Assembly (NCBI GenBank): GCA_965112155.1
Contig: OZ218107.1
DNA length: 64,000 nucleotides
Strand: one strand, 5' to 3'
DNA from: Podarcis liolepis
Lineage: Eukaryota
The stretch's first letter is position 1; every line of letters begins with the position of its first letter. The translations under genes were made by a program, and so were the position numbers. Below, piece after piece: positions 1 through 64,000 of the stretch. Below the pieces are notes generated by a model. That model ran no database searches. It saw only the letters and a list, made by a program, of their open reading frames with translations, and was not told the DNA's origin.

Positions 1-724
1 ACATTCAGAAAGAATAGATCATTTGTCTTTATGAACTCAAAATTCTACACCATAAGAACATGACATAGTTGTCTTAGATCTACAGTGGAATCTCGTCCAA
101 TATTTTGTTCCTAAGTGTTTCAGCAGTGCCTTTTGGGAAACCCACAAGTTAGGGGGTGATGGGTGCAGCTATTTAAAGTTGGTCCCCAGTATCTCATATT
201 TGATGGCATACTGCCTCAACATGGATGACCCAGTTAATTTCATGGACATCAAGTGCTAATCTAAAAGCTTTTTAAACTAGTGGTCCTGGTTACATGCTGT
301 GGCAGTGAATTCCTCTTAAGTTTCTGAACTTTCTACCACCTACATTGAATGTTATTCAGCTGTCATTGCTCTCACATGAGTCTACATTAGAAGCTGTCAT
401 AAGGGCTGAAAGTAACATGTCATACAACAAACACTCTGATTCTTGAAAAGCTGGATACCTCACTCAATATCACATTCCACATTTGAATCAAATTGCAAAG
501 TACATACAGCCCTGGGCATGTGGTATGCTTTTTCATTTCTCAGAAACTTGTGTTTTATGAGAGTACTTGTTCGATGGTTGCCACTACCTGGAGAACTAGC
601 TTTGATTGAAATAGGGATTTACGAATCAAATGCTCACCCCAGATTATTTGTATTTGCTTCCTTTTGCTATGTTACACTGCTTTTTCTTCTTGTAGCTACA
701 TGATAATTGTCATGTTTTTTGTAG

Positions 725-796
725 GAACATGATGAACCAATTCTGAAACACTTGAAAGATATTAAAGTGAAGTTTTCAGAGGCTGGGCAGCCTATG
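725..796 (+). CDS. NAP1L1: NAP1L1 internal coding exon (72 nt; EHDEPILKHLKDIKVKFSEAGQPM)
   Basis: ttttgtag acceptor and ATG|gtaagt donor; translation matches the NAP domain of nucleosome assembly protein 1-like 1. The upstream part of the gene lies outside the window. Confidence 0.96.
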
Positions 797-1302
797 GTAA
801 GTTCTTGATGAGAGTACATTGAATATTGAGATACATAAACTCTGCTTCTGTTCAGTACCGTACAGTAATCAACTGTAACACTTGAAAATTTTGCAATCTA
901 TTCTACCCTTGTAGGAGTCATAAACTTTATGGTCCACATGACTTGTTAGCTGAAAATTAGGGTTGAGTTACATACGTAGGATTTTGATACTTAATCATGC
1001 AAAGACTTATCTCTGATTTGCGGCTGAATGTGTGGACTGGCTCCATTTGAAAAGGATATATTATGAATATGGATATGTGAAGATTCCCTAAGAACTTTAT
1101 AAAGATCTGTGTTTCCAGTTGGGCATTGCTAAATGAGAGCTTTACTGAAAATGGGATCCCACCAGTGTAAGTTCCCTGAAAAAATGGGGAACACAAATGA
1201 ATGCCATGCAGAAAATGAAATGTACTTTTACGTGTTTGTTTTGCAAAATTGAAGTATAACAGTTTGGTTATACTTTTGAAGTATAACAAAACATTGTGTA
1301 GA

Positions 1303-1589
1303 CCTGCTTTCCCCACTTGATACCCTCCTGATGTTTTAGACTCCAACTCCTAACCCAGCCAACTCCCTGCTGTCTGAGACTGATGGAAGTTACAGTCACA
1401 GAATCATAGAGTTGGAAGGAACCCTGAAAATTCTCTAGTCCGGCCCCCTGTAGTTCAGGAATATGCAGCCGTCCCTTACGGGGACTGAACCTGCAACCTT
1501 GGCATTATCAGCACCACACTCTGACCAACTGAGCCATTCAGCTGATGTGTCCAAAACATCTGGAGGACATTGAAGGTGTAGAAGGCTGC
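1303..1589. mobile_element. Small palindromic non-autonomous DNA transposon (squamate ccagatgtt...aacatctgg MITE) split by a SINE
   Basis: Arms ccctcctgatgttttagactccaactcc and tccaaaacatctggaggac flank the SINE at 1396-1544; related copies near 6225-6342, 10610-10728, 43015-43151 and 54143-54208. Confidence 0.6.
1396..1544 (-). mobile_element. tRNA-derived SINE with CR1-type 3' tail
   Basis: Minus strand reads a tRNA-like head (gctcagttggtcagagtgtggtgctgataatgccaaggttgcaggttc) then ...ttccaactctatgattctgtga, the CR1 tail repeat; same family at 12751-12950 and 48581-48718. Confidence 0.8.
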
Positions 1590-1760
1590 TCTATCCAATG
1601 TATCCATTTGAGCAAGAAATAGAACTTAAGCAGCACTGTTTGCTCCTTCATTGTACTAAAGTAATTCCATTGTTTTGACATATTGGATAGCTGACCTGCG
1701 GTGCTTAATGATGCATTACTCACTTCTTTCTAACACAGTCTTTCTATATTTTTTAAAAAG

Positions 1761-1900
1761 ACTTTCACATTAGAGTTCCACTTTGAACCCAATGAATATT
1801 TCACAAATGACGTGGTGACAAAAACATACAGAATGAGGTCAGAACCTGATGATTCTGATCCTTTCTCCTTCGATGGACCAGAAATTATGGGTTGCACAGG
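1761..1900 (+). CDS. NAP1L1: NAP1L1 coding exon (140 nt; TFTLEFHFEPNEYFTNDVVTKTYRMRSEPDDSDPFSFDGPEIMGCTG)
   Basis: aaaag acceptor, GG|gtaagt donor; phase agrees with neighbouring exons; NAP1 motif FHFEPNEYFTN. Confidence 0.96.
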
Positions 1901-3758
1901 GTAAGTGTGATGTTCTCTTAAAATAAGTGGTTGACAGTCTTCCATAACATGAGACTGGCCCAGTTTGCATGTAATTCTAAGCCAAACTCTTTGCAGGCGC
2001 CTCAAAAGGGGATAGCAGCCCAGTCATTTAGCGACTATGCTGAGCCAAGCTGTGGTTTTGCTTAGCATCCTGTTCAAATTCACATTCATAGTTTAGCTCT
2101 CTCCAGGCAAACCAAGAGCTATAACCAAAGTTTACCTGCTTGGTTTACCGGCACGTCTGCAAATGAGGACAAAATCTGTAATATATTGTAAGAATATGTA
2201 CAAGTAAACTATGACAATCCAGTAAATTAAAAAAGTGAGGCAAAGAAAAACAAAGAGTAACATAAATTCCACTAATAGCAGCTGCTATTAAGTTCTCAAG
2301 TAAAAGAAGAGTTTTTTTAGCTGTCAACCTAAAGGCTAGCAAGTAGGTGCCTGGCAAATAAACAGAGTTTTAATAGGCAATGTTCTATCACATGAAAAGA
2401 ACTTTCACTTGTTGTTACCCACCTTGCCCCTGAAGGTGGGGGCACCCAAACCAGGGCCTCTGTTGAAGTCAGTATGGGTGTTTATGAATGTGTGCCTGCT
2501 TACTTCACAATGTAAATTTGCTTTAGTACAATAGATCATATTTTAATGGACACAAAATGTTTTAACTTGTGAGTGATATACCCCTTACTGTAAAGAGAGA
2601 GAGATAAGATAGATATAAATTATATGTGCATGCTCTACACCCAGCAATCGCAGTGCAGAAAATTACAAACATTTAAACCTGATACAAACCATTTAAATTC
2701 ACAGATATTTCCTGACTCTTACTCATGACCAAAGTCCAGCCCATATTTAAGGCATTGCAATATTCACTATTACATTTTAATTTGCAATTTTATCTCTCCT
2801 AACCTCTAGGAACATTAATGCCTTGCCTATATGCTGAATTCCTTGTGTAATATGCATGCTGGAAAGGTTGCTGGGGGTTTAGCTTGAGATTGCTCACTTT
2901 TTGATTTAGGGCCTTGTGCGTTGCTTTGAAGTCAGGTTCTTCTGATCCTGGTATTTGAACCAGAGTTATGAACCTAGTTTCTGGTAGTTGAATGGTGCTT
3001 GTTATCCTGCCTGTGCATGATCATCACGAGTGCCTAGATACTAATCCACCCAGCTTTGTCTTGCCAGCCTAAAGACAAAGTAACTTGTATTGCAACATGT
3101 TCAAAGGAAGTTACTTAAAAACATCTGGATGTTCCAAGATGGTTACTTTAAAACATCCAGACCTTCTCTGCATAGGCAGAGGAATTCCCCACCCCCACCC
3201 CCAGCATGTTCAGCATTACTTGAAGTAATTAGTGGCAGAGTTTCAAAGTGATGGTAACACCTTTGATACTACAGTGCTGCCTACAATACACTTGAGAGGC
3301 TTTATGGAGAAGATTCAAATAGGGGGTTTAAGGGCAAGGACAGCCTATTGGAGGACTGAATGTCCTGGAACAAGAGAGACCCTGCAGCCTTTCAGCTTAG
3401 ATGTATTGCAGGTGGGATATGTGTTGAAATACTGTATGATGAGAGAACTCATTTTCAAACTACGTATTTTGCGGTTTTATGACCCCTCCCCCTGTGAACC
3501 GCCCTGAGACCTGCAGGTATAGGGCGGTATATAAATTCAATAAATATTAATACTGTTAAGAGGGAAAGAAAAATGTAATTGATTCATTTAATTCAGGTGT
3601 TACTTTCTTCCTCATACTAGACGGCTCTGGGAAAAATAGCATGAGAACAGGCCTGACACTGGCTTGTTATTCAATTGGACTCCAACCCAACAAGTACTTA
3701 ACTAGCTGAAATACTTACATAAGGATATCATTGATTTATTAATTTAATTTTCTCATAG

Positions 3759-3904
3759 GTGCCAAATAGATTGGAAAAAGGGAAAAAATGTTACTTTGAA
3801 AACTATCAAAAAGAAGCAGAAGCACAAGGGGCGTGGAACAGTTAGAACAGTGACGAAAACAGTTTCCAACGATTCTTTCTTCAATTTTTTCAGTCCTCCT
3901 GAAG
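3759..3904 (+). CDS. NAP1L1: NAP1L1 coding exon (146 nt; CQIDWKKGKNVTLKTIKKKQKHKGRGTVRTVTKTVSNDSFFNFFSPPE)
   Basis: tctcatag acceptor, G|gtaaat donor; contains the basic NLS-like stretch and the SFFNFF NAP signature. Confidence 0.97.
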
Positions 3905-4004
3905 GTAAATGGTTTCTGATGTTTTTTTTATTACAGTAAAATCTGAATATTGTGGATTTTTAAATATAAGTATAATCCTATATCTTACTACTTTTCCTTT
4001 GCAG

Positions 4005-4024
4005 TTCCTGAAAGTGGAGACTTG
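4005..4024 (+). CDS. NAP1L1: NAP1L1 20-nt micro-exon (VPESGDL)
   Basis: ttttcctttgcag acceptor and TTG|gtaagt donor; restores phase between the flanking exons. Confidence 0.93.
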
Positions 4025-4383
4025 GTAAGTCCCTCTAGTTTAATTTCCTAATAAATATAACTTGGAGAATATTTAAGATAAAAGCAGTAGCAAGAGATAA
4101 ATTTTAGGCTTCTTCAAGATAATTTGAAGTGATTTAAGCAGTATTTCAAGTTTTCAAACCCAAATTAAATGTGTTATTTTTTGTGACTGAAATTGAGAAT
4201 TCAGCACTCAGTCAGGGCACAAATAAAGATTTTTTTTTTTTTTGAGATAATGAATTAATTTTGCAATCTGTTATAAATAATCGGGGAGAATATGGCTTTA
4301 GACAAATTTTGTGTCATAGAATGGTATCATTTCCCCCCCTAAATGCAAAGTCCTAAAGCTTTGAATTCCTATTACCTGTACAG

Positions 4384-4506
4384 GATGATGATGCTGAAGC
4401 AATTCTGGCAGCTGATTTTGAAATCGGTCACTTTCTACGGGAGCGCATAGTTCCACGATCAGTATTGTATTTCACAGGAGAAGCCATTGAGGATGATGAT
4501 GATGAT
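4384..4506 (+). CDS. NAP1L1: NAP1L1 coding exon (123 nt; DDDAEAILAADFEIGHFLRERIVPRSVLYFTGEAIEDDDDD)
   Basis: tacag acceptor, GAT|gtaagt donor; DFEIGHFLRERIVPRSVLYFTGEA motif. Confidence 0.97.
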
Positions 4507-5048
4507 GTAAGTGGTGCTTGTTTTCAGCTGTGCCAAAATTACTTTGGAACAGTAGCTGTACCCCAGGGCTTAAACGGAGCTATAACTTACCACACAGACT
4601 TCATTAATTATAATAGAATTAGACATAGATGAAAGTGCATGTTACATTACGGTGCTAGATTGTACGGTTACATATAGGGCTGAATTTCAGGCTGGGTGCT
4701 TTATGTTCTTCATGCAAGAGCTTGTTTTTAGAACACGTAAAGTACGAATTGGGATACAATCAGAATGAGTTTCCCCCCTAAGCAGGCGCAATAATTAGAT
4801 GTCAAAGCAATTTGGGTTTAGAGTGCAGATTTTGTTTTCATGCTAAGGTTTAAGTGTATGTAGAATTGTGGCATTAATTGGGTTTTTGCTAAAAGTTCCC
4901 ATGCTTTGCAAAGTGCTCCTGTGCAATGTAAATTAACATTGTATGTCTGGAAATAACTGCAACTCAAAAACTCTAATTTGCAGAGTAATGTCCTTAAAGT
5001 ATTACTGTCCTCTTATCTTAATTTTTGTCTCCCTCCTTCTCCCCCCAG

Positions 5049-5081
5049 TATGACGAAGAGGGTGAGGAGGCCGATGATGAG
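5049..5081 (+). CDS. NAP1L1: NAP1L1 coding exon (33 nt; YDEEGEEADDE)
   Basis: Long pyrimidine tract plus cag acceptor, GAG|gtgagt donor; acidic C-terminal domain. Confidence 0.94.
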
Positions 5082-5220
5082 GTGAGTTTCATGGTGGCTT
5101 AACTGGTTTCAGTAGTTAAAACGTAGCACAAAGGTGCTTACGAATCCTGGAATGTCAGACTCTCAGCTTTGCTCTTTATGACGTCAAGTGCGCATTCAAT
5201 GTATGTCCTGTATATTTCAG

Positions 5221-5271
5221 GAAGGGGAAGAAGAAGCGGATGAGGAAAATGATCCAGATTATGACCCCAAG
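5221..5271 (+). CDS. NAP1L1: NAP1L1 coding exon (51 nt; EGEEEADEENDPDYDPK)
   Basis: tttcag acceptor, AAG|gtcagt donor; acidic tail. Confidence 0.94.
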
Positions 5272-5389
5272 GTCAGTAATTGATGCATATGACCTTTGTA
5301 AATCATTTCCCTCCAATAAAGTTATCAAAGTCCTGTAGCACAGCTGTGGTCTTCACACTGATATGTTGGTGTGTTTTTTCTTCCAACAG

Positions 5390-5425
5390 AAGGATCAAAA
5401 CCCAGCAGAATGCAAGCAGCAGTGA
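5390..5425 (+). CDS. NAP1L1: NAP1L1 last coding exon (KDQNPAECKQQ*), ending in CaaX motif
   Basis: ttttcttccaacag acceptor (NAGNAG cag/aag); TGA at 5423-5425; C-terminal CKQQ typical of NAP1L1. Confidence 0.95.
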   Translation, partial: KDQNPAECKQQ

Positions 5426-5921
5426 AACTGTGTATGTGGCCTTGAGGATTATCTGCACTGTAATAGCCTAAACACAACTATTAGTTACTTACAGCCTTAT
5501 GTTTTGTATCTTGGTAGAATTAAGTAAACAATTTGTTAAAACAAACTGACAGAACCAGTTTAAAATGTAGGTTCCTTGTACCTAGCATTTTAATAGTACT
5601 TTTCTGCCAAAATGTAGAATGCAGTAAATCCCTAAAGCATGAATAGTTAATTCATTGCTATATATAGTTTGGTTCTTGTGAAGTCTGTTGTCATGTAGCT
5701 ATTAGACTGCAGCTGTGAAGATACCAGAACTGTTGACGGAGACCAGTCTTTGCCTCCTTTCCTGAAGAACCAACCAAATCTGTCAATTTCCATCAAGACC
5801 ACATTGGACGTTCATAACTGTCTGCTTGTTTATGCTCTAGGTTTTTGTATTTTGTGATGGTGACCTACAGGAAAAAAAAAACTAGAGACATCATATTAAG
5901 GTTGTTTACCACTGGGGTGTG

Positions 5922-5927
5922 AATAAA
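5922..5927 (+). terminator. NAP1L1: Candidate NAP1L1 polyadenylation signal AATAAA
   Basis: AATAAA ~500 nt after the stop codon, followed by a GT-rich element (ttagttgtgtgcctgtgt). Confidence 0.6.
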
Positions 5928-7018
5928 CCTAGTATTTTCAGAAATTAGTTGTGTGCCTGTGTACATTTAAAAAAAGAAAAAAAAATCTTACAAGCATATC
6001 ACTAGGATGTTTTTGCTGAACAGGACCAGCCCCCGAGGGTTATGTGCACAAGCACCATTGAAATGCCTTCAGGGTTGTACTCCTGCACAGGTTTGTTTCA
6101 GTAGGCTTGCATAAACTATCTCAAAGGACTTTTGCACTACAACTGTAGCACTTTCCTGCCTAGAAACTTTGAAGCTCCAGTAATAATATAACTTTTTAAC
6201 TGCCTTATCCCCTTAAAAGTAGGACAGGAGAACCTCTGACCATCCATGTTTTTGGACTCCTATCCCAACCAGCATGATCAGTGGTCAAGAATGATGGGAA
6301 TCGCAGTTGAACATCTGGAAGGCTATAGGTTCCCCATTCCCAGTTTGTTCAAATAAGGTTATAGGATTAGGTACTTCTTTGACATGTTTCACAGAGGCTG
6401 GGCGTCTTCAATTACTGCTTTAAGATGGTCTTTACTTGTAGCTGATTTGAGATTCATCCTATCTCCAGTGTGCTCCAGACAACAAAAAAGAATAAATTTT
6501 GTATGCCCAGTTTTGAGTTAAGCTGGTGATTGTCTGACAAACTTCTCAGCTGTAAACTACTAACTACTTTATCAGAACATCCACCTGGAAGTTTAGCCAA
6601 TTTAGGTATGCCATTTGCTTTTTCCTTCACTACTTCCTTATATTCCATCTGGATATGCGTTGGGGAGAAGTAAACTATCACAACCCAAAGAAATAAACTT
6701 TCAGTCAGCTTGAAACTTTCCCAACTTTACAATTTGTCCAGGACTACTACTTTTTTTAGAAGTAGTGTGTCAAAACTATTCAGACTCAGGATAATTGGGC
6801 AAACTCAGAGATGCAGAGTTTTGGTGAATGCTCTGAGGCTATTGATGCCCCACTTTCTATTGTAATTCTAGTGCCACCTGAAAAGATGCTTCTGAAAGAT
6901 GGAAAAACACTTTTGCCTGGCACCTGATAAAGCATGAGGAACCACAGTCAGGAGAAACTGAATAGGCATCCTAAGCCTTACAACAGAATTCTTTCTGCAA
7001 AACAAGGATATATTTAGC

Positions 7019-7232
7019 CAGGGCCAGCCCACCTATGAGGCAAGATGAAGCAACTGCTTCAGGCAGCAGGGTCCACAGGGGCAGCAGATCCTGATATTGA
7101 ACTTTCTCTCGTCCCTTCTCCCCCACCCCACCTTCCTGATGTAGATCTTTACTCACCCCTTCTTCACCGGCAGGGAGGGAGCCACCATTTTGCAGTTTGC
7201 TTCAGGTGCCAAAATGTCTTGGGCCAGCCCTG
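7019..7232. mobile_element. hAT-type MITE
   Basis: Ends CAGGGCCAGCCCA / TGGGCCAGCCCTG; 8-bp TSD tatttagc / tctttagt. Confidence 0.7.
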
Positions 7233-8429
7233 TCTTTAGTACATGGCAGGGTTTTTCACACCAATACCACAATTGCCGGAACAAGTTATATTTCACCACT
7301 TAAGGAACAAATGTATTTTCATACTACATACATATATTAACCCCCCACTGCTGAATATATATCGTTTCCTGTTTATTGGGAGGCCTACTCTTAATACAAG
7401 AATTCCAGAAATAGACCTTGGGCTCCCAAGAAGAAATGCAGCATAAAGAACAGTGGGTGCAGGAGCCAAACTCTTAAAAGCAAGAAAACCCCAACAAAAA
7501 GCTCCCAACTATATATTGCCCTTCGTTGGTGGGGGGGGGGGGAGTATGTGTGAAGCAAACAAGCATGGGGGGCGGGGATTCCGCAAAGGCTCTGTACAGT
7601 TTGTGTGTGGAAAAGATTGAAACATTGCTTATTCAAAGGCAGTAGCTTCACTGTTTAGATGAGTTTTAGATTCTTATTAGAGAGCATATTGATCCTGTGT
7701 CAAAGCAGATTCAGTGGAAGAAACGAGTCTCAGAACCTGCAGCTTCCTTAGAAATGCTACCTCTTTTAGAGGAGGGTGGGAGGTGCCTTCTGTTAGTACT
7801 CCCTCAAGTACCAGCTGTGAACCCAATAGCTAAATAACTTTCAGCTGGTTACAGGGTGGCTGCTGGGGTGGTCTGATGCAGTGCAACAGATTGTAGGCAC
7901 AAGTTCAACTGCAGTCACTGAAAAGGCTCTTAACTGAACAAATTCAGTTTTAACTCCATGTAGCAGGATTCATCAAGGCTCCATTCCCTGTACATCTGAC
8001 CCAAGGTAAATATGTTCCAGTAACATGTTCTGTTTGTGTATTTCTGGTAGCTCTGCTTTTCCACAAGGAACAAATTTGGCAAGTTTGTAGGAAAGGATAA
8101 AGACAGTCAGCCAACGCCTTTAAAATTACAGTTCGTTTTAAGTTCAGCATTTCCCAACCCTAGTTTTGCAACTTCCATGCACGTTGAGTTGCTTTTAAAG
8201 GAATTTATTTTTCACAGAGTAATATGAGCAATTACATTTTGCAACATTCCTAACGGATGAAATATTTCAAGTGTGACATTTAAGAATGTTTTGTACATAC
8301 CGCTCGTATTTGACCACTGACAATGAGCCCACCTTTGGGTTACCTGACAAGTGAATGGAAAGTGCAGTAAGTATCACACTTTGCATACTACTGAAGCAGG
8401 GGCTTTTACAGGATCCTAGAGATGGTTAG

Positions 8430-8778
8430 GGGTGCGGGTGGCGCTGTGGTCTAGACTGCGGAGCCTAGGGCTTGCCACTCAGAAGGTCGGCGGTTCAAAT
8501 CCCCGCGACAGGGTGAGCTCCCGTTGTTCAGTTCCTGCTCCTGCCAACTTAGCAGTTCAAAAGCACGTCAAAGTGCAAGTAGATAAATAGGTACCACTCC
8601 AGTGGGAAGATAAACGGCATTTTCGTGCAGTGCTCTGGTTCGCCAGAAGCAGCTTAGTCATGCTGGCCACATGACCTAGAAGCTGTACGCCGGCTTCTTT
8701 GGCCAATAAAGCAAGATGAGCGCCGCAACCCCAGAGTTGGTCACGACTGGACCTAATGGTCAGGGGTCCCTTTACCTT
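8430..8778 (+). mobile_element. Sauria SINE (POM-type), full length
   Basis: GGGTGCGGGTGGCGCTGTGG head, B-box ggttcaaatcc, core gtgcaagtagataaataggtac, (ACCTTT)n tail; 13-bp TSD tagagatggttag (8417-8429) / tagagattgttag (8779-8791). Confidence 0.92.
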
Positions 8779-10371
8779 TAGAGATTGTTAGAGTTTGTTG
8801 GTGCTATGTTTAGTTTTCAGACAAGTGGCTGTATTTGCTGCAGGAAAAACAGCTAAATTATGTTCCTCTTTGAAAAGTAAATTATTTTAGCATAAGCCTT
8901 CATTGGCCAAAGGGTTATATATATGTACATTGAGTACAGAAGACTTTTGGGGAGGTGGAGGGGAAACACTTTTACTACAGCAGACTCAACAGGTCAAGTG
9001 AGAGCTATAGGTGTACCACATTTTATGTTGAGCATAAACACAAAATTTAGTTTGACACTAGAGGGCGTCTGTGTGCTACAGTATCCAAGGCCAAATTACT
9101 TAAGGCTTGCTGCTTGTTTTGGTAATGCACCTGATACAAAGATGCCGACAAAGCTGATTGAACTATGGTTTTTGAAAGTGCTAATTAGCAGAACTTAAAT
9201 GTAAAGGGACCCCTGACTGTTAGGTCCAGTCACACAAATTCAAATAATGAGGTATCCGTGTGTCTAAACATCATTTATTTCCATTATCATGGAGCCTGAA
9301 CATAATCTTTGGAATATATGCTATGCTCATGGATGCGTTGAATTTTAAAATGGTATTGAATAAGTATCCCTACCAAATGTATTCTGTTTGTATGAATGTT
9401 AAGACATTTTATATAGGACTGCCATGGTAGCTAGAGCGGTGCTGTTTCCTAATACAGGAAGAATTCATTATGTTAAACCTGCATATCATAAAGCCTTCCC
9501 CCACAGAGGAAATCTAAATAAACGTTGATAGCTTGGAGTGGCAGAATGCTAATACATGCATTCAGAAGTGTATGAGGGAGTTGACACCCATTTTTGCAGC
9601 CAGATGTTGCTGCTGAACTCTGCTACAAGTAATAGAAACAAGGCTATGTAAGATAAGCAGAACAGTAAAAATGGAGGCTGACGTAAGATGCCAGAGGAAA
9701 AGGGGATTTAACCACGCTTTAAGATCCGTGGACTAAAATGAGAAATGGGAGTGGAAAGAAAGGGTAAGCTATGAAATGGGCAGAGAGGGAGAGGGTAAAT
9801 TTGAGCGGGCTTTACAATTTTAACTAAAAAGCTTTGCTGCTTATAAACAATGTAGGCTCTCAAGTCATAAAAAGGGTCTGCAAAGGGATTTGATGCATTT
9901 GGAAACCCTGGTATATTTTTAAGAAGGCATTATGAACTAGCTTCCCTTCCTTCACTAGCAAGGATTGTGCTGTAGCTTCCTTCAACATATATTTTAGAGC
10001 TATTTTAGCGAAGGTATTTATAGAGAGGCTTCAGAAAGCATGAGTTGCACTCGGGGTGTTTTGATCCAAGTCTCAGCTGCTGTGTTCACATGATTACGTA
10101 GATTTGTACACTTCCTTGACCGTTGACAGATATAACTTGGGTGCAAGCAACAATTCTGTTTGTTTTTCTTCTGTATTTTTTCAGTCACAAAGTGCTGGCT
10201 TGTATCCGATTCTTTCTTTTATTTTCCTGTTGTCAGTCTATCACTTGGTACAAAGTAGATGAATGCAGCCTTCCTCTGAAATAGATTCAGAAGAATCTTG
10301 ACTACTTCCACTGTCTTTGAGTCCCTGAAAAAGATACCTCTAAAAGGCTTTCTCCAGCACTCCTGCTAAAA

Positions 10372-10597
10372 CAGGGGTCAGCAACCTTTTTCAGCTGTGG
10401 GCCGGTCCACCGCCCCTCAGACCATGTGGTAGGCCAGACTATATTTGGGGGGGACGACCCAAAACGAATTCCTATTCCCCACAAATAACTCAGAGATGCA
10501 TTTTAAATAAAAGGGCACATTCTACTCATGTAAAAACACATTCCTGAGAAGGCGATTGGGCTGCATCCGGCCCACGGGCCTTAGGTGGCCTACCCTG
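10372..10597. mobile_element. hAT-Charlie-like MITE
   Basis: Ends CAGGGGTCAGCAACC / GGTGGCCTACCCTG; 8-bp TSD tgctaaaa / agctaaaa. Confidence 0.8.
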
Positions 10598-11149
10598 AGC
10601 TAAAACAACTCAAACTCTTACAATTTGGAGCAGTGCCTATAATCCCTGGCCATTAGCCACGGTGGCTGTGAGCTGATGGGAGTTGGACTCCTCCAGCATC
10701 TAGAGGGCTGTAGGTTCCCCATACCCAGTTTAGATCACAATAAGTTGGTGTGTATCTTGGGTCCCCACTCGTGCCCTCAGCGTCAACCCCCCTGCCTACT
10801 AAGCCCTCCCTGCCCTTCTCATTTTTTTACTTCAAAGTGAGGAGTTTGGGTGCTTTGTTTTGTTAGGAGGTTGCCTGCTTCACTGTATGTATTGTTTGGG
10901 GAAGGTGTATGTTGCCTGTTTTATTGGGGACAAGTGTCTGAGCATCACTCATTTGTCTGTGCAAAAAGCCTTTCATTGATTTTCAAATGTCTCCTAAAAG
11001 ATTGGGGGTCTGCAATGTGGGCTCTCACTTGCTAGCCAAGGTAGGCTGTACAGTTTGCCTTAGAAGAAAGGATGGTGTTATTTGGTGATCCTATGAGAAG
11101 GTGCATTGGATAGTGACTATGACACTCCTCTATATCTTCAGTCCTGAGA

Positions 11150-12740
11150 CTGCGTATTTCTGCGTTCGGGCCCCTAGGACTTTTAGTCTCCACATCAGCA
11201 CAAGTATCATATAAATGCCTCCGGGCGTTTTTTCACACCGTGCGTGCCTCCCTCGATCCAATATAACGATCGCACTGCGGAGGAGTTCCGCCGTTGCAGA
11301 AATAAACAAAACTCTGTTATGGATGATTCGGGAGGCACCTTCTTTTTTAAAAAAGGAAGCCCCGCGTCGTGACACAAGCAGCTCCTCAGCAGAACTGTTG
11401 CCTTCCGACGGGAGGAGAAGTTGGGCGGGCAGGGAGGCGTCGGGAGGGCGGCCCCCCCCCGGTGAATCAGCTCCTGTGGGTGGCGCATTCTCCAGGGGGC
11501 GCCAGGACTGCAGCCTGCCTGCCTGCCGATGCCATTTAAAAAGTGCTCCAGCCCCGAGCGCGCCGGGTTCCTCGCCTCCTCGAGTTTGAGGAGCGGAAAT
11601 GGCCAGCGCGGGAGAAGCGCTTTGTTCTTTGGCGGCGGCGGCGCGGCGGTTCGCGTGAGGCGCTACAGGCCTCTCTGGCGGGAGGGCAGGAGACGGAGAA
11701 GCGAGCGAGGCGGGGAGGCGCGCCGGCCCTGAGGCGAAGGGTGTGCGAGCCAGAGCGCGGCGGGGCTTCTTCCCTCATCTTCTTCCGCGAGCGCCCTCGG
11801 CCCCCTTGACGCGCCCGGCTGGGGTGGAGGCACCGCGTTCAAAAGCAGCGCGAGCCCAGCAGCTTCCCTCAGTGGCTGCGGGGGACGCCCGGGCGTCGTC
11901 GGAGAAAAGGCTCCCGGGACCCCGAAGGCTCCTCTCCTTGCCCGGGTCTTGCGGGAACTTTGTTCCGGCGGCGCCGCCGGGAGGATGCTGGAGGGCGGCT
12001 GCAAAGCCGTGAAGGAGGGCGTGCTGGAGAAGCGGAGCGACGGCTTGCTGCAGCTGTGGAAGAAGAAGCGCTGCATCCTCACCGAGGAAGGGCTCCTGCT
12101 CATCCCGCCCAAGCAGCCGGAGCTGGCGGCGGCGGCGGCGGCTCCTGCTCCGCCGCCTGCTGCTCCTCTCCCCGGCCTGGAGACGACGACGACGAGCGCG
12201 GCGCCCTCCGTGGTGGCCAAGATCAAGGAGCTGCCCTTCTCCACCATGAAGACGGTGGACTGCGTGGAGCGCAAAGGCAAGTACGTGTACTTCACGGTCG
12301 TGATGGCCGAGGGCAAAGAGATCGACTTTCGGTGCCCGCAGGAGCAGGGCTGGAACGCCGAGATCACGCTGCAGCTGGTGCAGTACAAGAACCGCCAGGC
12401 CATCCTGGCCGTCAAGTCCACGCGGCAGAAGCAGCAGCACCTCGTCCAGCAGCACGGGCCGCGCCTGCGGAGCGCCTCCAACTCCGCCTAGCCGGGCCCC
12501 GGCCAGGGCAGGTAGGAGCCAGGCGGGGAGAGGGCAGCTCTCCTGCCGCCGATCGCCCCGCTCCCCTTTGCAGCCCTTCCCCAGCGCCTCTCTGGAAGAA
12601 GCCTTCCAGACGGATTCCCTAACAATCACCTCTCTCGGCTGTCTTAGTTTTGCCCGGCGAAAAGTGCCGTGTGGGTGGCAAACTCGTGTTGCTTCCCTGA
12701 AGCGCGCGTCTGGATGGGCAGCCCGCTTCACGCGCGCGAT
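11150..12740 (+). promoter_or_regulatory. PHLDA1: CpG island covering the PHLDA1 promoter and first exon
   Basis: Abrupt switch to GC- and CpG-rich sequence; GC boxes, ETS-like CGGAAA (~11595), TGACG half-CRE (11807) and TATA-like TTCAAAAG (11838-11845). Confidence 0.85.
11985..12491 (+). CDS. PHLDA1: Pleckstrin homology-like domain family A member 1 (TDAG51), 168 aa, single coding exon
   Basis: ATG at 11985 (gggaggATGc); [44 protein letters not shown]...[69 protein letters not shown]...SNSA is the PHLDA1 split PH domain and C-terminus; position next to NAP1L1 distinguishes it from PHLDA2/3. Confidence 0.96.
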
Positions 12741-13761
12741 GTTTTGCTTGGAATCATAGAGTTGGAAGGGACCCTGAGGATCATCTAGTCCAATGATAAA
12801 ATAATAATAATTTATTCTTTATACCCTGCTCATCTGGCTGGGTCCCCCCCCCCACTCTGCACTGCAGGAATATGCAGCTGCCCCATGCATTGGGGTCGAA
12901 ATTGCAACCTTGGCGGTTATCAGCACCAGCCTGTAACCGGCTGAGCTGCCCGCTGAGAGAAGTTGGGCATGAGGCTCAAGCATGAAAAACACGCGCAGAT
13001 GCTCTCCTGTGGTTCGTGCACGTGTGTGTGTTGCATTAGCTGTTTGTATAAAAGAGAGAGTCACTGGGTGACTTTCTTTCCTTTCCCTGCACTGAAATTC
13101 TCTTCTGTAATTAAGAGTAAGGCTTGAAGCGCTTGATCGGATCCCTCTAGCAACCCTAGAGCATGTTGTTTGTCTTGCTCGCTGGACTAATAGCCTCAGT
13201 GGACAGCTCTTCCGGCCCTTCTCAAACAGCATGTGCTTGCAGTGTGCTGTGGCATGATGGATTATTGTGCAGCTGCTAGATCAAGCCTGGCCCAAGTGCT
13301 TTGCCACTGGAGACAGAGCAAGAAATGCCCTCCTCCGCAAGTCAAGGTGAAGAGCACCCAAAGTCAATCAGGTGAATTTGCAACCATGATTGCTGTGCTT
13401 TAGCGAACACCAAAAAAATAAAATAAAAAAATAATAATAAAAATCCCTACCCGTATCTGCAAATCATTCAGTTCACATGCCATGCTTCTCCTTCCAAGCA
13501 ATGGGGCTGAGAACAGTTAGTGACCCTTTGCATGTAACTGTAAAAGGAATTGGGGTGGGGGTGGTTAGAGCTAGCGTCTTCCTGGTGCTGAAGCCTAGTT
13601 ATGGAAATAGCTGCCAGAGCCTCAGGTTGTTGCCTCTTGCAAGGACACTTTGCAAGAGACCCTGTTGTTTGTATTGGCGCTGTTTTAGGTAGGAAGTGTT
13701 CTGTGGCTGTAAAAGAAGAATGCTGCTCAGTTATTCAGATCACTGTCCTGTGTTGTTATAG
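12512..13761 (+). other. PHLDA1: PHLDA1 3'UTR intron (donor firm, acceptor inferred)
   Basis: CAG|gtagga donor 20 nt after the stop; best acceptor tgtcctgtgttgttatag at 13761 (alternative tgttttag at 13688). Mammalian PHLDA1 has the same two-exon layout. Confidence 0.6.
12751..12950 (-). mobile_element. tRNA/CR1-tail SINE interrupted by a short L2 3'-end fragment (~12794-12856)
   Basis: gaatcatagagttggaagggaccctgaggatcatctagtccaa, then the insert ataataataatttattctttataccctgctcatctggctggg, then ctgcactgcaggaatatgcagctg; the insert matches the L2 tails at 50363 and 52250. Confidence 0.75.
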
Positions 13762-15802
13762 ATGGAATTCAAGCAATGCTTCTGGAAGCAAGGTGGACCC
13801 TCTCCATCGATCACAACCTTGGCAAACAAAGGGACTGCAGACACAAGGGAGAGCATCAGTTCTGCTGCTGGAGTCTTTCCACTTTTGATACTGCCCATGA
13901 TTACTGCGGGGAAGCGTTTTAACTCTTGTAACTTTGACTACTGCTTATGAAGATATGAAAGGATTATTTGGCCTGCCGGGCCTCAAAAAATATAAGATTG
14001 TTGCTGCCATATTCCACCCCCCCAATCTGTTTTCTTTTTTATGTTAATTTATTAATGGATACTTTTGCAAGGTATTTCTGAATGTAGGCCATTTAGAAAG
14101 GAATCACACACAGAGTATAGTTGCATTGGCTATATTGCTACACTTGAAGGGAGGAGGAAGGCAGAGGAGAGAAGGTGATGTTGGTGAAATGAAGAGATGT
14201 ACCAGAATATGGACTTTACAACTAGTCCCCCCCCCCACGTCACTTTTTACATCCGTTTTCCGTTGCCACAAGTGAGAGACTATTATGAAACAAATGTGTG
14301 AAAGATGTCCTGGAATAAGGAAAGCAATGACTTGGAACCTGATTTCTAGGTTGCTTTAATGTTTATTATATGTTCATTTGGAGAGTATTATATTTTGTAT
14401 CCAGTAGTAAATGCATTTGGGTATGCCACTTGTATGTATTCCTGCTTCGTGAAGAGGCTAAGGAAATCTGACTTCATGATCAAGGATAATCGATTTAAAA
14501 ATACAATCATGCTATGCTCTTGTTTATTCAGATAATAGAACCATGCAGAGAACTGTTCATTGCACTTCTTTGTTTAAGTTTGGGACCCTGTCTGTAATGT
14601 TTCTCAGAGCTGTTACTTGATTCTGTTCAAATCATTCTAAAACATCTTCAAATGCTACACTAATCATCCCATCCAGTAAATGTCTTACTGTTTAACTGAG
14701 GAACTTTCCCAGAATTCCTGTAATTGAGTTCCCTAGATGAACCTCAGCGCAACATTTTCCATTGCCCCCTGCCATAGCCTCTAAGAACATAGGACATTTC
14801 AGTCAGGGAGCAGCACTTATTTAAAAAAACAAAAAACTAAGCAAAGATTCTGCTTTTGTTGTTTGTTTCTATTTACAGTCTTAATATGGAAAAAGTAAGG
14901 CTTCTAATAACATTGTTTCTTTTCAAAAGTTATTTTTAAATTGGTTCATTCAGTTACAAGGAGCCTAACGTAGTTAATTGGATAAGGGAAGGCCTTGGGT
15001 TTTGCAAGCATGTGTTGAACTTAAATCCAAACTTAACCAGTCCTGCATCAGGAGAAGACATTGTTGGGCACCTGCTGATACTGAAAGCATAGCTTCTCCT
15101 CTTTGCTGTTAACACCTGTTTACCTGAGCATGCAAGCGCTCTAGGTAGATATGTGGACTGGGCAAGTGAATAGATTGCAGCAACAACCATTGAAGTCATT
15201 CAGGGAGGGACCTTATGAAGCATGCCTTGCCCAAAGGCTTCCCAAAAGCCAACCCTTTATAAAGGGTACCTTGTGGTTCCTTTTATCCAAGTTAGTCTAA
15301 GTCTGCCAACAACAAATAATGAGAACTTACTCTGCCCCCATTAACAACAGATTAGTACTGCAGAGCACACTCTGTTAAGAATGCAGGCCTATACATAGTA
15401 ATTCAGATAAGTTATGAATGGCCTGTCTTAGGTTTGGTGATACCCAGTGTTCGTCATACCCTGAGTAGACCTATTGAAATCAACAGGCTTAAGTCTATTG
15501 ATTTCAGTGGGTCTAATCTTCATGTCTGTTGACAGTATTCCTGGCTTCCTTCCTCAACCTTATCTTAATAGTGTTTAAATGTTTGTAAAATAAATTACCC
15601 CGAAACACCAGTGGTTTCAGAAACAGGACTTAACATGATTAGTTTTGCCACTCTCCTTTTCCCACCCAAATCATTGAGAGCCTCTCTCCGTGTCTACCTC
15701 CACTTCCACTGTTTAATGTTATGGAATGGGGAATTGGACCAAAATATTAAATTCCATGCTCAATTTCTTGAGGTTAACTGATGTTGTCATAACTTCTCAA
15801 TA

Positions 15803-16026
15803 CAGTGGTACCTCTGGTTACAAACTTAATTCGTTCCGGAGGTCCGTTTTTAACCTGAAACTGTTCTTAACCTGAGTATCACTTTAGCTAATAGTGCCTC
15901 CTGCTGCTGCCACGCCGCCACCGCACAATTTTGTTCTCATCCTGAGGTAAAGTTCTTAACCTGAGGTACTACTTCTGGGTTAGCGGAGTCTGTAACTCGA
16001 GGTGTTTGTAACCCGAGGTACCACTG
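15803..16026. mobile_element. Tc1/mariner (Tigger/pogo-like) MITE
   Basis: Terminal inverted repeats (TIRs) CAGTGGTACCTC...GAGGTACCACTG; TA TSD on both sides. Confidence 0.9.
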
Positions 16027-16132
16027 TATACTGTGTTTTTTTAAAAAATGGTGGCAGAAGTCTTCAGTCATGCCAACTTTTGCTATTTTTCACAATGTAT
16101 TGGAAAACTTTGATGCTAGCTAAGCCTTGTAA

Positions 16133-16321
16133 GCTCCGGCAGGAAGGTAAATAGCATTTCTGTGCGCTGCTCTGGTTTGCCAGAAGCGGCTTAGTCATGC
16201 TGGCCACATGACCCGGAAGCTGTACTCTGGCTCCCTCGGCCAATAAAGCGAGATGAGCACCACAACCCCAGAGTTGTCCGTGACTGGACCTAACTGTCAG
16301 GAGTCCCTTTACCTTTACCTT
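16133..16321 (+). mobile_element. Sauria SINE, 5'-truncated
   Basis: 3' half of the SINE with (ACCTTT)n tail; perfect 12-bp TSD taagccttgtaa (16121-16132 / 16322-16333). Confidence 0.9.
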
Positions 16322-18901
16322 TAAGCCTTGTAATGGTGGATTCAGCTGATGCTACTGCCTTTAATGCATGACTGACTAGACTAAAGGCCCACAGACATTA
16401 CCCCCAGTCACCTCAGAACAAATTGTAGGAAAAATATGAGAAGTGTGAAGGAATCATGCTTATTCTGTGATATGAGGAGTAAACATCTTCACTTTTTGTG
16501 GCCTCCTGTTGGGCGTATCTTAAGGACAAACTTCCTTCCCATCCCAAGTTCATTTTTTTTGTACTGAGAATATGTGACTTGTATGATCAAGTTGGCTGTG
16601 GCTTTGTGCTTCTTTAGGATTGCTTTATTTTGCATTACCTTTAAGACTTAGAAGAAATATCAACAGGAATTGCTCCGCTGCGTCTCTGTTGCTAAGAAAT
16701 GTCTTTGCAGTGTATAAAACAGAGGTCATTCCTAGACTGTTTGAGACTATGACAGAGGGCAACAACTTTAGGGATGTCTCCAACTATGCTTTACTCAGAA
16801 CACACCCATTTTAATTAATGAACCTCAATAATATTACAAGTTTCATGAGGAAAGGACAAATTTTACCAAGGAAATTCAGGGTATAGTTACTTAGTAATAA
16901 TGGATGGTTTTGCACATGTGCTTTTTTGAGCTTCTCCTCCCTCTGTGTGATGTTCTGCATGATGCAGAGACCCCACAAACGGAGCCTGTTACAGTGGCTT
17001 CACTACCAGCCTGTCTCCAAATAAGGTCCCAGTGAAAAGTTTTACATTAGTGTTGCAAATTAATGGTGGTGGTGGGGGAGTAACAGGTAGGCCACCTGTG
17101 ATTCTCCTCGGATGAAGATAGAACTTTAATAAAACAAACAAATTTCCGCGTCATGGTAAACCTATGAACTGCAGAGGTTTTTCGTACTTCGCTCCTTCCT
17201 GAACAAAGGCAGGAGCAACCAACCACGGTCCCTGACTTAGAATTACATTGGAACTAGGGATCAGGGCTTCTTTCATGCCAAACAAACTACAGTATGAAGC
17301 CACAATTTCGTATTGGCTTACTAATTGTGGTTTGTTTGAGCAAAACAAAACAAAATCACCGGCTTGGATTTATCACAAAGTCAGGGGTCATGGTTTGTTT
17401 ACTCATCCTAGGGGAGGAGTGAAGCTGGAGCAATCTCCACATTCATTATAAACTTTATAATGATGTGCAAACTGGACATTTGTTTCTCAGTAGGAGATGC
17501 CTGTTTTCAGTTTTCAGAAGAAAGGAAATCACCCCTGTGGTTTTTCTGTTACATTTTGGAAGTAAAAAACTCCCCACCCTTTTCTTTTTTAGTTCATTGT
17601 TTTCAATTACTGGCTTTTGCAAAGTAGCTGCAGTGATGTACCAAATGTTTTCTGGCACATTGTGAGCTGAAACAAGTGTTATCAAACAAAATATGTGTAA
17701 ATATGATGCAAATGATTTCTGAGAGATGTGATTTATTTTTCAATATGCATTCCATTTCAAATAAAGAAATATTCATTGAAATGTTCCCTTGATATGGTAT
17801 GAAAAGACTACATCTTCAAAGGAAGATGGAAACAAAATTTCTGGACATAATCAATAGACTGCTGTAAAGCTTACATCTGTGGAATATCATTTTCATTGAT
17901 TCAACCATTTTGAGATCACGACATAGAAGGTAGCTTGTTTTTAAAGAAAATCTATAATTGGTTTTCATTAGAGAGAGGCCTCCTTAGAGAGAGGCTAGGT
18001 GACAAAAAACTAATAATTACAGTGGATCTTTTCAAGAAGGGTTTTCCCCCTTTATGACTCACTTGAATGCAAGGTGTATCAATAACACTCTGCTCAACAG
18101 GACAACCTTCATCTGTAGCATCTGTTCCTTTCCTCCTTCACAGCATGGTCCTTTTGGAGAAAATTGTGCTTGCCACAGGCTATAAGCTTTGCTTTCAGGT
18201 TGACTTTTTAATATTTCCATTTTACAAAAGAGTAATAGAGGCTGGGAGGTAGCGATTGCACAAGACCACCCAACAGGTTCATGATTGAGCCAGAATTTGA
18301 TGCCATATTTCCAAAGGTCCAGGCTGAATATGATGTTCATATAAAAAGAGGGAATTTGGTAGTTCACTAAAGTATGTGTTATTATGTGACTAGGAGCCGT
18401 CACATCACAAGTTAGCTCATTTCCAGTAAGGAGGGAGGGGAAGACACTGAAAATACTGTATGTTTTGAAACAAGGCCTTGTCTGTCCATGCATGGCAATT
18501 TTCAGCACTCTAGCGCCTGGCATGCATTCAGCCAGCATCAAAACATTGTGACCTCCCTATTACCCAAGGGAATTGCAAAAGGAATTGCTTAGTCATCATC
18601 ACACAGCAGTTCTGCAAATCAGTGGGAGGAATACATCATAGTCGTCTTGGATGACTGAATGGTGACTCTGGAAAGGTTTCTTTTTCCTTTGCTGAAAACA
18701 AGTCCCTAATCCATTCTATAAACGTTGGTTTCTTTTCTGATAACAGTAAGGCAGATGACATTATTTCGAAACATGCCACCCCTTTTCTATTAAAGAGAGA
18801 GAGAGAAGTCTCACTCAAACTCTCTTTGGTTCATTCTTCTCCGTGTTGCTCTCCTTTACCTTCAGCTTGACTGAAGACAATGTGTACTTACGTTAAAGGA
18901 G

Positions 18902-19304
18902 TGACAGGGGTCTGTTTAACCTGGCCCATCCATCTCCACTTTTGTGGAGATCACACAGGGTCCCCAGACGTTTGACCGTCTATTGACCCTGTGCCACCAC
19001 TGTGATTGCTTCCCCGCTGCCACCAACCCGTTTCTCTCGGGTACACATGGAGTCCAGACAGTTGTTAACATTAACAAATAATCAAGTTTATTTTATAGGC
19101 ATGAACAAGTTTATGGTTTCAGTTAATTTTTCTTGGCAGTTTCTTAATCTTAGTTCCTTTACTGTCCTATACGTTCCTAACAACTTCAAACTGATTATCC
19201 CAACTATCTATCTGACTCCACCTAACAGTTCCTCTCACTCTCTCACAACACAACTCGACCAACCCACAGACTTATATTCTCCCTCTGTGGTTTTGTATCT
19301 GTCA
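18902..19304 (-). mobile_element. Candidate solo or partial LTR
   Basis: TGACAG...CTGTCA termini, flanks ggag/ggtg; on the minus strand a TATA-like (gaatataag, ~19275) lies upstream of AATAAA (~19087-19092). Confidence 0.45.
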
Positions 19305-19504
19305 GGTGGAGATATGTAGTAGAAGGAACTGCTGAAGTGGTCAAACCGTTTCTCACCTGGCTGGAGGACACCTCATCCTAGAGCCTCAGGGCCTAGTCTG
19401 GGCTAGTCTTGCCTGGAGCTGGGAAAACTTTCTCTCTGCTAGCTCCAAAGCTTTGGGGGCCTCCCTAGAAACCACGGGCTACTTGCACTCCACTGCTGAG
19501 AAGG

Positions 19505-19760
19505 CTGCATTGGTTACCAATCTGTTTTTGGGCCAACTCTGAGGTTTTCAAGTTAGTTCCCTAAACAACTTGGACTCCAAGTACCTTAAGGACTGCCTGA
19601 ATCCTTATGCTCCCCACCCCTTAGTTGCTAAGATCTTTAGATGGAGCAATTTCAGTGGTCCCAAATGCCCCTGAAGGTTCAGCTGGACTTTACAAAGGAT
19701 TGAGCCTTTACTGTGGCAAACGCTGCTCAGTTTTAGGCATTTTCTAAAAGTCACATTATT
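19505..19760 (+). mobile_element. Degraded L2 LINE ORF2 C-terminal fragment
   Basis: ctgcattggttaccaatc encodes LHWLPI and tccaagtaccttaaggactgcctg encodes SKYLKDCL, typical of the L2 ORF2 end; a similar remnant lies at ~22590-22830. Confidence 0.6.
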
Positions 19761-21194
19761 CACAAACCTTTCACACGTGAGGTTTTTGACGTCAAGTTCT
19801 TATTGGTGTGTTCGATGTTTTGGTTGTTAATACTTTGTTTTTAGCCTGTATACTTACAGTATCCATGAAAGTACAGTTTGTAAATATTTAAATAAAGACA
19901 CTTATGAGAAGAAGTATGTAATAATTTCCAAGCAATCTTCTGAATTACGATGCATTTTTGGGAACAGATTGGTGCTTCCTTTCCTGAACTAAGGTTTATC
20001 ATAATGCAGTGCACTGTACACCATTAATTGTATCATGAAAGACAAGCTAACGTGCATTTCCCACAGTCTAAATTACTTGCAGAGAGTCAAGAAATGTTTC
20101 TAATTCTATTCTGGGCCCAACAGTAAAAAGTCAAAGATAAGTTTGCTTGGAAATGTTTAGATCAAGGACTCATTGCTGCGATTGTGCTAAAAATTGGAGG
20201 CTTTGATATCTTTGGGAAATGTAAACTCAGTACAAGTTTTCGAGCTTCCCAGTACTGCCCTTTAGCCAGCATTTATTCCTCCCCCCCGCTTCAGTTTTCT
20301 TTCAATTTTTGCTGAGTTTTCTGTGTTCTTGCATTTCAACATGTTTATCTTCATGCCAGAAGCTACTACACTTACTTAATTTCTGGCTGTCACACAGCTA
20401 ATAAAAGCACTTTGGTAAAAGGGGAGGGGGGAATTGCAATGCTGTTTTTAAGGTCTCTGATGAGTTTATTCAACGAATGCACTTCAGCAAGCCATTTGGT
20501 CCCTTTGCATGTATTATGTCAATTACATGCCTATGCACATGCCAAACAGAGAGAAGAATGGGATGTATATTGGTCTTGCAGCAGTCCATGTGCTAACTCC
20601 ACATTGCCCCAAACTTCATTTCAGCCAAGGCCATTTCAAGTCATCTGAGAAGCTGTTGTGCAGATGACCCCTTAAGGTCATGTGGCAGCACCTACTTTCT
20701 CATTAGCACAATGTTGCATTTGTCATATTTACAAACGGTTCCATAAAAAGATTGTGCGAAATGTGCTTCACAGGACTGTTATGGGAAGCAAAAGGCAAAC
20801 TTAAGAAGTTGTTCACTCGCAGTTAAGGAATGTAAAAGGTCCCTAGGGTGTAGGATGACCTTTACGTTCTGCCAGAAGACTGGTAAGACATATGCTTTCA
20901 TTTAAAATAAATGTGTATCTTGCTCTTTCCCCTATGAAAATAAGAGCAAAATGGTGAAAAACTGCCCGAGAGCCTTTGCCACACAGCAATATCCAATTTG
21001 AAGAAGATTTTCATGTGAACATTTTTCTGCTGGTTTCTCCGTAATAAGTTGTTCCTAAATGCATTTTGAGGTTTTATTGTATCTTCATCATGTACATTTT
21101 ACTTTTGATCTCCTTGTCTTATGAAGGAAAATGTGTAGTTGCCAAGGTAATGTGACATTATGGGCCTCAGAAAAGACAATGCCCTACTGCGTGC

Positions 21195-21468
21195 CAGGGT
21201 CATAGCTAGGGGGTGGTGAGGTGGGCCCCCACCAGGGGCACAGGCGATGGAGGGGTGCAAAATCGGCTAAAAATATATCCATAAATATAAATATTGATTA
21301 CTGCCTCATAAGAAATGGTTTTCAATAGAGGGTGAATTGAATGGGTGGAAGGGCGGGGGGGGAGGGATGTTGGAGGGGAGGCAGGAAGAAGAGCTAATTA
21401 GTCCGTGGCTAGGGGGTGCAATCCGGAAAGTTCTGCCAAGGGCGCAAGATCACCTAGCTACGGCTCTG
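21195..21468. mobile_element. hAT-type MITE
   Basis: TIRs CAGGGTCATAGCTAGG / CCTAGCTACGGCTCTG; 8-bp TSD ctgcgtgc / ctacatgc (two transitions). Confidence 0.75.
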
Positions 21469-21802
21469 CTACATGCTATGATACTGCAAACAATACCTTC
21501 ATGTGACAAAGGGACTTGTCTCACCTCTGAACAGAGTAACATTTTCATACAGGGAGTCCTACTTGTCATTTTCATCTTGCCTTTATACAAGACCTTTGAA
21601 AACTGAATTGTCAACACAACTGTGCTTAGGCTATGCCCATAGATAGACTACTGTATATTATTGTCCAGCATTACCGTCACTTTGCTTGAGGTTGGGAAAT
21701 ATGGAGGAGGGGTTTTGAATTGCTTATTTTGCAACTCTTCCAAGAGCAATTATTTCACGTACAGCTAAAAGCTTTGAAAATAATTAAAACTCCGCTGCAA
21801 GT

Positions 21803-21805
<3 letters not shown>

Positions 21806-21843
<38 letters not shown>
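21806..21843. repeat. (GA)n microsatellite
   Basis: About 19 perfect GA units. Confidence 0.97.
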
Positions 21844-21848
<5 letters not shown>

Positions 21849-23961
21849 TTCAATGACAATTATGCTTCATGGCCTTCAAGACTCCTTTCCACAGTTCTTA
21901 AAAGCAATTAGAAGTAAGTAGCAAGTCTGGATTGTTCATCCCCTTTCACAGCTGCAAACTGAATGGTACTCATTAAGGTATAATCTGGTTTGAATTTGCA
22001 GCTGTCTGCTTCCTAAGTTCCCTTTACTTTTTAAAATATCTATAGCCTCAAGCAACAATAATAAAGGGAAGAAAGAAGTGAAATAGCAACGATTTACCCT
22101 GCGGTATTTCCAAGACCTCTTCCTTTCACATGCATGATCATAGCTTCAATCTTATCCCACACTTTTTATGCAATACTATTCTCAACAGAATCTTTAACAA
22201 TATAGTTTCTGAGTACCATTTTAACACAACATATAAATGATGAATTAATATAAGTGCATCAGTGGTAAAGAGAGCTCTGTTTACCAGCTTAGGTTGATAC
22301 GCCATCTGTGACCGGTGTCAGTGGTAGGATCTGCTTCAGTTATTCATACACGAGTTACTTTCAAAGATGACTACTGTAAGCTACTCTACGGAGGACTGGT
22401 TTTGATGAGGGTTCAAAAGCTCCAGTTTATGCAAAATGTAACTGTCCAGATGTTGACGGGAGCCAACGGGGTGGGGTGGGGGTTTCCCTGAACTCATAGC
22501 ACCAATTTTGCACCAGTTGCATGCGTTAGTGGTGTGTTCCCAGGCAGAATTAAAAGTACAGTGTTAATAAGCCTTAGATTCCTAAATTGGGTTGGGCCAG
22601 GATAACTAAAGAACCATCAATCCCTGTATAATCCTGCCCATATATTAAGAACAGCTACGAAGGCCCAGCTTGTATGCCTGCCAGTAAAATCTATTAGGCT
22701 GGTGGCATGAAAGACGGATCCTTTTTGATGGTGGCTCTGTTGTTATAGAAGTCCCTTTCTGGATGGTGCTTGCTCATCTCCCCCCACTGGGTTCAACTGG
22801 GTCTTAAAAACGTGTCTGTTCCATGTTGCTTTTCCTTAACTGCGTTTCTTGAGACTTTGAGCTGCCTTACAATAGTGTATTCTTATGATTTGACACTTCA
22901 AATATTATTTATTTATTTTTAAATTTATATATCACCCTTCATCCAAAGAGCTCAGGGCAGTTCACAAGATAAAAATACAGGATAAAAATATAGCTTAATG
23001 TTTTGCATCTCATTGGGTACATGTCCTTGTGGGTGTTATGCCTTAAAAGGCTGGCTATATATACTTTAATCGTCCTAATCAAATGGTTGACTGTTTTATG
23101 ATATTCACTAAACAGGTGGTTGTAATGGTATTTGGCTGGCAATAAAGATATTTATACAAAAAATTGATGGAAATAATCATAGTAACAATTTGCAATTTTT
23201 TATTATTTTTTTAAATCACCCTCCAGAATTCCAGTCATAAATTGTGCATTCACATAAATAAACATCTCCTTTTTGATAGCTTTGGTCTTTCCCCCAATCC
23301 AGTTTTCTTTCCAGCCTTTCAGTTTTAATTGTAGGTTTTAATCTACATCATATAAAGCACCTGGCTCCCTTTCTAATGGCTGCTCCCGCCTTTAAAGACT
23401 GGAGAAGTGTTTCAGCTGTTTCTGGAATACAGATTGCTCAGTTTTACACACGGAAATTCCAACTACATCTAACTTTCAGAAAGGCAATACTCCCTCAGCA
23501 AAAGTGACTATTGGAAGTGGAGTAAGATGAACCAGGGTAACACATGTTCCCAAGGTATTCCCAGTACAGAGACGTTGAGGCCAGATGTATTTGAACATGC
23601 AGGAAAATCCTAATGTAGAAAAAGCCTCACGGGACTGCAGCTTACAGGACCTTTGGATCTCTTTCGCCCAACTGCAATTAATGTAAGTAGAAATCTTGGC
23701 TGCACTCCAAAAAGCACATACTTGGAGCCATCTCACCGGAATTGGAGTGACATGTTCATTGTAATTAATATCAAGCCTGCAGGGTAAAGGGCCTTTGACC
23801 AAGTATCAGAGAAAGCAGTCTAGGAGACCCAGGGAAACACAGAGTTTGGTTTTTATCCCCCACTTCCACTTCCTTATGCCTTTGTCTCCTAGATTGTGTC
23901 AATGCCTTCAACAGATTTTTACATGGTACGAGAGTGTAGATTCCTTTGTTTTTACCAGGTA

Positions 23962-24334
23962 AAGGTAAAGGTAAAGGTAATGGGACCCCTGACCATTAGG
24001 TCTAGTCGTGACCGACTCTGGGGTTGCATGCTCATCTCACTTTGCTGGCCGAGGGAGCTGACGTTTGTCCACAGACAGTTTTTCCGGGTCATGTGGCCAG
24101 CATGACTAAGCCGCTTCTGGCAAACCAGAGCAGCGCACGGAAACGCCTTTTACCTTCCTGCTGGAGCGGTACCTATTTATCTACTTGCACTTTGACGTGC
24201 TTTCGAACTGCTAGGTTGGCAGGAGCAGGGACCAAGCAATGGGAGCTCACCCCGTCGCGGGGATTCGAACCGCCGACCTTCTGATTGGCAAGTCCTAGGC
24301 TCTGTGGTTTAACCCACAGTGCCACCCACGTCCC
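23962..24334 (-). mobile_element. Sauria SINE, full length
   Basis: (AAAGGT)n tail at left, GGGACGTGGGTGGC head at right; TSD tttttaccaggta / ttttcaccaggta. Confidence 0.92.
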
Positions 24335-26055
24335 TTTTCACCAGGTACATCCCACCTAATTAATACAACTTCTGCACTTCTGCTTTTTTTGTTCCATATT
24401 ACATTGATAGTTCATATGCATGCACGAATCAACTGTGTGAATCAGCCTGGAAAGCCAATGTGGGGTGTGGGGTGGGTGGTTTCTCTGCAGAAGGCGTGCG
24501 ACATTGAGAAGATCCATATTGAGAAAGATCCACTTGGGTGCACCGAATGTGAGCCTTACACAAGGTGCCATATTATGAAAGATTACCAGAATCCCCCTCT
24601 GATGCAGGCAACCCAGCTTTTAGGAGGGGAGGCTAGACTTGGCAGTTGCTTCAAACCAATTTGTGCAGTGATTCTCAGCTTGTGGAGAGTCCTTTGTGTG
24701 CAGTACTACATTGGATTGTTTAATGCGCTGCTGCAAATTCACATTGAGGATGTAAACAAGTGCCAAGTTCTCCACACGGCAATTGCTCCGCACAAATGTC
24801 TTGCTGAGCTGCAGTTATGTGAGTAACCTTCTAGTGGCCCCATTCTCACTTTCTCGGCATGAGTCCCCTAAGAAAATGGGGTGTGTGCATTTGTGTACTC
24901 TAATCTAGCCAAAAGTGCTGGACAGCTAGTCTGCCTAAATAAGTACACTTCAGAGGGAACGTGGATTTTTAATTAAAGGAAAAACACTGAAATCGAAACT
25001 TGGGCAGGTTGGCAATGTTAATTTCTCCAGAAAATAAGGATTCCCACAAATTCTTTTTTTAACAAAACAAAACAAACCAGCTGCCCATAATTCAGCAACC
25101 AGTAATTCAGACATGGTGTCTGAATTAATTCAACAAAATAGATGACCACCAGTGGGATCCTAAACTCTTTATACCACTTTAAAATGTACTTTATTCTCTG
25201 AGGGAACATTCACTCCAACCGCTAAGCAAATCTGCTCAGTTTGGCTTCTATCATTTAGGACACCACCTACAATTAATACCTAGTTTTGTTAATAAATACA
25301 CTACCCAGTTTCTCTTTATTACAGCCACGGGTTTAACACAGTACCTTCTGTGTTCAAAAGCAGATGCTCTACCACTGAGCTGTGGTCCCTCACACACACC
25401 TGTTTTGTTTACCATCTAGCCTGCTGAAGAGTTATGGAGAACTCGAAAATTTGCATGCTATTTTGCGACATTTTTGGCTTAGCCTAATAATGGCCCAATA
25501 TGGATTTTTTTTTTTATTATGGACTGACATTACTACCTTTACTTTTAATGAACTGATCTCTCCCATAGAGATCAACAACACAACATCATCCCAGTCTCGT
25601 AAGAAGAAAAATAATATTGTGTTTAGTCACCAGTTGAAAACTTGTTTTGCATATATTTGCATTTGATACAGAGCCAGTAGTTTGACATTACCATTCTTTA
25701 CTGCAGCAATAGGTCAGAGGAAACGTATAGAAAATTAAATAGAATAGCATAGCTTATTGTTAACTGTCTGTGGACATCCCTGTCTGTTTAATGAGATATT
25801 TCCAATTAAGGTTTTAATGGGCAACCTGAAAATTCACCACTACAGTGTTAGGGGTCAAAATAAATTGTATATAAAGGAAGGACTGACATTTGGGGTTTTT
25901 GCAGCATTAACTGTAATTTACGGTAATCAATAGTATCCCATCCTGCTCCACACACACATGTTTTTCATGAGAACGTACTAGAAACTGTATTGCTTATGTT
26001 TCCTTTGTTCAGTTCTTTAGCTCAGGATTCTAACATGATTTTGTTGGCATATATC

Positions 26056-26500
26056 TGTCTCGAGAGACAATGAAGCAGTGTGCCTTTGGGGGTGAAGTCA
26101 AACCATTGAAGAGTTACAGCGCCTGCTGTGGCTGTAGAGGCCAATACGGGAGAGACACATGTTTTGTTGCAGCTGGTGCAGATGAAGGTATCCAGTTGTG
26201 CTGCTGCAGGGACAGCATGGTGTTTCTTCTTTCTGCACTCCTCCCAGTGTTGATTCCTCCTCTGTTCATTGCTGTGACTATACTATTTGACTGCCAGTCT
26301 CCAGGCACTGAGGTTGTGTGCAAGGGATTCCCACATGGTGGGGTTAATGTTGCCAGCCTTCATTACATGTTTACGGACATTTTTATAACACAAGAGTTGG
26401 TCTGCCAGCAGGCCTAGTGCCTGAAGCCAGTTCCCTGCAGAGTATGTCTTTGTGGATCCTGCCATCTTTCATTCTGTGGACATGAACAAGCCACTGTCAA
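26056..26500 (-). mobile_element. RTE-clade LINE 3' fragment
   Basis: Minus-strand frames give WLVHVHRMKDGRIHKDIL...ELASG, CYKNVRKHVMKAGNINPTMWESLAHNLSAWRLAV and a terminal C/H-rich ...CLSRIGLYSHSRRC, typical of the RTE ORF end; frameshifted. Confidence 0.75.
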
Positions 26501-28339
26501 CATCCCTGAGACAGGAGAGCAAACATGCACCAACTAATTATTTAGATGCAGTCAAATTGTGAATTCTGCAAAGAACCCTAAAGCAGGTGCTATTTATCCT
26601 TCCCTAAAATAAAAGATGCTCTGTCCACAGCACCCAGGATTTAAAGTATCTAAAAAGAACACATCATTACAACTTCACACTTCTTCTTCTTTTGCCCCTT
26701 CCAATTGCTACAAAGCTTTCAAAGGCAGTTCTGCATAAAGCACCTAAGAAGAGTCTAGTATTTGAGGCTTCAAATGCATGAATGATAATTGTCCAGTCTG
26801 AATGTCAGAAAAGCTTCTAGCTCACTTACCTGAGGGAGCTAGTGAATGCAACTCTTGCACACCACTACAGATAATGGGATTATGATTGTGCAAGTTAGTA
26901 GTGAACTGGAGCTGTGTTAATGCCTTCACTTTTCACTCCTTGTGATGCTATAAAGTCTTTCTGGTTATAGGTAGCCAGGTGCAGTATCAATTTCTTCCCA
27001 GTCTATCCCTGATCAGTGCAGCACCCTCTGGAATTCGGTATTTTTAAAAAAAGACCAGGCTGTCTTTCTTTCCTGTATTCCCAAACCTTTGATTAATTAA
27101 ATAATCTATAGCCTTTTAAACTGTGTGTGTGTAGTGGGTTATTGTTTTTATTTGTCACTATGTTGTGTATTTTTGTATTTTTATATTGTAAACTGCTCTG
27201 TGATACTCAGATGGTATAGACTTTTAATTAATAATAATAATAATAATTTTATTTTTTGTGTTCATCTTCATTATGTGTTTATAGCTCTACAAAAAGTCAG
27301 ACTAACAAATTGGTGGCAAGCAGCAGCCACTTACTCAAATTATGGAAAGCCTTTTCATTTACAAAAACCTGTTTTGGTTTTGCATTTGCCTTTAACTTTT
27401 TTTCTTGAAATGAATCTGCTGTTTGTGTTGCATTTCCCAAATGTAGAAATTAGATGAATCAGTTTCATAGAATTCTTTCCAAAACAGGACCATTTCCCTT
27501 CTCTACTCTTTCTCCCACTCATCCCACCTTCTTTCAAGTCAAGCATTTCCAAGAATCAGTGCTTCCTACTGTGGCCATTTTAAAAATATCAAATTGATAG
27601 CACAGCATAGGTAACCTTTATGATACATTATCTGATTTTCATTTTAACCAAATGATCTGTTTAGTGGTTGAATGCTATGGTCCCAGTTCTCTTAATCCTC
27701 ACAAATGTGCTTTGCTTTGCAAGGGTAAAGGTCAGTAATTATGAATCATTTCCTCCTACAGCTCCAGAAAAAGGTTTACAGAATGAATCACCAAGGAACA
27801 GCTCGTCGCTGCAATCTTCTCTGAAGGCAAGTCCCCAGGCCCTGAGGCCTAGACAATGTAAACAAGGATGCCCTTTAATCTTCTAGCTATCTAAAATACC
27901 CTCCTGCACTATAAAATGTTATGTAAGAATGCTGAGGAAATGGGTGGCTACAAAATTCAGGAGATGTGTACCCTAAGGTGGCCGCAACTAAGAATGATAG
28001 TCATCATGCAAATCTCTACTTCTAACTATTGCATTTTGTACACAGCCCAATGGTGTGATTGATAGCTGTGCATAACTGACACAATCCTTGCACAGAGGTT
28101 TTATAATCTGTTACACAACGTAAAAGGACAGTTCAGGGTTGAAAAGGAATGGTTGTGGAGGAGAATCAGGAAGTTGTGGATATGGAGAAGAAGGGCTGGT
28201 GAGGCAGTGGATCAGGAAAAGCTTTGCTAAAGAAGTGCTTTAAGATAGACATGAAAAAGGAAAGGAAAACAGCTCAATTAATAGTGTGAGACATGCACCC
28301 CAACACCCTGAGGTGAGGAATTTCAGCGATTCTGCTGTT

Positions 28340-28812
28340 TACCTGGGGTTAGTTTCCTTATAATGTCACTGGAGACATATGACATTTCCACACCTGCTCA
28401 AATTCATTTTGTTTGTTTGGGCCCTGTTTCCCAATCTGTTAAGGTGATCTTGAATCCCGATTCTGTCTTCTGTGACATTAGCTACCCCTCCCAGCTTGGT
28501 GTCATCTGCAAATTGGATGAGCATCTCCTCAATTTCTTTGTCCAAGTCGTTTATAAAGAGGTTGAACAACAACAGTCCCTGGACAGGACCCTGAAGCACC
28601 CACTTTGTAACTTCTTTTCATAATAATGAGGAACCATTATTTAGCACTCTTGGGGTCTGGTCAGTCAACCAGCTAAAAAAATCTACCTTTTACCTTGTCC
28701 GGCCCACATTTTAACAGCTTCTCCACAAGAATGTCATGGGGCCAGGGGACTCTGTCAAAAGCCTTACTGAAATCAAGATACTCTGCGTCCACAACATTCC
28801 CTTGAGCCATGG
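28340..28812 (-). mobile_element. CR1 LINE reverse-transcriptase fragment
   Basis: ORF 28366..28599: QGPVQGLLLFNLFINDLDKEIEEMLIQFADDTKLGG (FADD catalytic motif, CR1 type). Confidence 0.88.
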
Positions 28813-29834
28813 AGTTTACTACCTCTTTGGATAGGCTCTTAGGGTGATATTCAACTAAGTCATACGTTGAGCATCCAGGTAATCAATTTGATTTCAGTGG
28901 GTCGTCTCTGAGTATGATAAAACTGGATTGTGTAGAGTAACGGGGGGGGGGGACAAGTTGGAATAAATCCATTTGCTTTCGTTCCTCAATAGCAAATTGA
29001 AATACTAATGTATTTTGCATATTTATTTACATGATCTACTGCACTGAATAATTGTGTGAAGGGAACACACACAAGGGGCTTATGTGATGCAGCTTGATCT
29101 CCTCTGTTAATGCCACTGGAGGAGAACACTGAAGGGTTTTTTGTTTTTTTGAGGGGGGAGAGGTTTCAAGGACACAGAAAAGGGGAAACTTTGCACCCCT
29201 TTAAATTATGAAAAGTGTGAGGGATGCCACATATGGTTGGGGGCACTTTCAGCCTCTATGAAGAGTCATAGAGCATTAGAACTTTGAGACACTGGTCGTT
29301 TGGCAACCCCAGGCTGGAATGATCTCTTGTGAAGAAGATTCACGTGCTGAAATAAATGGTAGTTCAATGGAGAGTAAGTATACGTTTTGCACCTCAAAGG
29401 AAAAAAACTAGTCTGTCTTATAAGGTTTCCGAAGGGATCTCACATTTCTGAAATGGACAGCTGGCCTGTTCAATCTGGGACATGCTAATTAACCTACCCG
29501 TTATGTTACAACTTGAGAATATTTAACGAGCTGGGACCATAGAAATTGCTGAGGAATTTTGGCACAGTGGACAAGGATTGCCTTGTGCACAGTTAAATCC
29601 TTCCCACCTGCTGCCCAAGTACCAGGCTATCCTGACCTCAGTAGGATCATTAGTCAGGCAAGCCAGCATTTGCCCCCAAATGTAGAGAAACTTTATGGGA
29701 TTGTCTTTTTTTTTTTTTAAAAGAACTATTCTCCCCCCCCCCTCTCTCTCACACACACACACACACCACTTTTCCCCCTGATGGGACTCAAGGCAACTTA
29801 CAGATAAAATCAAGAACTGTTGCACATTAACAAT

Positions 29835-29836
<2 letters not shown>

Positions 29837-29920
<84 letters not shown>
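29837..29920. repeat. Compound microsatellite (CAG)9(CAA)19
   Basis: Read directly from the sequence. Confidence 0.96.
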
Positions 29921-29922
<2 letters not shown>

Positions 29923-30049
29923 CTTCAGCTTAAGTCCAGCAGTTCATGTCATTACCGCCTTTGGTAGCAAATGAATCGACTTTTTATAATCATTGGACTA
30001 GATGATCCTCAGTGTACCTTCCAACTCTATGATTCAAGAACATTTAAGA

Positions 30050-30905
30050 TCATAGAAACATAGAATTTTAGAGTTGTAAGGGACCTCAAGGGTCATCTAG
30101 TCCAACCCCCTGTGGTTGTTACCGGAAAATCCGAGGGCTCCCTTGGACAAAAACAAAGACACCAACCAGGATAACATGGAGCACAACAGCAGCCTGTAGG
30201 CTTGGCCTTTATTGAACTGTTGCAACAGGGTGTTCCCCTCACTCGCAGGAGAGAGGAAAGACCCAGAAAGATGGTGTGCAAGACCTTATAAAAACTTTTA
30301 AAATTCCCATCCTCTAGGACAAGCCCACCCCCAGAAACATCATGCATACATTACAGAAGGGGTTGACATCATGCATACATTACAGAAAGGAGGGGTTGAG
30401 GGAAGAGTTGTAGTGGTAACCTGAGTGTCCTGTCACCTGGCTTTCCCCCTGCCCATGAGTCACTTCCAGGAGACAAAGGGGAGTTTGCAGTTTCCTGCCC
30501 CCAAAGGGAAGATCTGATCATTGTCCTTTGTTTCAGTCCATGCTGAATCCACTCCCATATGCAAGTTCTTTGTGATCCTGATTGTCTTCTGTCTGGGATC
30601 ATCAGGGTTGACATAGCAACTGGGCAGGGCTCCTGTGGATGTGCTGGGATGGTGAAGGGATTATGGCTGACCAGAACCAAGCCACCCCCCTTTGATAGTC
30701 CTTGTCATGTGGAGTAAAATAAAAATGGAACAGTGCAAATCCGATGTATGGTTGATTCTTCTATGAATTTATAACAGAAATGTGGTGTATGTAGTGTGTG
30801 AGTGTGAGTGTGTGTGAAGTTTGTACAAACAGAATGATTGGGGTGGGGGTGGGGTTCCTGCTACATGGTGCAGGAATCTTGACGAAAGCATCCATGACAG
30901 ATAAG
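30050..30905 (-). mobile_element. CR1 3'-end fragment split by a solo LTR
   Basis: catagaattttagagttgtaagggacctcaagggtcatctagtccaaccccctg resumes after the LTR as gcaggaatcttgacgaaagcatccatgacag, colinear with the unsplit CR1 end at 45327. A second CR1-type tail faces it at 29993-30035 (+). Confidence 0.75.
30117..30865 (-). mobile_element. Solo LTR (749 bp), probably class I ERV
   Basis: TG...CA termini with perfect 4-bp TSD tggt (30113-30116 / 30866-30869); on the minus strand TATA (~30286-30293) precedes AATAAA (30208-30213); internal tandem duplication of acatcatgcatacattacagaa. Confidence 0.85.
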
Positions 30906-31361
30906 GGATTCAAGTTAATTACGTTAGACATGCCTTCTGTGGAAATCCTATAGGAATCTGGTGGCGTGTGACTTGGGCCTTATTGCCAAGTAAACATGGG
31001 TGGTTAGGCATTGCGAATGATTGCTTCAATGTGAATTAAATGTGGCTGAATTTGTTCATATGGATTCTAAGTTCAGTATCTACCTTGATCCATACTTATA
31101 AAGGTTTAAGTGTGTGTGTGTGTGTTAGTCCCTCTACTGAAATGACAAAAAAACACTGCATGTGGGAAAACTGAGCGCAAAAAATTGTTGCACCCAACAT
31201 CAGTCACTGACTGGGTCCTATCTGGGTCCATTCACAGTAGGAGCACAGGTGACATAAGCAGAGCAAGGTGTACTCGGAAAGAATCTCACCACAGTTGCAT
31301 TTTGTAGCAGAAACTTAGGCCAGCCTCTGACCCCCGTGCCAGCTTGTTCTGATACATGGTA

Positions 31362-31581
31362 CAGTGGTACCTTGGGTTAAGAACTTACCATAATTCTTTC
31401 TGGAGGTTTGTTCTTAACCTGAAACTGTTCTTAACCCGAGGTACCACTTTAGCTAATGGGGCCTTCCACTGCCGCCGTGCGATTTCTGTTCTCATCCTGA
31501 AGCAAAGTTCTTAACTCGAGGTACTATTTCTGGGTTAGCGGAGTCTGTAACCCGAAGCGTCTGTAACCCGAGGTACCACTG
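31362..31581. mobile_element. Tc1/mariner (Tigger-like) MITE
   Basis: Same family as 15803-16026; CAGTGGTACC TIRs, TA TSD. Confidence 0.9.
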
Positions 31582-33069
31582 TACTTATTAATCTATAGGA
31601 TTAGTGCATGGTGGAATATTACCATTTTAACTGGCACACATAAAATATGAAACCCAGCATTATAGAGACATTACTCATTGTATTACCGCACTGATAGCTG
31701 ATTTGAAAAAGTGTCATGGGCTATTTTGAAAACAGTATCGCATTCCTTTCCAAGTGCATCATTCTACAGTGCTCATGACAAACCACGGTAATTGCTAGTT
31801 CCTAGAAATGATTGCACAATATATACATACTTTTTTATTTAAAAAAATTGAAAACACACCCATCTACAGCATATTAATCTGTTCATGCATTAGTGAATAT
31901 TTTTCATGCTTCATGGTTGACTAGCCTGACAGCACCGCAGAGACGTTCAGAATATGGCACAGATTTGGCCTTTCTCATATGACTATAAGGTGCTGGTGCT
32001 TCTCTTTTAAAGACCTTAGAAGCTTGAAATCTATATGTCTGAGAGATGTTTATTCATATTTGAGCTTGTTTATCAAAGCTGGTTTGTGGGGAAAATGCAT
32101 TATATCATAGAAAGAAACGGGATATGTCTGGATCCAGGTTAATATAGAAAACACCACCACCAGTGCACACTAAATACATACTAAACTGTAGTGTGCACAC
32201 AGCCTCACAAACCAGTTTTGATGTGAAGAGAGACTGATGGAATTCAGCCTTTTATAGCTGGCATACACTGGATCAGTGTTTTAATTTTTTTATTCCTTTC
32301 CTAATATATCTAGCAGATACGCCACCTTTTTTTTGCAGCTTCTGCACATTGGGTCAGTGTTCCAGTTTTTCTTATTTTAGATTTTAGCAATCTAGGCCAT
32401 TCTAAAGAGCTCTTTTTATTTCTCTCCAGATTGAGAAATAATAATTCATACAGAGTACTGTTGCAATGTTTGAGCAACTCTGTTGATTTCATCAGGAAAG
32501 TACTCTTATTGAGGTCAGTGGTACTGCCACATTGAGGACATGGGTCATCAAGCCCATGTTGCAATAAACCATATAAATATTTTTTTTCCAGTTGTATTGT
32601 TTCAACATTGTATATTCTTCAAGGTAACAATTACTATGTTATCTCACACTCCATAGTCATCCACATTGTATTATTGAGCTGTTTTCATATGTCACCATGT
32701 AACTTCTACTAAAAATACTACTTCCACTGGCCGATCTTTGTATCACAGTTTTATAATAGGCTAGTATTGCCTAGATTGTGTGGCTAATTCTCACTGACCC
32801 TGGAATGAACCATATAATATGAATTTCTCAGTTTGTATGTGCTACAGATGAGATGTGGATCCCCTTAGAAGTAGCATTTTGGCAAGGAGCATACCGTTAT
32901 GAAAATCAGCAATTTCTAAATGCTTATCTAAATGCATATATTCTTGGTAGATCTTCAGATTGCTGAGGAAACAAGATGTAGAATTATAGCAAAAGCTAAC
33001 GAAATGCCTTCTGAAGCAGTAGAAAACCGCTGTGGCAGGTCCTATAATAAAACAAACCTTCTATTTATA

Positions 33070-33290
33070 GTTACAGATAGGTAGCCGTGTTGGTCTGCCA
33101 TAGTCAAAATAAAAAAATTCCTTCCAGTAGCACCTTAAAGACCAACTAAGTTAGTTCTTGGTATGAGCTTTCGTGTGCATGCACACTTCTTCAGATGTGT
33201 ATCTGAAGAAGTGTGCATGCACACGAAAGCTCATACCAAGAACTAACTTAGTTGGTCTTTAAGGTGCTACTGGAAGGAATTTTTTTATTT
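33070..33290. mobile_element. Penelope-like element terminal-repeat (pLTR) insertion arranged as a perfect inverted repeat
   Basis: Arms 33107-33196 and 33201-33290 are exact reverse complements with loop GTGT; nearly identical to the pLTR of the GIY-YIG element at 40462-41037; perfect 12-bp TSD cttctatttata (33058-33069 / 33291-33302). Confidence 0.92.
33199..33236 (+). ncRNA. Minimal hammerhead ribozyme motif in Penelope pLTR
   Basis: GUAU-CUGAAGA-A-[GUGUG CAUG CACAC, stem II]-GAAA-GC-UC^-AUAC: core CUGANGA/GAAA/UH, helix I GUAU/AUAC, palindromic AGCU in place of helix III. Confidence 0.75.
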
Positions 33291-34123
33291 CTTCTATTTA
33301 TAAGCATTCTTAATCTACACTTTTTATCAACTACTGGCTTATCTGATATTTCTATGTCATTACAGAAGACATGGCAATGGCAAGGTACCAAAGAATGTAT
33401 TCATTATGGAAAAATATATTGGGCTACATAAATACACACACACACATTCACTCACTCACACTCAATCACTGAGAAGAAGGGGGGCTCAAACTGTATAAAT
33501 GGCACGTGCAGGCCCGGTCCTTGTGTGTGCCAGCCCCACTCTTATTCTGTTGACGTGTTCAGTGTGTAGAACTGAATGAAGTTCTACTGCACATGAATGA
33601 AGAATCTCTCTAAAATGAGATTTTAAAATCTACATCTTTGGTAACTCAAAGATCACATGATTCTTTTTGTAAGCAAAGTACTTTTCTTTTTAAGTCACTT
33701 GGAACCTTTTTCATCTTTATTTTACTGCCAGAAGATGGAGACTTGCTTGCGGTAACTTCTGGAAACTGTGAGTAAAACGTTCACTTATTTGCAAAGCTAA
33801 GTGTCTATGATTTATTCTAGCCTATGTATTTTTTGTGAGGAATGTTTGTTTATAGTTGGATGTGGGCAAATGCAAATTTAACCATGTTTCAGTGTGTTTG
33901 GATCAATCACCATTATGCTTAACTCTGCTATGAGAGAGTGAAAGGATGTCTCTCCAATAGTTCCAACAACAGGAGTTGCAGTGGTCTAATTAAAGATAGT
34001 GCCCCCACCTTCTAAAATATCATTGAGCCCAGGTGTCCTGTTAGGCCCAATGGGGGCCATATTTGGTCCACAAGACCATAGCTCCCAGTACACATTCACT
34101 TGTCCCACTCTCTGCATCATATA

Positions 34124-34381
34124 CTGTGGTACCTCGGGTTACATACGCTTCAGGTTACATACGCTTCAGGTTACATACACTTCAGGTTACAGACTCCGCT
34201 AACCCAGAAATAGTACCTCGGGTAAAGAACTTTGCTTCAGGATGAGAACAGAAATCGCACAGCAGCGGCGCGGCAGCAGTGGGAGGCCCCATTAGCTAAA
34301 GTGGTGCTTCAGGTTAAGAACAGTTTCAGGTTAAGAACAGACCTCTGGAACGAATTAAGTACGTAACCAGAGCTACTACTG
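34124..34381. mobile_element. Tc1/mariner (Tigger-like) MITE in opposite orientation, with three tandem 16-bp units
   Basis: TA TSD; same family as 15803; internal ggttacatacgcttca x3 (third unit has one substitution). Confidence 0.88.
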
Positions 34382-35114
34382 TACAGGCCTTCACTTCAGA
34401 AGTAACTGCTTGAAAACACACTTAAAAGGAAAAGTCTCTCAACTCCCATCAACTGATGAGCACTGAGAGACAGCCCTTTGAAACCACTTGGAATCACAAC
34501 TCAAAGGCAATGGCATCAACTGTATGATTTAGAAGAATAAAAATTAATCATGTGAAAAATGAGGCAAGAAATATTTGATTGGAGGGAGTAGTAAAGCGGC
34601 AAACTTTCAAAGCTTAGTTTTTCCAGTGGATAAGGTCTCTAGTTAACTCGGATCCTTTCAGTTTAAGTGACTGGGAGCTGCACATTTCCACATCCCCAGT
34701 AGGAGATCGCACAGATGTTTTTGTATTTTCTATTTCTATTTTCTTCCCATCAACCCGCTTTCCAATATTGCTGTGAGCAAAGAACTGTGAAAAGCCAAAG
34801 GACAGGAACAGACAACTTTTAGCCAGTGAGCTGCCTTTTCCTCACCAAATTCTTGCAGGATGACAAACTGCAAGCATATTGCACAAAACAACAAAAATCA
34901 TCTGTCCAGCTAAATATGGTTGCCAGCATTTTATTGTCTGAGACATTTCAAGGGCATTTCCAAATTACTTCAGTATTTATCAGACACTGTGTTGCAGCTC
35001 TTACAACATGCCTCATGAGTTGTCCATGATGCAGTTTTTATTGCTGCTAGTCTTTTCTTCCCAGATATCCTTAAATATTGTGTGAACACCATCCGGCATT
35101 CATTACAGAAAGTA

Positions 35115-35604
35115 CCGTATTTTTCGCCCCATAGGATGCACCGGCCCATAGGACGCATCAAGTTTTTTGGGGGGGAAATAAAGAAAAAAAAAATTATTTC
35201 CCCCCCAGGCGCTTGTGGGGCAGGCAGCGGGGAGAAGCGCTCTTCTCCCCCCCGCCTGCCTTGCGATCAGGTCCGGGGACAGCAGGGAGACGCAGCGCGT
35301 CTCCCTGCTGTCACCGGAGTGGTGGGGCAGGCAGCGGGGAGAAGCGCTCTTCTCCCCGCCGTCAGCCTCCAAACCACTTCGGGAGACAGCGGGATGGCGG
35401 CGTTCCGCCTCCCTCTGTCCCCCGACCTTGTGGGGCTGGCGCTGGGGCTCTCCTGAAGCCTGGAGAGCGAGAGGGGTCGGTGCGCACCAACCCCTCTCGC
35501 TCTCCAGGCTTCAGTGAAAGCCTGCATTCGCCCCATAGGACGCACCCACATTTCCCCTTCATTTTTAGAGGGGAAAAGTGCGTCTTATAGGGCGAAAAAT
35601 ACAG
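35115..35604. mobile_element. Tc1/mariner (Tc2-like) MITE with GC-rich internal repeats
   Basis: TIRs CCGTATTTTTCGCCCCATAGGA / TCTTATAGGGCGAAAAATACAG; TA TSD; internal duplication of gtggggcaggcagcggggagaagcgctcttctcccc. Confidence 0.88.
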
Positions 35605-35818
35605 TAATTTACTAGCTTGTTACCATCTAAGGTGCACTTCAGCAGAAGTTTAACAGCTAGCATCTGGTCCCATTAACCTCACTCCAACCTTGTTGTCTTA
35701 ACCAGGGTTTGTGTGGAGCGTGGGGTGGCAATCCTCACTGCTGCAGATGACCAGCTCACTATTTTTTGCTGCCAATGGCAGCCATTTTGTGCTAACATCC
35801 ACAGTACCTTTATCAATA

Positions 35819-35972
35819 TGGTGGTACCTTGGTACTCGAACAGCTTGGCTCCCGAACAAATCGGCTCCCAAACGCTGCAAACCCGGAAGTGACTGTTCTG
35901 GTTTGTGAACGTTTTTTGGAAGCAGAAATGGACTCCTGGAACAGATTAAGTTCAAGAACCAAAGTATCACTG
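35819..35972. mobile_element. Tigger-like MITE (second subfamily)
   Basis: Degenerate TIRs tggtggtaccttgg / ccaaagtatcactg; TA TSD. Confidence 0.7.
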
Positions 35973-36080
35973 TACATGAATACACTGTTTTTACTCCCCA
36001 CCCCCCAAAAAAAAGCTTGTGGAAAACTCAGAGCAGATGACTTACATGAGGTCCTGGGGACTTTCCCATCTATCCAGTGT

Positions 36081-36428
36081 AGGTAAAGGTAAAGGACCCC
36101 TGGATGGTTAAGTCCAGTCAAAGGTGACTTTGGGGTTTTAGTGCTCATCTTGCTTTCAGACCGAGGGAGACAGCTTTCCGGGTCATGTGGCCAGAATGAC
36201 TAAACCGCTTCTGGCACAATGGAAACCAGAGCGCATGGAAATGCTGTTTACCTTCCTGCCACAGCAGTACCTATTTATCTACTTGCACGGGTCTGCTTTT
36301 GAACCGCTAGGTTGGCAGGAGCTGGGACAGAACAACGGGAGCTCACCCCGTCACAGGGATTCGAACCACTGACTTTCTGATCAGCAAGGCCAAGAGGCGC
36401 AGTGGTTTAGACCACAGTGCCACCTGTG
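36081..36428 (-). mobile_element. Sauria SINE (second subfamily)
   Basis: aggtaaaggtaaaggacccctgg tail, gtacctatttatctacttgcac core, tRNA-like head at right. Confidence 0.88.
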
Positions 36429-37518
36429 TAGGGGAAAGTATAGGATATAAATAAATTTGCCTGCCTCTTTGCATGTGTGATACAAATAGGATTCTTTCAT
36501 TACAGTCTGGGATGCTCTTATTTAGCTCTTTGATCTTTTCTACAGCATGACCAGCATGTTCAGTCTGTCCCGACTCATAGTGATGTAAAAATTCATATGA
36601 CATTCTGCAATATACCTGCAATATTCAAACTATATACTTAAATTGTAAACACCCACTTAATTTCTTAAAAAATCTTAAAAAATATTTCATCCAACCAAAC
36701 TTGTAACTATTTGGAAAATCTTTTAACCGGAGTGGGGCAACTGTGCTGTATTGATTTGTTTTAGGTTGTGTCTCTGCCCCAGATTATTAGTACCGTATAT
36801 AGTAAGCCATGATTCTTCTCACATCCACAGCCTGATCCTGTGAAGCTGTTTCAACATACTGTACCAGATAACATGAGCCAGAGCCATCTAGCTCTGGTTC
36901 TATCAGAGTAGCTTCACCTTGAACACTGTAGTTTTAAAAACTGGGCCAATTTGGAAATGCAGTGAGGCCAGCCAAGTGATGAAATGTTCTTAGTACATCC
37001 TAAGCTTGTTGGCAATCTCTGTTCATATGAAGCCATTGGTCAATGAATCATTCAAACAGCAACAGATGCAGAGTAACCCACTCCTTCTCAGTCTGGAAGA
37101 GTTGTGAGAATCAACTTGTAAACTTATGCATTTCCTAATTTTTGTTATATGTGTGAACTCAGGGCACGCTCTCTTTATTTGAGTCCTGCACCCTTCCCTG
37201 GAGGCCACCTTATACCTTGACCACCTGTCTAATTCTCTTTATGAAGTGACCATCCTTGAGGTGCCTGGATAAGGACTCAGCAGAGGACCCCAGAGACACC
37301 CCAGGATTTACCAAAGCTCTGTACAACTCTGTTTGCTTTGTGATACTGATGACTTATGCAAACACATCATAATCCTATCGGAATCCTACTTGGGAGTAAA
37401 TGAATTGAACTTAGTGAGGGTTACTCGCAATGAAATATGAGTAGCAACAGGCTGTACATTTGCTTTGATGTGCATTTGAACACAAAATGTGCAGGGGAAG
37501 GACTGGAACATTTAGGTG

Positions 37519-37669
37519 CAGTGCTTTTCTTCTAAAAAAATGTTTAGGGGTACAGTACTCGCATTTTCCTACTCATATTGAAATGCTGCCCCTCAATGAG
37601 GCCAAACTTAGATTCACAAAATGTTTAGGGGTATGCATCCCCCTGCATCCCCTCAGAAAAAAAGCACTG
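37519..37669. mobile_element. hAT-type MITE
   Basis: TIRs CAGTGCTTTT / AAAAGCACTG; 8-bp TSD tttaggtg / gttgggtg. Confidence 0.72.
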
Positions 37670-39899
37670 GTTGGGTGCATGTGTTTATTTGTAAGAAGAG
37701 GTCACTCCTAGGCTGCATCTATCCTGGAATTGTTTTGAAGATGTTTTTATTGTTTAATTGCTTGTTCCTTGCTGCCTTGAACTCATTTGCGAGGAAGGGC
37801 AAGAAATAAACATCAATCAATCAATTATGCACTTAAATGCATATACAATATACAGTCAAACCTCCGAGTTCCAAGGTTTGACAGATATGGGTAGAATGCG
37901 CGCAATCTCCCTACTTATACTGCCCAAACCATATTAAAACAGCTTTTGTTTTTGGCGCACTTCATTTTCAGACAGGTAACACTTCTCACATCCCTTAAAA
38001 TATTATTGTTTTAGTGCCTTAGGGCTACCGGTATATCTCATCCACTTGCCACATTCCTCCCTTGCTGACATGGGTGTTGGCCATGTCCACAGGTGACCAC
38101 GTGTTTCATGGGGAAGAGACTTTATGGAAGTACATCTGAATACAGATAGGGCTGCGTCATTTGGAACCTTGGCCAGTCAGGGATTGCAGTTGGATGGAGG
38201 AGTCCTATGCACACACACACCTCTATTTTTGCAGGATCCTTTTCTACTAAGACTGAACTTGTTGCTGCTGGAGGCTATGTCCAGTGTTCACATTGGTATA
38301 TGAAGGGCATGACTACTGTGTATCTTTCTGCCACCCCCTCATGTGTATGTTGAATGCATTTTTGTGAACACCCCTTTCTTAGCACATGTGATAAAATCAG
38401 GGATTGCTCCAGTAACTCAGTACTGACATTGCTAGACTCCACAAAGAGGCCCACACAATGGTCATGCTGGTTTGCCTTGCGGATGCCATGGCTTAGTTGC
38501 ACATTGGTGAGCATCTGACTATAACTGACCCATCGCAGAACGCAGATCACACAGGTCACTTGATTCAGAAAGCAATTATTCAAAGAAAGGAACCACCGAG
38601 AAGCAGCAAATTGTATTAGCTGATTTGCCACCTGAATAGGTCCCCCCCCCCCATGGACAGAACAATCACAAAGCTTAGCCAGTTTTTATTGCGGCATAAT
38701 TATGCATAGCATAATTGTATGTAGCAAGGCATTTGTCTCCAAAAAGCCTCTGTGCTCTTGTTGAAGCTCATAACTCCTGACTTACTTTTAATCCTTCTGT
38801 CCCTAGTAAGTCGACTGTTAGCATGCGTTTGCAACAACATATTATAAGTCTCCGCAGAAGATAGGCAATATTAATTATTAAAGTCAAACATAAGCCTTCA
38901 GAGCATAACAAATCATTTTAATAAAGTAAGTAATCATTCACTTTGGCTGATGAAGATAAGCCTCACATTTAGTGGGAACTCAGACACCTTTAGCAGGAGG
39001 TAAATTTTGCCAAGTCAGCAAGTATGAAATGGTTTCTCAGGGACAGTGTTCCAGAGAATTATTTTCTGCTGTGTTCTGCTTTGTGACAGAAATTTGACTG
39101 ATACTAAAAGAACAGAAATCCCCTAAAGCTCCAACTTGGAGCTCAGATTGGATTCCTGCTGTCTTCCTATGGCTATTTCAGTACTATTTTATTATTTTAT
39201 TCCATTTATATTACGCTGTTCTTCCTGGAAGGTACAATATGTTTTTATGCTGGCAGAGAATTAGTGCAGGCTGCCCTAAATTTGTGGCTTTAAAGGCAGA
39301 AAGCCCCCCTCCCCATTTTCAGTACTGAGGAGTTATAATAAATCTGGGGTCCACAGTGTGACCCCTGTAGGCATCTGTGCTCACCAAGGTTTTCCCTGGC
39401 AGCTGCCAGAGGACCTGAACCCATTGAAACAAAATATGGGTTTCCGAAAGCTTCTTTCTCCACCTGCTACTTTCCATGGTCAGAACACTTCCTCCTTGCC
39501 CTCTGGCCTTTGCATAGAGTTTAATCACACCCACTGAGCCTCTGATTGGACATCAGCCTTTTATTTCTCAATGCCAGCCAGAGTGAGAGGAGACGATGTC
39601 TACTTCTGAGTGACATGCCCGCAAATTCAGGTTGTACAATTAAAGTTCACTTGGAGACCTTACACAAGGAACCAGCTTCCCAAAAAGATCAGACTTTTTG
39701 CAATAAGGAAAGTGATAGGGAAATGCCCTGGAAATTGTGGGATAATGCTTGCTTGACTCGGCATTGTCTAACCTCCCTGCTATCAAAGCTGAAAGGATGC
39801 TAATGAAATAACACGCATCCAATCTGTCTGCAAACAGATCAGGATGAATGCTCAAACAGGTTGTCTGGAAAGTGTTGTAGCATGTTGACAAGACAATTG

Positions 39900-40356
39900 T
39901 TTTTTGTTTTTTTATATAAAATATTTATTGAGTTTTCACAAATTATATAAACAGACACGATAATACAGACAAACACAGACAAAAAAGAAAAAAACAAGTA
40001 TAATTTCAAATCCTTATTTTCTTAAAACTTACTTCACCGACCTCCTCATACCTCCCCTTTCTGCATTCCAATTTCAAAAATTAGTTCAGCAAATCCTTAC
40101 CCTTAATTTTATCTAATTGTTAACCTTTCTTTTCTTTTGACTTAATCTTTACAGCTGTAATCCACTTAATTTCTAAACCAACATCATTCTAACATTCATT
40201 AATTTTGCAATGTTTCTTAAGATAGTTCTTAAATTTCTTCCAAACCTCTTCTGCCGTCTCTTTCCCCTGGTCCCGGATTCTGCCCGTCATTTCTGCCAAT
40301 CCCATATAGTCTATCACCTTCATCTGCCATTCTTCCAAGGTGGGTAGATCTTGTGT
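39900..40356 (-). mobile_element. 5'-truncated L1-clade LINE (end of ORF2, 3'UTR, polyA)
   Basis: TQDLPTLEEWQMKVIDYMGLAEMTGRIRDQGKETAEEVWKKFKNYLKKHCKINEC*, homologous to the ORF end at 56671; T-rich tail; perfect 10-bp TSD aagacaattg (39890-39899 / 40357-40366). Confidence 0.9.
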
Positions 40357-40461
40357 AAGACAATTGCGCATCCATTGCATTAGAGAACAGCCTGGTTAAT
40401 TCATGAGCATGTGAAAAAGGCAGGTGAGTTCAACATCTGATACTTTCAAGGAGTATAAGAA

Positions 40462-41037
40462 TGCCAACATCAAATACCAACAGTGTCCTTCAACTCTCTA
40501 TATTGGACAAACAGGCCAAACCTTACGCCAAAGAATAAACGGACATAAATCAGACATCAAGAATCACAAAACAGAGAAACCAGTAGGAGAACACATCAAT
40601 CTCCCAGGACATTCTATACAAGATCTCAAAGTAGCTGTTTTATTACAAAGGAATTTCAGAAATAGACTGGAAAGAGAAGCTGCTGAATTGCAACTCATTA
40701 CCAAACTTAAAACCATGGAGAGACCTGGTCTCAACAGAGACATTGGATTCTTATCTCATTATACAAGACTAGCCATTTTTCACCTTCTCACCCCTTGCCT
40801 TTTCCTGTAAGACCTATTGCAGTCGTTAAGAGTCGTCAACAGGCTCATCTCAGCTATCTGCCAATCACCCATTCCCACCACCCTTCTGAGTAATACCCCT
40901 CCCCACCTTCTCACTATATAGAAGGATCTGGCAACTTCTGTTTCAGTGTATCTGAAGAAGTGTGCATGCACATGAAAGCTCATACCAAGAACTAACTTAG
41001 TTGGTCTTTAAGGTGCTACTGGAAGGAATTTTTTTAT
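40462..41037 (+). mobile_element. 5'-truncated Penelope-like element: GIY-YIG endonuclease coding end plus pLTR with hammerhead motif (40948-40985)
   Basis: QQCPSTLYIGQTGQTLRQRINGHKSDIKNHKTEKPVGEH...RNRLEREAAELQLITKLKTMERPGLNRD is a Penelope GIY-YIG domain; TSD tataagaa (40454-40461 / 41038-41045). Confidence 0.9.
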
Positions 41038-42228
41038 TATAAGAAAAAAGCAGGTGGAGGCAGGCAGGGATAGGCCTGCTTCCCATGGTAGAGATTTGTG
41101 CGTATGTTTTCTTTTGATTGCGTTTTGTTCTAAGGAAAAAGGCTTTGTCAGGACAAGCTGACAGGGTCTTCTTAAATATGGGATTATTTTTTAAAGAAGA
41201 AGTGCTCTCTGTGGTTCCGGTAAATAAAGCTGTATGACGGGTAGAGTTTCTGATTTACTCAAAAATCAATATTCTTTTTCGACTGAAGATGCTGGAATTA
41301 CCTTCTTTCCTAACAGCCAGAGCAAACTGCTGGGCTCTGTGCAGGTGTGAGACAGGAAGTAATTATCAACAGCAGCCGCCATGCAGAGATAAAAAGAAAA
41401 TAAAGATTCTAAGCACCATAGGACTGTTAACCTATTCTGAGTCAAATTGCTTCCCTTGTGATGTTGCAGCTAACTACTGCAATGTCAGGATTTTAAAACA
41501 AAGTACTGACATTACTGAAGATCCATACAATTCAGCTTCTTTGCTTGTGGTTATGTTCAGGGAGAGAGAGAGAGAAGTCAGTTTGTTCATTGGGAGATGC
41601 ACTAGAAATAGTAATTGCAAACATACTGTATTGTCACAAAAGTTGGGTGCCACCCCCACTCTCTGCCGAGTGACAGCAAGATCCCAGGGGGGTCCAGGCG
41701 CTCACCCAGGGTCTGTGTTCCCTTTGGAACAGTGTTTCTCAACCTTCCCCCCCCAACTGTGGCCCCCTTCTGATCTTGTTTCCTTCCTGTGTGCCCCCCT
41801 CCCCCGCCCTACAGGTAGAAAGGTAGCTATTTTAATGTTTTGTTTGTCAGTAGAACATGTTTTATTTATCACTTTTTAATAATTTCTACAAAATACAATT
41901 ACACAAAAAATTGTACTTTTAAGTATTTCTCGATCAATGCAACCCTTGTGCTTGATGACCAGAAACAAGCTTTGTTTTATATATCCGATTCTATTGCTGT
42001 GAGAGATAACTGAAGATCACCTCAGTCCATTATGTTAAGGTGATTCCACATTAGGCTGAGTAAATAATTCACGCAACTGAAACCTGATTCTACCAAATAC
42101 GAAGTAGGAAATGCCATGAAAAACACTTTTGTTTTATCCCACAGATGTGGATACTTTTTAGATATTGTACTCCATTCCAATGTTATTTTGCCCTTGAAAA
42201 AAGGACTCCAGGAAGGACTCCATAAAAT

Positions 42229-42904
42229 TGCTGAGCCAAGGAAAGCCTAATCCCATCAGCAGACTTGCCCCAGGGGTCCAGACATGCAAAGGAAGTTCTA
42301 TTGTACTTTGGGTGGTGGGATTTCAGAGGTGTTTGCCTATACCAGGCATGACCAACAGGTAGATCGTGATCTACTGGTAGATTGTGGAGTGTTCCTAGTA
42401 GATCCTGGTTTATCTCTGGCCCCTCAGCAATTTCCTTACAAAAAAGCAAACAAAAACAAAAACAAACCCCAACTTTGGCTTCCTAAAAAAAGCTCCACAA
42501 CTTTGAGTAGTAGATCACAGTCTGTTGGGAGTTGGACGTCCCTGGCCTATGCTAATCTTATACCTGGGTTTTGCCCTGACATGTCTGCTTATGCTAATCT
42601 TGTACCAAGGACTTGTTTGGACATGTTTGCCAAGGTTGAACTAGTGTAACCCCTGTCTGCCCCTCCCCTTTTGTGACTTATCAGTGATGTAGCAGTGATG
42701 CTGTACGAATTGTATTCTGGGATGTGGTGGGAAAGTTTTAAAAGTGAATGTCACCCCATGCTCTGGGTTCTTACTGCTGTTTGAACCTGTTGCGCAACAA
42801 TAAAGGATCTAAGTCTACTGACTGCCATTTTGCTCCAAATTACTTGGCTGGAATTTCCTTCTTTTACTGACCGCATGGACCTGCAGGGGACTTGTATCTC
42901 GACA
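42229..42904 (+). mobile_element. Solo LTR related to 30117-30865, interrupted by a hAT MITE (left boundary approximate)
   Basis: ctgttgcgcaacaataaaggatctaagtctactgactgccattttgctccaaattacttggctgg aligns with the reverse complement of the AATAAA region of the 30-kb LTR; ends ...ctcgaCA. Confidence 0.6.
42343..42544. mobile_element. hAT MITE nested in the LTR
   Basis: TIRs CAGGCATGACCAAC / GTTGGACGTCCCTG; 8-bp TSD gcctatac / gcctatgc. Confidence 0.8.
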
Positions 42905-43014
42905 AGCTGGGCTGTTGAGTAGTCTCATAACCCAGAAATTTCTTTAACACCCCCAAATGTATAACACACACACACCAAAGGTAATGACTGAAGAAATAAT
43001 TGACATGGATTATG

Positions 43015-43151
43015 AGTCTTTGCCAACCTGGTTCCCTCCAGATGTTTTGGCCTATAACTTGCCTCAGTTTCAGACAGGACAGCCATGCTGGCTGGGGCTG
43101 ATGGGAGTTGTTGTCCAAAACATCTGGAGAGCACCAGGTTGGCAAAGGCTG
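43015..43151. mobile_element. Palindromic MITE (ccagatgtt...aacatctgg family)
   Basis: Long TIRs ctttgccaacctggttccctccagatgttttgg / ccaaaacatctggagagcaccaggttggcaaag. Confidence 0.8.
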
Positions 43152-43270
43152 AAGTTTATATTAAAGAGACCTTTACATTACAGATGCCTCCTGATTCCAG
43201 GAGCTATTTCTCATAGATCAAGTTAACCAAGAGCATTATATGATAAAACATTGACTGCACTGGTATTACA

Positions 43271-43641
43271 AGGATGCGGGTGGCACTGTGATCTAAACCA
43301 CTGAGTCTCTTGGGCTTGCCGATTGGAAGATTAGCAGTTTGAATCTGCACGACGGGGTGAGCTCCCTTTGCTCTGTCCCAGCTTCTGCCAACCTTCGAAA
43401 GCATACCAGTGCAAGTAGATAAATAGGTACTGCTGCGGCGGGAAGGTAAACTGCGTTTCCATGTGCTCTGGCACTTGTCACGGTCCTCTGTGCACCAGTA
43501 GCGGTTTAGTCATGCTGCTCACAAGACCTGGAAAGCTGTCTGTGGACAAATGCTGGTTCCCTCGGCTTGAAAGTGGAGATTAGTGTTGCACCCGATAGTT
43601 GCCTTTGACTGGACTTAACTGTCCAGGGGTCCTTTACCTTT
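43271..43641 (+). mobile_element. Sauria SINE (second subfamily), full length
   Basis: ggatgcgggtggcactgtg head, gtgcaagtagataaataggtac core, ggggtcctttaccttt tail. Confidence 0.9.
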
Positions 43642-45326
43642 ACAGTGACATGAAAGTATAAAGCTAGGACAGAGGCCTCTTATGTAACACCCCCTACACT
43701 TTTCAGGCATTATTATTGTATTGTACACTTGATCCATAGATCTCACAGCATAATGTGACTGTTGGAGTCATTGAGTTTCTACAGTTCTGTGCTGGGTCAG
43801 TATTGATTCACAGTGGCACCATAGGCATACACAGTTTCCTGGACATAACGGGAAACTGTGTTTAATTGAAGACTTAATGTGTTAATTGTGACATACTGTG
43901 ATGGGAGGAGGAAAGTGGCTCCATAAGACTACCTGAAGTGTTATGTCATGCAGGGACTTATCTGAAGGCCAGACCACCAAACTCCTGATCAGGATTGTGC
44001 AGTAAAAGGGAAATACATAGGATTAATCTCATTTCTTTTTAGAGATAGTTTCTAGGCTCTGATGCTTCTAGATCTAGTTCCTAGATTTTGATGCAGTATA
44101 AATTGCATGGCTAGTGGTCTAGCTTGGTCCTATTTAGACAAACTCTCTGGGAAAGTGCAATTGGCACCAATCAGTCTGAAATCCTTCTGTGTGGAGTTGA
44201 GTTCATTGTCCTTATGAGGCATCTCTTGTTTACACAAGATTCTTTTTGAAATGACATTGTAAATGCATGCCACTGGGTCATCTGACATGTTATATCTTGT
44301 TAGGTTCTATTTCTGGGCTGCCCCTTGCTTCTTGCTGTGGGAATGTTTCCCCCCACAAACATTTGTAGGCAATAGCCTGCTTTATTAGATACCTATGCTA
44401 GGGGTATGCAAAACCCTTTCTATATACTGGGCATTTTCCTAATCCATGTTATTGACTTGATGCCCTGATTCAGTGATCTTTTTACAGAAACTTTGGCATT
44501 TACACATGCACAGAGCTCTGCCACCCATAATCAAGGAAAAAAATTGCAAAATGTAGCAAAGGGGGGTATACACAATTTTGTATACTCTCGCAAAACCCTT
44601 TTTTCCTAAAACTGAAATACAAAGTTCATACCTTATAATTGAGTGTATTGTTATGAGTTTTGTTTGGGTGAGGAGTGTAGGCTGTATGTTTGAACCCCCT
44701 TCTAATTCCTGGATCTAGCATGGATTCAATTACTGGAATAGCCAGGCTAGCTTCCTGGTGAGGTAATGGCCCTCTGCGTCTGGTCCATTAAGGTAACAAA
44801 GGAAGTGGCTTCCTGCCAGATGACAAATGACAGAGCTGTGTCTGATTTCTGTTGGAATACAGGCTGTGACTATTCCAAATCCTTTCTCATACTCATTGCA
44901 TTGTATTTGTTCCGTAAATGGACAAAGTTTTTCTCTCACCAGAGATAAGCATCAGATACCTTCCATGGGCAGTGCATCAGTTTTAAAATAACTGCAGACC
45001 AGAAACTGCTAAGGAAGAAACTTGCAAGTCTGTGAGAGGCATATCAAGCTCTTCTTGGGGGTTGGGAAGCCGGTAAAAATGTATAGAAAAGAAAATATGA
45101 GAAAGCTGTGCATGTATTTATGTTTGCAACATACACTGCTGGAGGGGATGAATATTTTCAAACAGCTGGATTCTAGCCAGCAAAGTTCAATACAGAGGTA
45201 ACTGTGGCTTATATTAATATTAAACAGATGCTGTTTGAAGCAGGCTTCATTATTCTGAACCAGTCCGTTCAATGTTATTGCTTTCAACATCCTTCTCTAT
45301 TAACTGATGAAATGCCAGGAACTATA

Positions 45327-45742
45327 ATAGAGTCATAGAGTTGGAAGGGACCCTAACGTCCAAGCCCTGCAATGCAGGAATCTCAACTAAAGCATCCATG
45401 ACAGGTAGCCATCCAACCTCTGCTTAAAAATTTTCAATGAAAGAGAATCTGCCACCTCCCGAGGGAATCCGTTCCACTGTCGAACAGGTCTTACTGTTAG
45501 AAAGTTCTTCCTGATGTTTAGTTGGAATCTCCCTTTTTGTAACTTGAATCCATTGGATCAAGTTTTACCTTCCAGAGCAGGAGAAAACGAGCTTGCTCCA
45601 TCTTCCATGTGATAGCCCTTAAGATATTTGAAGATGGCAATCATATCTCCTCTCAGTCTCCTCTTTTCCAGCTCCTTCAACTGTTCCTCATAGGGCTTGG
45701 TTTCCAGGCCCTTGATCATCTTGGTCACCTTCCTCTGCACAC
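45327..45742 (-). mobile_element. CR1 LINE 3' end
   Basis: ORF 45558..45740 QRKVTKMIKGLETKPYEEQLKELEKRRLRGDMIAIFKYLKG is the CR1 ORF2 C-terminus; CR1 tail repeat at left. Confidence 0.9.
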
Positions 45743-46729
45743 TATATCATTAACTGAAGTTTTAGAAGTCTCCCAAATTCTTTCCCACAGGACACCATTT
45801 GCCAATCTGTTCACGTTTCCAGACTTCAAATATTTGCAGTACATAGACTGTAAGCGCTTCTGAATGGGAGCGTAATACTGCAGACGGGTTGTTCAGACAT
45901 CACAAACAGGTATCTGGCAACAGTCGCTCCCCAGCTTATTGGCTTTTATTGTGGTAAAGGTAAATCTGGATTAAAAGGGAGAAAAATGTGAGCTGGCATT
46001 TTGATGCTTGCAATGTGTGTATTCTGCAAAATCTTGCATGCATGAGCAGCACCAGTCCCACAATAAAAGCCTATCTGGAAGCAACCTATGAATGAAAAAC
46101 AGACAACAGGCAAAATCCCAAAGCTGTCACCTACACGGAGTACGAATGAAGGATCATTGTTATCCTTCCTGGTATAATCAGTTCCTGCCTTACGTCTTTC
46201 ATCATAACCTTTTGCTTCCTGTGCTTGTATAAATACTGTTATCATCTGTTTTGAGAAATCCTTCCCACACATTTAAATGTGGCTGTGTAATACCCCAGGC
46301 AGCAATAGAGACACCAGGCCCAACAGAAAGATTGTCCAGACTGTTATTGCTAGTGGAAAGTGACTGCTTGATGTAGCAGATATGAAGTATCACCAGAAAA
46401 TGTTCTGAGAAAGCCAGCTAGGAAACAATTGCACTCAAGAAGCGCTAATCAAGTTCAGGGAGGGAACTTCATCTCCAGGAAGCTACAGTTCTGTGTTGAT
46501 AAATCAGAGCCAAGGTCTGACTAATGTTTTTTCTCAGAATTCTAGATTTAAATAACAAAAATAAATAAATAAATAAAATAAATAAACAAAAACAAAAACA
46601 TGTTCACTGTTTAAGGTCTTGTTGCCCCAAACAATTCTGTACAGGCTTCATATCTGTGCAGAACCCACAGAAAAATAACTTGCATGGTTGAATTATGGAT
46701 CTTTAATATTGCTAATTGCAAGTAATAGT

Positions 46730-47330
46730 GCTAGTGAGCTGGCTATTTATGCCTAAATCAGGGGTGTCCAAACTTTTTTCAAAGACGGCCATATTTGATG
46801 AAGTGAACATGCGTGAGGGCTGACCAAAGTTCTTAAGCTTTTTGGGGATTAAAACTGTTGAGGTATTTTGGGGGTTCCCCCCCTAAATTGCTGACCTTTT
46901 TTTTAAGGATTGAAGTTGTTGACCTTCTTTTAGGATTTTACCCCAGGAAATAAACTGCCACAGGGGCTGGATTAAATAGACTGGCGGGCCGGATTAGGCC
47001 CCCGGGCTGGACTTTGGATATGCCTGGCCTAAGTGTAGAACCTTATATTTGTCCCTATTGAAATTCATTTTGCTAGTTTGGGCCCAGTTCTCTAATCTGT
47101 CAAGCTCATCTTGAATTCCAATTCTTTTTCTGTGGCATTAGCTACCTGTTCCAATTTTGGTGCCATCTACCAATTTGATGTGCCTTTCCTTTGTCCAAGT
47201 TCATTGAACAACAATGGGCCAAGAACAGAACACTCTTTCCCAGGATGATGAGGAACCAGTTTTCACTGATTCTCACTTACTTACTGCAACCATCTGCCCC
47301 ATATCCAATACTGCTCAATTTCTCATGGAG
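46730..47330 (-). mobile_element. CR1 RT fragment interrupted by a hAT MITE
   Basis: agaaccttatatttgtccctattgaaattcattttg...gtgccatctaccaatttgatg is homologous to the CR1 RT fragment at 28340-28812. Confidence 0.7.
46759..47026. mobile_element. hAT-Charlie-like MITE
   Basis: TIRs CAGGGGTGTCCAAA / TTTGGATATGCCTG; 8-bp TSD gcctaaat / gcctaagt. Confidence 0.85.
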
Positions 47331-47518
47331 TTTTTGGGATGTGCAGGGATCTGAAGATAATGGGAGGGTTGGCAGAAAAAAATGAGTCCTGCTTTATATG
47401 AGCAGAAGTGCTTTCTGCTTATGTAAGGTCACCATATAAATGGTGTAAATGTCATTATGACACTTCTGACCTGTTTTTATCATAGCAACTGATATAAAGT
47501 AGATAGCATCCTTGGATT

Positions 47519-47521
47519 ATT

Positions 47522-47560
<39 letters not shown>
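47519..47560. repeat. (TTG)n microsatellite
   Basis: Read directly from the sequence. Confidence 0.95.
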
Positions 47561-47693
47561 ATTTTGTGGGGGAAGTGGAAGTTGTGCAATACTGCCAAAT
47601 CAACTGTAATTCTGCAATCTGAATTTGCTGGTACATGACTGAATCCCAGCCGAAAATGTTAACAGTCTAGAAACATTCTGTGTTCGGGCTCTT

Positions 47694-47785
47694 AAGGCTG
47701 CAATCCTAACCCCATTTACCCAGGAGCAATCCCCACTGAATTCAGTAGGACTGACTTCTGAGTAGACATACTTAGGCTTGAACTG
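47694..47785. repeat. Short palindromic squamate repeat (gcaatcct...aggattgc family)
   Basis: Imperfect inverted arms; related copies near 37368, 54219 (split) and 58526. Confidence 0.6.
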
Positions 47786-48580
47786 TATGGCTATGTACAT
47801 GCATATGTATCCATGTTTTATGATGTGCTGACAATTCAAGAATACCCAGTTATGGTTTGCAAACTGCATTTTTGGTAACTGCAGTTGGCTGTTGTGTCTG
47901 GCTTCACAAGCCATTGACAAGCCACTGTTATGGACATAGTTTGGCTCTAGGAGGCTGTTACACCACAGAGAAAGGAGTGTGCGAGAACTTGTGAAGGTTA
48001 ATGCTGAGTCGATGGAAAATAACAGCAGGCCAAGCAGCCATGATTTGTTTATGTTGGAAGCTTGTATCGTGCTGTGGGTTCTTAATTATTGTTTGAATGA
48101 ATCATGATTTGGCATGATGTCTGAATTGATCCTATGTCTTAAAAATGTGTTTACATCTAAAATAAGAGAGTATTGGGGGGGGGGGCACAGCCTTTTCTGT
48201 TTTCTACATATGAGCTGGAATCAGTGCTTTATTTGATTAACTTGCTGGCAGTAATCAGAGCAGATGCAGGAATATTGACTGCCTAATCAGTGGATGGGAA
48301 GTCCTCCCTGCCAGGTAATTTTTCTGTGTGATGAACCATCACTATACTATGGTATGGCATGCCAAAGATAAGTCTTGGGGCATGCAGCTTTGTACTGCAG
48401 ATAGAACACAGGTCCTCTCTGTGTTACTGCCTGTGACGGTCACTGTCCTTTCTGCTCTTCATAGCGCAAGCAGTGCTTCAGTGGGATGTAATAACCAAAG
48501 GGGATGTAGTATGTACACTGCAAAAGCACTCCATTCCTCAAGTTATTCAGAATCAGACCGCAATTCTGTTCCACCACAGA

Positions 48581-48718
48581 CAGCTAAGTTGGTTAGAGCA
48601 TGGTGCTGATAACACCAAGGTTGGAGGTTCGATCCCCATAAGGGACAGCTGCATTTTCCTGCATTGCAGGGGCTTGGGCTAGATGACCCTCAGGGTCCCT
48701 TTCAACTCTATGATTCTA
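48581..48718 (+). mobile_element. tRNA-derived SINE with CR1-type tail
   Basis: A box agctaagttgg and B box ggttcgatccc, then ...ttcaactctatgattcta tail. Confidence 0.85.
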
Positions 48719-48880
48719 GATTTAACTGCAAAATATATTGTTGTGGACCCAGCCACAGACAAGGTGAGACAAGGCAGCTGCCTCAGGCATCCTATTTTTA
48801 GGATTTTATCCTTGCATTGCACTCTACACAGAAGTAGATCTCCTTGCACTCAGCAGGACTTACTTCCGAATAAGCATGTT

Positions 48881-49185
48881 TAAAGGTAAAGGGACCCCTG
48901 ACCATTAGGTCCAGTCGCGGATGACTCTGGGTTTGCGGCGCTCATCTCGCTTTATTGGCCAAGGGAGCCAGCGTACAGCTTCCGGGTCATGTGGCCAGCA
49001 TGACTAAGCCAAAGCAGAGCAGTGCACGGAAACGCCGTTTACCTTCCCGCTGGAGTGGTACCTATTTATCTACTTTGACATGCTTTTGATCTGCTAGGTT
49101 GGCAGGAGCAGGGACCGAGCAACGGGAGCTCACCCCATTGCGGGGATTCGAACCACCGACCTTCTGATCTGCAAGCCCACAGCGC
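48881..49185 (-). mobile_element. Sauria SINE with internal deletions
   Basis: taaaggtaaagggacccctgaccattagg tail and SINE core; head shortened. Confidence 0.9.
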
Positions 49186-50362
49186 TTGCACTAATACTGG
49201 GGAAATCTCTAAGATTTTAAGCATTCTTTAGTGCCATTTATAGTATATTAGATTTAGGGGTTGCTACTAATTTTGGCAAAGAAGTGCACATTATTGTCAT
49301 CTCCAAACCTCAAAAGGATTTAAGTGAGGCATTTTATATTGCTCCATGGCATTACTGATTCAGGATACAGAAATATTTGTGGTAATCCTGGTTGCCAGGT
49401 TAAGTCAAATACTGTAATAGCATGAATACCAAACTGGGTATTTGTCTTCTTGACAAAGTTCAGATTCCACTTTTTGCCCTTAAAAAAGAAAAGCTCACAG
49501 TAGCACCAAACCTTAACAGCCACCTGTAATAACATCCCTTAATGCTCATGATACTTTCCATCAAATGGCCTTCTTTTCGTTATGATTTAAGATGGGCACA
49601 TATACCTTTCTACTCGTTAAAAATGATAACAGTAGAACTGTGCTATGTTAATGAAGGCATCTATTCATGCAAATGCACAACAATTACACTTTATTTCTCT
49701 TTGCAGAGGAGCCAAGCAAATACATTTCCCGCCTTCCTCTTTTATACTCAGAATTTCTGTGTACCGGTAATTTCTTGCCCAGGTAATTTAAACCATTGCT
49801 TTAATTAAGAGTGTGACAATAAGCAACACTTCTTATTAACAGGGCATTTATTTATTTTTTTGCAAAGACAGCCTCAATCACCTACACAAAACCAGCAGAA
49901 AATGGAGCAGTAAGTGGTCCGTGTATCAATTACACCAAAGTCGAACTTTGTCTAATCAAATCCCAAGACCAACAGCATCTACAAAATAATTGTGGTTTTT
50001 TTTAAAAGGCCCACACAAACACCATTCCCTAAGCTTTCTTAAACAAAAGCCCGAAGGAACTATTGGTTTTCTCATGAAACATTTTTTTAAAAAACCCTCT
50101 TTGTTTCAAATAAGGTGCTTTGGGTAGCTTCTTGATTTTCAGTTTCATTTCATTATGTGATATTATGTGATATTTCAGCTTAAGCAATGAATATGGATGA
50201 TATATGTAGATTCTGCTTCAAATATATACCAGGTATAGTTCCACCTCTGGCTTCTCTATCGTTCCTCACATGGAGTTTATGCAATTTGGAGAACATCAGC
50301 AATCCATTTACTGTGGAAGTGACTGGAATTGAAACTATCCTCTGCAGTCTCCCTCTCTCACT

Positions 50363-50485
50363 TAATAATAATAATAATAATTTATTATTTATACCCCACC
50401 CATCTGGCTGGGCCTCCCCAGCCACTCTGGGCGGCTTCCATAGAAGCCAAAAATACACTAAAATATCACACATTAAAAACTTCCC
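50363..50485 (-). mobile_element. L2 LINE 3'-end fragment with (TAT)n tail
   Basis: aataataataatttattatttataccccacccatctggctggg...gccactctgggcggcttcc; longer copy at 52250-52545. Confidence 0.75.
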
Positions 50486-52249
50486 CCCTCCCTGTTTTTT
50501 TAAATATAAAAAGACATATTTTGTGAAGTTGCAGCTTGAATCAGGTAGGCTTTATAGATACAGGAAATTTGCTTGGGTGAACAAATCAAAATTACTTCAA
50601 GATCAGTTGGTAAATTGGTTCAAGGACAGCAATTATGATAATTTTATCATTAACTCTGACTCACTAATTCAGGCAACCCTCTTTTTATCTGCTTTTGGGC
50701 TATACATATTTACCTGTTTCCAAGGAAGCAATGTCTCAGATTTATAAGAGATGTGGAAAATATTTGAGTTTCCTGGGAAACCGACATTAGTCAGAGAGCT
50801 AAAAACAAATATTGATCAAAATGTGTTGTGTGAGACAATATGTGCTAAAACTAAGGAGGTTATGTTTAAAGTGCTACATGGATGGTACTTCATGTAAATT
50901 AGAATTAGAAATTATGGATGTTCAGAAAGCTGTGTAGTAGGTGCTGGAGAGTCAGTGATGTTCTGGGGTTAATTGTGTTATATGTGGTGGACATGCAATG
51001 TTGTTGCTTCATATTTTGGCATCTGATTTCCACTGGGAAACATCTAGGATTACTAACCAAACCACAGCAGTTGATCCTGGAATGACTCTTTCAAACTTTG
51101 TCTTAGATGATCCTCAAGATGCATTTCATAAGGCGTCTGTTGATACTCCCTCCTGTTCCCTGTCAAAGATGGCTTTCATGCACCCTTTATATGCTCTAGT
51201 TAGTTCTTTTGATATCAAATTCTATGTTTGTGCAGTGATCACAGATTTTCATCCTTCAGAGTTCCTAATCTATTGCTAGGATAATCCAGTAAAAGAGGGA
51301 CTTCCCAATCAGAGATCATACACTAAACACTACTTAAGATCAGGGTGACGTGTGTCTCTACATTAGCTCTACATAGCCAATATTATAGTTTATTATCTTT
51401 GAGAATGTGGTCTTCTTCCTTTTCTATTACATTTATTGTTTATGTTTCGTTTTTGTACCTTTAAAAATGCATTTCTCAATAAAAACGTTTTGTTTTGTTT
51501 TTTTAAAGGAGGGCACCTAATAGAGTACATGTGTGCACTGTTGCATAGATTCTGAGAAAAGAATCTGGTTGTAGGAGATGTTTATAAAATAATAATTAAA
51601 TAATTAAATCAAGAGCAAGATGTTGCAGGCATTAGAGGATATCTGTCAGGTTAAAGCTGTATTACACGCAACTTTCACATCGCTCTTGTAATGGAAAAAT
51701 AGATTGCACTTCAGAGATGTTCTGCTATTGCAAGTGAGGTAATCAGCTACAGATACAGCATATATTGTCCAGGCTAACTTGACTATCGGCTGACTCATAA
51801 AGAATGATGTGACTGACATCAGCTGTTTAATAAGCCCAAGTATCCAACAGAAGAGAAGTGGGCAGAGAGGAAGGTGAGAGAAACCACAAGGGAAGAGCAG
51901 ATAAAGAGCTGTTTTTCTTGGAACAGAGTTTGCCTAACTGTGAAACTAAAGAGAACTAAATCAAGCATATGATCTCATTTCTTGTTGATACCACATTACA
52001 AAATACAGGTTTGCAGTATGTCGGTACTTTGCCATCTATGGCAAAGCAATATGGCATGTACGTCTCTCCTTGAGAGATAACAAGGTGGAATACTAAATGG
52101 CAATGCCATTTAATTTTAAAACAATAAAATTATAAGTAAAAAAGAGATAATTATGCTGGTTTCTTTACCACTGCCCCAGATATGTGAAACTGGGTCTTGA
52201 TTTTTAAAAAATTATTTCCTATTAATGAATATACCAGTCATCATCATCG

Positions 52250-52545
52250 TTTATTATTTATACCCCACCCATCTGGCTGGGTTTCCCCAGCCACTCTGGG
52301 TGGCTTCCAACAAAATATTAAAATGCAATAGTCTGTTAAACATTAAAAGCTGCCCTAAACAGGGCTGCCTTCAGATGTCTTCTAAAAGCCTGGTAGTTGT
52401 TTTTCTCTTTGACATCTGGCAGGTGCCACTACTGAGAAGGCCCTCTGCCTGGTTCCCTGTAACTTGGCTTCTCGCAGCGAGGGAACCACCAGAAGGCCCT
52501 TGGTGCTGGACCTCAGTGTCCGGGCAGAACGATGGGGGTGATGAT
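52250..52545 (-). mobile_element. L2 LINE 3' fragment
   Basis: Minus-strand frame RTLRSSTKGLLVVPSLREAKLQGTRQRAFSVVAP is an L2 ORF2 C-terminus, followed by the same tail as 50363. Confidence 0.85.
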
Positions 52546-54254
52546 GAGCAATACATTGTTCAATAGAACTAAATGGGATCCTATGAGAACCCAGCCAGCC
52601 CAATCTGCCTTTCCAACTTATCTACATAGACCCTTGGTCAGAATAGCTCCATTCTTTATTTGTATAGCTCCATCCTGGAGTCCATCTCTCAGCACCCAAG
52701 AACTGGCTGTCCTACATTACTGTTGCTATAGCAATTCTCAGCCTATTGTCAGTGGCCACATCAGTATCTGTTGAGTTGGTGCATGAGATTCCAAGGGGTC
52801 TTCACACTCACCCAGAGTCTGTATTCCTCTGGGGAAAACGAGGCATGGCAGAGTCTGCAGCGACTTTGAAATATGATTCATTTACACTGGAAATTTTCCA
52901 TAGAGAGAGATTTCACAGTATCTGCATCTCAGGTGGAGCCTGTCCTTCACACCACCCCAGCAATGGATTCCCAGGCATCTCTGTGCCTTCAGTCAGACTT
53001 CCAAGATGGTTCTGGCCTTCACAGCAGCTCATGGAGATATCCCCCTCCCCCCCTCCTCTAAATTTTAAAAGGACACATTTTTCCTGTGTGACATCATGCC
53101 TCCAATAACCTCTGCCTCCCAACTCTTCTATTTACCCTCAGGCAGAGGGCCAATGACTGGCCGTTGTCCGGTAACTGCACCTTGACGGGCAATTTCTTAG
53201 TTTCGCTTGCATGTTAAATTTAATATCCAGCATCTTCCCTTCAATACTCCAAATATAATCTAAATTCTTCCATTCATTAATATCCAACATTCCCTAACTC
53301 TAGCAGTTATGGGTCCCCTTGCACCCCCAAACTCTTCTACACTGTTAATAATATGGTTCATTACAGTTCTTAATTACTCCTTTCAACAAAAGCCTGTGTG
53401 AGAGATGAGCCTGTGGGCTAGTGACTTGTTCAAAACCATTTGGGGTGCTTCATAGCTAAAGAGCGACTTGACCTTGGTTCTGCCATCAAGCAAGCCAAAT
53501 CTTTGTCCAGTGCAACACGCCATATTTCAGACACACTGTTTCAAGAATTACCTCTTTGGTTGCTTGGAGGCTTATTGGGCCTGATCTGATTACGCAATAA
53601 CCAGCGTTGTATCACCAGACACAGATATGTTTATTATACAGAATGGCACTATTAACTTTGTAGTCAGAAAGATTCATGCAAATACCTTCAAACCAGAGCT
53701 GCACATTATAAATGGTATATCATGTGCCCAATTAACTTAGCAATACAAACAATTTCCTCGGTTTCCCGGGAGAGACCTCTTTATTCCCTATTTTAAAAAG
53801 CAAGGTTTGTATCTTGCCTGTGTTGGTTTTCTGTTAAATTCACATTTAATTGAATCAATTGTATGGTTGGGCTTTTGGATTAATAGACAACTGTACTGGA
53901 GAAAATCCTTCTTTCCTGAAACAAGCATATTGTAATAAGAACATATGTGATAGTCTTGTATCTGGTCTTGAGAAAGTCTGTAGTACAGTTTTATTTCTCC
54001 CACCACCTTTTTTTAAAAAACATAGAACATTTTGTATAGTATTTAACAGAAGGAATTCTGAAGACAATGTTAGAATTGCTTTTTCTTTTTGAAAATAATT
54101 TTATTGAATTTATTATATAATAGTGTATCAGTATTACATCACTTTGCCAACCTTGTGCACTCTGGATGGCGCTGATGGGAATTGTTATCCAAAACATCTG
54201 GAAGGCTCTTTTACTAGCTTAGGTTGCAATCCTAACCCTGCTTGCCTGGAAGTA

Positions 54255-54434
54255 CCGTATTTACTCGAGTCTAATGCATCATTGAATCTAATGCACACCT
54301 CAATTTTCAGAACCTTGAAACCAAAAATGTATTTGCTGATGAATGTAAATGTGTCACCAAATCTAACACACACCTTAATTTTTGCAAAGTAATTTGGCCA
54401 AAAAAAGGTGAGCATTAGATTTGAATAAACCCAG
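54255..54434. mobile_element. Tc2-like MITE nested in a small palindromic repeat (54219-54485)
   Basis: CCGTATTTACTCGAGTCTAATGC / GCATTAGATTTGAATAAACCCAG TIRs, TA TSD; host arms gcaatcctaaccctg / cagggttaggattgc. Confidence 0.75.
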
Positions 54435-55463
54435 TAATTCTATGGGACTTACTTCACAGTAGACAGGGTTAGGATTGCGTTAGGACATAACCTAGAATTA
54501 CTGTTCCCCTGAAGGGGATAAAACTGCTCTTATTTCTGTCATCTGAAGAGCAACCTGACTGCCTTTGTTCATTAAGGTATTTAAAAGTGTATACTTTTAG
54601 TATTTGCTTGTTTCTATGTTACTTATTTAGATATCAGTGGCAAACGGATCTGACACATTTGGTGCGTTGTTAGAGTAAGCAGTTATTCAGTGAAGCAGAA
54701 AATCAAATAAATTGTAGCACACTGAATTATTCATATAATTTATCTGCTGACTTGAGAGATAATTACTATTGCCGGAAGAACGATTGCCAGTTTGGTGTGA
54801 TATAACATGGTATCGTCTAATGAAAACGGACAGAAATGGGATTTCACCCCCTCTTCAATCTAAGAATAAAAGTTATGAATAAAGGCTGGGGTTTTTTTTA
54901 CTGGTTTTTTTAAAGTAGTGGGGCTTGTTCCCTTAATGAGCTGTAACTGGAGTTGTTTGGCTGTGATGTCAATGTCAATCAAAGCTTTTGCTTGGAGCAC
55001 AAACTACCATCTGCTCCTCTTGGAGCAGACATGAGCAACTGTCTCTCTGACATAATAGAAGCAAGCGTCAAACCCATTCAAAGAAAGAAAAAGAAAAACA
55101 ATAGTATCTTGCCGAGGAGGGTGGGGCAGTCATGGAAGACCTATATTTTAACATACATAGAGGTTGAATGAGGCACCACTTGGCTAGCTTCCCAGATGCT
55201 CCAAATATTCTAATGAAAACCATACAACTTATTTAGAAAGCCAGAACCAATTTCTTGTACTGCGACCCTTTCCAACTTCCATGTGATATTCCATTGTTGT
55301 TGGGTTTGGTTTTTTGCATGCATGCATATGAACATTACACAGAAAGAGTAGCCCTAATAGGGTGCTTTTCTCTCCATATGTGTAGCATCATGTGGAGACA
55401 TAATAGGACCATGAGCAAGAGCCCACTCTGTTGTTCCATTCCCTTCTGGCTGTACCTCATGCT

Positions 55464-57821
55464 CATAGGCGCCGACTCCATGGGGCTTGAGGGGGCCCGA
55501 GCCCCCTCAAAAATTCGTTTGGGGGGGCTCAGCCCCCCCAATAATCTCGGGCGGCGGTGGGCGCGTCCGCGGCTTTTATAGGGCGCCCGGCGCGCACCAG
55601 CTCGATAACGGGCACCGGCGCGGCGGGGGGCGCCGGGCCGGGGGAGGGGGGCGGCCGGCCTGTCTCCTTGGCAACCCCATTGAGCAGCGCCGGCTCCCCC
55701 GGGAGGGCCATCCCCCCGCGCCGCCGATCGCCAACACCGCCGACGCTGTGGCTGCCCGAGCCTGAGCCTGAGCCCGAGCCCGAGCCCGAGCCAGAGCCAA
55801 AGTCCGAGCCCGTCAGTCAGTCAGTCAGTCAGTCAGTCAGTCAGTCGAAGGAGAAATGGGGAGGGAGACGAGGGAGGAAAATTGCGCGCAGGGTGAAGAA
55901 AGGAGAAGGGTGAACAAGACGAGCTTCCAACCCAAAAAAGGGCTGGAAGACTGGGAGGATGCAGGATCAGGAAAGAAAGCGACGCCTTCCCCGCCCGCGA
56001 CGTTGCCCGCTTGTCATTGGCAGCGCAGCGGGCGCCCAGAGGGGCTGGGCACCGGCGCAGGGCCGCTCCGCAGCCGCGGAGGACAGCTGCGCGGCTAGCA
56101 AGGTGCGCCGCGTAGAGCGCGGCCCTTGTGTGGCCCGGTGGCCAGGCAAGCTCGGGCGGGGACCCCCATGCGAATCTAAGACGGGAGAAGAGGGCAGAGC
56201 AAAGGGGGTCCCTTCCCCAACCTCAGGCTCTGAGACTTCCCTGCGCCCCAGAAAAGCGAAAGGATTTTCTCTTCTTCTTTTTTTTTAAATATTTTATTAA
56301 GTTTTCAAATACAAAGTTAGAAACATACACTGAAGAAAAAAGTAAAAGAAAAAGAAAAAGAAAAAAAGAAAAAGAAGAAAAGAAAACCAACCATTCAACA
56401 CATTTTTATATAACTAACTGGACTTCCTCGCATCTCCCTTACCCTGCATTCTTTATAATAAAGATATCAGCAAATTATTACCTTGTTTCGTACCTTATTT
56501 TGTACTTTTCAAATACTATACCTCTAAATTTAACATACTTTTCATCAGTTACTTATATCTTAAATTAAACATAGTATTACCTTAGATTTTGACCTTTTCT
56601 TACTTAAAATATAATTTCCTGTTTCCCAAATCTAATTGCTGAAGCTATAGTTTCCGAATCGTGTAAATTTTTAACATTCATACAACTTATATTGTTTTTG
56701 TAAATAGTCCTTAAATTTTTTCCAGTCCTCTTCCGTTGTTTCTTCTCCCAAATCTCGGATTTTGCCAGTCATTTCAGCCAGTTCCATGTAGTCCATCAAT
56801 TGCGTCTGCCACTCTTCCAGTGTGGGCAAATCTTGTGTCTTCCAATATTTTGCGATAAGTATTCTTGCTTCTGTAGTTGCATACATAAAGAAAGTTCTAT
56901 CCTTCTTCAACACTTTCTGGCCAACAATGCCCAAGAGGAAGGCCTCTGGTTTCTTGGGAAAGGTATACTTAAATACCTTTTTTAACTCATTATAGATCAT
57001 TTCCCAGAAGGCCTTCACTTTTGGACAAGTCCACCAGAGGTGAAAGAATGTCCCTTCAGCCTCCTTACATTTCCAACATTTATTATCAGACAGGTGATAT
57101 ATTTTTGCAAGCTTGACTGGGGTCATGTACCACCTATAAATCATTTTCATAATATTTTCCTTCAAGGCATTACATGCCGTGAATTTCATTCCGGTGGTCC
57201 ATAACCTTTCCCAGTCCTCAAACATGATGTTATACCCAATATCCTGAGCCCATTTTATCATGGCTGATTTGACTGTCTCATCCTGAGTGATTTTCTCTTC
57301 AACCTGCCCTCCATCCTCTTGCAGAAAACTCTTTGCCTGCCCTGCCCGTATCTCGTTTTTGCTTTTTAATTCCACACACGCACCCTTCGGACTTCGTGGC
57401 AATCGGGCGCGCAGGTGCGTTTCCTAAGAGAGTGAGGACCCCCGCCTCCTCCCCACCTGCTCCCTCGCCAGCCAGCCAGCCGCGCGCCCTAGCCGGAGAG
57501 CCCCGGCCGTCCCTGTCGCGCAATCGGCTGGATCTCCCTTCAGCAGGCCGTGCTCACAACTCGGCCCAGGGACCCCCAGCAGCGGATCTCCGGCTCAGCT
57601 GAAGAATCCGGCAACAAGCCCCCTCCTCCCCAATCGCTCCGCCAAAATACGCTCCAAAACCCCCCAGATAGGCCGCCGGCCGCCAAGTCTAGTGGCGCCC
57701 TGAGCGAGGGTCTCTCCCCAACACCGCCACCTCGAACTGCGTTCTCCCGGCTACCCGAGCGAACCAGCGGCAGGACCCCGGTATGGGCCCCCCCAATATT
57801 TTTTATAAGTCGGCGCCCCTG
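55464..57821. mobile_element. Non-autonomous hAT-type transposon (2358 bp) with CpG-rich cargo and a nested L1
   Basis: TIRs CATAGGCGCCGACT / AGTCGGCGCCCCTG; perfect 8-bp TSD ctcatgct (55456-55463 / 57822-57829); no transposase ORF seen. Confidence 0.9.
56275..57288 (-). mobile_element. Young 5'-truncated L1-clade LINE; open ORF2 C-terminal frame 56671-57288
   Basis: KCWKCKEAEGTFFHLWWTCPKVKAFW zinc-knuckle motif; no stop codons over ~205 codons; polyA tail; perfect 12-bp TSD gattttctcttc (56263-56274 / 57289-57300). Confidence 0.92.
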
Positions 57822-58927
57822 CTCATGCTGGAGGAAGATCTGGAGAGGAAAGCCTGCGGAACATTAATAGGCTGCCCATCTGATTGGTGCTCAACAGGCT
57901 TCTGGATTCAAGCCACCCCAAAATGTGTGAACTGCACGAGGGTGAAGCCATCCAGGAATGTAGCAGCTATCACTCTTGGGATGGGTGCTGGACTTCAAGG
58001 CACAGAGCTGATAATGGGCCCTCCCTCCCAACTAGAGCAGGGCAGGGCACAGCTGAGCTTGGTCCTACTAGAATGTGACATACTCTGCTGAGGGGGGAAA
58101 ATATCTGAGGCTCCCATAGTGAAGGACAGCACAGTTGGGTCAGGCCACTCTATAGCCCTTGGCCAGTGCCTGACTTGAATGCTTGCTTGTGCCGAATCTG
58201 AACTCTCCATGCAGTGTTACTTGGATGGAGACCAAAAGCTTTACTTAGAGCCTGAGGAATTAAGCAACACATGAGGATGGGTTCCCAGATCTGGTACTCT
58301 CCAGATCCTGTGTTGGTGCTGTGTTTTGCTTACTGTACCACTGTGGTTTGTTTTGATTTCTCTCCCACCCAATGCTGAGCTGCTGGACTGCAAATAATAG
58401 TGTGGTGGTGTCACAAGGGAAGGAACCTGCCACTTGGGATATTCTAGCATCAGTATTTGCTCTGTTTTTATAACCACTAAAAGACCATAGGGAGCTGATG
58501 CTTCCAGAAACATGAACTGGAACCTTAGAACCCAATCCTATCCAAATTTGCTCAAAAGTAAAGTCCCTCTGAGTTTAGTGAGAACTTGCTCCCAAATTTG
58601 TCCATGGGATTGCTGTAGTCTTAGTCTGACAGTCATTTGATTGACATCCCATTTGCAGTGTGGGGCCCAGTTGGCACCTATTTGGAGGGCTGGAAGCACA
58701 TCAGAGTATATCTTTCACCCACTGATCCTTGATTGGCTAACTAGGCTTGGCTCCAGAACTTCTCTAGCCCCTATAGCAACAGAACCAAAATGAAAGTTGA
58801 TGCATGAGGCAAGAACTAGTGAGTTCTTTTTGAAACTTTGTCTGTGTGCTGCAACAGCCAGAATTTTAAGATGTCACAAGGACTAAAAACTAGAAACAAG
58901 TCTATTCAGAAAAACCAAACTAGGCCA

Positions 58928-59440
58928 TGTTGATGTTCCCCTGAAATGGTTAAAGGCAGTAGAGAAAAAGTAAAACTGAGATGAATAGGCTGAGACAGAT
59001 TTTCTAATCTGAGCAAACAAATCAACATTTACTGGGAAGTAACCAATGCTCAGGGGGATATGCAGTATGGGGGGGGGTGTCTTCACCCTCCTGCCATGCC
59101 TGAAAATGCTGCCATTAAGGTGGGGGCGGGGAGACAGTCAACCTTGGAACTGATGCTGAAAAACAAACCGAGAGACCTGACTTGCTCTCTCTGTGTGATT
59201 CTTTGCTATAGCACCATGGAGCTCCTTTAAAAAACTAACATGGCAGCCAGATCTGTGGGAATATTAACAATGGGAACCTTCCACCTTATTCTCAGGCCTG
59301 CACATATGTATAAATAAACCTTATGTCAGAGGAAAAGCCAGCAGCTTTTAGTGGCCTTCATTCCAAGGAAACCAAAACCAAGGTATGTATTGGCACCCCT
59401 GATATATTTTTCCATGAGGAGACTGGAGTGCATGTAAGAA
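58928..59440 (+). mobile_element. Possible old solo LTR
   Basis: Starts TGTTG, contains CCAAT and gtataAATAAAcc in an LTR-like order; no convincing TSD. Confidence 0.3.
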
Positions 59441-60996
59441 GCACCATTTGTTTAGATTAGAAGCACGACAGCTCTGGGATGTGGGAAGAGGGGTTTTCAT
59501 GGGAGGATGTGAGATCTCTTGAGAACTTTATGCAGGTGGGAAGGCTGCCAGCACAAGGGTCTTGGCCACCTGATGGTTGGGGCCATTTTGGCCTGTGAAC
59601 TTCCCACCCACCCTTGGTGCTGGTGCTTCACTGGGCTCTTGGGTTGGTGGTTGACAAGGCTGGAAAGGAATTTTACTCCCTATCTCAATTGACTCTGGGC
59701 TGGGAGGTTTCCTTCCCTGATCTTCATAACTTTTGTTAGGTGTCCATAAATGTGCGGCATGACTTTGGGCAGAGTGGCATTAGTCAGGATTAAACATAAG
59801 AGGATCCCCGCAAGCAGTCTAGTGGAGTAAATCAAGGTGTGGTGTAGCCACTTCTGGAGAAAAATAAATCAGAATCAATGGAATCTTATGGTGGTTTGAT
59901 CACAGAGCTTTTCATACTTTTTTCGATAAAAGAATATTGCTTCGACTGGAACTTTCTAGGACTGATGGTAATTATGGCTATCGCCAAATATTCCATCTAG
60001 GCCTTCATCGGCTCCATTTACAGAGAATCATATAAGCATTATTTCTCAAGCCAGGAATAAAAAAAATCCTCTTGATCTGCTGGGATGGCAGGATGTACTC
60101 ATGCCCTGGTTAAAACCTATAAAACTCCTTAAATAAACAGAAAAAAGTTGAGGATATCGCAGCGATTTTCCTCGTAGATTCTTACTTATGACAACATAAT
60201 CCTGTTACATTAAACAAACTCTCCAAATTGACTGTAATATAAACAGAGAGCTTTTCTCTTCATTTATGTTAATCTTATTCAGTTGCTGACTTTTCACACT
60301 AATGTGAACAAAAGGATAAAGAATTTTTAAAACCTGCTCAAGGAAAAATGACAGACTGCGGACTCTTCTCCTTTACTACTGGGCAGCGTGTATAGCAGGG
60401 CTGTTTCAGGATCTACTTTGCTTTTTGCTAGGTGCAAAATACAGGGGACAGGCAGACATTAAGGAATAGGGTGCCTCTGAGCACATGGTCAGTCCAAGAA
60501 TATGTGCCCAAGCAACCTAATGGGGAAGGCAGCATTTTAGTAGCTGGTATTGCTAGACAACTGGAAATCAGAAACCCTTGCCAATATGCTACAATTCTCT
60601 CAGAGATCTACCACCATATCCTGATCCACCCTCTCCCCATCCAAAATAAGCCAAGTGCCCTTATTGCGAGGGACACCTATGAATTTAATAAAATTTCAAT
60701 GTATTTTTGGAAAATTCATTAAATGTATTTTATTAATTAAGATGCTATAATTGCAAGCCGTGGGTGCAAACCTATGCAGAATTATGTTTGTGTAATACCA
60801 ACTAAACTCAGTAAGGCATACTATGCATGTTTACTCAAAAGTACTTTTAAGATGGAACCTCAATCCCTTTGTTTTTAGTGGAGCAGGATTGCATTAGCAC
60901 AGGGTTGCCAGCTTGGCACTTACGGGTACTATAGTGCTTGCGAAGGCTTTCACTGGTGCCCATGAGCTGGTGACTGGGTCGTTCTTTCTTTCGTAA

Positions 60997-61104
60997 TCGA
61001 AACAAAATAAAATTAAAAAAAAATTCATTCCGGTAGCACCTTAGAGACCAACTAAGTTTGTTATTGGTATGAGCTTTCGTGTGCATGCACACTTCTTCAG
61101 ATAA
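60997..61104 (-). mobile_element. Penelope pLTR-only insertion with hammerhead motif (~61066-61104)
   Basis: Reverse complement reads atctgaagaagtgtgcatgcacacgaaagctcatacc; TSD ctttctttcgtaa / ctttcttttgtaa. Confidence 0.85.
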
Positions 61105-61265
61105 CTTTCTTTTGTAAGTTAGCCTTCTGAGAAATAAATTTATGAAGCAAAATGTTCAGGAACCTTCTAAGTGATTTCTGTGAAAGGAGAAGGAATGTAG
61201 TGTAGCCACTTTGAAGTTTTCCCCCCTGGAACTGAGGAATGCTCTCTGCTACTATTAAACAGCAA

Positions 61266-61267
<2 letters not shown>

Positions 61268-61300
<33 letters not shown>
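61268..61300. repeat. (TG)n microsatellite
   Basis: Read directly from the sequence. Confidence 0.95.
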
Positions 61301-61303
<3 letters not shown>

Positions 61304-62539
61304 TCAATATTGTGTGATCTCCACAGTAAGAACCAGCAGGATACAGCATAAGGTTGCCAGGGATGGCTGTCTCTCAAATTTTGTGTTATGTCACACGCTC
61401 TGTGGCAGCTATTTCGTGTTATGCCAGGTCTCCCTCCCATCCCCGAGCAGCTATTTTGTGACAGGTACCCCTGGCACTCTCAAAATTCAATATGCGCCCA
61501 CTGGTCTGAAAAAAAAGTTGGCGACCTCTGCCTTAACAGATCCCCATACTGTAACATATAAATTTCACTCTAATCGGTGCACTTCTGGCACTGGTTTATT
61601 TCAACAACTTTCCAGATGGTTATTAGATATAAAAAAACCCCAAACCATTATTGATGTGCTGACGTAGCAGGTTGGTAATAGTGTTTTTAAGGAAGATTAA
61701 TTAGGCTGGAAACAATGCTGCTTAAGCATAATTATGACTCTCATTACTACACTGGGACTCACCTTTGTTTATCTGTTATGCCTTCATTAGATATGCCTGT
61801 TTTGTATTCCATAGCAACTTCACCAAAACACCATCCATTCTTCTCGGTTTTTATTGGCACCTTGTGCTTATGTTCTTCATTAATTTCTACTAGCCCACAG
61901 TGTACATTTACAGTGACGGTTCCTGTGTGTTCATGTATTCAATTCAGGAAGAGTAAAATAGCTTTCTTTCTTTTTTCGCATCACAGCAATGACAGTGATG
62001 TTGTACATTAATAATACTATAGTTACTGAACTACATCTGGAACTTGAAGCTACAACCCTGAGATGTCTCTAAGTTCAGTGGAATTGTAACAGGCTTATTT
62101 ATGTACAATCTGACCTTGGGGTAATAGAAGTGAATCGAACGTATTTTCGTGTCACACCTAGCTGCAATAAATTAAGCAGCAAGGAAAAATATTAATTTTA
62201 GAGAAACTTGTGGATTGTGATCAAATGCTCACTTATAAAAGACAGAAAGTTTCTCTCTCACTTACATATTTATTGTACTTTCTAAGGATATTAACTATCA
62301 AATAAAGTACCAATTACCAACAGTTACATTGTCAAACAGAAGTGGAGGTGAAACAATCTTGTCAGCATAATGCAAACTCTTCTGTCTTGAAGTTAATTGA
62401 AGCAAAATGGTCTCCCACGGGTTCACTGATGTGATCTGTACTGCATAGTCCGGCTGTTTTCAAGTTAAAGGCTACTAGTGATGGGAAGTGTGGTTATTTA
62501 TTAACTGCAGTTAACCGCTGGGCTAGAGAGACAGATGCA

Positions 62540-63110
62540 TCATCCACCAGCTGCCTAAGAACTTCTCCCACTAAGTTGACCAAGATGGTCTTGGCAGTCA
62601 TACTGGGGGACTGCAATGTCCATGTCGACGCAACCTCCTCAGGGCAAGCTCCGGACTTTAAGGTCACTACCACAACCATAGGTCTGTCTCAGTACACTGT
62701 GAATCTAGCTCATGTTACAGGTCAATCTTCTTTTTGCAATAAGAGGGACTGATGTGTACATAAATTAACTCCATTGTCGTGGACAGACCACTGCCACTGA
62801 TGGAGGAACAGGGGTGTGGGGGGAGTGCATTGCCCCCGGTGGCACGATTCTGGTTGGGTGCTGTTGCGGCTGCCCCCACTCGCGCTGGGCACCATGCCCC
62901 CAGGACACACGCCATGCCCCCAGGACACACGCCACGCCCCCAGGACACACGCCACGTCCCCAGGATGCACACCAAGCCCCCAGGACGCACACCACGCCCC
63001 CAGGACAATGAGCCATGCCCCCAGGACGTGTGCCAGCCACGCCCCTGCCTGCTCTCTGCTCCCCCTCTGCCGGAGCTTGAAGCTCCGCCGCTGACCACTG
63101 CCTGGTGAAA
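62540..63110 (+). mobile_element. Degraded L2/CR1-group APE endonuclease fragment split by a hAT MITE
   Basis: ILGDCNVHVDATSSGQAPDF...TTIGLSQ, and TPLSWTDH(C)LV once the MITE is removed; these match the GDFN and SDH endonuclease motifs. Confidence 0.7.
62795..63093. mobile_element. hAT MITE containing a 20-bp minisatellite
   Basis: Perfect 8-bp TSD accactgc (62787-62794 / 63094-63101); TIRs CACTGATGGAG / CTCCGCCGCTG; about 7 units of gccacgccccCAGGACacac at ~62890-63045. Confidence 0.85.
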
Positions 63111-64000
63111 CACCGAAGCAGAATCAATCCCTGCAGTCGCAGAGCCTCCATTTTGCACAAAATTTAAAAGGTGGCAAATGCAAGACCGGTTTACAGAGGG
63201 ATGCTCAGGAGGCTCCTCACTGTCTATTTGCAGCCGCAGATTTACTTACCCCACACCTGATATCATACAACATCAGGTGTGGGGCACATGGCGTGGCTAG
63301 GAGAAAATGGCTTCGTGGGTCAAATTAGGACTCCTAGCAGACACAGTCTGCCCGGCAGGCAGTGGGGGGGCTCCTTCCCCTCTAGCCTGGACAAAAGCTG
63401 AGGATGCAGTTAATAAATGTCAGTGTAAAAGAGCATGAATCTCAACATTTTAATTAAAGGGAGTATCTGCACAAAGTTCGAAGCTTGTCAAATTCCTCTA
63501 CATAAGGCAGGCCCACCAAGAGAAATAAATTCAATTACATGCTGCAGAGCTTTTATAAACACACAAAGGGAGTGACTTGCATTCAGGGTTCATAAAGGGG
63601 ATGTAACTGCCTATTTGGGACTGTGGTGTGACACTGTATGCTAGAAACGGTCTAAAATAATTGCAAAGCAGACGTGTCTGCCCAGTGATTTTCAAGTACT
63701 AAAACTTCTTGCTTCCCAGATGCACTAGCTCCCATTAGTTTAATGACACATGATGTTTATAAAACGTCAGGATATCTATAAACAGTTCTGTGTTGCTTCC
63801 ATTTATTGTGACCATTCAGCAAATAAACTGTAATTAATCCACATTCCATTACTCTGACTGAATCCTTTTTTTAAAAAAAGAAATTGCTCTGATGTAGTTT
63901 TGATCTAATATCAAGTTCTAGTATCTGGAGTCTGGACTGGGGGTCATTCAGGATAACTTAATTGAAATGGTTGTGAATAACTTTGTGTTCAGTCTAGGTG

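Follow-up and report, generated by a model that had tools for sequence, protein, structure and literature searches.

Pack-TIR elements are recognised by 100-5000 bp of non-TE sequence lying between the two ends of one TIR element, together with a parental copy that is at least 90 % identical, unique, 80-120 % of the cargo length and not flanked by TEs (PMC8277862). Most of the Pack-TIRs reported from animals arose by gap filling, exist as one copy and have stayed in place, and four multicopy families were counted among 370 (PMC8277862). The gap fills have a median cargo of 224 bp and 57 % of them lie within 15 kb of their donor, whereas the four multicopy families are distal; multicopy cases tend to have GC-rich cargo and are explained by a template switch and a later transposition (PMC8277862). 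The survey lists none from Anolis, garter snake or painted turtle, for which the TE annotation was very thin (77, 3 and 330 DNA TEs, respectively; PMC8277862). Non-autonomous hAT elements, in turn, are described as having TIRs of 10-25 bp, an 8-bp target site duplication (TSD), subterminal repeats and no coding capacity (PMC3942097).

The element described here lies at 55464-57821 of the window, i.e. the whole 64-kb stretch of lizard DNA that was analysed, between two exact copies of the octamer ctcatgct. It is a real hAT-type Pack-TIR, a class of element already described, and its cargo, from a developmental gene, is unusual in size and GC-richness. The ends, the 8-bp duplication, a fragment of TAL1 and an L1 that inserted later into the cargo can all be read directly from it.

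Ends of the element and their relatives

The two TSD copies occupy 55456-55463 and 57822-57829, and the 14-bp TIRs 55464-55477 (plus strand) and 57808-57821 (minus strand). The imperfect TIRs and exact TSD of the original prediction were confirmed, with 12 of 14 and 8 of 8 positions matching. The left subterminal region (55478-55545, plus strand) contains a hairpin formed by an inverted repeat and three copies of a 12-bp G/C-run motif, starting at 55501, 55518 (inverted) and 55532, and the right subterminal region (57781-57807, plus strand) contains a fourth copy starting at 57787. The left end is thus ~82 bp and the right end ~41 bp. When the window was scanned for an exact 8-bp repeat next to 14-bp TIRs with at most two mismatches, two matches were obtained, compared with none in 30 block shuffles, a lenient null since shuffling destroys real repeats. 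The second match, at 31457-34291, is due to a dispersed repeat that occurs twice, in opposite orientations, at 31359-31571 and 34166-34384. The two copies are 2.6 kb apart and, with a palindromic flank of 8 bp, resemble a TIR element.

Based on the TIR length and the 8-bp duplication the element is assigned to the hAT type, as had been proposed, and the four subterminal motif copies are also as described for non-autonomous members. The ends look somewhat Tip100-like, although assignment to the Ac, Buster or Tip group would require a transposase. No open frame for a hAT transposase was present in the element and Pfam matched none of ten cargo frames, in agreement with the transposase-free interior that had been predicted; the element encodes no transposase and is therefore not an autonomous hAT.

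A pattern search with the right end returned nine metagenome contigs with two end types and eight different downstream flanks. The right subterminal region is 87 % identical over 31 bp to these multicopy ends, and all of them terminate at the same base as the right TIR. By this comparison the nine loci confirm that the right boundary is a real mobile-element end. The contigs look eukaryotic, and the end type is thus common to the lizard and to distant organisms. All nine loci were single ends: no partner end was found in any of them, nor, when long frames were checked by eye, an autonomous partner of the element. Literature searches with the TIR letters gave unrelated results only. Rfam had no match anywhere in the element, and the 64-kb window holds no second copy of it.

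Other repeats were observed in the window. A second small hAT-like element at ~62797-63094 is flanked by an exact 8-bp duplication but differs in its ends, and its interior is a 20-bp minisatellite. Palindromic short repeats at 33108-33299, 40946-41038 and 61005-61103 are 91-99 % identical to each other and likely represent a very young MITE family, and a weak tRNA match (29.7 bits) within a dispersed repeat at 48582-48638 is likely a SINE head.

The TAL1 fragment and the remaining cargo

With the nested L1 removed the core is 1,332 bp long, with a GC content of 0.66 and a CpG o/e of 0.83, compared to 0.42 and 0.33 for the whole window, and the CpG-rich core of ~1.33 kb that had been predicted is thus real. 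Between the two ends of the single TIR element there are 1,217 bp of non-TE sequence without the L1, which is within the size range of Pack-TIR cargo. The part abutting the left end (55547-55768, minus strand) is a coding fragment of TAL1/SCL, corresponding to residues 36-109 of 376. It is identical to Podarcis raffonei TAL1 in 71 of 74 residues (96 %), with unbroken identity over residues 38-105. When the minus-strand frame beside the left end was used in a protein search, 25 of 905 candidates matched, 24 of them named TAL1 and one unnamed, with a best E of 5e-31; the matched proteins are squamate TAL1/SCL. By this similarity the host would be a lacertid, probably of the genus Podarcis.

On the strength of this match the cargo is host DNA and TAL1 its donor gene. 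The suspected capture of host sequence was thereby borne out and the donor named, although the recognisable cargo is an internal coding exon instead of the promoter or first exon that had been expected. At the protein level the identity over these 222 bp is above the 90 % used for parental copies. The element, whose donor is a haematopoietic master regulator, is a clean and young squamate case of a Pack-TIR.

An ordinary GC-rich MITE, or a promoter native to the locus, has a negligible probability. A MITE with a GC-rich interior does exist in the window (35115-35605, GC 0.61, CpG o/e 0.72), but for the TAL1 block both readings are refuted, since 222 bp enclosed by the TIRs and the exact duplication encode TAL1 with an identity of 96 %. 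The MITE at 35115-35605, which we take to be of the mariner type, is flanked by TA and has an internal duplication of ~120 bp.

The fragment contains neither a start codon nor the bHLH domain (residues 244-295), and a functional TAL1 paralogue was rejected on these grounds. Because the bHLH is missing, a DNA-binding TAL1 protein cannot come from the element. There is no other TAL1 sequence in the 64-kb window, and a local tandem duplication was therefore rejected as well. An ORF of 60 codons (55529-55711, minus strand) runs from the internal Met55 of TAL1 to a stop inside the left end. There was no sign of its use: it is absent from the protein collection and short relatives were not found. 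None of three cargo ORFs was found in the collection, and none of four candidates was a short TAL1-frame product of another copy.

The hexamer and tetramer tracts that had been noted earlier were both located. The hexamer tract (55754-55812, minus strand) is in frame with TAL1 and encodes Gly-Ser repeats; it is likely an expansion of the Gly-Leu/Gly-Ser codons (GLGLGSGS) of TAL1 itself. As inferred from the alignment, the fragment has ten extra codons compared to TAL1 between Asp34 and His42. The tetramer microsatellite (55812-55846, 8.8 copies) follows at a putative deletion junction.

Next to it, at 55846-55919, there is a mixed C/T pyrimidine tract on the minus strand, the sense strand of TAL1, which is likely the acceptor tract of an intron. 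It reaches 87 % pyrimidine over 60 nt and lies within a 156-nt stretch free of AG that the microsatellites have lengthened. On this strand 42 nt separate its end from the Asp34-like codon that follows. A value of 87 % was reached by three of 12,788 sampled segments, the tract itself counted, and the 64-kb window contains six tracts with at least 85 % pyrimidine. No acceptor AG remains at the tract. TAL1 isoforms diverge just before Met6 (MKSKW-MLMER and MG-MLMER; in another isoform MKSKC continues into a later exon), and the native exon therefore likely starts ~85 nt before Asp34. With regard to a capture of DNA as against that of a retrocopy, the TAL1 match is confined to one exon, the MKSK codons of the upstream exon are absent, and the intron-like tract adjoins. 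The simplest reading of the tract, on this circumstantial evidence, would be the end of a TAL1 intron from which the acceptor and about 28 codons have been deleted.

The rest of the cargo is GC- and CpG-rich, non-coding and without protein match. It consists of a middle block (55920-56262), likely TAL1 intron, and a right block of 480 bp (57301-57780). GC content is 0.65 in both 55847-56262 and 57301-57780, with CpG o/e of 0.80 and 0.88, respectively. The ~0.9 kb is likely intron, as judged from one tract and its position, and no link of the right block to TAL1 was found. One frame of each block was used in protein searches, which are blind to non-coding donors: the right-block frame matched none of 11 candidates and the middle-block frame none of 1.84 billion representatives. 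One ESM Atlas query of the remaining cargo gave no usable match.

The cargo of plant Pack-MULEs can be mosaic, and the original prediction was likewise of cargo drawn from several loci. The TAL1 block would then have been acquired in one of a series of captures, each of a CpG-island piece from another gene. The TAL1 match does end at a microsatellite, at least 28 codons short of the exon start, the composition changes along the cargo, and ~0.9 kb has no identified donor. However, the acceptor-like tract that closes the upstream block is on the TAL1 strand, and the protein searches, which miss non-coding donors, revealed a second donor in no frame tested. A mosaic is thus rather unlikely; one donor, TAL1, was found and the other frames tested were blank. 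The abrupt changes in composition are present as described, but they can be understood as transitions within one gene, from intron to pyrimidine tract, to microsatellites that have expanded, and to exon, and a single contiguous capture of intron plus exon is the probable explanation.

Age, donor location and origin

The L1 in the cargo (56275-57288, minus strand) is a 5'-truncated copy of 1,014 bp with the ORF2 C-terminus, the 3' UTR and an A-rich tail. It is flanked by exact 12-bp target duplications at 56263-56274 and 57289-57300, and its 201 open codons match residues 1069-1223 of human LINE-1 ORF2p with an E of 2e-13. As this duplication lies inside the cargo, the L1 insertion postdates the capture. 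Transduction mediated by the L1 was rejected, since the L1 bears its own duplication inside the cargo. A further L1 3' piece at ~39900-40360 has the same orientation and is 70-75 % identical to the nested one.

The absence of amino-acid changes over ~67 codons bounds the neutral divergence at roughly 2 %, which indicates a recent capture. The young age that had been proposed is thus supported. Undecayed CpGs, cited earlier as a sign of youth, say little alone because the ordinary, presumably mariner-type MITE of the window has an o/e of 0.72.

The donor is likely on another chromosome. The PHLDA1-like protein of the window is on record on a contig of 79,254,795 bp, whereas the contigs with TAL1 measure 95.5-102.2 Mb in the five lacertid assemblies compared, a comparison across assemblies which need not include that of the window. 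Capture in trans is thus likely. The PHLDA1-like ORF (11985-12491), which we take to be PHLDA1, is a single exon of 168 aa within a 1.4-kb CpG island. A protein identical to its product is on record, and a PH match below threshold was all that Pfam gave. From its end at 12491 the distance to the element is 43.0 kb, as had been stated (~43 kb downstream) for a gene that we call PHLDA1-like.

Public sequencing runs were searched with 85 words sampled from 55464-56274. Among the 24 runs listed, 18 contained at least half of the words, and there were 20 holders from ten studies. Runs of six organisms contained 0.60-0.69 of these left-half words. At most 24 % of the words can come from the TAL1 block and 7 % from the left end, while the middle block accounts for 51 %. 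The TAL1 block and the left end thus supply too few words, and the middle block must also be present, in near-identical form, in all six organisms. These shares are compatible with the donor locus itself, with an insertion at the orthologous site and with a multicopy family. Three assemblies of 3, 6 and 9 Mb from one study had 0.60-0.61 of the words, which would be expected of a high-copy repeat and equally of a library enriched for CpG islands. There were no RNA runs among the listed holders; two runs guessed to be RNA, and this is a guess only, had 0.15-0.18, near the 24 % share of the TAL1 block.

The account that we favour, at about even chances, is that of a non-autonomous hAT-type element which would have acquired part of a TAL1 exon and ~0.9 kb of the upstream intron by one template switch in break repair, and would then have been moved as a unit by transposase made elsewhere. 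A short element with about 100 bp of end sequence may have broken and been repaired from the open, GC-rich intron/exon region of TAL1. The splice acceptor and the first ~28 codons would then have been lost, with two microsatellites growing at the junction, and the composite would have jumped to a different chromosome with transposase supplied from elsewhere. Both ends retain their TIRs and subterminal motifs. This order is favoured because the multicopy class is the better match for an element of this size and GC content, whose ends are intact and whose position is likely in trans.

The 8-bp duplication is compatible with capture followed by a jump and equally with capture in place, in which a short resident hAT MITE was gap-filled here with TAL1 DNA and the single-copy composite never moved. 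Gap filling is the common route in animals, with an empty TE in outgroups in 91 of 97 primate cases (PMC8277862), and at this locus the same 12-bp motif occurs on either side of the cargo and the ends would form a 103-bp element. Gap fills are, however, mostly small and in cis, whereas the cargo of the present element measures 1,217 bp and its capture was likely in trans. The 12-bp motif, moreover, occurs three times at the left end and also in related ends elsewhere, so that it need not be a junction scar. We consider capture in place unlikely and prefer the template switch followed by a jump.

Possible function and comparison with described elements

The element is most likely a neutral, non-working passenger. 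Whichever its origin, the copy could have a role as ectopic promoter or as chromatin island, or yield RNA matching TAL1, but the probability of this is very small. We take the captured exon to be the counterpart of human TAL1 exon 4. That human exon contains an alternative promoter which is in contact with distal enhancers and is marked by H3K27ac or H3K27me3 (10.64898/2026.05.03.722504, PMC2816701), and an ectopic promoter is therefore conceivable. The CpG o/e of the cargo blocks (0.80-0.99) is also comparable to that of the PHLDA1 island (0.89). The CpGs are, however, explained by youth alone, the island is split by the L1, and of the exon the cargo has just the 5' part, which may or may not include the promoter. 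Similarly, it is improbable that a multicopy lacertid Pack-hAT family spreads the TAL1 intron/exon CpG island, planting enhancer-responsive or Polycomb-bound islands beside unrelated genes and making TAL1-matching RNA that feeds back on TAL1.

Gene capture by TIR elements is already documented in animals, and the main survey has only four multicopy families. Should the present element prove multicopy, it would be among the very few amplified Pack-TIRs of vertebrates, and its copies would serve as a natural experiment on whether a CpG island of a developmental gene, once moved, remains free of methylation and attracts Polycomb. A single, methylated copy would be a tidy relic of repair or transposition, of modest interest. 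No report of TAL1 capture or of a lacertid Pack-TIR was found in the literature at the level of titles and abstract openings, with few subscription journals covered, and a term search of the supplements of Tan et al. 2021 did not find the word TAL1 (PMC8277862).

Non-autonomous hAT elements share the TIRs, the 8-bp duplication, the subterminal repeats and the lack of coding capacity with the lizard element, but their interior is deleted transposase, whereas here it is host gene DNA. In the plant Pack-TYPE elements (Pack-MULE, Pack-hAT) the TIRs similarly enclose gene fragments, preferentially GC-rich 5' regions (PMC8903248); the lizard element differs from them in its short TIRs with an 8-bp duplication, its vertebrate host and its one identified donor. 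The multicopy Pack-hAT-N8_XT of Xenopus tropicalis has in common with it the non-autonomous hAT ends, host gene cargo, intact duplication, GC-richness and likely distant donor (PMC8277862). With 1,217 bp the cargo is considerably larger than the 291 bp of Pack-hAT-N8_XT or the animal Pack-TIR median of 224 bp (PMC8277862), and compared to other animal Pack-TIRs the lizard element is set apart by a cargo that includes coding sequence for a transcription factor of development and that microsatellites and a nested L1 have remodelled.
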